In this document: piece by piece, positions 1 through 32,779 of the stretch
Layout of the letters: every line of letters begins with the position of its first letter
Numbering within the stretch: position 1 is the first letter of the stretch
IMG/VR virus record: IMGVR_UViG_3300036987_000161
Span: 1 to 32,779 of that record
Source: a virus
Lineage: Duplodnaviria > Caudoviricetes
DNA: 32,779 nucleotides
Reading direction: 5' to 3' (one strand)
Made by a program: the position numbers and the translations under genes
The notes under the pieces: generated by a model
What the model was told of the DNA's origin: nothing
Seen by the model: only the letters and a program-made list of their open reading frames with translations
Database searches by the model: none

Positions 1-345
1 GTTCTGATTAAAGCAGAGAATTTCCTGGTTGCCGGCGACCGAGTTCCAGCGGGCCCAAAAGTCGATCGTAAAGTCGGCCGTCAGATCGAGTGCGGTCGAC
101 GACACCATCGATACTGCGTCGCCAGAGCCGTCGAGAAACAGCGCACTGCCGCCGTACTTGAACTGTGCAGTGCTGATCTGCGCGTTGCCAAGCGCCGTCA
201 TTGCCGGACCTGAGGCGGCGGAATTGGCAAAGGCGGTGGCGCCGTTTGCGCCTTCGAAGTGGGCCAGCAACACAACCGAGGCATCGTTGCCGCCGTTGGG
301 CGGTGCCAATGCCTGCATTTGCGCGAGGGTGAGGACGCCGCTCAT
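1..345 (-). CDS. LamG/concanavalin-A-like jelly-roll tail fibre or receptor-binding protein (3' end beyond window)
   Basis: Not in the ORF track. ATG at 345 overlaps the upstream stop (ATGA). Reads MSGVLTLAQMQ...VVLLAHFEGANGATAF...GNAQISTAQFKYGGSALFLDGSGD...DFTIDFW, typical of phage LamG-like domains. Confidence 0.8.
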   Translation of the reverse strand, partial: MSGVLTLAQMQALAPPNGGNDASVVLLAHFEGANGATAFANSAASGPAMTALGNAQISTAQFKYGGSALFLDGSGDAVSMVSSTALDLTADFTIDFWARWNSVAGNQEILCFNQN

Positions 346-1292
346 GACAGGTTGACCCCGCTGATGACCCACGTCGTCGCGGCTACCTTCCGGGCGACGG
401 CCATGCCGTTAGCGGCAAGCGCGCGGGAGCCCGTGGCGCCGGAACCTAGCCAGATGAGCGTGTCCGTCGTGATGGCTATCGTCAGAATGTTGATCATGTT
501 CGTGAAACAGAAGCACGTGCCGATAGCTAACGGGACCGATGCGTTGGACGGGATTGTATATGTGCGCGCATTGTTGTCGGTCGACGGGTGAAAAATGTCG
601 AAGCCGCTATCCGTGGCCACGATCGTGTAGGCTGCGCTCTGACTGTTCTGACGGATGAGCGCAGACAACTGCGGATCGTCGTGCAGCTTTGTCTCCACGC
701 CGTTCGACCCGAGCCGATAAATCGACATGTCGGCTTTTTCGTAGAGCTTGCCGTTGCCGGCGGTCGGCGTTGCCGGCGTCGTGGTTTCCTGCAGGCTGAG
801 CACGCCGCCGATGACGCCGGCGCCGTCGAGACCGTTCGTACCGTCCTGTGCGAGCAGAAACCAGTAGTCCGCCCAATCAGCAGTGACCCCGGGTTGGATC
901 GCTATCGATTCCGCGATCGCCAGATACGTTTTCGTGCCATTACGGACGATGTTGTTGATGTAGAACTGGGTGACGTTGTCCCAGTTGCCGCGTACCACCA
1001 GCGGCGGCGAGTCCGTACCGGCAGCGGTGCCCAGCGCCACGTGCGGAAACACGAGGGACGATGTGCCCCAGTGCACGGTGATCTGGTAGAGGCCGCCGGC
1101 GACGTAAAAGAACGGATCGACGTTGGCTGGCGGCGTGAAGGGATTGGACAACGGCGTTGCGCCGTCGATGTCGGCCTTCAGGACAGCTAGAGGTGTGCCA
1201 ACCGCATGGCGACGCACCGTGATCTCCGGTCGATCGAGACGGTTACCCGCGCCATCAGTGATCGTCCGTTCCCAACGAGATAGCATAACCAT
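342..1292 (-). CDS. Tail fibre / structural protein
   Basis: 316 aa ORF between tail tip and LamG gene; RGNW..Y..N.IV..G..Y module and short G-x-x repeats (GTNGLDG) common in phage fibres. Confidence 0.65.
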   Translation of the reverse strand: MVMLSRWERTITDGAGNRLDRPEITVRRHAVGTPLAVLKADIDGATPLSNPFTPPANVDPFFYVAGGLYQITVHWGTSSLVFPHVALGTAAGTDSPPLVVRGNWDNVTQFYINNIVRNGTKTYLAIAESIAIQPGVTADWADYWFLLAQDGTNGLDGAGVIGGVLSLQETTTPATPTAGNGKLYEKADMSIYRLGSNGVETKLHDDPQLSALIRQNSQSAAYTIVATDSGFDIFHPSTDNNARTYTIPSNASVPLAIGTCFCFTNMINILTIAITTDTLIWLGSGATGSRALAANGMAVARKVAATTWVISGVNLS

Positions 1293-1301
1293 GGCGTTCC
1301 C

Positions 1302-3695
1302 TCAGTTGACCTCAGGACCGGCACGCGTGCCGGCGTTGATTGCGAAGGTGCAGTAGGAAATTCCGTCGATGGCACGACCTGCGGCGCCGCCGGCGCCTAA
1401 GCCGTTGGTGGGAAGCACACCTGCCCGGCCGCCCGAAGCGCCCGCCGCGCCGGGGGCTCCGCCAGCGCCGCCGGGGCCGCCAGCCGTGCCCCACACGTTG
1501 CCCCCGATCTCTCCGCGCCCCGCGCCGCCGCCAGCGCCGCCAGCGCTCAGTGTTCCAGGGCTTCCGAACGAAGCAGGGACAAAACCCCAGCCACGGAAGC
1601 CACCCGCGCCCACGACAGCGCCAGCGCCACCGCCACCGCCGCCGCCCGGGGCGTAGTAGTGCTGGGAGCCATAGACGCCGTGGTACGCGCCGCCGCCGCC
1701 GCCGCCACCACCGCCGCCCATGATTTCGGCACCGGCATAGAGTTCGATGGTGATTGGATGGCGCACATAAAGCGCGGTCCCGCCAGCCTCGCCGGAAGTG
1801 TAATTCGCTGTGTTGGCATCGGCTCCGCGACCAGCATCGCCGCCCTTGCCACGTAGGCGGCCTTGGGCGCGCAGCTTGATTTGAAAGCCTGCCGGCCAGT
1901 CGACGCCGGTGGTCCCCATGTGCATGGCGATACCGGCCGCCGTCGCGGCGTTCGAGCCGACAGTCGCACTGGTTTCGATGATGACGAGAAGATTGACGCC
2001 GTCGATAACGTCCTGCGCCGTCAGCGCGGGATAAGCCGCATTGTGCAACGCCGGAATGTTGAGGTTCTTCTCATTCGTCTTGATCAATAGAACGCGGTTC
2101 TTGCTGTCTGCCGGGTTGAACGCCGGCGCGAGCATCTCCTCCGCTTCCACTTCGATCCTCCGCCCCGTCGGGTTGACGCGGACGATCATGACTGGCGTGT
2201 CGGTTCCAGCGCCGGTGGTCAGCTGAGTAATCGGGGGCCAAGTGAGCCGCGCATCCTGACCCAGTTCCGGCATGATTGGCCCGCGTCTCGAAAGCGAAAA
2301 CGAGAACACACGCGGGGGGACGACGTTGCGCCCCAGGAGCACGTCAGACGGCCGCTTTGCTGTTGCTGCGGCAAACGCCGGCAAGAACGTGCCGTTGACC
2401 TCACGGATCGCCGGGCTCGTCCAATAAAGGTCCGACGTCGCGTCGACGCCCTTCAGGACCGAGCGGTAGCTTAACCGGTCGTCGCCTCGCAGAAGGGGGT
2501 TGCGCAGGCCATAACGGACGTGCACCTGCGAGATGCGAGCATCGGGCTGCGCGCGAACCTTGAGGCTGTTCTCGATAATGTTGTCGGGCGACAACTGAAC
2601 CGCGGTGCCGGAGACGCCACGCAGCACCTGCATCCTGATCTTCCGGGCCTGCGAGTCGGGGTAAACCGCGAGCTGGGCCTGCTCAATGAGATCTGCGGCA
2701 ATCTTCGAAGATGCTGTCGGTTCGGCTACGTCGCGTGTGTAGGTGAGCTGAAGGAACGTGTTCTCTTCGGCCTGCCATTCTGACACCGGTATCCAAGAGG
2801 AATCGATCCCGCAATCGTCCTGGAATAAGTTGCGGAAAACCTCGCTGGGCTTTGCCGCGACCCAGCTACGCATCAGCTGAACGCGGTCCTCCGCGCTATG
2901 CGCCGACGCTGGCGTTCCCTTCGCGCCCCGGGTGATCGTGAGATTGTCGCCAGTGCGCGTGAACGCGCAGGTTTCGTTGCCGCCGATCGTCACATGACCT
3001 GAAGCCGGATACTCGCCGCCGATGCCCGATGGAGCCAACACAGCCGTCGTCTGGCTGCTGTTTATGTCGGCAGCCAGATAGCCGTTCGACAGCGGCGGCG
3101 TCAGGGACTTGTCGCCATCCGCGAGCTTCAGGATGTCTTTCGCGACGACGGTGCAGGTGTCTCCCGGCGAAGGGCCGTCGATGCCGTCAATAACCAGGTG
3201 ATAGGTCACCATTTCCGCGAGCGTCTGCCCGAGGAAGCCCGTGATCAGGCGGATAGCTGCACCCTGCTTGAAGAGCCGCCGAGCGATGGCCTTGCCCCAG
3301 TACGTGCCTTGTTCGAACGCATCGTAAGGGCGTTGGGCGACGTACTTGTCGTAACCGGGTCCAGCATCGCCCCATGGATGATCTTTGAAGACCACCTTTG
3401 CACTGGAGCGCTGGCCGAGATCCTTTCCGAGCGAAATCCGGCCCGGAGTGAATTCCACGCTCAGAATCGACGGTATCGCCGGAATGTCGACCGGCAGGTA
3501 AGCGGCGTCGACCGCGAACCGGAGCGTCACCGGTACGGGGCTGAAGTGGTCCGGGTCCTGACACGTGAAGCGGGTGTTGAAGCATTTGATCGGCCCGGTG
3601 ACGCCGAGCGCCGCGACGCAAGGCGCCGTGCCATAGATCAGCGAGCACGGCGAGACGTCGATCTCGCAGTACGTCAGCACTCTTTCGTCGGTCAT
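1302..3695 (-). CDS. Tail tip / baseplate hub protein with glycine-rich C-terminal domain
   Basis: Start MTDERV at 3695 (ATGA overlap). N-terminal Cys cluster (CSL..G..PC...KCFNT..TC), TRGAKGT.A..H motif and long poly-Gly C-terminus; second gene after the tape measure. Confidence 0.75.
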   Translation of the reverse strand: MTDERVLTYCEIDVSPCSLIYGTAPCVAALGVTGPIKCFNTRFTCQDPDHFSPVPVTLRFAVDAAYLPVDIPAIPSILSVEFTPGRISLGKDLGQRSSAKVVFKDHPWGDAGPGYDKYVAQRPYDAFEQGTYWGKAIARRLFKQGAAIRLITGFLGQTLAEMVTYHLVIDGIDGPSPGDTCTVVAKDILKLADGDKSLTPPLSNGYLAADINSSQTTAVLAPSGIGGEYPASGHVTIGGNETCAFTRTGDNLTITRGAKGTPASAHSAEDRVQLMRSWVAAKPSEVFRNLFQDDCGIDSSWIPVSEWQAEENTFLQLTYTRDVAEPTASSKIAADLIEQAQLAVYPDSQARKIRMQVLRGVSGTAVQLSPDNIIENSLKVRAQPDARISQVHVRYGLRNPLLRGDDRLSYRSVLKGVDATSDLYWTSPAIREVNGTFLPAFAAATAKRPSDVLLGRNVVPPRVFSFSLSRRGPIMPELGQDARLTWPPITQLTTGAGTDTPVMIVRVNPTGRRIEVEAEEMLAPAFNPADSKNRVLLIKTNEKNLNIPALHNAAYPALTAQDVIDGVNLLVIIETSATVGSNAATAAGIAMHMGTTGVDWPAGFQIKLRAQGRLRGKGGDAGRGADANTANYTSGEAGGTALYVRHPITIELYAGAEIMGGGGGGGGGGAYHGVYGSQHYYAPGGGGGGGAGAVVGAGGFRGWGFVPASFGSPGTLSAGGAGGGAGRGEIGGNVWGTAGGPGGAGGAPGAAGASGGRAGVLPTNGLGAGGAAGRAIDGISYCTFAINAGTRAGPEVN

Positions 3696-4507
3696 GCCGC
3701 GATGCCCCGCATGGGCAAATCGATCTGCATGTGACCGCTGGACGTGTGGATCACGGGCTCGACGACGCTGCCCTTGCGGATCCAGCAAAAGCCGACCTCA
3801 AGCGGATAGTGCAGCGGGTCCCACGCCCAAAAGAACGGGCGGCGCATCGCAGCCGCCACGAACTTGTCCATGTGCTGGCGATACCAATCTCCATCCATGT
3901 ACGAGATGCGCGGCGTCGTCTGCCGTGTCTCGCCGTAGACGGGACGTCCGAGGAAGTTGCCGGACTCGCTGACGTCTTCCTCGTCATCGATACGGCGGCC
4001 GTACGTGATCGGCGTGTAACCGATCTCGATGTTCGGCGGCAGCAGCAGGCTTTGGCCGGCATATAGTACCGCTGCCGCCGCCGGCGCATCGCCGGGCTGC
4101 AGCCTGATCCGGGTCGGAGCACCAGCGTCCGACCGAAACCTGATGATCAACGGTGCGTCGGTGGCTGCTAATGCGGGGCTGGCGATCTCTTGCCAAACAT
4201 CGTCGATTAGCCGCTCGACCGAAAACGGGATGTGCGCGGACCCGAAGTTGTGTCGCGCGATGCCGACGTAGTCGATGTGCTGCATGCCGGTGGGCGTCAC
4301 CGTCAAATATTGTTCGGCAGTGCTCGCCGCCTTCCACAGCTCGGCAGTCGACGGATTCGCGAGGTTCGACGATGGGAACGATGCATCCTGACTGGTGGCT
4401 TCGAGCGTCGCCGCAGTCACGACGTTGCGCCAACCGACCATCGGGCTCCATGCGGGGAGATCGAACGACGGCGAGATGACAAGTGAAGGGCTGATTACAA
4501 TCGGCAT
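3692..4507 (-). CDS. Distal tail-like protein
   Basis: Directly after tape measure; MPIVISPSL start; PFFWAW.P..YP.EV motif seen in related phage tail proteins. Confidence 0.65.
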   Translation of the reverse strand: MPIVISPSLVISPSFDLPAWSPMVGWRNVVTAATLEATSQDASFPSSNLANPSTAELWKAASTAEQYLTVTPTGMQHIDYVGIARHNFGSAHIPFSVERLIDDVWQEIASPALAATDAPLIIRFRSDAGAPTRIRLQPGDAPAAAAVLYAGQSLLLPPNIEIGYTPITYGRRIDDEEDVSESGNFLGRPVYGETRQTTPRISYMDGDWYRQHMDKFVAAAMRRPFFWAWDPLHYPLEVGFCWIRKGSVVEPVIHTSSGHMQIDLPMRGIAA

Positions 4508-4509
4508 CG

Positions 4510-6906
4510 TTACCACCCCGTCCCCTGCTTCACTGTGATAGGTCCGCCGTCGCCCCCGAGATCGTTCAGCTGGCGCGCGAGCTCCTCGAGTTCCCGGTAT
4601 GAAACCTTGTCGCCCTGAATGATGATCGTGGTCCCCTGCCCGACAACTTTGTCGTTCGACGATCCAGTTTGAAGGCTCGACGAACTGCCCCCGCTGCTGC
4701 TGCTCGAGCTAGCGGTCGCGCCGCCCGACGAGCCTCCCCCTTTGAGCACCGATGCGATTTCCAATCCGCCGGTGGCTGCCACGATGGCGAGCTGGGCAGC
4801 GCCCAGCGCCCACATCGACGATGCAGCACCGGCAGCGGCGACAGGGCCGAAGATCGCACTGGCCGCCGCGGCGGCCATGGCAGCGCGCGCCGTGTCCTGA
4901 ATGATCATTGCCGCGGCAAGCGCCTTGTTCAGCACAATGGCAGCGATCGCAGCGGTCTTGTTCTGCTGGCCGAGGCGCTGCAGGAGATCGACCGACATCT
5001 CGACCGTCTTGCGTCGCATGTCGGTTTCCGTTTGCGTAGCCGACCGGATGCCGTCGAGCCGCTCAAGCTCGTATTGTGCCTTCATCGCCTGATAGGCTCG
5101 GAAGTTCTCGGCGTCCTCTCCGTACAGCTCCTTGAGCCGGCCGATCTGTTCTGCGAAGACCTCGTCCGGCGTCATGAGCGTGCGCTCGATCTTCTGGCGC
5201 TCAAGCTCGGACGTCACCAAGCCCATCGCTTCAGCCAACTGCCGATGACTGTCGATGAGCGCCGGCGTTATCGCCATGCCGGCTTCCTTGGCGGCGTTCA
5301 GCAACTCCATCTGTAGTCGAAGCTTGGCCGCCGCCGTCTCACTCAGGCCGTAGGTGGCGGCGTCGATTTTCATCGCCGCTACGTGCCGCTCGATCGACTT
5401 CACCCGCTTATCGTAGGCCGTGACGTCGGCGTTCGCGTTCGGGTCCGCCTTGCCAGGTCCAGGCACGTCGAGGATGTGAGCATCCTTCGGCAGGTTAGCG
5501 GCGAAGTTGAACCGGCTGACGTCGATCGAATTCCATGCGTCGCGCGTGCGCTCGACCGAGCCGGCGACTCCGTCCCAAGCTTTGCGTGCGGTTTCGACCG
5601 CCTCCGACCAGCGGCCGGATACAAGACTCCACATCGCCGAGGCCAGCGAACCCACGACGCCGACCACAGCGAAGAATGTCTCCTTCACAGTGACCCAGGT
5701 GGCATCGAGCACCTTGCCAACACCGACCGTCGAATTGCCGATTTGAACGCTGGCGTCCTGGAACTGGTAGAGCGCAGCAACCACAGTGCCGATGACGACG
5801 GCAAGGATGCCAATCGGGTTGGTCATGGCAGCGACGGTCAACGCGCGGAACGCGTTAACGGCGCCGACCGAAATCGCGAGCGCCAAAGCGCGGATTGACG
5901 AAACGATAGTGCCGCCGAAGGCGAGCGTCATAGCCGTGCCGGCCACGACCGCGGCGCGCGCCATGACGTTCAGGCTATCAGCTATCCCGATGATACCGGC
6001 CGCGACGCGCTCGGATAGCTTGTTGTTCTGGTCGTAGACGCCGACGAGTTGCATCGCCGAGTTTCGGAGGATGGTGAAAGCGTCGCCGATAGTGGCCGGC
6101 ATGCGGTCCGCTTCGCCGCGCAGCTGCTCCATACGTGACGTCAACGCCGTGTAGATGACGTCACCCGTGATCTTGCCCTGCTCACCCAGCCGCCGCAGCT
6201 GATTGACGCCGACGCCGAGTTGCTCCGCGATGACCTCGGAGACCCGGCCACCGGTCTGGATGACCGTGTTGAGTTCCTGCCCGCGTAGCGCACCGAGCGC
6301 CATCGCTCGGCCTAACGCTTCCTGCACCATGGCAGCGCGTTCAGCCTTCGCCCCGGACACGACGAGCGCATTGTTCAGCGCTTCGGTGAAGTCCAGCTGC
6401 TGCGACGTCGACTTGCCGAGCTCGCGCAGTGTCGTCGCGTTGCGAAGATAGCTCTCCGCCGTGTTTTCGAGCGAGGAGTACGTGCGCCGCGCCACGGTCG
6501 CTAGTCGGTCCAGCACCACGCCGCTGGCGTCCATATTGCCAATCGCCAAGCCGACGCGCGCATTGAGGTCGGACCAGCTATCTGCGAACTCGAGGACGAA
6601 CCGCTTTGCAGCGAGCACAGCCGCGCCGAGCGTCACCGAAATGGCGACGGCCGCGAGGCTCGTCTCGTCGATCAAGCTGCCCAGCGACCTGAAGCGGGAT
6701 GCGACGCCCCCCAACGGGCCGTCGATCGCAGCGATTGCCGAGGCCATGCGGCGCAGGTTGTCGGCCGCATCCTTGTTCGAACCGGACACGCCGGCAGCAG
6801 CATCCTCGGCCTTCTTCGCAGCGGCCGTCAGCCTATCCAGCTGTGGAATAGCGGTTGCGATGGGACCGGAATCAATCGCGAATCCCAGAGCGGCGACATC
6901 TGTCAC
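4510..6906 (-). CDS. Tape measure protein
   Basis: 798 aa, Ala-rich helical; tape-measure N-terminal motif (ALGALRGQELNTV...GEQGKITG); hydrophobic central segments; follows the chaperones. Confidence 0.92.
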   Translation of the reverse strand: MTDVAALGFAIDSGPIATAIPQLDRLTAAAKKAEDAAAGVSGSNKDAADNLRRMASAIAAIDGPLGGVASRFRSLGSLIDETSLAAVAISVTLGAAVLAAKRFVLEFADSWSDLNARVGLAIGNMDASGVVLDRLATVARRTYSSLENTAESYLRNATTLRELGKSTSQQLDFTEALNNALVVSGAKAERAAMVQEALGRAMALGALRGQELNTVIQTGGRVSEVIAEQLGVGVNQLRRLGEQGKITGDVIYTALTSRMEQLRGEADRMPATIGDAFTILRNSAMQLVGVYDQNNKLSERVAAGIIGIADSLNVMARAAVVAGTAMTLAFGGTIVSSIRALALAISVGAVNAFRALTVAAMTNPIGILAVVIGTVVAALYQFQDASVQIGNSTVGVGKVLDATWVTVKETFFAVVGVVGSLASAMWSLVSGRWSEAVETARKAWDGVAGSVERTRDAWNSIDVSRFNFAANLPKDAHILDVPGPGKADPNANADVTAYDKRVKSIERHVAAMKIDAATYGLSETAAAKLRLQMELLNAAKEAGMAITPALIDSHRQLAEAMGLVTSELERQKIERTLMTPDEVFAEQIGRLKELYGEDAENFRAYQAMKAQYELERLDGIRSATQTETDMRRKTVEMSVDLLQRLGQQNKTAAIAAIVLNKALAAAMIIQDTARAAMAAAAASAIFGPVAAAGAASSMWALGAAQLAIVAATGGLEIASVLKGGGSSGGATASSSSSSGGSSSSLQTGSSNDKVVGQGTTIIIQGDKVSYRELEELARQLNDLGGDGGPITVKQGTGW

Positions 6907-6981
6907 TGGTGTTCCTCGATTTCATTTCACGCGCAGGTGCGCGCAGCCGCCGTTTTTCGACGTCTTTTCAATGAGGCCGCG

Positions 6982-7314
6982 ATGAGCCGGATACTTGTGT
7001 TGTTGGCCGTTATTGGCCTGGGTGGTTGCGCCAGTTCGTTCGGTGCGGGACTAGCCGGCGGGCCGGCAGGCCTCGTCGACTACCAGACCGGCGTGCTTCA
7101 GATGCGCCAGAACCCCGATGGTCAGCGCGGCTTCGCCTTCGCGATTTCCGACAACGCGTTTCAGGACACGGGGACGAAACCGACGCCGGAAGACCGCCGG
7201 CTCAATGCCCTCGCCAATGAGATTGGGCAGAAGTCAGCCTGCCCCGGCGCGTACAAGATCACGTCGCGGAACGCGATTCCGAACATGATCCTCTATGAGG
7301 GCGTCTGCCTCTAA
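6982..7314 (+). CDS. Small lipoprotein moron
   Basis: ATG at 6982 after GAGG; MSRILVLLAVIGLGG-C lipobox; two more Cys; opposite strand between chaperone and tape measure. Confidence 0.75.
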   Translation: MSRILVLLAVIGLGGCASSFGAGLAGGPAGLVDYQTGVLQMRQNPDGQRGFAFAISDNAFQDTGTKPTPEDRRLNALANEIGQKSACPGAYKITSRNAIPNMILYEGVCL

Positions 7315-7712
7315 CGGCGCGGCCTGATGACCCGTTGTTCCGGCTTCTGCCCTTGACCCTGGCCCTGCTCCCCTGGTGCAGGTTTCCTTGGCCGCTTCTT
7401 CTCGACGATGTCGAGGTAGATGCTATCCAACTCCTCCAGCAGCCGAAGCTCCCATGGCGTTAGCCGCAGGCGCGTGAGCCGGTTGAAGGCGTCGAAGTCG
7501 AGCCATGAAATGGGCTCGGGTCCGTGCTCACCTGCCGCCTTTCGAGCCCTGATGCGCAGGAAGCTGCTCCAAATGTACTCGAGCGCGGGCGGCAATGGAG
7601 GCTGCTTCAGCTCTTCGGCAAGTGCCTGGGCGCGCAGCCAATCACCCTTACGCTCGGCACGTTCGAGGAAGGACTCGAGGCGGTCACGAGGTGACCGCCC
7701 CTCTTCATGCAA
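7311..7712 (-). CDS. Tail assembly chaperone C-terminal part (GT), probably made by -1 frameshift
   Basis: P..LEYIWSSF..I...R...PISW.D..AF..L....L.PWE...L..LD motif; frame open back to ~7780, overlapping the upstream chaperone. Confidence 0.8.
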   Translation of the reverse strand: MHEEGRSPRDRLESFLERAERKGDWLRAQALAEELKQPPLPPALEYIWSSFLRIRARKAAGEHGPEPISWLDFDAFNRLTRLRLTPWELRLLEELDSIYLDIVEKKRPRKPAPGEQGQGQGQKPEQRVIRPRR

Positions 7713-7744
7713 GCTCAGTTCGAATTCGCGCTCGGCGAACGTCT

Positions 7745-8206
7745 TCAGTTCGTCGCCGAGCGCTTTGTAAAAGCGTTTTCGTCACCCAGAAATTCGAGCG
7801 CCTGGATGAGCAATGACGCCTTGCGACGGTCGGTGAGGAGTTTCTTCGCGTTCTCTACAGAGAACGGGAAGTCCTCCCCGTTGAAGGTCACTGCCGACCA
7901 GCCCAAAAGTCGTTCGACGACGAACATCGCATTGCGATCGCGGACTTCGTCCGGGTTCTCGTCCGGCGCCTTCCACTTCTTGCCGTTGACGCGGGCTTGC
8001 TCCTGCTGCTTCTCGATCGACAGTCGCTCGCGGCTGATGCGGTTCGACTGGTCGATGGTCTTCGGATGAGCCGGTCCGGCGAACCGCCACACCCAATCCG
8101 TAGCCCGCCCGCCCGCCATGACGGTCATCTCGGATTCGTCGACGGCGTCGAGATCGGACAGGTCGAAGCCGCGCGATTCCTCGGCGGCTTGATGCTCTTT
8201 AGACAT
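7745..8206 (-). CDS. Tail assembly chaperone (G)
   Basis: 153 aa gene right after tail tube; LLGWS...FS.ENAKKLL motif; AGGAG RBS. Confidence 0.8.
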   Translation of the reverse strand: MSKEHQAAEESRGFDLSDLDAVDESEMTVMAGGRATDWVWRFAGPAHPKTIDQSNRISRERLSIEKQQEQARVNGKKWKAPDENPDEVRDRNAMFVVERLLGWSAVTFNGEDFPFSVENAKKLLTDRRKASLLIQALEFLGDENAFTKRSATN

Positions 8207-8243
8207 TCAATTCTCCTGCGCGCTGTGTGGTCGGTAGTGCCGA

Positions 8244-9011
8244 TTAAGCCGGGATGTTGACCGTCGGCGCCGAGGTTGCCGTAGCGTTGCCAGCGCCATT
8301 CGTGCCCGTGACGGCCACGGTGATCGCCTTGCCGGCGTTGCCGCCGACCACCGTGTAGGTGCGGCCGGTCGCGCCGCCGATGTTCGTGCCGTCGGCCTTC
8401 CACTGGAATGTAAAGGTCGGTTCCCCGGTCCACTTGCCCTCGAAGGCTGTGAGCACCTGCCCGGAAGCTGCGATGCCGGAGATGGCCGGCAGCAGCGTGT
8501 TGGTCGGCGCGACGGATGCCTCCGATTCCACGTCATAGATGCCCGTGTTGATCGCCACGTTGAACGTCCGGCGCGTGACGTTGCTCACGTTGCCGAGGTT
8601 CGTCGGCTTCGACATCACGAGGCCGGCGTAATACTCGACGGAGTCCGTGTGGCTCGCGTCGACCTTGTCGGAATAGACCGTCTTGAACGCGCGGTTGAAG
8701 TCCGTCGCCTCTGCAGCGACGAGTTCCTGTTGCCCGTCGTCGAGCGGATCTCGACCAACCACCAGCGCCTGGGTGCCGGCGTTGCGCGGGCCCTTGAGCT
8801 TGCGCGCGCGGCGATTGCCGACGGCGGTGAACACGATCTCTTCCGCCGAGTCGCCGCGCTCGCCGAGATCCTCGATCTCCTCGACCTCGACCCAGCCTGA
8901 AAGGCCTTCGAAGTAGGAGACGGCGTCTTCGTTCGACATGGCGTTGATCGCGTCGGGGTTCACCACCGGACCGATGAACACTCTTGTTCCGGCTGTCTTG
9001 TGGATGCTCAC
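8244..9011 (-). CDS. Major tail tube protein with C-terminal Ig-like domain
   Basis: GTG at 9011 after AGGAGG; EDLGE.GD...KLKG.RNAG...D.GQ tube motif; C-terminal P.N..LP.ISG...GQ.LT...W...YTV Ig-like extension. Confidence 0.85.
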   Translation of the reverse strand: MSIHKTAGTRVFIGPVVNPDAINAMSNEDAVSYFEGLSGWVEVEEIEDLGERGDSAEEIVFTAVGNRRARKLKGPRNAGTQALVVGRDPLDDGQQELVAAEATDFNRAFKTVYSDKVDASHTDSVEYYAGLVMSKPTNLGNVSNVTRRTFNVAINTGIYDVESEASVAPTNTLLPAISGIAASGQVLTAFEGKWTGEPTFTFQWKADGTNIGGATGRTYTVVGGNAGKAITVAVTGTNGAGNATATSAPTVNIPA

Positions 9012-9091
9012 GTGTGCCTCCTGGAGTGAAAGCGGCCCCAACGGGGCCTTTGCTGATAGCGACGCGTCCTACCTGGCCGGCGCCGTTTCGG

Positions 9092-9511
9092 TTACGCGAA
9101 ACACGAAAAGCTGACGCTGACGGGTACGCGGATACGGTCGGGCGACTGCGCCGGGTTGGCTATTGCCGGTCGCCCCACGATCTTGATCACCGGCCCGGTG
9201 CCGAGCGACGTCCCCCGCTCGAAGTGATCAGCCACCTTCGCCGCCAGCTCGATCGGCGCGATGATGCCGCGCCCGGCAGGCGCTACCACCGTGACCTGAA
9301 GAATGCCCCGGAACTCAGTGCAGCTGGCGTCAGCGACGCCTAGGTTCGCCGGCGCGTTGAAGAGTAGCGACGTATCGAGGTACGTGCGCCCCGAAACCGG
9401 CTCGAAAGGCACGTCGGGGTAGGCGATGTCGATTGACGGCGTCTGCGCTGGGAAATCGCCAAGGTGGCTCAACAGCGCGTCGGCAATCGTCGCCTCGATG
9501 GATGCGGGCAT
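9092..9511 (-). CDS. Tail terminator protein (DUF4128-like)
   Basis: IAYP...F.P...YL and GILQVTVV.P.G.G motifs; position before tail tube. Confidence 0.75.
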   Translation of the reverse strand: MPASIEATIADALLSHLGDFPAQTPSIDIAYPDVPFEPVSGRTYLDTSLLFNAPANLGVADASCTEFRGILQVTVVAPAGRGIIAPIELAAKVADHFERGTSLGTGPVIKIVGRPAIANPAQSPDRIRVPVSVSFSCFA

Positions 9512-9512
9512 G

Positions 9513-10043
9513 TCAGCTCCTCGACTGCCGTGCTTCGACGCGGCTCTGAATTCTCTGCGCCGAGGCGTCGACGATCTGCGGCCAGCGCTGGGCTGTCAGG
9601 CGTACGAACCCAAATGGCTTCGTTCCCGGGTGGTTCACCGACGCGGCGAAGACGCCAGCGCCGCCAACGTGGAAGAACAAGGCCTTCTTGTCCTTCGGGA
9701 AAATCTTGTGCGGCGCGGTGCCGTATTCCATGTGGGCGGCGTAGTTGGCCTGGAAGCCGAGATAGATCGTCTGCCCCAGCTTCGCGCCGGCGATGACGAG
9801 CGTGATCTGACCGTCATTGTCGACGAAGCCTTCGATTTCCGTTGGCCGGATCTCAGGAATTGCCGCCGTCGATGCCATGAGCGAGCGGCGCAGATTGCCA
9901 GTGTCGATTGGCATATTTCCGCCCGCCGAGACGGGGCGGCGAACCTCGTTCGCAACGGTCTGCGCAGCATCGCGCCACACGGCTTCCATGCGCTGCTGCG
10001 TCTTCATCGCCCAAGCGCCGACCTGAGCCGAAAAGCTGGTCAC
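9513..10043 (-). CDS. HK97 gp10-like neck/tail completion protein
   Basis: P.DTGNLRRS and NYAAHMEYGT motifs. Confidence 0.8.
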   Translation of the reverse strand: MTSFSAQVGAWAMKTQQRMEAVWRDAAQTVANEVRRPVSAGGNMPIDTGNLRRSLMASTAAIPEIRPTEIEGFVDNDGQITLVIAGAKLGQTIYLGFQANYAAHMEYGTAPHKIFPKDKKALFFHVGGAGVFAASVNHPGTKPFGFVRLTAQRWPQIVDASAQRIQSRVEARQSRS

Positions 10044-11114
10044 GTCACGCCCTCGCTGAAATCGATATCCGTGTCGACGTCGCAGCGGCAGCCGATGATT
10101 TCCGCCGCGCCTGCTCCGAGGGACGTGTCGCCGGGGCGCATTAGCTGTGCTCCTGACGGTGACACGAATGGCTGGTCGAGGCCCTGGACGGTCTGCCCGT
10201 TCATCGCCTCGTGTGTGTGGCGCACGCGGCCGTCGCCGGCGCTGCGCCAGGTCCTGGTCACCGACTGCGCGCTGTAGCCGGTCGCCGCCAAGCCTTGCCG
10301 GAAGGCCTCGTCCCGGCTTGCGTTGACGGCGCTCATGGTCTCGGTGCGCGAGATCGTCTCGGCGCGAAGCTCGAGCAACCGGTCCTGGTAGCGGTTCGTC
10401 ATCCGTTCGATGATGTCGTCCGGGATCGGATCGCCATCCTTTAGCGCCGCTTCCACATAGCTGTCGAAGCGGCGATCGCGGCGCGCGCGGGTGAGATAGT
10501 TCTGCAAGGCCTCGCGGTCGGCTGAGGACAGCTCACCACGGGCCGCTGCTACATAGGCGGCCTGTTGCTGGGTCAGTCCGATCGTGCCGCCCTCGCGCTT
10601 CCCCGTGGCCTTGTTGAAGCTGCCGACGAGCTCGCGGGCGATGGCGCGCGGGCCGTTCCCCTGGGCGTAGGACGCCTCGATGGCGGTCCGGAGCGCAGCG
10701 CGCTGGTCGGCGACGATGTTCGTCACCAGTTGCGACGACATCTCGGCAATCCAACGCTCGGCGCGAGGATCCCGCACGTCGAAGCGCACGACCACCTCGG
10801 CGCCGCTACGGTCGACGGCTTGCGGCACGCTTGCTCCCCCGGGTCATGGCGGCGAGACTGTCCATCGAAATGGCGCCGCCGGCGGCGTAGGCCTGCCTCA
10901 GTGCCTCTTCGAGCGGGGCGAAGGCAGCGCGATCAATCCCGATTGCGCTGATGGCGCCTTCGATATCGCCGCGCCCCAGCGCCTCGGTGATAGCTGCTAG
11001 CGATACGTGCGCCTTGATATCGTCGATGCATACCTGGAAGGCGCTGGCGACGACCGGCTCGCGCTCATCGATGAGCGTGCGAATCCTGCGCCTGAGGCTT
11101 GGGCGGCGCGCCAT
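10040..11114 (-). pseudogene. Mu gpF/SPP1 gp7-like head morphogenesis gene split by a frameshift
   Basis: N-part (ATG 11114, MARRPSL...AYAAGG) stops at 10806. C-part (RFDVRDPRAE...RAETISRTE...W....D.RVR.TH...CRC) is in another frame. Removing one base from the G5 run (plus-strand C5 at 10836-10840) joins them. Confidence 0.75.
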
Positions 11115-11524
11115 CAGCGTTTTACGCCCATGCGGTAGATGACGGGCGTGCCGGCCGGGTTCAGGGGCGTGCAACCAAGGACGGTCCAATCGTGGCCATC
11201 GAACGTGAGGACGTCGCCCGATTTCGGCTCGATTGCGTCTGGCCCGGCTTCCGACGTGCGCAGCATCTTGGTCGACATCAGCACGTAGCGGAGCTTCTCG
11301 TCGACGAGCGCGCCGGACTCGAGCCGGTTGTCGAATGCCTCGATTGTGCCCTTGGACGCGGGCAGCACGGCAGCGGATACCGCGTAGGCGATTGATGTGG
11401 GCGCGCCCGGGTCGTGTGCTGGCCCTGTGCCGGCGACGTTTCGCTTCAAGACGATGCTGCGTCCGAACTTCGCCAGAAGGCGCTGCGCCGTCGCTGCGCT
11501 CTTGGCGTAGTTGAAGGTGGCCAT
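11114..11524 (-). CDS. Head closure / head-tail joining protein
   Basis: F.Y......A.RLLAKFG and P..GD.....G..WTV....PLNPAG motifs; neck position. Confidence 0.75.
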   Translation of the reverse strand: MATFNYAKSAATAQRLLAKFGRSIVLKRNVAGTGPAHDPGAPTSIAYAVSAAVLPASKGTIEAFDNRLESGALVDEKLRYVLMSTKMLRTSEAGPDAIEPKSGDVLTFDGHDWTVLGCTPLNPAGTPVIYRMGVKR

Positions 11525-11836
11525 TTAGCAGCTCTCCCACACGCCAGCCTTTAGATGCCCGTGCCAGTGGCCCTTGTGCCAGACGCTAGGCGTCAGCGTC
11601 GGTGCCTCGGTGGAGCCGTCCCACTCCCAAGATGGCCCGTCCGCCGGTTTGAACTTGTTGCCGGCGATGAGTGGCGCGACCGCTCGACATCCGCAGGGGC
11701 AGCAGTACCAAAACGACAACTCCCCATCGGTATCGGCTGGGCCGATACGGAATGAGCCGGCCACGCGGTCGCGAAAGAACTCTTCCTTGTCGGCGATGAG
11801 GCGCGCGGTGACGGGCGGCGTTTTGATCTCGGCCAT
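11525..11836 (-). CDS. DUF6527-like Cys/His (zinc-binding) protein
   Basis: CCPCGC...W.WDG..EAPTLTPSV...WHGHL..G.W. Confidence 0.7.
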   Translation of the reverse strand: MAEIKTPPVTARLIADKEEFFRDRVAGSFRIGPADTDGELSFWYCCPCGCRAVAPLIAGNKFKPADGPSWEWDGSTEAPTLTPSVWHKGHWHGHLKAGVWESC

Positions 11837-11844
11837 TCGTCCAC

Positions 11845-12210
11845 CTAGCGGGTGTTGAAAACACGAGCGAATTTGGCGCTGGCGGCATCAACCGCTGACG
11901 CGATGCACTTTTTCGTCCACTGCCACCCGAGCCATGTGCGTCCGATCAGACGATCGGCTGGCGTTGCATCGAGCGCTGCCCGGGCCACGATGCGGATCAC
12001 GACGCGACCGCTGACGATCTCCTCTTCGAGGCACTCGCCGCTGGCGTCGCGGACGAACCGATCGCCATCGCGCTTGTAGCGTCGAACGAAGCCGCCCTCT
12101 TCGTCGGCGAGCGTGCAAGACTGCTGCTCGACGTCGTCGACGTAGACGCGCGCGGCTAGGCCTCGCTGCCGGAGCAAGGCAAATTCGCTCGTTCCGACTT
12201 CGAGGCGCAT
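11845..12210 (-). CDS. Hypothetical phage protein
   Basis: 121 aa; GGAG RBS before ATG; tightly packed in the operon. Confidence 0.55.
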   Translation of the reverse strand: MRLEVGTSEFALLRQRGLAARVYVDDVEQQSCTLADEEGGFVRRYKRDGDRFVRDASGECLEEEIVSGRVVIRIVARAALDATPADRLIGRTWLGWQWTKKCIASAVDAASAKFARVFNTR

Positions 12211-12247
12211 GCACGTTCTCCATCGTCTGACGACTCAGACGCTAGGC

Positions 12248-12379
12248 TTAGTTGCCCTTGGCCGCGACTTTGCGCCGTGCCTCATCCAGAGCATCGAGAA
12301 CGTCGATGACTGTGATGTCCGGATGGTTGCGGCGCCAGGAGTCGATCGCCGCAGTGATCCAAGCCTCGAGCCCGTTCAC
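12248..12379 (-). CDS. Small hypothetical protein
   Basis: GTG 4 nt after the adaptor stop; 43 aa amphipathic helical sequence. Confidence 0.35.
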   Translation of the reverse strand: MNGLEAWITAAIDSWRRNHPDITVIDVLDALDEARRKVAAKGN

Positions 12380-12383
12380 CGGA

Positions 12384-12908
12384 TCAGCGCCAGAGCCAGC
12401 TCGGTTCGTAGGCTGCAGCATCCTGCAGCAGGCCGGCGAGTACGGCCTCGATCTCCAGGACAACGGGCCGCGCTGCATCGACACCACCGGACGCTGCGTA
12501 CTGCACCTCGAGGTCGCCCACCTTTTCGCGCACGACGCGGTCCGTCAGCGTCACGTCAGGCGACAGAGCCCCAGGCGTAGCGAGTTCGCGAATGGCTGCC
12601 TCGCAGCAGGCCTTCTTGATCGGCGACGGCACCAGGTCCTCGGCCAGCGGCTCACAGCGGAACGTGGCGCCCTTCCTCGGCCACTCCAACGCTTGCGTCG
12701 TCGACGCAGCACGGCCGGGATAGCCGCTGCCATAGACGCCATCGAGCCAGATGGTGGCGCGACGCGCCGCAGCTTCGGCCGGAGCCGCTGCCTCGCCGGC
12801 GATAGGGAACGACTTGCCGTGTTTGGTGGCGTAGTCGTTGACTTCCGCGATGCTGACGTAGGACTCGGCGTCAACCTTGCCGGTGCCGTCTTCGACGACA
12901 AGTGCCAT
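12384..12908 (-). CDS. Head-tail adaptor (DnaT-like family)
   Basis: MALVVEDGTG...AESYVS...QALEWPR...IKKACCEAA...REKVG.LEVQY. Confidence 0.85.
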   Translation of the reverse strand: MALVVEDGTGKVDAESYVSIAEVNDYATKHGKSFPIAGEAAAPAEAAARRATIWLDGVYGSGYPGRAASTTQALEWPRKGATFRCEPLAEDLVPSPIKKACCEAAIRELATPGALSPDVTLTDRVVREKVGDLEVQYAASGGVDAARPVVLEIEAVLAGLLQDAAAYEPSWLWR

Positions 12909-12987
12909 CGTCTTCTCCAGGTTGCCACGGTCATCGGGTCGTGCTTAGGGAGCGGCTTTCTGACAGTCCTTTGCCCGAGGAGACCCG

Positions 12988-13878
12988 ATGGACCAATTTT
13001 GGCAGGTGATATTGATCGTCTACACGTCGCTCGGCGGCGTGATGGCGGCAGTGTTCCTCATCCCCGGCTTACAGCAGTGGTTAGGTGCGCAGCTTTCGCG
13101 CTTGGTCGCGCATCACTTCGATCAGCGGATCGAGGAGGTTAAATCCTCGCTAAGGCAGACAGAGCAGCGGCTTGAAGCGGAGTTGCGGTCGGCCGAGCAG
13201 ACGACGCGGGTGCTCGGTGAGACAGCGCTTCGGATGCAATCGAACCGCCATGAGGCGCTGAATGCCCGGCGGTTGGTGGCTGTCGAAGCCCTCTGGAAGG
13301 CGAAGACTGACATCGACAAGATGATTATGGCGCCGAAGTTGCTGGCCGGCATCAACGTCGAGGTGTTCCTGAATGCCGCCGACAAAGGCGAGCACGGCAT
13401 TCAGGAAACGGCCGAAGCGATGCTGCAACTAATGAACATCGACATGCTCAAGTCGTTGCCGAACACGTCGCCGCAAGCTCAGCGGCCTTTCCTGGCGCCA
13501 GATGTCTGGGCACTATTCTCGGCATACTCGAGCGTAATCATTGAGCCAGTCCTGGTGATCACCGCCGTCGCCCACGGCGCCACGAAGTTCTTGAAGCGGG
13601 AAGACACACTGAAACCGATGTTACTGCTGATCCTCCCCGAGCATTCGGAGCTGATCAAGCTTTGCGGCAAAGCAGGCTATGACCCGCTGATCGCCCCCCT
13701 TGAGCAGAAACTCCTTACTGCCATCGGCAACATGCTGGAAGGGAGAGACGCTGACGCTGCGATGCTTCAACGGTCGGCGGAAGTGATGGCAGCGATAAAT
13801 AAACACAACGCCGCCACCGCAGCCGGTAGCGCCGAGGCGGCGGGTAAGGCGATAGCCTCTGCAGTGCCGACCGCTTAA
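12988..13878 (+). CDS. Membrane-anchored hypothetical protein (moron)
   Basis: 296 aa; GAGGAG RBS; N-terminal TM helix then coiled coil; antisense to the late operon. Confidence 0.75.
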   Translation: MDQFWQVILIVYTSLGGVMAAVFLIPGLQQWLGAQLSRLVAHHFDQRIEEVKSSLRQTEQRLEAELRSAEQTTRVLGETALRMQSNRHEALNARRLVAVEALWKAKTDIDKMIMAPKLLAGINVEVFLNAADKGEHGIQETAEAMLQLMNIDMLKSLPNTSPQAQRPFLAPDVWALFSAYSSVIIEPVLVITAVAHGATKFLKREDTLKPMLLLILPEHSELIKLCGKAGYDPLIAPLEQKLLTAIGNMLEGRDADAAMLQRSAEVMAAINKHNAATAAGSAEAAGKAIASAVPTA

Positions 13879-14666
13879 TTGCCCCCTTCGCGCAGCTTCA
13901 GTTCGGCCTCGATCGCCGCTACCGCCGATTTCTTGTTCGTGATCGGCCTCGAGCTAACGCTGGCGGCCAACTTGGCGAGCGCGTTCCACTCGATGTCGCG
14001 CCAGTCTGCCGGGATCACCACGGCACGCTGGGCTTCGCGAGGCTCCGATGTACCACCGCCGCCGGCGCCACCATTGCCGGTGACTTCGACCGTGACTGTG
14101 GGGCTCGGGCCTGAGCCACCCGTGCCGCCGCCGGCACCGGCTTCGATCACGAGGGGTTCGCCCTGGCCGGGCTGGTTCGCCGGGTCGGAGCTAGCAGCGC
14201 TATCATCCCCGCTACCATCTGCAGGCTTTTGGGGGTCGTTCAGCTGTTCCGCGAGCGCCCGAACGGCGTCGACTGAAACAGTGGCCCCCTGCACCGCGAC
14301 GGGAGCCTCATGCGCTTTATTCTCCTCGGCGCCGGTCAGCATCTTGTTATCGACGTCGCCGGCGATCTTACGGTCGATCGAGTCGTCCGGGCCGAAGTCT
14401 CCAGGCGTCAGGCCGAGCTCGTTGATGAGACGGTCGAATTCGTCGGCCGACACCACGAAGGCGATATCGCCGAACGTCGCTTCGCCTTCGCCCTCGGCGA
14501 TCTTCAGCAGCGCTTCCGCCGAGACGGGGGAGACGAACAGCGCCTTGGTGAGGCCGTCGACCAGGTCGGCCGGGATCCGCGCGATACTGCCCGCGGGAGC
14601 GGTCGTGGCGTTGATACCGTCGACCGAGAAGGGGAACGACTTGAAGACGAAGCAGGGCGTGCGCAT
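13875..14666 (-). CDS. Hypothetical head-associated protein with acidic/Gly linker and small C-terminal helical (HeH/LEM-like) domain
   Basis: ATG at 14666 after GGGAG; C-terminal IP.DW....W..L.KLA......I.NKK.A...IEAEL. Confidence 0.6.
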   Translation of the reverse strand: MRTPCFVFKSFPFSVDGINATTAPAGSIARIPADLVDGLTKALFVSPVSAEALLKIAEGEGEATFGDIAFVVSADEFDRLINELGLTPGDFGPDDSIDRKIAGDVDNKMLTGAEENKAHEAPVAVQGATVSVDAVRALAEQLNDPQKPADGSGDDSAASSDPANQPGQGEPLVIEAGAGGGTGGSGPSPTVTVEVTGNGGAGGGGTSEPREAQRAVVIPADWRDIEWNALAKLAASVSSRPITNKKSAVAAIEAELKLREGGN

Positions 14667-14688
14667 TGGGCGGCTCCCGTTGAATTGG

Positions 14689-14711
14689 AAAAAGACGGGG
14701 CCGAAGCCCCG
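14689..14711 (-). terminator. Intrinsic terminator (UUCG tetraloop)
   Basis: Minus strand CGGGGC-TTCG-GCCCCG-TCTTTT. Confidence 0.65.
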
Positions 14712-14743
14712 CCAGTTCAGCAGAGAGAGAGAAAACCGGTCGC

Positions 14744-15190
14744 TTAGGCGGCCGGGTCGTTGACGTACTTGGACGCGATGACGGAGGCGTCCTGGATCAC
14801 CGGGCGCGAGTTCGAGTTGAACAGCACCGCCAGGATGCCGTTGACGACGGCGTTGGCAGTCGCGCGCGCCAGGGTGGCGTACACGTACCGCTCGCGCGGC
14901 TTGTGCAGCTCGAGCACCAGCAGCTTGTTGTCGGCGTTCGACGCGCCGGCGGTGAACGTGACCGCGTCGGCGAGCTGCGTCGGCGAGTTGGTGTCGTTCG
15001 TGTCGTTCGTGAAGCCCGTCAGCGTCAGCACCGAAGTATCGGTGACGTCGCCGAGCTGCGCGATGAACGCGACGCTGTCGAAGCCCTGCATGTCGACGAC
15101 GTCGGTCGTCAACGCGGTCGTGCCAGCGACTGCCGCAGGCTCGACCGGGATGATCTTCGCATCGCGAAGCAGTTCGAAGTGGCTCTTCAT
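14744..15190 (-). CDS. Probable capsid decoration protein
   Basis: 148 aa beta-rich gene straight after the capsid gene, AAGGAG RBS; DMQGFDSV.F and RYV motifs. Confidence 0.6.
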   Translation of the reverse strand: MKSHFELLRDAKIIPVEPAAVAGTTALTTDVVDMQGFDSVAFIAQLGDVTDTSVLTLTGFTNDTNDTNSPTQLADAVTFTAGASNADNKLLVLELHKPRERYVYATLARATANAVVNGILAVLFNSNSRPVIQDASVIASKYVNDPAA

Positions 15191-15232
15191 GGTGGAGTTG
15201 CTCCTTGTTCGGATCTGGATCAGATAGGCCGG

Positions 15233-15264
15233 AAAGCAAAAAGGGCGCGCTCGGTGGCGCGCCC
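15233..15264 (-). terminator. Intrinsic terminator after major capsid gene
   Basis: GGGCGCGC-6nt-GCGCGCCC followed by TTTTTGCTTT on the minus strand. Confidence 0.7.
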
Positions 15265-15289
15265 CTTTCTGTTTCGCTGACCGCGGCGC

Positions 15290-16684
15290 TTAGGCCGAGA
15301 TCTTCATCAGCACGAGTGCGTCGAAGTCGACGACGTCGCCGCCGACCCGCTTGCGCGAGTAGAACTCGACGAACGGCTTGGCGCTGAAGGGATCGCGCAG
15401 CGTGGTGATGCCGAGACGGTCGACCACGGTGTAGCCCTGGCGGAAATCACCGAAAGCGATCGGCAGATTGCCAGCGGCCACGATCGGCATGTCGTCGGCC
15501 ATCTCGATCGAGTAGCTGCCGAGCGTCGATGGCTGGCCTGCAGCCAGACCGGGGCGCCAGAGGTACTGGTTCTGGCTGTCCTTCAGCAGCATCACTGCCA
15601 TCACCGTCGTGCGCTTCATCAGCCAGGTGGCGTTGGCCAGGTAAGCGCTCTTCAGCTGATAGGGCAGCGAAACGATGGCGTCCGCCGTGATCAGGGTGGC
15701 GTTGCCAGAGTTGAACTGCGGAAGGAAGTTGCGACCGGTGCCGGCGGGGTAGCTCAGCACGCCACGCGGCTTGCCGATGCCGTCACCGATAACAAGGGCG
15801 GTGGCTTCGACGCGAGCCATCTTGCTGCCGACCTTGCCGTTGAGCCAACCCTCGACGTTGATCGAAGCGTCTTCGAGCAGCTTCTGGGTGGCACGCGGCT
15901 TCGCATAGATCTCGTGAACCGGGATCTTCTGCGTGCCGATCAGCGGGGTGCCCGTTTCGGGGCGAGCCTGGGCCTCACCGACCCAACCGCAGTTCAGGTC
16001 GCCGTCATCGATGGCGATCTCGAGCTCCGACGTGCCGATCGTCTCGACGGTAGCGAGACGACGGATCGGCGAGGACTCGTAGATCTTCTGGATGATGCGA
16101 GCCGACTGAGCCGTCGGGACCAGGTAGCCGCCGTCGGTGTTGGAGCCGACGGAAAGTGCCTTCTGGTCGATGGCCCGCGAGTCGTTGGCGCGGAGGTACT
16201 TGCCGTAGGACTTCTCCCACAGCGTGTAGCCGTCGCGGTCGATCGTTTCGGCCGTCGGGCGGTTACCTTCCTTCAGGGTGCCTTCGGCCGCCATCTTGGC
16301 CGAGAAGAACTCGACGGCATGCTCGACCGACTTGTCCTCCTTCTCGTCGCCGCCGCGAGGCGAGCGCTTGAAGGCGGTCTCGACGCGGTCAGCCTGCTCC
16401 TTCAGGCCGTCGACGATTTTCTGGATCGCCGCGTGCTTCTCGCCGACAGAAGTGGTCAGCGCCTCGATCTGGCTCTTCAGCTCGGGGGTGTTCGCTGCCG
16501 CCTTGGATGCGTCCTCGGCGAGCTTGCGAACAGCCGTCAGGTCTCGGTTCATCGAGTCCTTGAGGCCCTTCACGTCGTCGCCGAAGGTCTTGATCTCGCG
16601 GGTGATCTCCGCGATATCCCGGTTGTTGTCGTCCTTCCGCTCGAGCGCGAGCGATTCCCTGGCCAAAGCATTGTGCTTGGTCAT
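15290..16684 (-). CDS. HK97-family major capsid protein with N-terminal delta domain
   Basis: KALSVGS..DGGYLVP, QKLLED, GDG.GKP.G, FGDF..GY..VDR, RVGG.V motifs. Confidence 0.95.
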   Translation of the reverse strand: MTKHNALARESLALERKDDNNRDIAEITREIKTFGDDVKGLKDSMNRDLTAVRKLAEDASKAAANTPELKSQIEALTTSVGEKHAAIQKIVDGLKEQADRVETAFKRSPRGGDEKEDKSVEHAVEFFSAKMAAEGTLKEGNRPTAETIDRDGYTLWEKSYGKYLRANDSRAIDQKALSVGSNTDGGYLVPTAQSARIIQKIYESSPIRRLATVETIGTSELEIAIDDGDLNCGWVGEAQARPETGTPLIGTQKIPVHEIYAKPRATQKLLEDASINVEGWLNGKVGSKMARVEATALVIGDGIGKPRGVLSYPAGTGRNFLPQFNSGNATLITADAIVSLPYQLKSAYLANATWLMKRTTVMAVMLLKDSQNQYLWRPGLAAGQPSTLGSYSIEMADDMPIVAAGNLPIAFGDFRQGYTVVDRLGITTLRDPFSAKPFVEFYSRKRVGGDVVDFDALVLMKISA

Positions 16685-16719
16685 TGCAGTTCTCCGATGA
16701 TGTGGTCTGTGCTGGTGCC

Positions 16720-17421
16720 TTAGCCGCGCAGTGAGCTTGAAAGCCCCTGCATGGCCGCTCTCAAGGCGGCAAGTTCGCCCCGATCGTCACCGCCGCCAGC
16801 ATCCCGCGTGGCCTTGAGTGACTTGAAGCCAGACGAAATAATCGTCTTGGCCTGCTGAGCAGAGAACCCGGCATCCCGCACGAGGAACTGCTCAAATTCA
16901 CGTTCTGTCGGCATCTTGTCGCCCTTCACGAGGGAGACCGTTGCCTGTTCATTCATGGGGAAGGTGACGACGCTGATTTCGCGCAGGTCGACCTTCAGGA
17001 GCCGGCGCACGGCGAGTTGCCGGTCCCACTCCTCTACCAGTGTGCGGAAGCCGATCGACATGCTGTCGAGCGCACCTTCCTTCATCAGCTCGTAGACCTC
17101 GCGCGCCTTCTGGATGGCCAGGAAAAGCTTGCCCTTGGCGTAGAGGCCCTTGCTGTCTTCGCGCAGCTCGGTCCACTTGCAGATGATGGTGTCAGAGCGG
17201 TGCTGAAACAGCCCTTTGACCTTGTCGGCGGGGCGCTTGATCAGCGTCTCGCTGAAGGCGCCGGCGACAACCACGTCAGCGCCGAGATCCTCATTTCCGA
17301 ACGTCGACGCGTAGCCCTCGAATTCCCCCGTCTCGGTCAAGAGCTTGGCGTCGAAGGGCACGGCATGGCCGCGAACGCCCTTGAATGTCGTGTCGTCCTT
17401 GCGATCAAGCCGCTGCAGCAT
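16720..17421 (-). CDS. HK97-family prohead protease
   Basis: FEGYASTF..ED...D.V..GAF, LFQH, D.KGLY.KG, SMSIGF, L.EISVVTFPMN; start ATG 17421. Confidence 0.93.
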   Translation of the reverse strand: MLQRLDRKDDTTFKGVRGHAVPFDAKLLTETGEFEGYASTFGNEDLGADVVVAGAFSETLIKRPADKVKGLFQHRSDTIICKWTELREDSKGLYAKGKLFLAIQKAREVYELMKEGALDSMSIGFRTLVEEWDRQLAVRRLLKVDLREISVVTFPMNEQATVSLVKGDKMPTEREFEQFLVRDAGFSAQQAKTIISSGFKSLKATRDAGGGDDRGELAALRAAMQGLSSSLRG

Positions 17422-18850
17422 CGTCAGCCCCCCTCTTCGGATCGTTCTCGTTGCCCGGCGCCGGCGGCGTCGCGGCGGCCAGCGCGTCGTCGGTCTCATC
17501 GGTGATGAGCGCGGCGACGTCGGCTAAAATCTCTTCCTCGGTCTTGGTCGGGTCGAAGAGCCCGCAGTTCTTCATGTACCGGACCAGCGGCCCCATCCCG
17601 ACTTTCGGAACGGCGTTGAGCAGCGCGGTCAGCACGGTCGGCTCGATCTTCTTCACTGCGCCGGCGGCGCGCGGTCCGTACTGCAGGGCCTCGCGCGCCT
17701 CGTCGGCATCGATGACGCCTTTGTCGAGCAGGTCGGTCACCGACTTGCGCTTGGCTTCGCGACGCGGCTCCAGTGCGGGGATCTCGTCCAGGTCGTGCGA
17801 GAGTGCTAGGCGCTCACCGAAGCGCGGCGTAAGCCACTCGTTGAGGGCATCCTTGCCGCGGTCGAGCAGCGGAAGGATCGTGTCCTCCCACAGTTCAAGC
17901 TTGGCTTCCTTGACGTTGCTGTAGGTCGCCGAGCCGGGAACGATGAGCAGATGCGGTACCCCGAACGCGGTGCAGATGTCGCGAGCGGCGTCGTCCTTGC
18001 CCTTGCCGAAGTCCATGTCCTTCGGGCTGAAGGCCATCTCCTCCCACTTCACGTTGCCGCCAAGAACCATAGGGCGACCGGCGTTCTCGGGGCCGCTGTA
18101 GCGGCTCAACAGACGCTCTTCCGCAGCCTTCAGCACTTCCTTCGGTGCATTCTGCGACGGCTCGCCGGTGCCGCCCTGAACGGGCTGGAACACCAGCACG
18201 CCCGACGGCCTGGCGCCGTTGTCGAGCAGTGCCTTGTTGTGCGCAGAGGCGGCGTTGTGTCGATCGACGGCGTAGGCGGCCGGGTCGACGCGGCTCAGGC
18301 CATACCAATCGTCGATGGGGTGGAATTCCTTCAGGTGAAGGATTGGGCTCGTCCCGCGGATCGGATCGACGTCCCAGCGCACCTTCTGCCCGTTGGCCTC
18401 GTATTCGTAGGCCATCGGCAGGGCTTGCTTGCCCGGCACGACGCGCATGCGATCGGGACGTAGCGACCACAGCTCCTTGGGCAGACCGCTATCGGGGCCG
18501 ACGGCCTCGAGGTAGCTGTTCCCGGCGAGCAGCAAGTACGCGAAGAACGCCTCAAAGAGCGTCGCGCCGGAATGCATAGGCGCCGGCTTCTTCAGGAGAT
18601 CTAGCAGCTCGTGGTCTTCGACCTCGGTCTTCCGGTTGTGAAGCAGCCATGGCACCGCCGCGGCGTTGCTCGAGATCAGCTTGACGCAACGATAGGCGAC
18701 CGCGTTGCGAACGTAGGCCTCGTCGGCGATCCGGTCATACCGCCGATCGGTCCACACGGCCTGTCCGACGTGCCATGCGGAAATAACCGTGCCCGCCGCG
18801 CTCGCCTTGACGTCGGTGGCGCGGCTGAACAGTCGAGACCAGAGGCTCAT
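17405..18850 (-). CDS. HK97-family portal protein
   Basis: N.VAYRCV..I, LL.GNSY, LRPDRM, NGARPSG, SPKDMDF...ARDIC.AFGVP, TYSN. Confidence 0.95.
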   Translation of the reverse strand: MSLWSRLFSRATDVKASAAGTVISAWHVGQAVWTDRRYDRIADEAYVRNAVAYRCVKLISSNAAAVPWLLHNRKTEVEDHELLDLLKKPAPMHSGATLFEAFFAYLLLAGNSYLEAVGPDSGLPKELWSLRPDRMRVVPGKQALPMAYEYEANGQKVRWDVDPIRGTSPILHLKEFHPIDDWYGLSRVDPAAYAVDRHNAASAHNKALLDNGARPSGVLVFQPVQGGTGEPSQNAPKEVLKAAEERLLSRYSGPENAGRPMVLGGNVKWEEMAFSPKDMDFGKGKDDAARDICTAFGVPHLLIVPGSATYSNVKEAKLELWEDTILPLLDRGKDALNEWLTPRFGERLALSHDLDEIPALEPRREAKRKSVTDLLDKGVIDADEAREALQYGPRAAGAVKKIEPTVLTALLNAVPKVGMGPLVRYMKNCGLFDPTKTEEEILADVAALITDETDDALAAATPPAPGNENDPKRGADDAAAA

Positions 18851-18857
18851 GTGAGGA

Positions 18858-19106
18858 TCAATCCGGAACGTTGCCGACTTCGATCATGACGGGCGGGTGA
18901 CCGGTGCCCAGGATGCGCAGGACAATCGACGCGCCCTTGTTGAGACGGGCGAGCTCCGCCGGCGTCGGGATCCACGCCGTCTCCATCGCCGGTGTGCCTT
19001 CACCATTGACGGAGCAGTTGAGAACGACGTCACGCACCGGCAGGCCCTCATAGCCCTGGCTCTTGCCGATTTCCCGCGTGGCACCTTCGATGCGTCCGAT
19101 CTGCAT
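18858..19106 (-). CDS. Conserved hypothetical phage protein
   Basis: MQIGRIEGATR...GLPVRD...METAW.PTP.EL..L..G...HPPV; lies between TerL and portal. Confidence 0.6.
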   Translation of the reverse strand: MQIGRIEGATREIGKSQGYEGLPVRDVVLNCSVNGEGTPAMETAWIPTPAELARLNKGASIVLRILGTGHPPVMIEVGNVPD

Positions 19107-19111
19107 GTGGG

Positions 19112-20758
19112 TCAGGTTCCTACGTACCATTCGAATGGTGCCGGCTTTTCTGCAGGCCAATAGTTCATCGCCACGGTGTCGAAGAGGTTCGGCGACCGCA
19201 TGCCATCGGGCTTCTTGTTGATCTTCAGGCGGAGGCGCGAGTCGCGGCCCATCGTCGGCTGGCTCAACTCCTGTTCAAGCTTGAGGAGCATCGCTGTTCC
19301 GATGTCCTTGCTCGACAGGCTGATCAGCTCGTCGGGGTCGTACTTGATGCCCTCGGTGATAGCGCGATGGGTCTTTTCGAACCGGCGACGAAGCTGCCAA
19401 GCAGCCTGCGCCTTCAGGTTCGAATAGAAATCTTCGTTCTTCGGCGAGTTCTCGTCCTTCTCGATCACCCGCTCGGTCGGGTGCAAAACGCCGTCGCCGG
19501 CATTCCAGGGCACTAACGTAAGCCCCTCGGGCAGCAGGTCCTCATCACGGAGCCGGTTGCTTTCGGCTTTGACGCCGGCGCCGACACCAATGCAGTCGTA
19601 CTGCATCTCGACGGCACCGAGCCCTTCGCATTCGACTACGGCTCGCCGCGTGGTGTCGCCCGTGTCCCCCTCGGGCCAATCCTTCAGGAACTTCAGGACC
19701 ACGCCCTTGCGTTTCGACAGGGCGTTGCGGTCGCCACCTTCGTCTGCGACGTCCAATGCAGCCATCCAGGCGCCTGCCTCGGTGAAGCCCAGCTTTTCGT
19801 GCGCGTCGATCGCCGACTTCACCCACTCGGGTGGAATGACGACGCCGTCGATCGCCGCTGCGTAGTTGCGGTCGACCTCCATGCGGAAGATGTGCAGCAG
19901 GCCGTCGTCGCGGGCCTTCTGCTCGCGCTTCGCGTACCACGTCGGCGTCTTGGCCGGGTGATGCCGCCAATCCATGACGAAGACGTGCGTCCGGCCCGGT
20001 GCGACGGGCTGGCCTGGCTCCCAATCCATGCCGGCGAGACGCCGGCGGTGGAACACGGTGCCGGGCCCTGTGACCGACGATATGTCGATCTGGACGTTCG
20101 TGTTGTCGCCCAGCGCCGCTTCGATCAACTCGGGGCGCTCGTAGTGCGCCGACTCGTCCTTGAAGTAGATCAGCGAGCGACCGCCGCGGCCGATGTTATC
20201 GCCCGCCTCGCCCATGATGGTGGCATCGTTCTCGGGGTTGACCAGCTTCATGTACGCGACGTGGCGCACCGGATTGAAGCCGGCCGGCAGAAAGAAGCGG
20301 GGCAAGCCGTACACTAGCTGCCGGATCTTCTCGAAGATCGAGCTTGGGTCGCCGATCTTGTCGACGAGCTGCTCCTTACGCGAGCCCCAACCGACGGCGG
20401 CGCCGGGCCAGAACAGCCAGAGCCAAACCGAGAAGGCGCAGCATAACCAAGTCGCGCCCATGTCGCGGCACTTCTCGACCAGCCCCGATTCCTGGCCGTC
20501 TAGCAGTGCTAGCAGGAACTGGAGGAGGTCTTTCTGCCTCTGAAATAGCGCGAACGGCAGTTTCGTCGGCAGCCCGCCCATAGCGTTGCGAGGGTCGAAC
20601 GTCATGCACCAGTCGACGATGAATTCGGCCGGCCGCGTGCGGTAATACTCCTTGGCGCCGAGGACCAGGTTCCGGTCAGCGCTGAGCTTCAGGAACTGCC
20701 GTTGCCGCCACGCGAAGATGTTGACGTAATTAGGCGGCCATTGCTCATGCGTTGCCAT
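19112..20758 (-). CDS. terL: Terminase large subunit
   Basis: VEKCRDMGATW Walker A, YFKDESAH Walker B, ALDVADEGGD nuclease motif, RSPNLFD. Confidence 0.93.
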   Translation of the reverse strand: MATHEQWPPNYVNIFAWRQRQFLKLSADRNLVLGAKEYYRTRPAEFIVDWCMTFDPRNAMGGLPTKLPFALFQRQKDLLQFLLALLDGQESGLVEKCRDMGATWLCCAFSVWLWLFWPGAAVGWGSRKEQLVDKIGDPSSIFEKIRQLVYGLPRFFLPAGFNPVRHVAYMKLVNPENDATIMGEAGDNIGRGGRSLIYFKDESAHYERPELIEAALGDNTNVQIDISSVTGPGTVFHRRRLAGMDWEPGQPVAPGRTHVFVMDWRHHPAKTPTWYAKREQKARDDGLLHIFRMEVDRNYAAAIDGVVIPPEWVKSAIDAHEKLGFTEAGAWMAALDVADEGGDRNALSKRKGVVLKFLKDWPEGDTGDTTRRAVVECEGLGAVEMQYDCIGVGAGVKAESNRLRDEDLLPEGLTLVPWNAGDGVLHPTERVIEKDENSPKNEDFYSNLKAQAAWQLRRRFEKTHRAITEGIKYDPDELISLSSKDIGTAMLLKLEQELSQPTMGRDSRLRLKINKKPDGMRSPNLFDTVAMNYWPAEKPAPFEWYVGT

Positions 20759-21248
20759 TCGCGCCGCCGGCGATTGTGTCAGCGTAAGCCGCAGCCGCCT
20801 CCTTCGGCGTCATGTCAGGCGTTACAGGTGGAGGCGCGAACAGGGGCTTTCCATCCGGGTCGCCGATCTTCCTGAGGTTCGTGTAAGCCCCGCCCATCTC
20901 TTTGGCCGCCTGCTCGAGGAGCTGGGCTGCGAGCGCGATATTACGTTGATCCTCGGCCGTCGACGCCAAGCGCTGCAGTGCACGAAGGCGGACAGGCCGA
21001 TGCGATATGGCAATGGCCGCTGTGTCCTCCAAGAACGCCTTCCTCGTCGCCGCGAAGAGTTCGCGCCACTTCTGCGAAACGGCACGCCCCGCGCGCTTCG
21101 TTGGGTCGTATGCCTCGATCGACTGAGGAGTGAGCGTGACGTTGAATTCTTTCCTGAGCGCGTCGGCGACGGTCTTGGGCGTGTCGAAGCAGGCAAGCGC
21201 CTGGACCACAAACCCTTTCTGCTCGTCAGTTAGCTTGCCCTTGGCCAT
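20745..21248 (-). CDS. terS: Terminase small subunit (DUF2280 family)
   Basis: K.FVVQALACFDTP..V...YDPTK...RLRAL...LEQAAKE.GG.YTN; overlaps terL start. Confidence 0.85.
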   Translation of the reverse strand: MAKGKLTDEQKGFVVQALACFDTPKTVADALRKEFNVTLTPQSIEAYDPTKRAGRAVSQKWRELFAATRKAFLEDTAAIAISHRPVRLRALQRLASTAEDQRNIALAAQLLEQAAKEMGGAYTNLRKIGDPDGKPLFAPPPVTPDMTPKEAAAAYADTIAGGANGNA

Positions 21249-21272
21249 GTTTTCTATCAGGGCGCCATCAGG

Positions 21273-22211
21273 CTACGCCGCTCGTTTGCCGAGGCACGTG
21301 CCGCAGGCCTGAGCGATGCGAGCCGGAGCGATCTCCGGTCCTCTGTTTGCTGCTTCGACGAGGGCCTCGACGCCGGCAGCCCGTGATCCGTAGCGACGAA
21401 CGACGCCGACGAATTCCTCGACGTCGTGGCCTCGAATGCCGAGAGCCGGGCGGCCGTCTTTGCGGAACTTAGGAGCCCCGAACTCGTCCATCTCCTGCGC
21501 CATGTGCATCAGTTCATGCTCGATGAGGGCGCAGAAGCTGGCGTCGTCGCAGTCGTCGGCGACGTAGTGAGCGTCGATCGTCATGATGAAGTCGGGGATG
21601 GTGCCGAACCACTCTTCGACCTGCTGCCGGGCTCGCTCCTTGGCCCACTTTCCCATGGTGCCACCGGGGTCGCCCATTTCGGCCTGTCCAACGATCCGGC
21701 GTCCAGCGCGAGAGTTGCCCACGTTGGTCCACAGCGCGCCGATCGTGGCCTGCTGCAGATGGCCGTGCTCGGGATTCACCAGCGCGCCGCCTTCGTCGAT
21801 GAAGACGGACCGGAACCAGGTGGCGAGCTGTGGCGACGCGATAAATCGGGGCCCGGTGGGGTTGCTCAGGAACTCTTCTGGAGGCATGGGGCGTCTGAAC
21901 CCCCGGAGCGGAATGACCTGCGCGGCCGGTTGCGCGGCTGGCCGCTGCGCTGCTTCCTGGCCGAGCCGCTTCTTGCCAAGGTGGATCGCCATGCCGGCGT
22001 TTGTCTTGGCGTGGCTGAGCTGGCGCTGGCGGATGGCGACGTTGCCCAGCAGTCGGCCCCGCTCGAACGCCTCCGCCGCCTCTGGCGTCGCCATCAAAGC
22101 CGCATGGTCCTGCTCGGACATGCCGAGGTAGGCTGCAGCCTCGCGGGCGGTGCAGTCCAGCGTCCCCAGCTTATGCAGCTGCTCCAGAAGTTGTGGCGTC
22201 GGCTGAGACAT
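21273..22211 (-). CDS. Phage putative metallopeptidase with N-terminal HTH-like domain
   Basis: FCALIEHELMH (HExxH), HDVEEF.GVVRRYG, C-terminal CGTC; extra ~100 aa N-terminal domain. Confidence 0.85.
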   Translation of the reverse strand: MSQPTPQLLEQLHKLGTLDCTAREAAAYLGMSEQDHAALMATPEAAEAFERGRLLGNVAIRQRQLSHAKTNAGMAIHLGKKRLGQEAAQRPAAQPAAQVIPLRGFRRPMPPEEFLSNPTGPRFIASPQLATWFRSVFIDEGGALVNPEHGHLQQATIGALWTNVGNSRAGRRIVGQAEMGDPGGTMGKWAKERARQQVEEWFGTIPDFIMTIDAHYVADDCDDASFCALIEHELMHMAQEMDEFGAPKFRKDGRPALGIRGHDVEEFVGVVRRYGSRAAGVEALVEAANRGPEIAPARIAQACGTCLGKRAA

Positions 22212-22214
22212 CGG

Positions 22215-23564
22215 CTAGCCACCAGCTGCTGCGGATCGAGCCATCTGAACCTCGGCGAACGTCCGGCCGTCCGCCTCGAGTACGGCCGTCTGGCCGGAGA
22301 ACTGCTCCCAGCGCTTCACCGCGACATCGACGTACGTCGGGCTAAGCTCTATGGCGCGGCACAGTCGACCGGTCATTTCGCAAGCCATTATCGTCGTGCC
22401 CGATCCGGAGAAGGGCTCGAATACAGCGTCGCCGGGCTTGGAATTGTTGAGGATCGGGCGCCGCATGCATTCGACGGGCTTCTGCGTCGAATGACCGGTG
22501 TCGTTCTTGGAGTGCTCGATCTCCCATACCGTAGATTGCCGTCGGCCACCGCGCCAACCGGCGGATTGGCCGTCGCGAACGGCGTAGGCGAGGAGCTCGT
22601 GGTCGTCCTCGAACCGCCATCCGTCATCGCGGCCCTGCTTGACCGCGTAGAAGGCCGGCTCGTGCTGCCAATGGTAGTGGCCGCGCGAGAGCGCGGGACG
22701 ATGCTTCACCCAGATGATCTGGGCGCGCACCTGATATCCGCTAGCATGTAGGCTAGCGTCGACGGTCGCACCGTGCAGGGCTCCGTGCCAGACATAGATG
22801 ACGTTGCCCGGGCAGAGGCGCCACGCTTCGGACCAGTCGGCGCGGTCGTCGTTCAACACCTTGCCGGTGGCGTGAACGGCGCCTGATTTGCCCTTGGCAT
22901 CCGCGCGCCAAGAGGCGTCGTACTCGACGCCATACGGCGGGTCGGTGACTGTCAGTACCGGCTGCGCCCCAGCGCATACGCGGTCGACGTTTGCCGCGAC
23001 GGTGCTGTCGCCGCACAAAATGCGGTGCGGGCCGAGAATCCAGACATCGCCGAGGGTGGTCACCGGGTCCTGGGCTGCTTCGGGGGTCTCTTCCGCTGCG
23101 CGGAGTTCGTCGTCGATCGAGAGGAAGCGGTCGATCTCGATTTCGTCGAAGCCGGTCAGCTCGAGATCTACGTCGAGCGCCTTGAGGTCCCGCAGCTCGT
23201 CGGCCAGGAGGTCCTCGAGCCAGGTCGTTTCTTCGTGCAGCCGGTTGTCGGCTATCCGGTAGGCCCTTGCCTTTTCTGGGCTCAGGCGCGCGACGATCAC
23301 TGGAACCGTGTCGAGCTTCAGAAGGCTTGCGGCCATCCAACGAATGCGGCCGACGATGATGACGCCGGCGTCGTCGACGACGATGGGCTGCTGAAATCCG
23401 AACTCACGGATGGAGGCGGCGACCTTCTCCCGCGCCTTCTTCGAGGCGGTGCGCGGGTTCTTGTCGTAAGGCTTGATCCGCTCCAGCGGCCAGTATTCGA
23501 CCCGCATCTGTGCCTTGGCGGCGCCGTCAGCCGGAACGGGCGTCGTAAGTACCTTGGTTGTCAC
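22215..23564 (-). CDS. ParB-N-domain-fused DNA methyltransferase (beta class, N6-A/N4-C)
   Basis: N-terminal PY..NPR...SIREFGF..PIVVD...YRIADNRL; TDPPY motif IV before H.TQKP and FEPFSGSGTT motif I. Confidence 0.92.
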   Translation of the reverse strand: MTTKVLTTPVPADGAAKAQMRVEYWPLERIKPYDKNPRTASKKAREKVAASIREFGFQQPIVVDDAGVIIVGRIRWMAASLLKLDTVPVIVARLSPEKARAYRIADNRLHEETTWLEDLLADELRDLKALDVDLELTGFDEIEIDRFLSIDDELRAAEETPEAAQDPVTTLGDVWILGPHRILCGDSTVAANVDRVCAGAQPVLTVTDPPYGVEYDASWRADAKGKSGAVHATGKVLNDDRADWSEAWRLCPGNVIYVWHGALHGATVDASLHASGYQVRAQIIWVKHRPALSRGHYHWQHEPAFYAVKQGRDDGWRFEDDHELLAYAVRDGQSAGWRGGRRQSTVWEIEHSKNDTGHSTQKPVECMRRPILNNSKPGDAVFEPFSGSGTTIMACEMTGRLCRAIELSPTYVDVAVKRWEQFSGQTAVLEADGRTFAEVQMARSAAAGG

Positions 23565-23751
23565 GCGACCTTGCGCCCGCGCTTTTTCGGCTTCGCCTTC
23601 GAGGGCTTTGTGGGCTTACCCCACAGCGCAGGGCAATGCAGCCCCGACATCGAGACAGTCATGTCCGTCCTGTTTTCTGATGTTCCTGAGCGCGCACGCG
23701 TGCGGCGGTCCGGCCCGAAAATCGGAAGTAAGTTCCTGATCGGGCCCATAG

Positions 23752-23784
23752 AAAAGCAAAAGGCCCGCTTGTGGGGCGGGCCTT
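23752..23784 (-). terminator. Terminator in late-operon leader
   Basis: Minus strand AAGGCCCGC-loop-GCGGGCCTT then TTTGCTTTT. Confidence 0.65.
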
Positions 23785-23847
23785 CCTGGGCGTGCGTCTC
23801 GCGACACTGGCAAAAAACGCTGATTCGGCGGTACCGTGCAAGTGTGA

Positions 23848-24963
23848 TCAGCGGCTTCGCGTCTTCGGCTCACCTGATTTCTTACGCTCTGCCTCGCGCG
23901 CCTCTTGATACTGAAGCCAATTCAGGGCGAGACTCGGGTTCACCCCGCGCGCTCTCTCCGCTTCGCGGGCGCGGGTCTCGGCCTGGATCTCACGGGCCGC
24001 TTCGGAGAGGGCACCTTGCTTGATCAATGTCCGGATGCGGTCATTTTCGAGTGCGGCTTTCTTGATGCTCGCGTTCTGCTCCAGCATCCAGTCCTCGTAC
24101 TCGGCCCAGACCCCCGCGAGTAAGCCGCAGGCGGCCTTCAGCGCGCCATCCGCTACGCCGCGGGCCTGATGGTCACCTTTGCAGCGCCCGTAGACCTTGC
24201 CGAATTCAGCGCGGCTTAGCGGCTTGTCCGCGCCCCTTGGAGGGATACCGAGCACGAAGTTGAACAGTATTGGTCGCAACGCTGGCGGGATGCGCTTCGA
24301 CCACATGGCCCATTCTCGGCCCGCATGCTGCTGCTCCGGGGTGAGCGGTAGCCTCCGAGCAGGGTCGCTAGCGCTACCGCCGTCACCATAACCGCCGATC
24401 TTCGCGTGACTGAGCCGGGAGAAGTATGCCCAGTGGAAGCTTTCCGCCGCTTCGTATTCCTGCGCACTGAGAAGGTCCGCGATCTCGTCGACGGCCCATT
24501 TGAACTGATGGGCGACGGTCGCACGCACCGGGCCCGCGGCCGGGACGACTTCGATAACGTAGGCTTCCTCGGTGGCATGCCGGCGCCGCTCCGGCGTCGG
24601 GTCGCTTGACCACACCGGCGGACGATGAAGAACCAGGTCGAGGGCTCGCTTCTGCGCGGCCGCGCGCCGAGGGGCATTTTGCAGCGAACGGATGGCGGCG
24701 GGCAGTCGGTCGGCGGGGATCTCTTCGCGGTCGATGCGCATTTTGAGAAGCTGCCGCCGGCGCGCGGATCGCTTTGCCGTCAGACGCAGTTGGGTAGCGT
24801 GGTCGCCGCGCGCGTCATTCACCAGCTTGACGATATCGACGCCTAGCTTTCCCAAAACTCGATAACACTTGTCGCGAAGGACGTTGGCGCTTGTCGTGCG
24901 CGATCGTTCTAGCGCGGCGACGATCTGGCTGGCGAGGTCGTTCTCGTCGAGTTCGTCCGTCAT
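23848..24963 (-). CDS. Putative late transcription regulator (DUF6456-like)
   Basis: LLSAQEYEAAESF...LRPILFNFVLG...LKAACGLLAGVW pattern; occupies the Q-like position before the packaging genes. Confidence 0.55.
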   Translation of the reverse strand: MTDELDENDLASQIVAALERSRTTSANVLRDKCYRVLGKLGVDIVKLVNDARGDHATQLRLTAKRSARRRQLLKMRIDREEIPADRLPAAIRSLQNAPRRAAAQKRALDLVLHRPPVWSSDPTPERRRHATEEAYVIEVVPAAGPVRATVAHQFKWAVDEIADLLSAQEYEAAESFHWAYFSRLSHAKIGGYGDGGSASDPARRLPLTPEQQHAGREWAMWSKRIPPALRPILFNFVLGIPPRGADKPLSRAEFGKVYGRCKGDHQARGVADGALKAACGLLAGVWAEYEDWMLEQNASIKKAALENDRIRTLIKQGALSEAAREIQAETRAREAERARGVNPSLALNWLQYQEAREAERKKSGEPKTRSR

Positions 24964-25065
24964 CGAGCCCTATGTCGTGGTCGGCGTTTCCGAGATTTTG
25001 CGGAAGCAGAAGCTTGAGCTTATTCGCGGCATCCGTCACCCAGGCGGGGGCTGCACCCCGCCGGG

Positions 25066-25266
25066 TCAGCGCGGCCTGCGGTCCGTCTTGACGAGACGTA
25101 GATGCGCAGCGTGAACCTTGAGGGCCGTCGCGCGCTGCTGATCCTTCGCGATGCGCAGCCATGGGCGGCCCGGATAGACCACCAGGTACCGGTCGCCCAC
25201 GTCGGCCACCGCAGCTCCGACGGGCACATCCGCGAGCGCCTTTTCGGCGGACTTCGTGACGCTCAT
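25066..25266 (-). CDS. Small hypothetical protein coupled to the RHH gene
   Basis: ATGA overlap with the RHH gene stop; 66 aa. Confidence 0.4.
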   Translation of the reverse strand: MSVTKSAEKALADVPVGAAVADVGDRYLVVYPGRPWLRIAKDQQRATALKVHAAHLRLVKTDRRPR

Positions 25267-25460
25267 TTGCCTTTCCCTGTCCCCAGCGCCTTCGCAAGCA
25301 ATTCGCGGATCATGGCTGCCCGGTCGGGCTGATCCATCCTGTCGTTCCGCATCCGATCGATCGCATCGAGCATCGGCTGTGGTAGCCGCAACGCTATTTG
25401 CGGCATCGTCGCGTCACCCTTCGGCGGCCGTCCAACACGCTTTTTTGGTGTGTTGCTCAT
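25263..25460 (-). CDS. Ribbon-helix-helix (Arc/CopG-like) repressor with N-terminal GRP hook
   Basis: MSNTPKKRVGRPPKG...QIALRLPQPMLDAID...DRAAMIRELLAKAL. Confidence 0.8.
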   Translation of the reverse strand: MSNTPKKRVGRPPKGDATMPQIALRLPQPMLDAIDRMRNDRMDQPDRAAMIRELLAKALGTGKGK

Positions 25461-25463
25461 GCG

Positions 25464-25564
25464 CCTTGCATATCGCATCCCAAAAAAAATGCAACACAGG
25501 CCAAAAAATGACGTGAAGAGCGAATGTTACCCCTTGCATTACGCATCCCGAAAAGCGACATTAA
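25464..25564. promoter_or_regulatory. Divergent promoter region with two 18-bp direct repeats (putative RHH operators)
   Basis: CCTTGCATATCGCATCCC at 25464-25481 and CCTTGCATTACGCATCCC at 25532-25549; TTGCAT -35-like boxes in both directions. Confidence 0.65.
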
Positions 25565-25710
25565 TTCGCGTAGGGACTGAACATCCTTGCGTAAGTATCT
25601 GCAAAGTCGACGCGAACCACCGAAGCGGCCAGGGGCCGGACTAGCCGAGGTGGGGAGGGGCTCGAAAGGCTCCCGGTGATCGATAGACCCTGCGAAAGAA
25701 AGGAACTAAA

Positions 25711-25923
25711 ATGTCGGGCATGGACACGTTGAGAGCAGCTGATCAGTTAAAAGCGGCAGGTATGCCGCCCGGCCAAGCCGAGGCGGTTTCTCGGGTCATC
25801 AATGACCTGGGCCGTGAGAACTTGGTCACGAAAGAGTATCTCGACATGCGGTTGATGCAGTTCACGGCGGCGATTGCCGCGCTGTTCATCACCGTCGGGG
25901 GCGCTTTCAAGCTCTTCGCATAG
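25711..25923 (+). CDS. DUF1640/CCDC90-like small membrane-anchored protein
   Basis: DTL.....LKAAGMP..QAEAV head, LVTKEYL neck motif, C-terminal TM helix; AAGGA RBS. Confidence 0.75.
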   Translation: MSGMDTLRAADQLKAAGMPPGQAEAVSRVINDLGRENLVTKEYLDMRLMQFTAAIAALFITVGGAFKLFA

Positions 25924-25953
25924 TACCCCAGCCAAGTCAGTTCCTGAACTAAG

Positions 25954-25992
25954 TCGGGCCCGGTCGCGCAAGCAGCCGGGCCCGATGCTTTT
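25954..25992 (+). terminator. GC-rich hairpin, possible terminator/attenuator
   Basis: TCGGGCCCGG...CCGGGCCCGA followed by TGCTTTT. Confidence 0.5.
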
Positions 25993-26010
25993 GGCAAAAT
26001 GGAGATGACG

Positions 26011-26277
26011 ATGGACGTCCTTGAAACTCTGAAGAAGCTTCCGGCCGAGTGCTACTCGACGCTGCCGAGCAATCCTCGCCAGCTAATCGGAATCCACCGC
26101 GGCGTGCCCGGTTACACGCCCCTAAAGATCCACGACACGACCGCACAAGCCGACGAGCAAGTCGAACGCATGAATGCCGCGCGCGGTGTAACGGCCGCCC
26201 AGCTGGAAGCCATGATCATCGGCTCGCAGTTCGGGTGGCACGTACCCGGCGCCGACCCGGATTTGTACGCGAAGTGA
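26011..26277 (+). CDS. Conserved hypothetical mobile-element protein
   Basis: GGAG RBS; N..RGVT.AQ.EAM..GS.FGW.VPGADP..Y motif recurrent in phage and conjugative-element proteins. Confidence 0.7.
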   Translation: MDVLETLKKLPAECYSTLPSNPRQLIGIHRGVPGYTPLKIHDTTAQADEQVERMNAARGVTAAQLEAMIIGSQFGWHVPGADPDLYAK

Positions 26278-26323
26278 GTGGCCCGCCGGGGCCCGCCCGG
26301 CTCAACCCTGCGAAAGATGAAAC

Positions 26324-26536
26324 ATGGACAAAGCTCTTAGACGCGAGGCGATCATCGCACTTATTCGAGTGCTGCGAGCCGACGGCGAGGCGATTGCCAA
26401 GTCGGCGGCGGAAGCGGAACTGCTCTTCGACGATGGCAACCAGACCGGTGCAATCGGCGAATTGCTGATCATCGAGTCGCAAGTCGAACGCGTGCGCAAC
26501 TACCGAACCATCCTGTCGCTGCACCGCGACGCATAA
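26324..26536 (+). CDS. Hypothetical helical protein
   Basis: 70 aa; preceded by the start-associated motif. Confidence 0.6.
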   Translation: MDKALRREAIIALIRVLRADGEAIAKSAAEAELLFDDGNQTGAIGELLIIESQVERVRNYRTILSLHRDA

Positions 26537-26597
26537 GACGGCCAGAGGGCGCGCGAACGCTCCTCGGCTGGGATCAACAAACCCTGCGAGAGAAACA

Positions 26598-26873
26598 ATG
26601 AACCCGAGACTGACTGACCAAATCCTCCTGCTCGAAGTTATGCGCCTTCGCGAAACGGCGCGTGAGTACGCCGAAGACGCCGAGCATTCCGAGAAGCAAG
26701 CCGATGCCATCGCGCGGTCGCGCAATGGGTTCCCCGGTAACCTGCTAGCCGCCTCGCGTTACCGCCAGCAGGCTACCGCTAGCCGCCAGTGTGCGGCCCT
26801 CTACGCCGGCCTTGCCGACGAGATCGAAGACAAGATCGGTGCCCAGTGGTCGCCGGCAGCTTGCATTGCGTGA
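26598..26873 (+). CDS. Hypothetical helical protein
   Basis: 91 aa; preceded by the start-associated motif. Confidence 0.6.
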   Translation: MNPRLTDQILLLEVMRLRETAREYAEDAEHSEKQADAIARSRNGFPGNLLAASRYRQQATASRQCAALYAGLADEIEDKIGAQWSPAACIA

Positions 26874-26957
26874 CTTGAAACGAAGCGGCCCCGGAAGGGC
26901 GCGAACCCTTCCGAGGCCTGAGTGATCATCCAACCCTGCGAGAGAAGGAATATTCAC

Positions 26958-28340
26958 GTGACGATCCATAACACACCTTTGCCGCTGCGAATAGCCACTG
27001 CGGCGGCGTTCACTACCGGCGCCCTGGCCATCGTTCTGCAGGACATTTTGGACCTGCGCAGCATCCCGACGATGCTGGCCAATTGGACGCTGGTGCACAC
27101 TCTAGCCGTGCTCGCCGTCGTCGGTGTCACATTGACCGCCGAACTCGGATGGGACGCTCGCAAGTCGCAGCGTTACACCGTGGCGCGGGGGTTCATGATG
27201 GTGACGGTCGTCGGGCTCGGCCTCATCGTTTACAACAGCGTTGGTCGGCAGGCCGAGAACGCCAACGCGAAGCACGTCAGCGCTTCGGCGCACAACAAGT
27301 CCGTCGACGACGCAGCTGCGCGCTTGTCAAAGGCAGAGGCCGCGATGTCTGCGGCTGCGTCGGGAACGGCTGCACAACTTGTCGCCGCTAATGCCCGTGT
27401 CGCCTCAGCGGTAAAGGCCAAGGCAGACGCCGTCGCCGGCGCCATTGCCAATGCCTCGGCAAAGAACTGCGCGACCAAGTGCGCCGACTTGTTGAAGAAA
27501 GCGCAGGACGACGCAGAGCACGAACTGACGTTGGCTCGCGAAGCCGTAGCCAGCGGCGTCGCTGTTGCTGTGCGGGAAGCAAGGCAGGAACTGGCGGGCG
27601 CTAGAAACGCCGTCAACGATCTGGGCCCAGCCGTCGAGATCGCTACGGTTTCTGCGAAGGCGAAGCAGTGGGGCGAGACGCTCACGCTCATCGGCATTTC
27701 GCCGGCGACGACCGAGCGGTTCGCAAGCCGTCTAGAGTACATCTTCTGGACCCTGTTCTTCGAAATCGGCTCCATGGTTTCCTGGTGCTTTGTGCGTCAA
27801 CGTCCGCAGGAAACCATCGCAGCTACGGCAACCGTCGACGTCAAGGCAGCGGCGGTTGCTTTGCTCCAGAAGGCGGTTGCTTGGCTGCTCGGCGCCGAAA
27901 CGGCCCAGAAGGCAACCGAGGCAACCTCGGCAACCGTCGACGCCGAGTTGGCTCGGTTGAACAACCTGCGCGTCGCGTTCTTCGCTCCGGACAACGATCC
28001 TGACCCGCAGCCGACGCCGCCGGGCAACCGTCGACGCAAGCAACCGAAGTCGGAAACCAAGGCAACCGTGGCCAATCGCCAGTCGGCAACCGTGATCCCC
28101 CTGCATGCGGGCAACCGTGCGCAGAAGGTTTCCGAAGCCGAAGCCCTCAAGTGGCTGCGCGACTACACCGCCTCCAACGGTTGCCTGGACGAGCAGGACG
28201 CCATGGCCGAGGACCTGGACGTCAACAAGGGCTCGGTTTCCAAGTGGCTGGACAAGTGGGAGACCGAGGAGCTGATCGAACGTCAGCAAGTCGGACGCCG
28301 CAAGATCGTCCGGATGCTTCCCGCCAAGGCCTCCGCCTGA
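26958..28340 (+). CDS. Polytopic membrane protein: 3 TM + coiled coil with CxxxC + TM + linker + C-terminal winged HTH
   Basis: GTG at 26958 after AAGGA; three N-terminal hydrophobic segments; NCATKC in Ala-rich coiled coil; TM YIFWTLFFEIGSMVSWCFV; C-terminal QDAMAEDLDVNKGSVSKWLDKWETEELIER...GRRK HTH. Confidence 0.8.
   Translation: MTIHNTPLPLRIATAAAFTTGALAIVLQDILDLRSIPTMLANWTLVHTLAVLAVVGVTLTAELGWDARKSQRYTVARGFMMVTVVGLGLIVYNSVGRQAENANAKHVSASAHNKSVDDAAARLSKAEAAMSAAASGTAAQLVAANARVASAVKAKADAVAGAIANASAKNCATKCADLLKKAQDDAEHELTLAREAVASGVAVAVREARQELAGARNAVNDLGPAVEIATVSAKAKQWGETLTLIGISPATTERFASRLEYIFWTLFFEIGSMVSWCFVRQRPQETIAATATVDVKAAAVALLQKAVAWLLGAETAQKATEATSATVDAELARLNNLRVAFFAPDNDPDPQPTPPGNRRRKQPKSETKATVANRQSATVIPLHAGNRAQKVSEAEALKWLRDYTASNGCLDEQDAMAEDLDVNKGSVSKWLDKWETEELIERQQVGRRKIVRMLPAKASA
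27776..28241. repeat. Intragenic array of about 17 RG(C/A)AACC heptamers, both orientations
   Basis: Forward at 27809, 27827, 27911, 27920, 27929, 28023, 28039, 28052, 28061, 28085, 28110; reverse at 27776, 27854, 27875, 28127, 28179, 28235. Confidence 0.88.
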
Positions 28341-28368
28341 ACCGCCGAGGATCTCGGCATTAACACCG

Positions 28369-28402
28369 ACCCCGGCGCCGCCCAGCGCCGGGGTTTTTCT
28401 TT
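28369..28402 (+). terminator. Intrinsic terminator ending the plus-strand operon
   Basis: ACCCCGGCGC-6nt-GCGCCGGGGT-TTTTCTTT. Confidence 0.8.
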
Positions 28403-28428
28403 GGGCGCTGGACGCCTACATTAGCGCC

Positions 28429-29043
28429 GTGCCGCGTAGCCCGTTCATACCGCCGTCAGCGCCCGTTCTCCGTTCCGAGCCGCCGATCGGCCCGGAATGG
28501 CTGCACGAGGTGAAGCACGACGGCTGGCGTGCCCAGATACACCGGCACGGCGAGAAATCTGCGATCTACGGCAAGAACGGCGGTGACCTGACCGCACGAT
28601 TTCCGACGATCATCGCAGCCGTGGCGCGGCTCCCCATCCAGAGCGTCATCATCGACGCCGAACTCGTCGCCTGCACCGCCGACGGCAGGCCGAACTTTTA
28701 CGCCATGATGAGGCGGTCGCCACATGGCTGCTGCGTCTACTGCTTTGATCTGCTCGAGCTGGACGGCCAATCTCTGATGCCGCTGCCACTGGACATGCGG
28801 CGGCGGATGCTGGGCCGACTTTTGCGCCGCGCCGACAATGACGCTCTGCGGTTGTCCGAGACGTTTGACGATCCACTAGCCCTGCTAGCCGCCTGCGAGC
28901 AGCACGGGCTTGAGGGCATCGTTTCTAAGCGGCGCCAGGACGCCTATCGCTCAGGGCGAAACCGCGGCTGGATCAAGGTTAAAACGGCGGCTTGGAAAGT
29001 GGCGAACCGCGAGCGCTATAAGTTGTTCCAGACGACCCGCTAG
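28429..29043 (+). CDS. ATP-dependent DNA ligase, LigD-type adenylation domain only
   Basis: Motif I HEVKHDGWR, III IDAELV, IIIa CFDLLELDG, IV EGIVSKR, V WIKVK; ends about 20 aa later with no OB domain. Confidence 0.9.
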   Translation: MPRSPFIPPSAPVLRSEPPIGPEWLHEVKHDGWRAQIHRHGEKSAIYGKNGGDLTARFPTIIAAVARLPIQSVIIDAELVACTADGRPNFYAMMRRSPHGCCVYCFDLLELDGQSLMPLPLDMRRRMLGRLLRRADNDALRLSETFDDPLALLAACEQHGLEGIVSKRRQDAYRSGRNRGWIKVKTAAWKVANRERYKLFQTTR

Positions 29044-29267
29044 ACCTTGGGTTCCTCACTCCACCCCAACAGCTCCGGCAGTTTCGCGATGTTTGCCGCC
29101 ACTCGTCTGGCCTCGTCCCGGGTCAGTCGCTGCATGGCGTTGCGGCGTTGCTCGACGTCTTCGAAGTAGACGAATGCTAGGCTCTGATCGTTGGCCGCTT
29201 TGATCTCGAAGCTCTCGTCGTGTTCAAGCACACGCCACGGAGCTGGAAGGCGTCGCGGTGCCTGCAT
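29040..29267 (-). CDS. Conserved small alphaproteobacterial hypothetical protein
   Basis: RR.P.PW.V...ANDQSLAFVYFED...LTRDEARRVAANIAKLPELL; convergent with the ligase. Confidence 0.7.
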   Translation of the reverse strand: MQAPRRLPAPWRVLEHDESFEIKAANDQSLAFVYFEDVEQRRNAMQRLTRDEARRVAANIAKLPELLGWSEEPKV

Positions 29268-29269
29268 GA

Positions 29270-29482
29270 CTACAACTCGACTTTGGCGTCCTTCGCCAGT
29301 TCGCGACCAGCGTCAGTGATCGTGCAATGCACGATGTCAGGGCTCGTCTGGTCTGCCTGCAGCGTCACCAGGCCGGACTTTTCCAACCGGCGCGCGAGCA
29401 CGAGCTCGCCGCCGGCGAGCGGCAGATAACCGTCGGACCGCGCGGCGAGCCGCTGCAGCAGTGAAGCGATGTCAGATGCCAA
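29270..29482 (-). CDS. Small winged-helix-like protein
   Basis: TTG start after GGAGG; ARRLEKSGLV...ITDAGRE wing signature. Confidence 0.55.
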   Translation of the reverse strand: MASDIASLLQRLAARSDGYLPLAGGELVLARRLEKSGLVTLQADQTSPDIVHCTITDAGRELAKDAKVEL

Positions 29483-29516
29483 TTGAACCTCCCATGTTGG
29501 TGGCGAGTCGCAAATC

Positions 29517-29588
29517 ACCTAGCATCCAATCGCGCTAGCGTCTGTCGATGCTAGCAGTCGCCAATGCTAGCAACGTAGCGTGATATCA
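29517..29588. promoter_or_regulatory. Putative centromere/operator: five 8-bp palindromic units at exact 16-bp period
   Basis: ACCTAGCA 29517, CGCTAGCG 29533, TGCTAGCA 29549, TGCTAGCA 29565, TGATATCA 29581; ends 1 nt before the parA ATG. Confidence 0.8.
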
Positions 29589-29589
29589 G

Positions 29590-30276
29590 ATGCGCGTCAT
29601 ATCTGTCGTCTCCAGCAAGGGAGGCGTCGGCAAGACGACGATCTCCAGTGCGCTGGCCGTCCGTGCGGCTCAAGAAAGCCGCCGCGTCGCGATCGTCGAC
29701 CTTGATCCCATGGGATCGCTCGCCGCCTGGTGGAAACGCCGCGGCGGCAGCCAGAACCCCTGCATCTTCACTGGCGCGGACACGGCATCGGACGCTGTCG
29801 AAGCCCTTGAGCTAGACGGGTGGGACTGGGTCTTCATCGACACGCCGCCCGCCTTTCTCAACACGATCTCCGACGCGATCGATAATGCCGACCTCGCGGT
29901 CATCCCGTTGCGGGCGAGCGCCCTGGACCTCATTGCCAGCGAAGACGCGGTGCTCATGGCGCGTGACATAGCCAAGCGTCAGCGCGCCGAGGGCATGCAG
30001 CCTGTCGGGCACCTGTGCGTCCTCAATGATGCGGAACCTCGTTGGAAGACGACTGACACCGCACGCGAGTACCTCCTCAAGGGCGGCGTCCCCGTCGCGG
30101 AAACAGTGATCGCGCACCGGCAAGCCTACCTCGCCGCGATGACGTCCGGAAAGACAGGCCCGGAAGTTGATCGCGTTCGGGACGGCGACGAATCCCCGTC
30201 GGCACGAGAGATCAATCGGCTGTTCGCCGAGGTGAAGGCGCTCACCAAAAAACCGAGGAAAAGGGGTCGGCTATGA
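29590..30276 (+). CDS. parA: ParA (ParF-like, type Ib) partition ATPase
   Basis: Deviant Walker A SKGGVGKTT, A' IVDLDPMGS, Walker B VFIDTPP; no N-terminal HTH. Confidence 0.92.
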   Translation: MRVISVVSSKGGVGKTTISSALAVRAAQESRRVAIVDLDPMGSLAAWWKRRGGSQNPCIFTGADTASDAVEALELDGWDWVFIDTPPAFLNTISDAIDNADLAVIPLRASALDLIASEDAVLMARDIAKRQRAEGMQPVGHLCVLNDAEPRWKTTDTAREYLLKGGVPVAETVIAHRQAYLAAMTSGKTGPEVDRVRDGDESPSAREINRLFAEVKALTKKPRKRGRL

Positions 30277-30572
30277 AGGAATCCGACGATGGCGACGACG
30301 GGAGCGCGTTCTCCAACCTGCTAGGCGCGTTCGGAAGCCATGCGGATCCGGAGAAGCGCGCGCGGTCTGAGCGGTTCGCCGCCATGAAGGCACGTGACAA
30401 ACGCCGACGGCCGGGACCTGCGAGAACCGAGCAGTATAATGCCCGGATCACAGAGGCGAAGCTTGCGCTGGCCCACCGCATTACGGTCCAAACCGGATTG
30501 GGCAATGGCGATATCGTCGAGCAAGGCATCGATCTGGTTGCTGCAAAGCACGGAGTGCCACTCGATGCCTGA
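30273..30572 (+). CDS. ParG-like centromere-binding protein (flexible N-tail + RHH)
   Basis: ATGA overlap with parA; Arg-rich tail, then TEQYNARI strand and two helices (GDIVEQGIDLV). Confidence 0.7.
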   Translation: MKESDDGDDGSAFSNLLGAFGSHADPEKRARSERFAAMKARDKRRRPGPARTEQYNARITEAKLALAHRITVQTGLGNGDIVEQGIDLVAAKHGVPLDA

Positions 30573-31683
30573 CAAACTTCTGCGATGCCTCGTCGGCGTC
30601 GCCGGCGTGGCTGTCGTCGCGGCGGCGACTTATGCGAACGTGATGCATGCCGGCGGCGTGGACGCCAAAGAGACGCCGCTCATCATCGCGTTGGCCGCAT
30701 TGCTGATCATCGGCATGGCGTTCGCCATGGTCTCATGGATCGAAAAGCGCAAGGCGCAGGCATTGGTGCTGGGGCTTTGCCTTCTCTGCGGGGAAGCGTA
30801 TTGGGCGTTGGTCAACCTCGATCGCGAGGTGACCGATCGCGACGTCCGCGCCTACCCGATTATCGAGGCCCGCAAAACCCGCAACGAAGCCGTGCGCAGA
30901 GTCACCGAGGCAGAGGCAAAGGTGGCTGCCGTACCTACTACGTCAAGCCGGCTCAACACGGCGCTCGGCGCAAAGGCGGCGGTCGACGCGACGGTACTAA
31001 CCAAGAGCGCCGACTTGAACTGTCGCGTGAATTGCAAAGAGCTGCTGCAGGGACAGGTGAGAGACGCCCAGCGCGAGGTGGACGCTGCCCGTTCCGAACT
31101 CGAGGCTGAGAAGCAATCCGCCGAGCAAGCGATGAAGGCCGCGAAAGCGGCGCTGGAGAAGCTTCCAGACCCGCCGTCGGCCACCGCGCTTCCGGACCGT
31201 CTCGGCATCGCGCCGTGGCTCTGGGACCTCATTCTGGCGGGACTGCGCACCGCCGGGATCGTCGGCGGATCTCTTGCGCTGGGTTTCGCCATCCATCCGC
31301 GGCGCCAGAAAACCGAAACGTCTAAGCTGGCGGCACAAGAGGTCGCCGCGGCGCGGAACGAGCGAGCCCAGCGGCTGGAGGTGAGGCCGGTGCCGGCGAT
31401 AACGCACCAGATGGACGCGCGCGAGCGGCGCGAGCACGTCTCGCTTTTCCTCCACGAGACGATCCGGCCGGATGTGAACGGTAGCTTGTCGCTCGAAGCC
31501 CTGGCCGCGCGCTATTCGACCTGGTGCAAGTCAGGTGCGCTGCCATCGGAAACGCTCGGTGAGGAGCTGCGGGCGATATTCCATGCGTTGGACCTCCGGC
31601 TCGAGCCGCAGGGCCGTGACGTTGTGGTTCATGGCGCCAGCATCGCGCAGGCAATTGCCGGACCGAAGTCGTCAGCAGCCTGA
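30565..31683 (+). CDS. Polytopic membrane protein: 3 TM + coiled coil with CxxxC + TM + C-terminal D5/P4-alpha/RFX-like winged helix
   Basis: ATG at 30565 overlaps the parG-like stop; NCRVNC in coiled coil; C-terminal VSLFLHETI...LSLEALAARYSTWC...LGEELR...VVVHG. Confidence 0.75.
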   Translation: MPDKLLRCLVGVAGVAVVAAATYANVMHAGGVDAKETPLIIALAALLIIGMAFAMVSWIEKRKAQALVLGLCLLCGEAYWALVNLDREVTDRDVRAYPIIEARKTRNEAVRRVTEAEAKVAAVPTTSSRLNTALGAKAAVDATVLTKSADLNCRVNCKELLQGQVRDAQREVDAARSELEAEKQSAEQAMKAAKAALEKLPDPPSATALPDRLGIAPWLWDLILAGLRTAGIVGGSLALGFAIHPRRQKTETSKLAAQEVAAARNERAQRLEVRPVPAITHQMDARERREHVSLFLHETIRPDVNGSLSLEALAARYSTWCKSGALPSETLGEELRAIFHALDLRLEPQGRDVVVHGASIAQAIAGPKSSAA

Positions 31684-31744
31684 TATATTCCTGATGTGCC
31701 GAAATTGATGTTACGGTGGGTGCGTTTTGTAGAGGAGTATTACA

Positions 31745-32023
31745 ATGCTTAAAGCTGCAATTTTCTTATTCAGTGCGCTGTTAGCTACCGCTGCTGTTGC
31801 TGCAGAAATAAAGGTCGATGGCGACAAGACCGTCGAGGTCGATGCCCGGAAGGCAGAGAAGGGCTCCGGATACTCTGTGCTCTCGTCCAGCAAGGACCTT
31901 AAAATCCTCAGTCACACCGTGACGTGTTCCTGCTCGAATGGAACATCTGAGACCAAGAGCTGCCCCACGGTCTACTACACCTGCGACTGCACTGGATCGA
32001 GCGCTAAGCTAACCTGCAACTGA
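31745..32023 (+). CDS. Small secreted Cys-rich protein
   Basis: GAGGAG RBS in an AT-rich leader; Sec signal peptide (..AVA-AE); 6 Cys in the last 32 aa. Confidence 0.75.
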   Translation: MLKAAIFLFSALLATAAVAAEIKVDGDKTVEVDARKAEKGSGYSVLSSSKDLKILSHTVTCSCSNGTSETKSCPTVYYTCDCTGSSAKLTCN

Positions 32024-32041
32024 TACCGCGGTTGGTGACGG

Positions 32042-32311
32042 TCATGTCCGATCTTTATTTGCAATCGCAGCCGCCATGGCCGTCACCAAAGAATTGTACT
32101 CTCGCTTCGATACGCGATCGCCGACGCTGGCCCTGAACAGGCGAGCGTCGCGCCATGCAGCGAACCGGCCGCAGGTCGAGCGCCACACATACGAATTGTC
32201 TGCCGTAACCCAGCACTCGAAGATCGTGTCGCCAAGCTTGAAAGCCGACACGGTCGACTTGCGTTCGCGCATCTCGGGTGGCTGCTCGAAGATGTCGAAT
32301 TGCCCGGTCAT
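32042..32311 (-). CDS. Hypothetical phage protein
   Basis: 89 aa; ATGA coupling to upstream ORF. Confidence 0.55.
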   Translation of the reverse strand: MTGQFDIFEQPPEMRERKSTVSAFKLGDTIFECWVTADNSYVWRSTCGRFAAWRDARLFRASVGDRVSKREYNSLVTAMAAAIANKDRT

Positions 32312-32604
32312 CTGGCGCCTTTGCCGAACCGCCGGCCTGTCAGAGGAACGTCGCGCCGTAACGCGGTGCCGTGCAGATAGCCGTCGGTGATCGCGACCCC
32401 AATTGGTCCCAGCCAGCGCATGATGCGGTCGACACGCGCGCGCCTACGCTGCGGAGTCCACACGTCATGGAACAGCAGCGGCTGGCCGCGGACCAACTTC
32501 ATCCGAATCCGGATGGCGACGAGCGTCTGAAGATCGAATGTCATGTGGCACCGGCGAGAGAGGAACTGCGGGCGGCCCACCTGGGCCGCCCGCGGCGAAG
32601 GCAT
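32308..32604 (-). CDS. Hypothetical phage protein
   Basis: TGATG coupling at 32604 (alternative ATG at 32544). Confidence 0.4.
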   Translation of the reverse strand: MPSPRAAQVGRPQFLSRRCHMTFDLQTLVAIRIRMKLVRGQPLLFHDVWTPQRRRARVDRIMRWLGPIGVAITDGYLHGTALRRDVPLTGRRFGKGAR

Positions 32605-32779
32605 CAGGCCGCTTTGCGCGACTTCTGCTTCCTCGGCTGTTGCCCGATCAGAGCGTAGTCGGGATGCCGGAGTCGGTCCGGTAGCCAACCGGTTTCCTGA
32701 GCTTTCTTCGCGGCGGCGTCGACGAGGTCGTCCTTGCGGCCGCCGCGGATTCCGGTCTCGCCCATCTCATGCAGGGCGT
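32604..32779 (-). CDS. C-terminus of a ParB/RepB/Spo0J-family protein (start beyond window)
   Basis: Not in the ORF track. Reads ALHEMG...KDDLVDAAAKKAQETGWLPDRLRHPDY; the GWLPxxLR motif is typical of the C-terminus of long plasmid-type ParB proteins. Confidence 0.55.
   Translation of the reverse strand, partial: ALHEMGETGIRGGRKDDLVDAAAKKAQETGWLPDRLRHPDYALIGQQPRKQKSRKAA

Follow-up and report, generated by a model that had tools for sequence, protein, structure and literature searches.

In Bacillus subtilis, RacA anchors the chromosomal origin to the membrane in the service of segregation, and in phage phi29 the protein p16.7 has a single transmembrane (TM) helix. RicO is described as a bridge between origin DNA and membrane (bioRxiv 10.64898/2026.03.06.710092), and Streptomyces SpdA2 as binding a site in its own gene and affecting stability (PMC4170104), which gives precedents for tethering and for a tether with its own site, respectively. 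For budding bacteria, passages on Hyphomonas (PMC6650430) and on Hyphomicrobiaceae (PMC10259793) state that it is not known by what means DNA passes along the hypha; Hyphomonas belongs to another order than the Hyphomicrobiaceae hosts considered here. We compare with such systems a phage locus encoding two membrane proteins, TM1 and TM2, in the window (the whole stretch of DNA analysed, 32,779 nucleotides). Its features are:

26933..26944, + strand: start-associated ACCCTGCGARAG motif, common to TM1 and three small upstream genes
26958..28340, + strand: TM1, stand-alone protein of 460 aa with four TM helices, Cys-hairpin coiled coil and predicted MarR-GntR-like winged helix
27827..28185, no strand: intragenic GGCAACCG array in the TM1 linker, eight exact copies (seven on +, one on -), candidate own binding site
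28368..28395, + strand: intrinsic-terminator-like hairpin ending the TM1 unit, which sets TM1 apart from the par operon
29534..29571, no strand: three GCTAGC palindromes 5' of parA with exact 16-bp spacing, candidate centromere/operator for the RHH protein
29590..30276, + strand: short ParF-type ParA ATPase of 228 aa without N-terminal HTH extension (NF041546, E 5e-41, 140 bits; sub-threshold, the curated cut-off being 180 bits)
30273..30572, + strand: ParG-like ribbon-helix-helix (RHH) protein of 99 aa with long N-terminal tail, assigned from profile matches
30565..31683, + strand: TM2, par-coupled protein of 372 aa with four TM helices, Cys-hairpin coiled coil and predicted RFX-D5-like winged helix

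The initial annotation had ascribed one architecture, an alignable CxxxC centre and an N-in topology to the two membrane-protein ORFs, and these points hold up. Both ORFs exist as given. By prediction, each product starts with three TM helices, which are followed by a coiled-coil hairpin with a Cys cap, another TM helix, a linker and a winged helix, with hydropathy segments at 8/45/73/261 in TM1 and 5/39/67/222 in TM2. Segments one and four of TM1 are only modest (1.56 and 1.45), and an extra weak fifth segment at 295-313 falls in an insertion that is not present in TM1 homologues. AlphaFold models (pLDDT 87 for TM2, 79 for TM1) agree with this layout, and both place the coiled coil between TM3 and TM4. 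The CxxxC centres can be aligned by BLAST (E 2e-5) and by profile-profile comparison (probability 97.8, E 7e-13), the Cys pair is retained in 136/137 family members, and the TM helices of the family are largely apolar. Loop charges in the TM2 clade (on average 0.07 K+R in loop 1 vs 1.91 in loop 2) point to an N-in orientation with a periplasmic hairpin and a cytoplasmic DNA-binding domain; the bias, and with it the prediction, is clear for this clade and weaker for the others. NCBIfam and PHROGs hold no name for TM1 or TM2, and an ESM Atlas search returned unnamed clusters only. Fold matches of the whole models to coiled coils and ABC transporters were dismissed as generic helical similarity. 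The ACCCTGCGARAG start motif apparently places TM1 in a gene cassette series with the three small upstream genes.

The two proteins had also been called paralogues. Their homology is confirmed by the profile-profile match, but a recent duplication is not, as they fall into two separate deep clades of the family tree. Both types occur together at 1/31 long parA-RHH-TM loci, namely in this phage, and additionally on one contig (G321:C13), 22 kb apart. Given this co-occurrence and the separate clades, we rejected a conserved TM1-TM2 heteropair, and the idea that they act as one pair finds no support; they rather seem to be alternative routes that this phage happens to combine.

The ends of parA, the RHH gene and TM2 overlap. 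ParA carries its Walker A motif at residue 10, and the RHH product matches an Arc-like PHROG (E 0.003), while the profile matches of its family (CopG-family 7ak7, ParG 1p94 at E 0.026, and Arc chains; range E 0.002-0.1) are weak but concordant. At 45/61 loci a TM2-type gene occupies the third position of a parA-RHH operon, a number that gives the share of TM genes with par and not of the ParA clade with TM, since the loci were located via the TM gene; 37 of the 45 are independent of ParA/RHH profile seeding. The trio is also found in four far members near the host clade described below, and TM1-type genes were located in a par operon in 0/37 cases. This conserved coupling matches what had been read from the present locus, where TM2 was seen as the third gene of a parA-parG-like operon and a survey of gene neighbourhoods was suggested. 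The window's own three GCTAGC copies alone give p 0.31; across loci, repeat arrays 5' of parA are significant in 23/40, compared with 1/45 (stand-alone genes) and 0/33 among control upstreams. The carriers of the trio are plasmid-like, prophage and integrative elements, and it was encountered on a 20.8-kb circular record together with RepA_C, DnaB, resolvase and RelB. Integrase, Rep or capsid markers lie near the trio in 10/15 loci scanned; at the other 5/15 par-linked loci a mobile-element marker was lacking among the scanned ORFs. The TM gene can decay, since splits or truncations affect it in several trios. No FtsK/TraB gene was present in 148 neighbours scanned, nor was any translocase conserved next to the trio. 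Within the 32.8-kb window, no replication or integration gene and no terminal repeat was seen.

The C-terminal domains, presumed to bind DNA, had been read as different, and the predictions agree with this (RFX/D5-like in TM2, MarR/GntR-like in TM1). The TM2 domain resembles the RFX winged helix (8zjr_M, RFX5: Z 9.2, rmsd 2.7 over 77/82 residues; 1dp7: Z 7.9), with Foldseek giving RFX5 a probability of 1.00, yet an E of 0.055. The Pox_D5 profile matched in six and RFX in four of 25 members; elsewhere, the RFX/D5 domain forms the C-terminal part of P4-type primases. For the TM1 domain we obtained weak sequence matches to MarR/GntR/ArsR winged helices. Among eight TM2-clade genes standing alone outside the operon, five carry other HTHs, two are still of the RFX type and one is truncated, which suggests that such genes have mostly exchanged the winged helix for other HTHs. 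No binding site came to light for the RFX-type domain, either that of TM2 or that of the host protein.

Every GGCAACCG copy of the 32.8-kb window (8, with 2.1 expected; 0/100 shuffles as high) lies within 27827-28185, in agreement with the DNA repeat array noticed earlier inside the first ORF. The copies are spread over several reading frames and both strands, and their count lies above all synonymous-codon shuffles, for which reasons a protein-level repeat was rejected; an iteron origin is not favoured by a coarse test, the 1-kb bins of the array having 63-65% GC. Short repeat arrays inside the own linker occur in 28/44 stand-alone genes (16/44 have no array), 2/53 par-linked genes and 1/33 host genes, and a held-out set with the threshold fixed in advance gave intragenic arrays in 16/27. 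The array thus appears to be a family-wide trait of the stand-alone genes. The repeat sequence also seems to track the recognition helix: a GCAAC-dominant repeat accompanies a KG-type helix in 9/10 genes (0/8 among other genes), and a CGGAC-dominant repeat accompanies D/E at helix position 6 in 4/4 genes. The window's TM1 gene, L154 and L162 belong to the GCAAC type, L089 and L169 to the CGGAC type. Both contrasts are phylogenetically clustered and neither is significant, with only five independent pairs for stand-alone position vs array (2.2 agreeing in direction and 0.0 running counter, p 0.5) and 1-3 for helix vs motif.

We found a full-length, single-copy chromosomal homologue (profile match with probability 98.5) in 54/61 Hyphomicrobiaceae genomes and in 41/41 and 14/14 genomes of two further families of the order, and no full-length match in 300 further Alphaproteobacteria. 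This core homologue of the TM proteins is new here. Its identity within the family is 60-76%. In 12/13 long loci its gene and a neighbouring peptidoglycan-binding gene point away from each other, and cutA and NAD kinase genes also adjoin the locus. A count of 366/401 weak matches as one gene was discarded, as a 20-locus sample proved to be mostly the host gene mixed with mobile copies, and was redone with the host profile; weak class-level matches were P4/D5 primases. In an unrooted FastTree phylogeny the host clade is nested among mobile par-linked members (support 88-96). Neither TM2 nor the host protein had a match in the plasmid collection, the host protein had none in the phage collection, and NCBIfam and Pfam gave only sub-threshold primase/RFX matches for the latter. 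We infer that the hosts are budding Hyphomicrobiaceae, which supports the budding host implied by the initial annotation.

Taken together, we lean towards the view that TM1 and TM2 are DNA-to-membrane tethers that would secure inheritance of the element in its budding Hyphomicrobiaceae host, each by its own route. The membrane anchoring proposed earlier is thereby retained, favoured by the par link, the topology and the hosts, but not the joint pair or the membership in SpdB2/DUF2637. Element DNA would be held at the inner membrane and so be positioned and inherited. On the TM2 route, the RHH protein would bind the palindromes 5' of parA and engage ParA as in type Ib systems, with TM2 contributing the membrane anchor and its RFX-type domain holding DNA or the segrosome. 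The TM1 route may take only one gene, with the winged helix of TM1 binding the repeats in the protein's own coding sequence, so that gene, anchor and site would travel as a single unit. The disulfide-capped periplasmic hairpin might oligomerise, or dock on the wall or on the host chromosomal homologue, and such docking would fix the anchor to pole, hypha or bud. In a fluid membrane without a fixed partner a tether gives no direction, which we count against this reading. Further points in its favour are the trio with its upstream repeats on mobile elements, the intragenic arrays and their correspondence with the recognition helix, the HTH exchange outside the operon and the host homologue; further points against it are the phylogenetic clustering of both contrasts, the stand-alone genes that have no array, the failure to find a site for the RFX-type domain, the lack of replication and integration genes in the window, the par-linked loci with no mobile-element marker and the decay of trio TM genes. 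We consider a wider hypothesis doubtful: hypha-budding Hyphomicrobiales would use an undescribed class of polytopic DNA-membrane anchors. The single-copy chromosomal member of this class would stem from a mobile par cassette by domestication and would be the missing device by which the chromosome is held, or is moved into hypha and bud. The versions on phages, satellites and plasmids would be of two kinds, those plugged into ParA-RHH and one-gene tethers that have a centromere inside their reading frame and a readable helix-to-repeat code, and they would dock on the host machinery via the periplasmic hairpin.

The proteins could also oligomerise into a DNA-conducting pore or gate, to which ParA and RHH deliver the element, which would then pass along the hypha or cross a plug, as in SpdB2-like spreading or in the VirC1/VirC2 delivery system. 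This is unlikely. Four TM helices with a DNA-binding domain recall the pore-forming SpdB2 (PMC4447253), plugs are described as closing Rhodomicrobium hyphae (PMC10259793), one homologue (L066) is located between a coupling protein and a relaxase, and ParA weakly matches VirC1; yet the trio has no translocase as a conserved neighbour, the TM helices are for the most part apolar, a sequence link to DUF2637 is missing, and SpdB2 as described has an N-terminal coiled coil and binds DNA non-specifically (PMC4447253). Rather improbable, too, are membrane-bound one-component regulators, in which the periplasmic Cys hairpin would be a sensor of redox state or of the state of the envelope and transcription would be repressed by the winged helix, the array being an autoregulatory roadblock. 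The MarR/GntR/ArsR-like matches of TM1, the near-invariant Cys pair (136/137) and the peptidoglycan-binding gene next to the host gene (12/13) would suit such a role, which leaves the conserved third position in the par operon unexplained; moreover, the arrays, with 6-12 sites that point either way, lie 600-1200 nt inside the gene and far from any promoter, stand-alone genes are without upstream arrays (1/45), and the RFX/D5 domain elsewhere belongs to P4-type primases, as their C-terminus.

Exclusion or conflict factors, catching incoming related DNA at the membrane or acting as toxic membrane effectors switched by ParA, seem quite improbable to us. In phages, TM1-type genes are opposite-strand accessory genes next to terminase genes, some loci are flanked by defence genes, and ParA is frequently recruited to immunity (bioRxiv 10.64898/2026.10.19.760177). 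However, the full centromere-ParA-RHH layout is present, and the host homologue, a single-copy gene, shows good conservation (60-76% identity), unlike conflict effectors; the main text of that preprint contains no RHH, RFX or alphaproteobacterial systems, and in the PCTM system it describes, ParA and TM are fused. Very improbable, finally, are mimics that poison or displace the host homologue in lytic growth and block segregation or budding: they would need neither own sites nor a par operon, and the carriers are mostly integrated or plasmid-like elements, even if mobile copies and host protein have the membrane module in common and variants without DNA-binding domain lie on the late strand adjoining terminase genes (L004, 8484-9572).

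The clade-restricted, single-copy winged-helix membrane protein with relatives in mobile par operons is a concrete candidate for DNA passage through the hypha. If the tether reading is true, a one-gene tether with built-in site and natural specificity variants would be usable as a set of orthogonal DNA-to-membrane anchors.

Among known membrane-linked systems, RicO (Staphylococcus aureus), RocS (Streptococcus pneumoniae) and RacA likewise join, as far as described, a sequence-specific DNA-binding domain to a membrane anchor for segregation. Their plan combines a DNA-binding domain at the N-terminus with an amphipathic helix or with docking on DivIVA, and TM1 and TM2 do not follow it: whereas the amphipathic helix of RicO is C-terminal, here the order is the reverse, the winged helix being C-terminal to four TM helices and a periplasmic hairpin. 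We found no homology to these three, and the TM proteins reside on mobile elements. SpdA2/sps shares the site within the own coding region, the tie to segregational stability and the hyphal organism, but SpdA proteins are described with 117-163 aa and one conserved palindrome (PMC4170104), compared with membrane proteins of 300-460 aa here and a repeat that varies with the recognition helix. SpdB2 resembles our proteins in having a coiled coil, four TM helices by prediction and DNA binding, presumed in ours, and in occurring on plasmids and phages of hyphal bacteria, but its coiled coil is reported as N-terminal (aa 1-99) and its partner is the TraB translocase (PMC4447253). Membership in SpdB2/DUF2637 finds no support, the coiled coil being placed between TM3 and TM4; in comparison with the family profile, 25 and 11 members gave no DUF2637 match at E 0.1, and a further 13 gave none at E 0.01. 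Phage phi29 p16.7 is also an integral membrane protein recruiting viral DNA to the membrane (PMC4974454), though in lytic replication via terminal protein and displaced strands, and is not known to have a par link. In the PCTM conflict system ParA is fused to a TM domain with an upstream effector; here ParA and TM protein are separate genes. With type Ib systems (TP228 ParF/ParG), in which the literature searched yielded no third membrane gene of this sort, the locus shares the short ParA without HTH, the 3' RHH protein with N-terminal tail and the repeats 5' of parA. Type Ib partition is a two-protein system, whereas here the product of a conserved third, overlapping gene is a polytopic membrane protein predicted to end in an RFX-type winged helix, which, if it acts as proposed, would give plasmid biology a three-protein, membrane-coupled form of type Ib partition.

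The layout that the initial annotation had ascribed to both ORFs is borne out by our analysis:

Window 26958..28340, plus strand: TM1 (460 aa)
Window 30565..31683, plus strand: TM2 (372 aa), third gene after parA and the RHH gene
Window, before parA: three GCTAGC with 16-bp spacing, not significant alone

Homology between TM1 and TM2 extends over TM helices 1-3 and the Cys hairpin. The C-terminal domain of TM2 is an RFX/D5-type winged helix; for TM1, weak sequence matches and the secondary structure of the model point to a MarR/GntR-like winged helix. Positive-inside counts favour the proposed N-in topology for the TM2 clade (57 proteins; K+R per loop 0.07 in loop 1, 1.91 in loop 2 and 1.93 after TM4); the signal points the same way but is weaker in the other clades (0.83-1.4 in loop 1 vs 2.2-2.3 in loop 2). 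With N-in topology, the hairpin would be periplasmic and the winged helix cytoplasmic.

The suggested link of the second TM gene to parA-RHH proved to be a conserved cassette: parA and an RHH gene lie directly upstream of 45 of the 61 non-redundant TM2-clade genes with DNA, which is a share among TM2-clade genes and not among ParA genes, as the trio loci were located through the TM gene (9 loci served as seeds for the ParA profile and 13 for the RHH profile, and seeds make up 8 of the 45). The remaining genes have an RHH gene only (6, 4 of them with <410 bp of upstream DNA), parA only (1), stand alone (8) or have too little DNA (1). The same trio occurs in four far more divergent family members. 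Short repeat arrays were found within 150 bp before parA at 23 of 40 loci tested, compared with 1/45 and 0/33 control upstreams. The surroundings of 15 par-linked loci contain 350 called ORFs; scanning 148 of them, we found integrase, Rep, resolvase or capsid markers at 10 loci and no mobile-element marker at 5. One of the 10 is a 20.8-kb record that has direct terminal repeats and encodes RepA_C, DnaB and RelB. At L099 3239-17088 and L097-L098 the trio sits inside integrated elements of small size that carry a primase/helicase and capsid or tape-measure genes; they show no tail block among the scanned ORFs and resemble phage satellites. Near the trio, an ATP-dependent ligase domain standing alone is found repeatedly (window 28429-29043, L172 11949-12554, L097, L176, L179). 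Two TM2-type genes (L021 21-977, L023 2558-3562) are parted from parA-RHH, having kept the RFX domain and gained linker repeats; both precede a phage gene that appears scaffold-like by eye.

TM1 and TM2 had been suggested to act as a pair, which the family tree and gene content argue against. The FastTree phylogeny of the membrane module (137 rows, excluding L096, which lacks TM4, the frameshifted L064 and three primases) contains three groups: the TM1 clade, the TM2 clade, and a third in which a grade of mobile members accompanies the host genes. A TM1-type gene is present at 1 of 31 trio loci of at least 12 kb, the one being the window, so that we regard the pair as a coincidence of two modules; both types meet once more, on contig G321:C13. 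In the TM1 clade, parA-RHH immediately precedes 0 of 37 genes (most loci offer about 1.5 kb), and a terminator-like hairpin follows TM1 in the window. Several smaller features accompany TM1:

Window 25687-25698, 26305-26316, 26581-26592 and 26933-26944: ACCCTGCGARAG, directly before the starts of four consecutive plus-strand genes including TM1
Window 25263-25478, minus strand: gene for a small RHH repressor, oriented divergently to the cassette series ending in TM1

With 4 occurrences found vs 0.62 expected, ACCCTGCGARAG looks like a start-associated element of this series; by eye, GC-rich hairpin-like stretches lie ahead of its sites, and a gene similar to the small repressor lies near TM1-type genes at L008. 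Further proteins with multiple TM helices, the Cys hairpin and another TM behind it, without an evident DNA-binding tail, are encoded by late-strand genes that lie upstream of terminase genes at L004 8484-9572, L002 7842-8897 and L003 7865-8992 (all minus strand); the first scores 75 bits against the host profile.

Repeat arrays after TM4 occur mostly in stand-alone genes. A significant hexamer cluster (p <=0.02 against 100 synonymous-codon shuffles; rows with <200 nt after TM4 dropped) occurs in 28/44 stand-alone, 2/53 par-linked and 1/33 host genes. The first set, used to fix the cut-off, gave 8/19, 2/51 and 1/18, respectively, and a later set 16/27 stand-alone genes with the cut-off already fixed. 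The TM1 array of the window has the top score. Within one winged-helix subtype (18 genes), the pentamer that dominates tracks the recognition helix: GCAAC with KG-type helices (9/10, the remaining gene having no array), CGGAC with D/E at position 6 (4/4), and GAAAC or GGAAC with KS..S(K/R)W helices (3/3, one narrowly). Sister membrane modules may differ in both helix and repeat (L168/L170, L154/L156). However, linker and helix are adjacent, so that recombination would transfer both at once irrespective of what they do, and independent phylogenetic pairs are too few for significance in either the array or the helix contrast.

The TM2 profile weakly matches 366/401 genomes of the family of a Hyphomicrobium MAG. 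The 20 loci read mostly encode a 410-460 aa protein of the same layout with an RFX-type domain, alignable to the TM2 family over 332 columns, unannotated in Pfam and NCBIfam and labelled only 'hypothetical' in the source records. This host protein is essentially single-copy and present in 54/61 family genomes (E 1e-100; 13 seed sequences came from that family), and in 41/41 and 14/14 genomes of two other families. Across the order, 55/301 genomes match at E 1e-8, a few by domain only; among 300 genomes of the class, just five matches beyond G001 were found, all to primase domains. In 12/13 long loci the host gene has the same neighbours, namely a peptidoglycan-binding gene, cutA and NAD kinase. 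In the unrooted tree the host clade falls among mobile par-linked members, which suggests that the host gene may have been domesticated from such a form. Its nearest mobile relatives are found at L066 (2966-8025), flanked by genes for a VirD4-like coupling protein and for a relaxase, and at L071 (2914-8194), flanked by repA and a divergent parA.

That MAG is one of two TM1-family matches in the genome collection, and both protein families are common across its family, to which we therefore assign the probable phage host. The window is the complete virus record of a tailed phage. The head and tail block lies on the minus strand and reaches to the terminase genes; the plus-strand accessory region with TM1, par and TM2 starts at 25.7 kb. 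No terminal repeat was found in the window. In the public run X1, which may be the source of the window, two contigs of equal depth (26.6 and 27) prolong it by about 14.2 kb to the left and 6.0 kb to the right, where replication and lysogeny genes may lie, giving about 53 kb for the full phage if they are colinear. Two other genes were observed:

Window 12988-13878, plus strand: 296-aa ORF lying within the head gene block but on the other strand, with an N-terminal hydrophobic helix and no family named
Window 22215-23564, minus strand: adenine/cytosine methyltransferase with a fused ParB-N domain, encoded upstream of the terminase genes; such fusions are common in phages

On balance, we find it somewhat probable that the family tethers DNA to the membrane for inheritance, because a membrane protein that must face DNA is encoded either within a partition operon or next to a candidate site of its own, and because the carriers have to be passed on stably in hosts with hyphal growth. 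Of this picture, the architecture, context, arrays and distribution were observed. A family protein would bind DNA from the membrane side through its winged helix, and we infer that it would oligomerise in the predicted topology and engage a fixed partner, with a possible effect on element stability. The original interpretation as a membrane-tethered anchor was partly right, the pairing aside, for a real feature that is larger than it first seemed.

The same proteins might instead form a transfer pore, which we consider unlikely, or act as a membrane-bound regulator, a shade less probable again. An exclusion or conflict factor seems distinctly improbable, and mimicry of the host protein very improbable. 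It is conceivable, if doubtful, that the tethers constitute a new class of anchor that serves chromosomes and mobile elements in budding bacteria.

RacA is an origin-membrane anchor in B. subtilis, VirC1/VirC2 have roles in delivering an element for transfer, and phi29 p16.7 has a single TM. In literature mostly outside subscription journals, we found no published description of the TM1/TM2 family; the supplements of bioRxiv 10.64898/2026.10.19.760177 may list such a system. Further comparison drew on PMC6650430, PMC10259793, PMC4974454, PMC9178275 and PMC11500499. As far as the available text of each source describes them, the family does not belong, on the features tested, with SpdB2/DUF2637 (PMC4447253), the closest analogues named at first, with RicO (bioRxiv 10.64898/2026.03.06.710092) or RocS, or with PCTM (bioRxiv 10.64898/2026.10.19.760177). 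TM1 would work like SpdA2/sps, as outlined in PMC4170104, and the family would resemble type Ib partition in its working, to which it would add anchoring of the RicO/RocS type.

Follow-up and report, generated by a model that had tools for sequence, protein, structure and literature searches.

The product of a phage gene for a predicted inner-membrane protein very likely binds an array of short DNA words that lies within its own coding sequence. This assignment rests on the co-variation of the word with the recognition helix of the protein, with base contacts of the expected kind, a relationship that is hard to explain otherwise. From the sequence comparisons we also lean, by a modest degree, toward the view that these sites serve to clamp the phage locus to the membrane for the positioning or inheritance of its DNA. 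The array itself is real and selected. Systems with self-encoded sites are known, whereas a helix-matched array in the gene of a membrane protein is new as far as the literature found is concerned; a search covering little of the subscription literature gave no account of this family or of any such combination.

The window analyzed here is the whole virus contig, which is linear, 32.8 kb long and about 47% complete. Its minus strand carries portal, protease, capsid, tape-measure and tail genes, while small genes, the array gene, a DNA ligase gene, parA, an RHH-like gene and a second membrane gene occupy the plus strand. The phage host likely belongs to the Hyphomicrobiales/Hyphomicrobium group because the capsid and second-membrane-gene matches fall there: the top capsid match in named genomes was to a Hyphomicrobiales bin (55%, best of 14 loci), and two of the three matches of the second membrane gene were to Hyphomicrobium bins. 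A 371-aa ORF on the minus strand (23848–24963) had no Pfam or PHROG match. In many loci the family gene is preceded by an ORF that likewise has no annotation and is comparable in length and strand.

Site array in the 3′ part of the gene

The array gene and its features are listed below.

26958–28340, plus strand: array gene, encoding a 460-aa predicted inner-membrane protein; the GTG start agrees with homologues and the ORF is open from 26922
26982–27230, plus strand: predicted TM1–TM3 (residues about 9–27, 49–67 and 73–91), from family-mean hydropathy, Lys/Arg bias and model helices
27231–27740, plus strand: long helical hairpin, predicted to be periplasmic, with C171-x3-C175 at the turn; free of array copies except that at 27647
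27647–28241, both strands: RGMAACC array of 18 sites, with 11 on the forward and 7 on the reverse strand; most are half-sites of GCAAC-S-GTTGC
27741–27797, plus strand: predicted TM4 (residues about 262–280), a clear family-mean peak
28062–28072, no strand assigned: near-full palindrome GCAACCGTGGC, one mismatch
28134–28316, plus strand: winged helix-turn-helix (residues 393–453), modeled with pLDDT above 90; Pfam MarR E 7e-4
28174–28184, no strand assigned: near-full palindrome CCAACGGTTGC, one mismatch, within the winged-helix coding region
28227–28247, plus strand: predicted recognition helix K424-G-S-V-S-K429-W430, in which K429 tracks the outer base of the site
28368–28395, plus strand: terminator-like hairpin with a T run, directly 3′ of the array gene (consensus match only)

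Seventeen RGMAACC sites fall within 466 bp (27776–28241), with the eighteenth at 27647. The forward copies of the 17-site array comprise eight GGCAACC, two GGAAACC and one AGCAACC, and the reverse copies three GGTTTCC, one GGTTGCC and two GGTTGCT. All 17 positions and strands were as first claimed in a reading of the sequence alone (hereafter the sequence-only reading), and its 14-mer at 27827, 27929 and 28023, translated as ATVD, ATVD and GNRR, was equally correct, as were a copy read as KQP and the 9-bp spacing. The array begins just 5′ of the TM4 codons and continues through the linker and the winged-helix coding region. No copy of GMAACC occurs in 26469–27640, which covers the promoter region and the 5′ half of the gene. 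Spacing is irregular, sites occur on two strands, and a test for 10.5-bp helical phasing found none.

RGMAACC has 33 matches in the 32.8-kb contig, of which the 15 beyond the array are at chance level (13.85 expected over the full contig from dinucleotide shuffles). Among 200 genomes simulated with an order-3 Markov model, no 466-bp stretch had more than 4 sites (mean of the best clusters 2.3), against 17 in the window. No other 6-mer in the contig is as strongly clustered as GCAACC. When the protein was held fixed and the codons were redrawn, 2.0 copies of GCAACC were expected against 12 seen, with none of 1000 draws as high; selection on DNA rather than protein, as had been proposed, is borne out by this codon-preserving null. 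The accompanying statement that all frames and both strands are used stands for three frames and two strands, but the use is skewed, with 13 of the 17 copies in one frame and 3 and 1 in the other two. Some copies probably arose by duplication, hence not all are independent, because those at 27827 and 27929 lie 34 codons apart and span an insertion that the closest relatives lack.

The unit is better described as a half-site of the palindrome GCAAC-S-GTTGC than as RGMAACC. Only two sites in the contig, at 28062 and 28174, come within one mismatch of this palindrome, and both are in the array. The counterpart of the 28174 palindrome is perfect in one relative (L138). Two others (L134 and L135) have a perfect palindrome at about the same position in a different frame, read as A-T-V-A versus N-G-C in the window.

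The predicted protein

The protein is predicted to consist of three TM helices, a coiled coil with a CxxxC motif, a fourth TM helix, a disordered linker and a winged helix. Family-mean hydropathy gave four peaks, at residues 9, 49, 73 and 262, with Lys and Arg richer on the predicted inner side; in the window protein by itself, TM4 falls below the 1.5 hydropathy cut. The prediction is thus of an anchor of four membrane helices and a winged helix on the cytoplasmic side, in keeping with the earlier description of a membrane-anchored HTH protein. The structure model has a mean pLDDT of 72 and a pTM of 0.39, which makes the packing between domains unreliable.

Database comparisons placed little besides the winged helix. 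The Pfam MarR match covered the winged-helix part only and scored 19.9 bits against a curated cut-off of 24.6; with the full domain unmatched, assignment as a MarR-type regulator was rejected. Foldseek searches of PDB and BFVD matched the winged helix only, with no hit at E≤0.001. PHROGs and PADLOC gave one weak match each, on the C-terminal part. No match was obtained in NCBIfam, in PDB by sequence, or among annotated phages and annotated plasmids (one homologue as query in each), and the atlas returned hypothetical-protein clusters only.

Arrays in related genes

Single-protein locus searches returned no relatives, and alignments were needed to find them. Two protein searches yielded 23 family proteins, and locus searches yielded the loci L125–L192. 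Much of the comparison concerns the W subfamily, defined by a winged helix whose recognition helix ends in Trp; it includes the window and comprises 35 genes with distinct tails.

An array within each homologous gene had been named as a check on the original claim. Using one NNNAC half-site (AC core assumed) in the last 480 bp, 27 of the 35 W genes had strong arrays in their 3′ part at −log10p 4, compared with none of 28 5′-half controls and one of 68 window tiles, this one being the array itself. The main counts are given at 4; at a loose threshold of 2.5, 4 of the 28 5′ controls and 20 of the 68 tiles also pass. The array is weak or missing in the remaining 8 of the 35, among them L165, L228, L248 and L251. 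An unconstrained 6-mer search was positive for 31/34 W genes, 25/42 EASK/GAAxR genes and 5/27 genes with small or other HTH domains, against 11/88 controls. The array is therefore typical of the W subfamily and common in EASK/GAAxR genes, while the small-HTH forms are at control level. At the looser cut, all 30 genes beat the synonymous-codon null (p≤0.01), using 3–6 strand/frame registers. Enrichment was limited to the last ~600 bp of family genes.

Pooling the 3′ regions by recognition helix gave enrichment of GCAACC, CCGAAC/CGAACC, GAAATC, GGAAAC and CGGCAA/GCAACT. The full site is palindromic in class A (GCAAC-S-GTTGC) and class B (CGAAC-G-GTTCG) and occurs in several frames; none of the palindromes guessed for the other three classes (C, D and E) agreed with the sequences. 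Among later-fetched loci, all five genes with KGT[VA]SKW helices had GCAAC arrays, four of them with perfect 13-bp palindromes, a KSTLSNW gene had a CGAAC array, and new helices came with the new palindromes CGGAC, GGAAC and GGGAC.

The perfect 13-mer is rare, with 1–4 copies in each of five host genomes. Both copies of GGCAACSGTTGCC in G174 (5.4 Mb) are inside the family gene, as is the only copy in G279. One of four copies in G104 lies in the family gene, and the single copies in G001 and G002 lie elsewhere.

Separately, in five loci (L165, L166, L167, L191 and L202) the helix is KGCVSKW and the array is missing, so that the position-3 Thr/Ser and the sites have been lost together in nature.

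Correspondence between site word and recognition helix

Lys/Arg reads G and Asp/Glu reads C in the usual pattern of protein–base contacts. At −log10p 4, all 16 W genes with Lys or Arg at helix position 6 had an outer G, all 11 with Asp, Glu or Asn there had an outer C, and all 11 with Gly at position 2 had CA. The motif thus co-varies with the recognition helix, in the manner that the sequence-only reading had asked for, and the gene's own product is the likely binder. Across the family, at least five site words were matched to 14 helix sequences. The independent support is a handful of switch events rather than 27 genes, because trees with the six helix residues masked (30 genes, looser cut) need only three G/C label changes on the whole protein and four on the winged helix.

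The correspondence is not an artifact of the helix coding for the word: the word derived from linker DNA alone was unchanged in 28 of 30 genes, and it was located in the helix codons in 6 of 35. Leave-one-out prediction of the class from linker DNA, trained exclusively on genes with unlike linkers, was right in 15 of 22 cases (class A 5/6, D 9/9, C 1/7), classes B and E having no such training genes. Words from three unlike-linker training genes gave 17 matches in the window linker versus 0.68 expected. When the six helix classes and a leftover group were mapped on a tree built from the membrane part (43 rows, after exclusion of six that were redundant or broken), 13 changes were required, which shows that helix and anchor have been shuffled.

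A rule stated beforehand was applied to 29 further regions containing nine W-type genes. The top word was G-initial in seven of eight Lys/Arg genes; four of these seven are near-identical (one of the four weak), and the eighth, a fragment, failed. The single Glu gene among the nine had no array, so the pre-stated test covered the G side only. Against a strict helix–word rule, KGEASKR helices occur with GAAAC in some genes and with GCAAC in L137.

As a side observation, the Thr-Val codons of the helix (window 28227–28247 and relatives) spell AC-N-GT, the core of the palindrome.

Proposed function

In the mechanism considered here, the winged helix, predicted to face the cytoplasm, would recognize GCAAC-S-GTTGC and half-sites of this palindrome in its own gene, presumably as a dimer or oligomer given the palindromic site. 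The locus would be held at the membrane as a physical consequence, because a membrane-fixed protein would be binding many sites in its own gene; the phage DNA would in effect be clamped to the inner membrane through the four-helix anchor. The protein might prefer the gene copy that made it, since transcription and insertion are coupled and each gene copy brings its own sites. Such a clamp could help to position the DNA of a prophage or of a replicating phage, or to secure its inheritance, in a Hyphomicrobiaceae host. Gene and sites would then form one portable cassette with drifting specificity, which may keep co-resident prophages from sharing tethers. Against a role in partition, an integrated prophage needs none, yet many family copies are in large, chromosome-size contigs.

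Hyphomicrobium buds from a hypha. We put forward, tentatively and as less probable than not, a more specific version in which the gene is a single-gene DNA–membrane clamp with a centromere in its own coding sequence and a helix-to-base code; the clamp would convey phage DNA, or keep hold of it, during its passage along the hypha to the bud. The words would then act as incompatibility groups, and the system would be a Gram-negative counterpart of Spd-driven spreading in the mycelium of Streptomyces. Hyphomonas, which belongs to another family, transports its origin through the stalk as the second of two steps (PMC6650430). No description of phage DNA positioning in bacteria that divide via a thin hypha was found, and the family offers a candidate protein and a predicted site for it. 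It also provides a natural panel for single-residue predictions, with at least five words set against 14 helices, and an example of a gene that evolves under two codes at once, one in the DNA and one in the protein.

Several known systems share parts of this design. pSK1 Par, KfrA, RacA and Noc are motor-free and join a DNA-binding head to either a coiled-coil stalk or a link to the membrane, and the present protein resembles them in these respects. Their sites are in promoters or spread over the chromosome and the proteins are not polytopic, whereas here a polytopic protein is predicted and the sites occupy the 3′ coding region. As a further point against a role in partition, neither ParA nor an FtsK/TraB motor was named among 140 neighbor ORFs of 31 family loci (short loci, best five families each), and no TraB/FtsK translocase was named among the 32 ORFs of the 47% complete window.

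SpdA2 of the Streptomyces plasmid pIJ101 binds the palindrome sps inside its own coding region, and its loss lowers segregational stability (PMC4170104). The likeness lies in a palindromic site within the coding region of the mobile-element gene that encodes the binder, a predicted one here. SpdA proteins have 117–163 aa and bind DNA with their N-terminal part, and sps, a single conserved 12-mer, occurs in 1–3 copies (PMC4170104). In contrast, the family studied here has 300–460 aa, is predicted to be membrane-bound with a C-terminal winged helix, and has about 8–18 half-sites with a word that varies with the helix. Membership of SpdA was rejected, since size (460 aa in the window), domain order and site word all differ.

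SpdB2 of the Streptomyces venezuelae plasmid pSVH1 has four predicted TM helices, a coiled coil and DNA-binding activity, and putative homologues on some actinophages have been proposed to help in the spread of phage DNA (PMC4447253). Four TM helices and a coiled coil are likewise predicted here, from hydropathy peaks and the model hairpin. The coiled coil of SpdB2 is N-terminal, its DNA binding is non-specific and its partner is the TraB pump (PMC4447253). Here the coiled coil is placed between TM3 and TM4, specific binding is predicted, and TraB/FtsK was not named among the neighbors. Pfam DUF2637 was absent from the 22 families matched by 23 members at E≤0.05. With 40 members and a limit of E≤1, it did not appear in the top 25 of the 76 families matched, so that Pfam gave no support for membership of SpdB2/DUF2637.

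Alternative explanations

Self-binding could have a regulatory purpose. The array might be a transcription roadblock that limits expression of its own gene or of the opposing late transcript, as stoperators do, with the membrane part sensing an envelope signal. Mycobacteriophage stoperators, spread over the genome, are a precedent for such roadblock sites. A NusG-like antiterminator gene directly downstream on the opposite strand faces the array in 10 of 31 family loci, and several of the 31 have a terminase or methylase gene on the upstream side. Transcripts of late genes therefore probably run across the array; palindromic sites would also suit a repressor. Nevertheless, sites are missing from the promoter region and the 5′ half of the gene and are not distributed genome-wide as stoperators are, and ten to twenty sites with a long membrane stalk would exceed what a roadblock needs. 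We consider this role rather unlikely.

The protein might instead be a superinfection trap or sensor, made by a lysogen, that catches the DNA of phages with the same word at the inner membrane and blocks entry or opens a pore, the words defining exclusion groups. The gene opposes the late operon and has its own terminator-like hairpin, like many accessory genes expressed in lysogeny; specificity diversifies quickly; and SpdB2, of similar build, forms pores (PMC4447253). The resident copy has the same sites, however, and would be expected to occupy the protein, and a comparison of six proteins with PADLOC gave nothing beyond a match to a winged-helix stretch at E 0.006. A trap is accordingly improbable.

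An origin- or loading-type site, one of the functions suggested by the sequence-only reading, fared worse. Lambda O has a winged helix, with iterons in the linker of its own gene. A winged helix with repeats in its own linker is shared by the present gene, lambda O and O-like initiators, some of which have a near-identical word: O-like initiators of other phages have GGCAACC or GCAACSGTTGC repeats in their linkers, and one matched the family profile weakly. The present gene differs in lacking an AT-rich unwinding region, with no AT-rich stretch found in 27400–28600 (13 G+C in the lowest 30-bp window), and in having a membrane stalk in place of a helicase-loading domain. In addition, the spacing is irregular and two-stranded, and replisome-organizer, DnaB or primase genes lie near the family gene in three relatives (L174, L185 and L133), which thus encode separate replication functions. 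Membership among O-type origins was rejected on the AT content, the spacing and the lack of an initiator family match, and a lambda O-style origin with intragenic iterons is highly unlikely.

The sites could also be read by another binder, either a host protein or the nearby ParA/RHH module, since parA and an RHH-like gene lie 1.3–2 kb downstream of the array gene. The module has the following parts.

29519–31683, plus strand: separate module, no part of the array, with GCTAGC-type repeats, parA, RHH-like gene and membrane protein
29590–30276, plus strand: parA
30273–30572, plus strand: RHH-like gene
30565–31683, plus strand: distantly similar membrane protein, no array

The three genes occur in this order in all five loci compared (window, L232, L386, L387 and L388), each time with GCTAGC-type repeats upstream of parA. 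The trio may be a partition system that includes a membrane anchor of its own; its membrane protein has a CxxxC hairpin and a different C-terminal domain. The build of the anchor is linked to partition, as indirect support for the proposed role of the array gene, in that this sister membrane gene follows parA and the RHH-like gene in five of five loci. A type Ib centromere (ParA plus RHH) was rejected as an identity for the array, because the module has repeats of its own and arrays occur without ParA nearby, none being found within 1.8 kb of the family gene in 31 loci. Two further genes that carry the word without this winged helix (in G104 and L315) would fit another binder, but the rarity of the perfect 13-mer in five host genomes argues against a host protein, and a change of word with this particular helix would be left unexplained. 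We rate such a binder as very doubtful.

That the array is a by-product of a low-complexity Ala-Thr-Val linker and local duplications, as the one-frame excess, the likely duplication of some copies and the predominance of protein repeats in word-only scans might suggest, is hardly credible given that the synonymous null was rejected in 30 of 30 genes, that copies occupy as many as six registers on the two strands, that perfect palindromes recur in different frames and that the word tracks the helix.

Distribution

A 40-row profile found the family gene in 55 of 301 genomes of Hyphomicrobiaceae, the family of Hyphomicrobium sp. LHD-15, and in 6 of 401 genomes of the order, 3 of them shared with the family sample. 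Among 401 genomes of the class, it was found in the center genome only, with no match in the other 400. Because the profile derives from these same phages, only 5–7 candidates per genome received a score and many of the genomes have gaps, a miss means not found rather than absent. A few matches were in bins labeled other than Hyphomicrobiaceae (L136, L186 and L190). The narrow host range fits a role of the proposed clamp in passage through the hypha; kinship alone would also produce it.

A cultured carrier of the family gene is Hyphomicrobium sp. LHD-15 (L134 in genome G001). In addition to its GCAAC gene, it has two more genes (L198 and L199) with RSTVSDW helices and CGGAC arrays; different words therefore coexist in one genome.

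Other carriers of the word

Scans of viral contigs that started from the word mostly returned protein repeats. In the first, no homologue was recognized in the 40 densest of 124 loci, which held mainly protein repeats and O-like initiators; the second found one family gene among 120 loci. These scans neither support nor refute the clamp. Mixed-strand RGMAACC clusters with no obvious long ORF across them were seen in four other viral contigs (L065, L109, L044 and L037).

Two small genes, at L262:5352–5897 (genome G104) and L315:1197–1661, have a hydrophobic N-terminus, a different C-terminal domain, and GCAAC-S-GTTGC with half-sites in the linker. That in G104 is unrelated to the family gene, lies 6 kb from it and carries the same word; with a single query, it was found in 1 of 30 genomes. 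Because both genes carry the word, either binding is not confined to the protein's own gene or another domain reads the word. They may represent a trans target or a second self-binding family.

O-like replication initiators of other phages (L281, L268, L326, L293, L342, L026, L069 and L123) have GCAAC-core repeats in their linkers. The N-terminal winged helix of one of them, in a comparison of 8 sequences with the winged-helix profile of the family, matched weakly at E 6e-5, and a common origin of helix plus sites in the two groups is possible.
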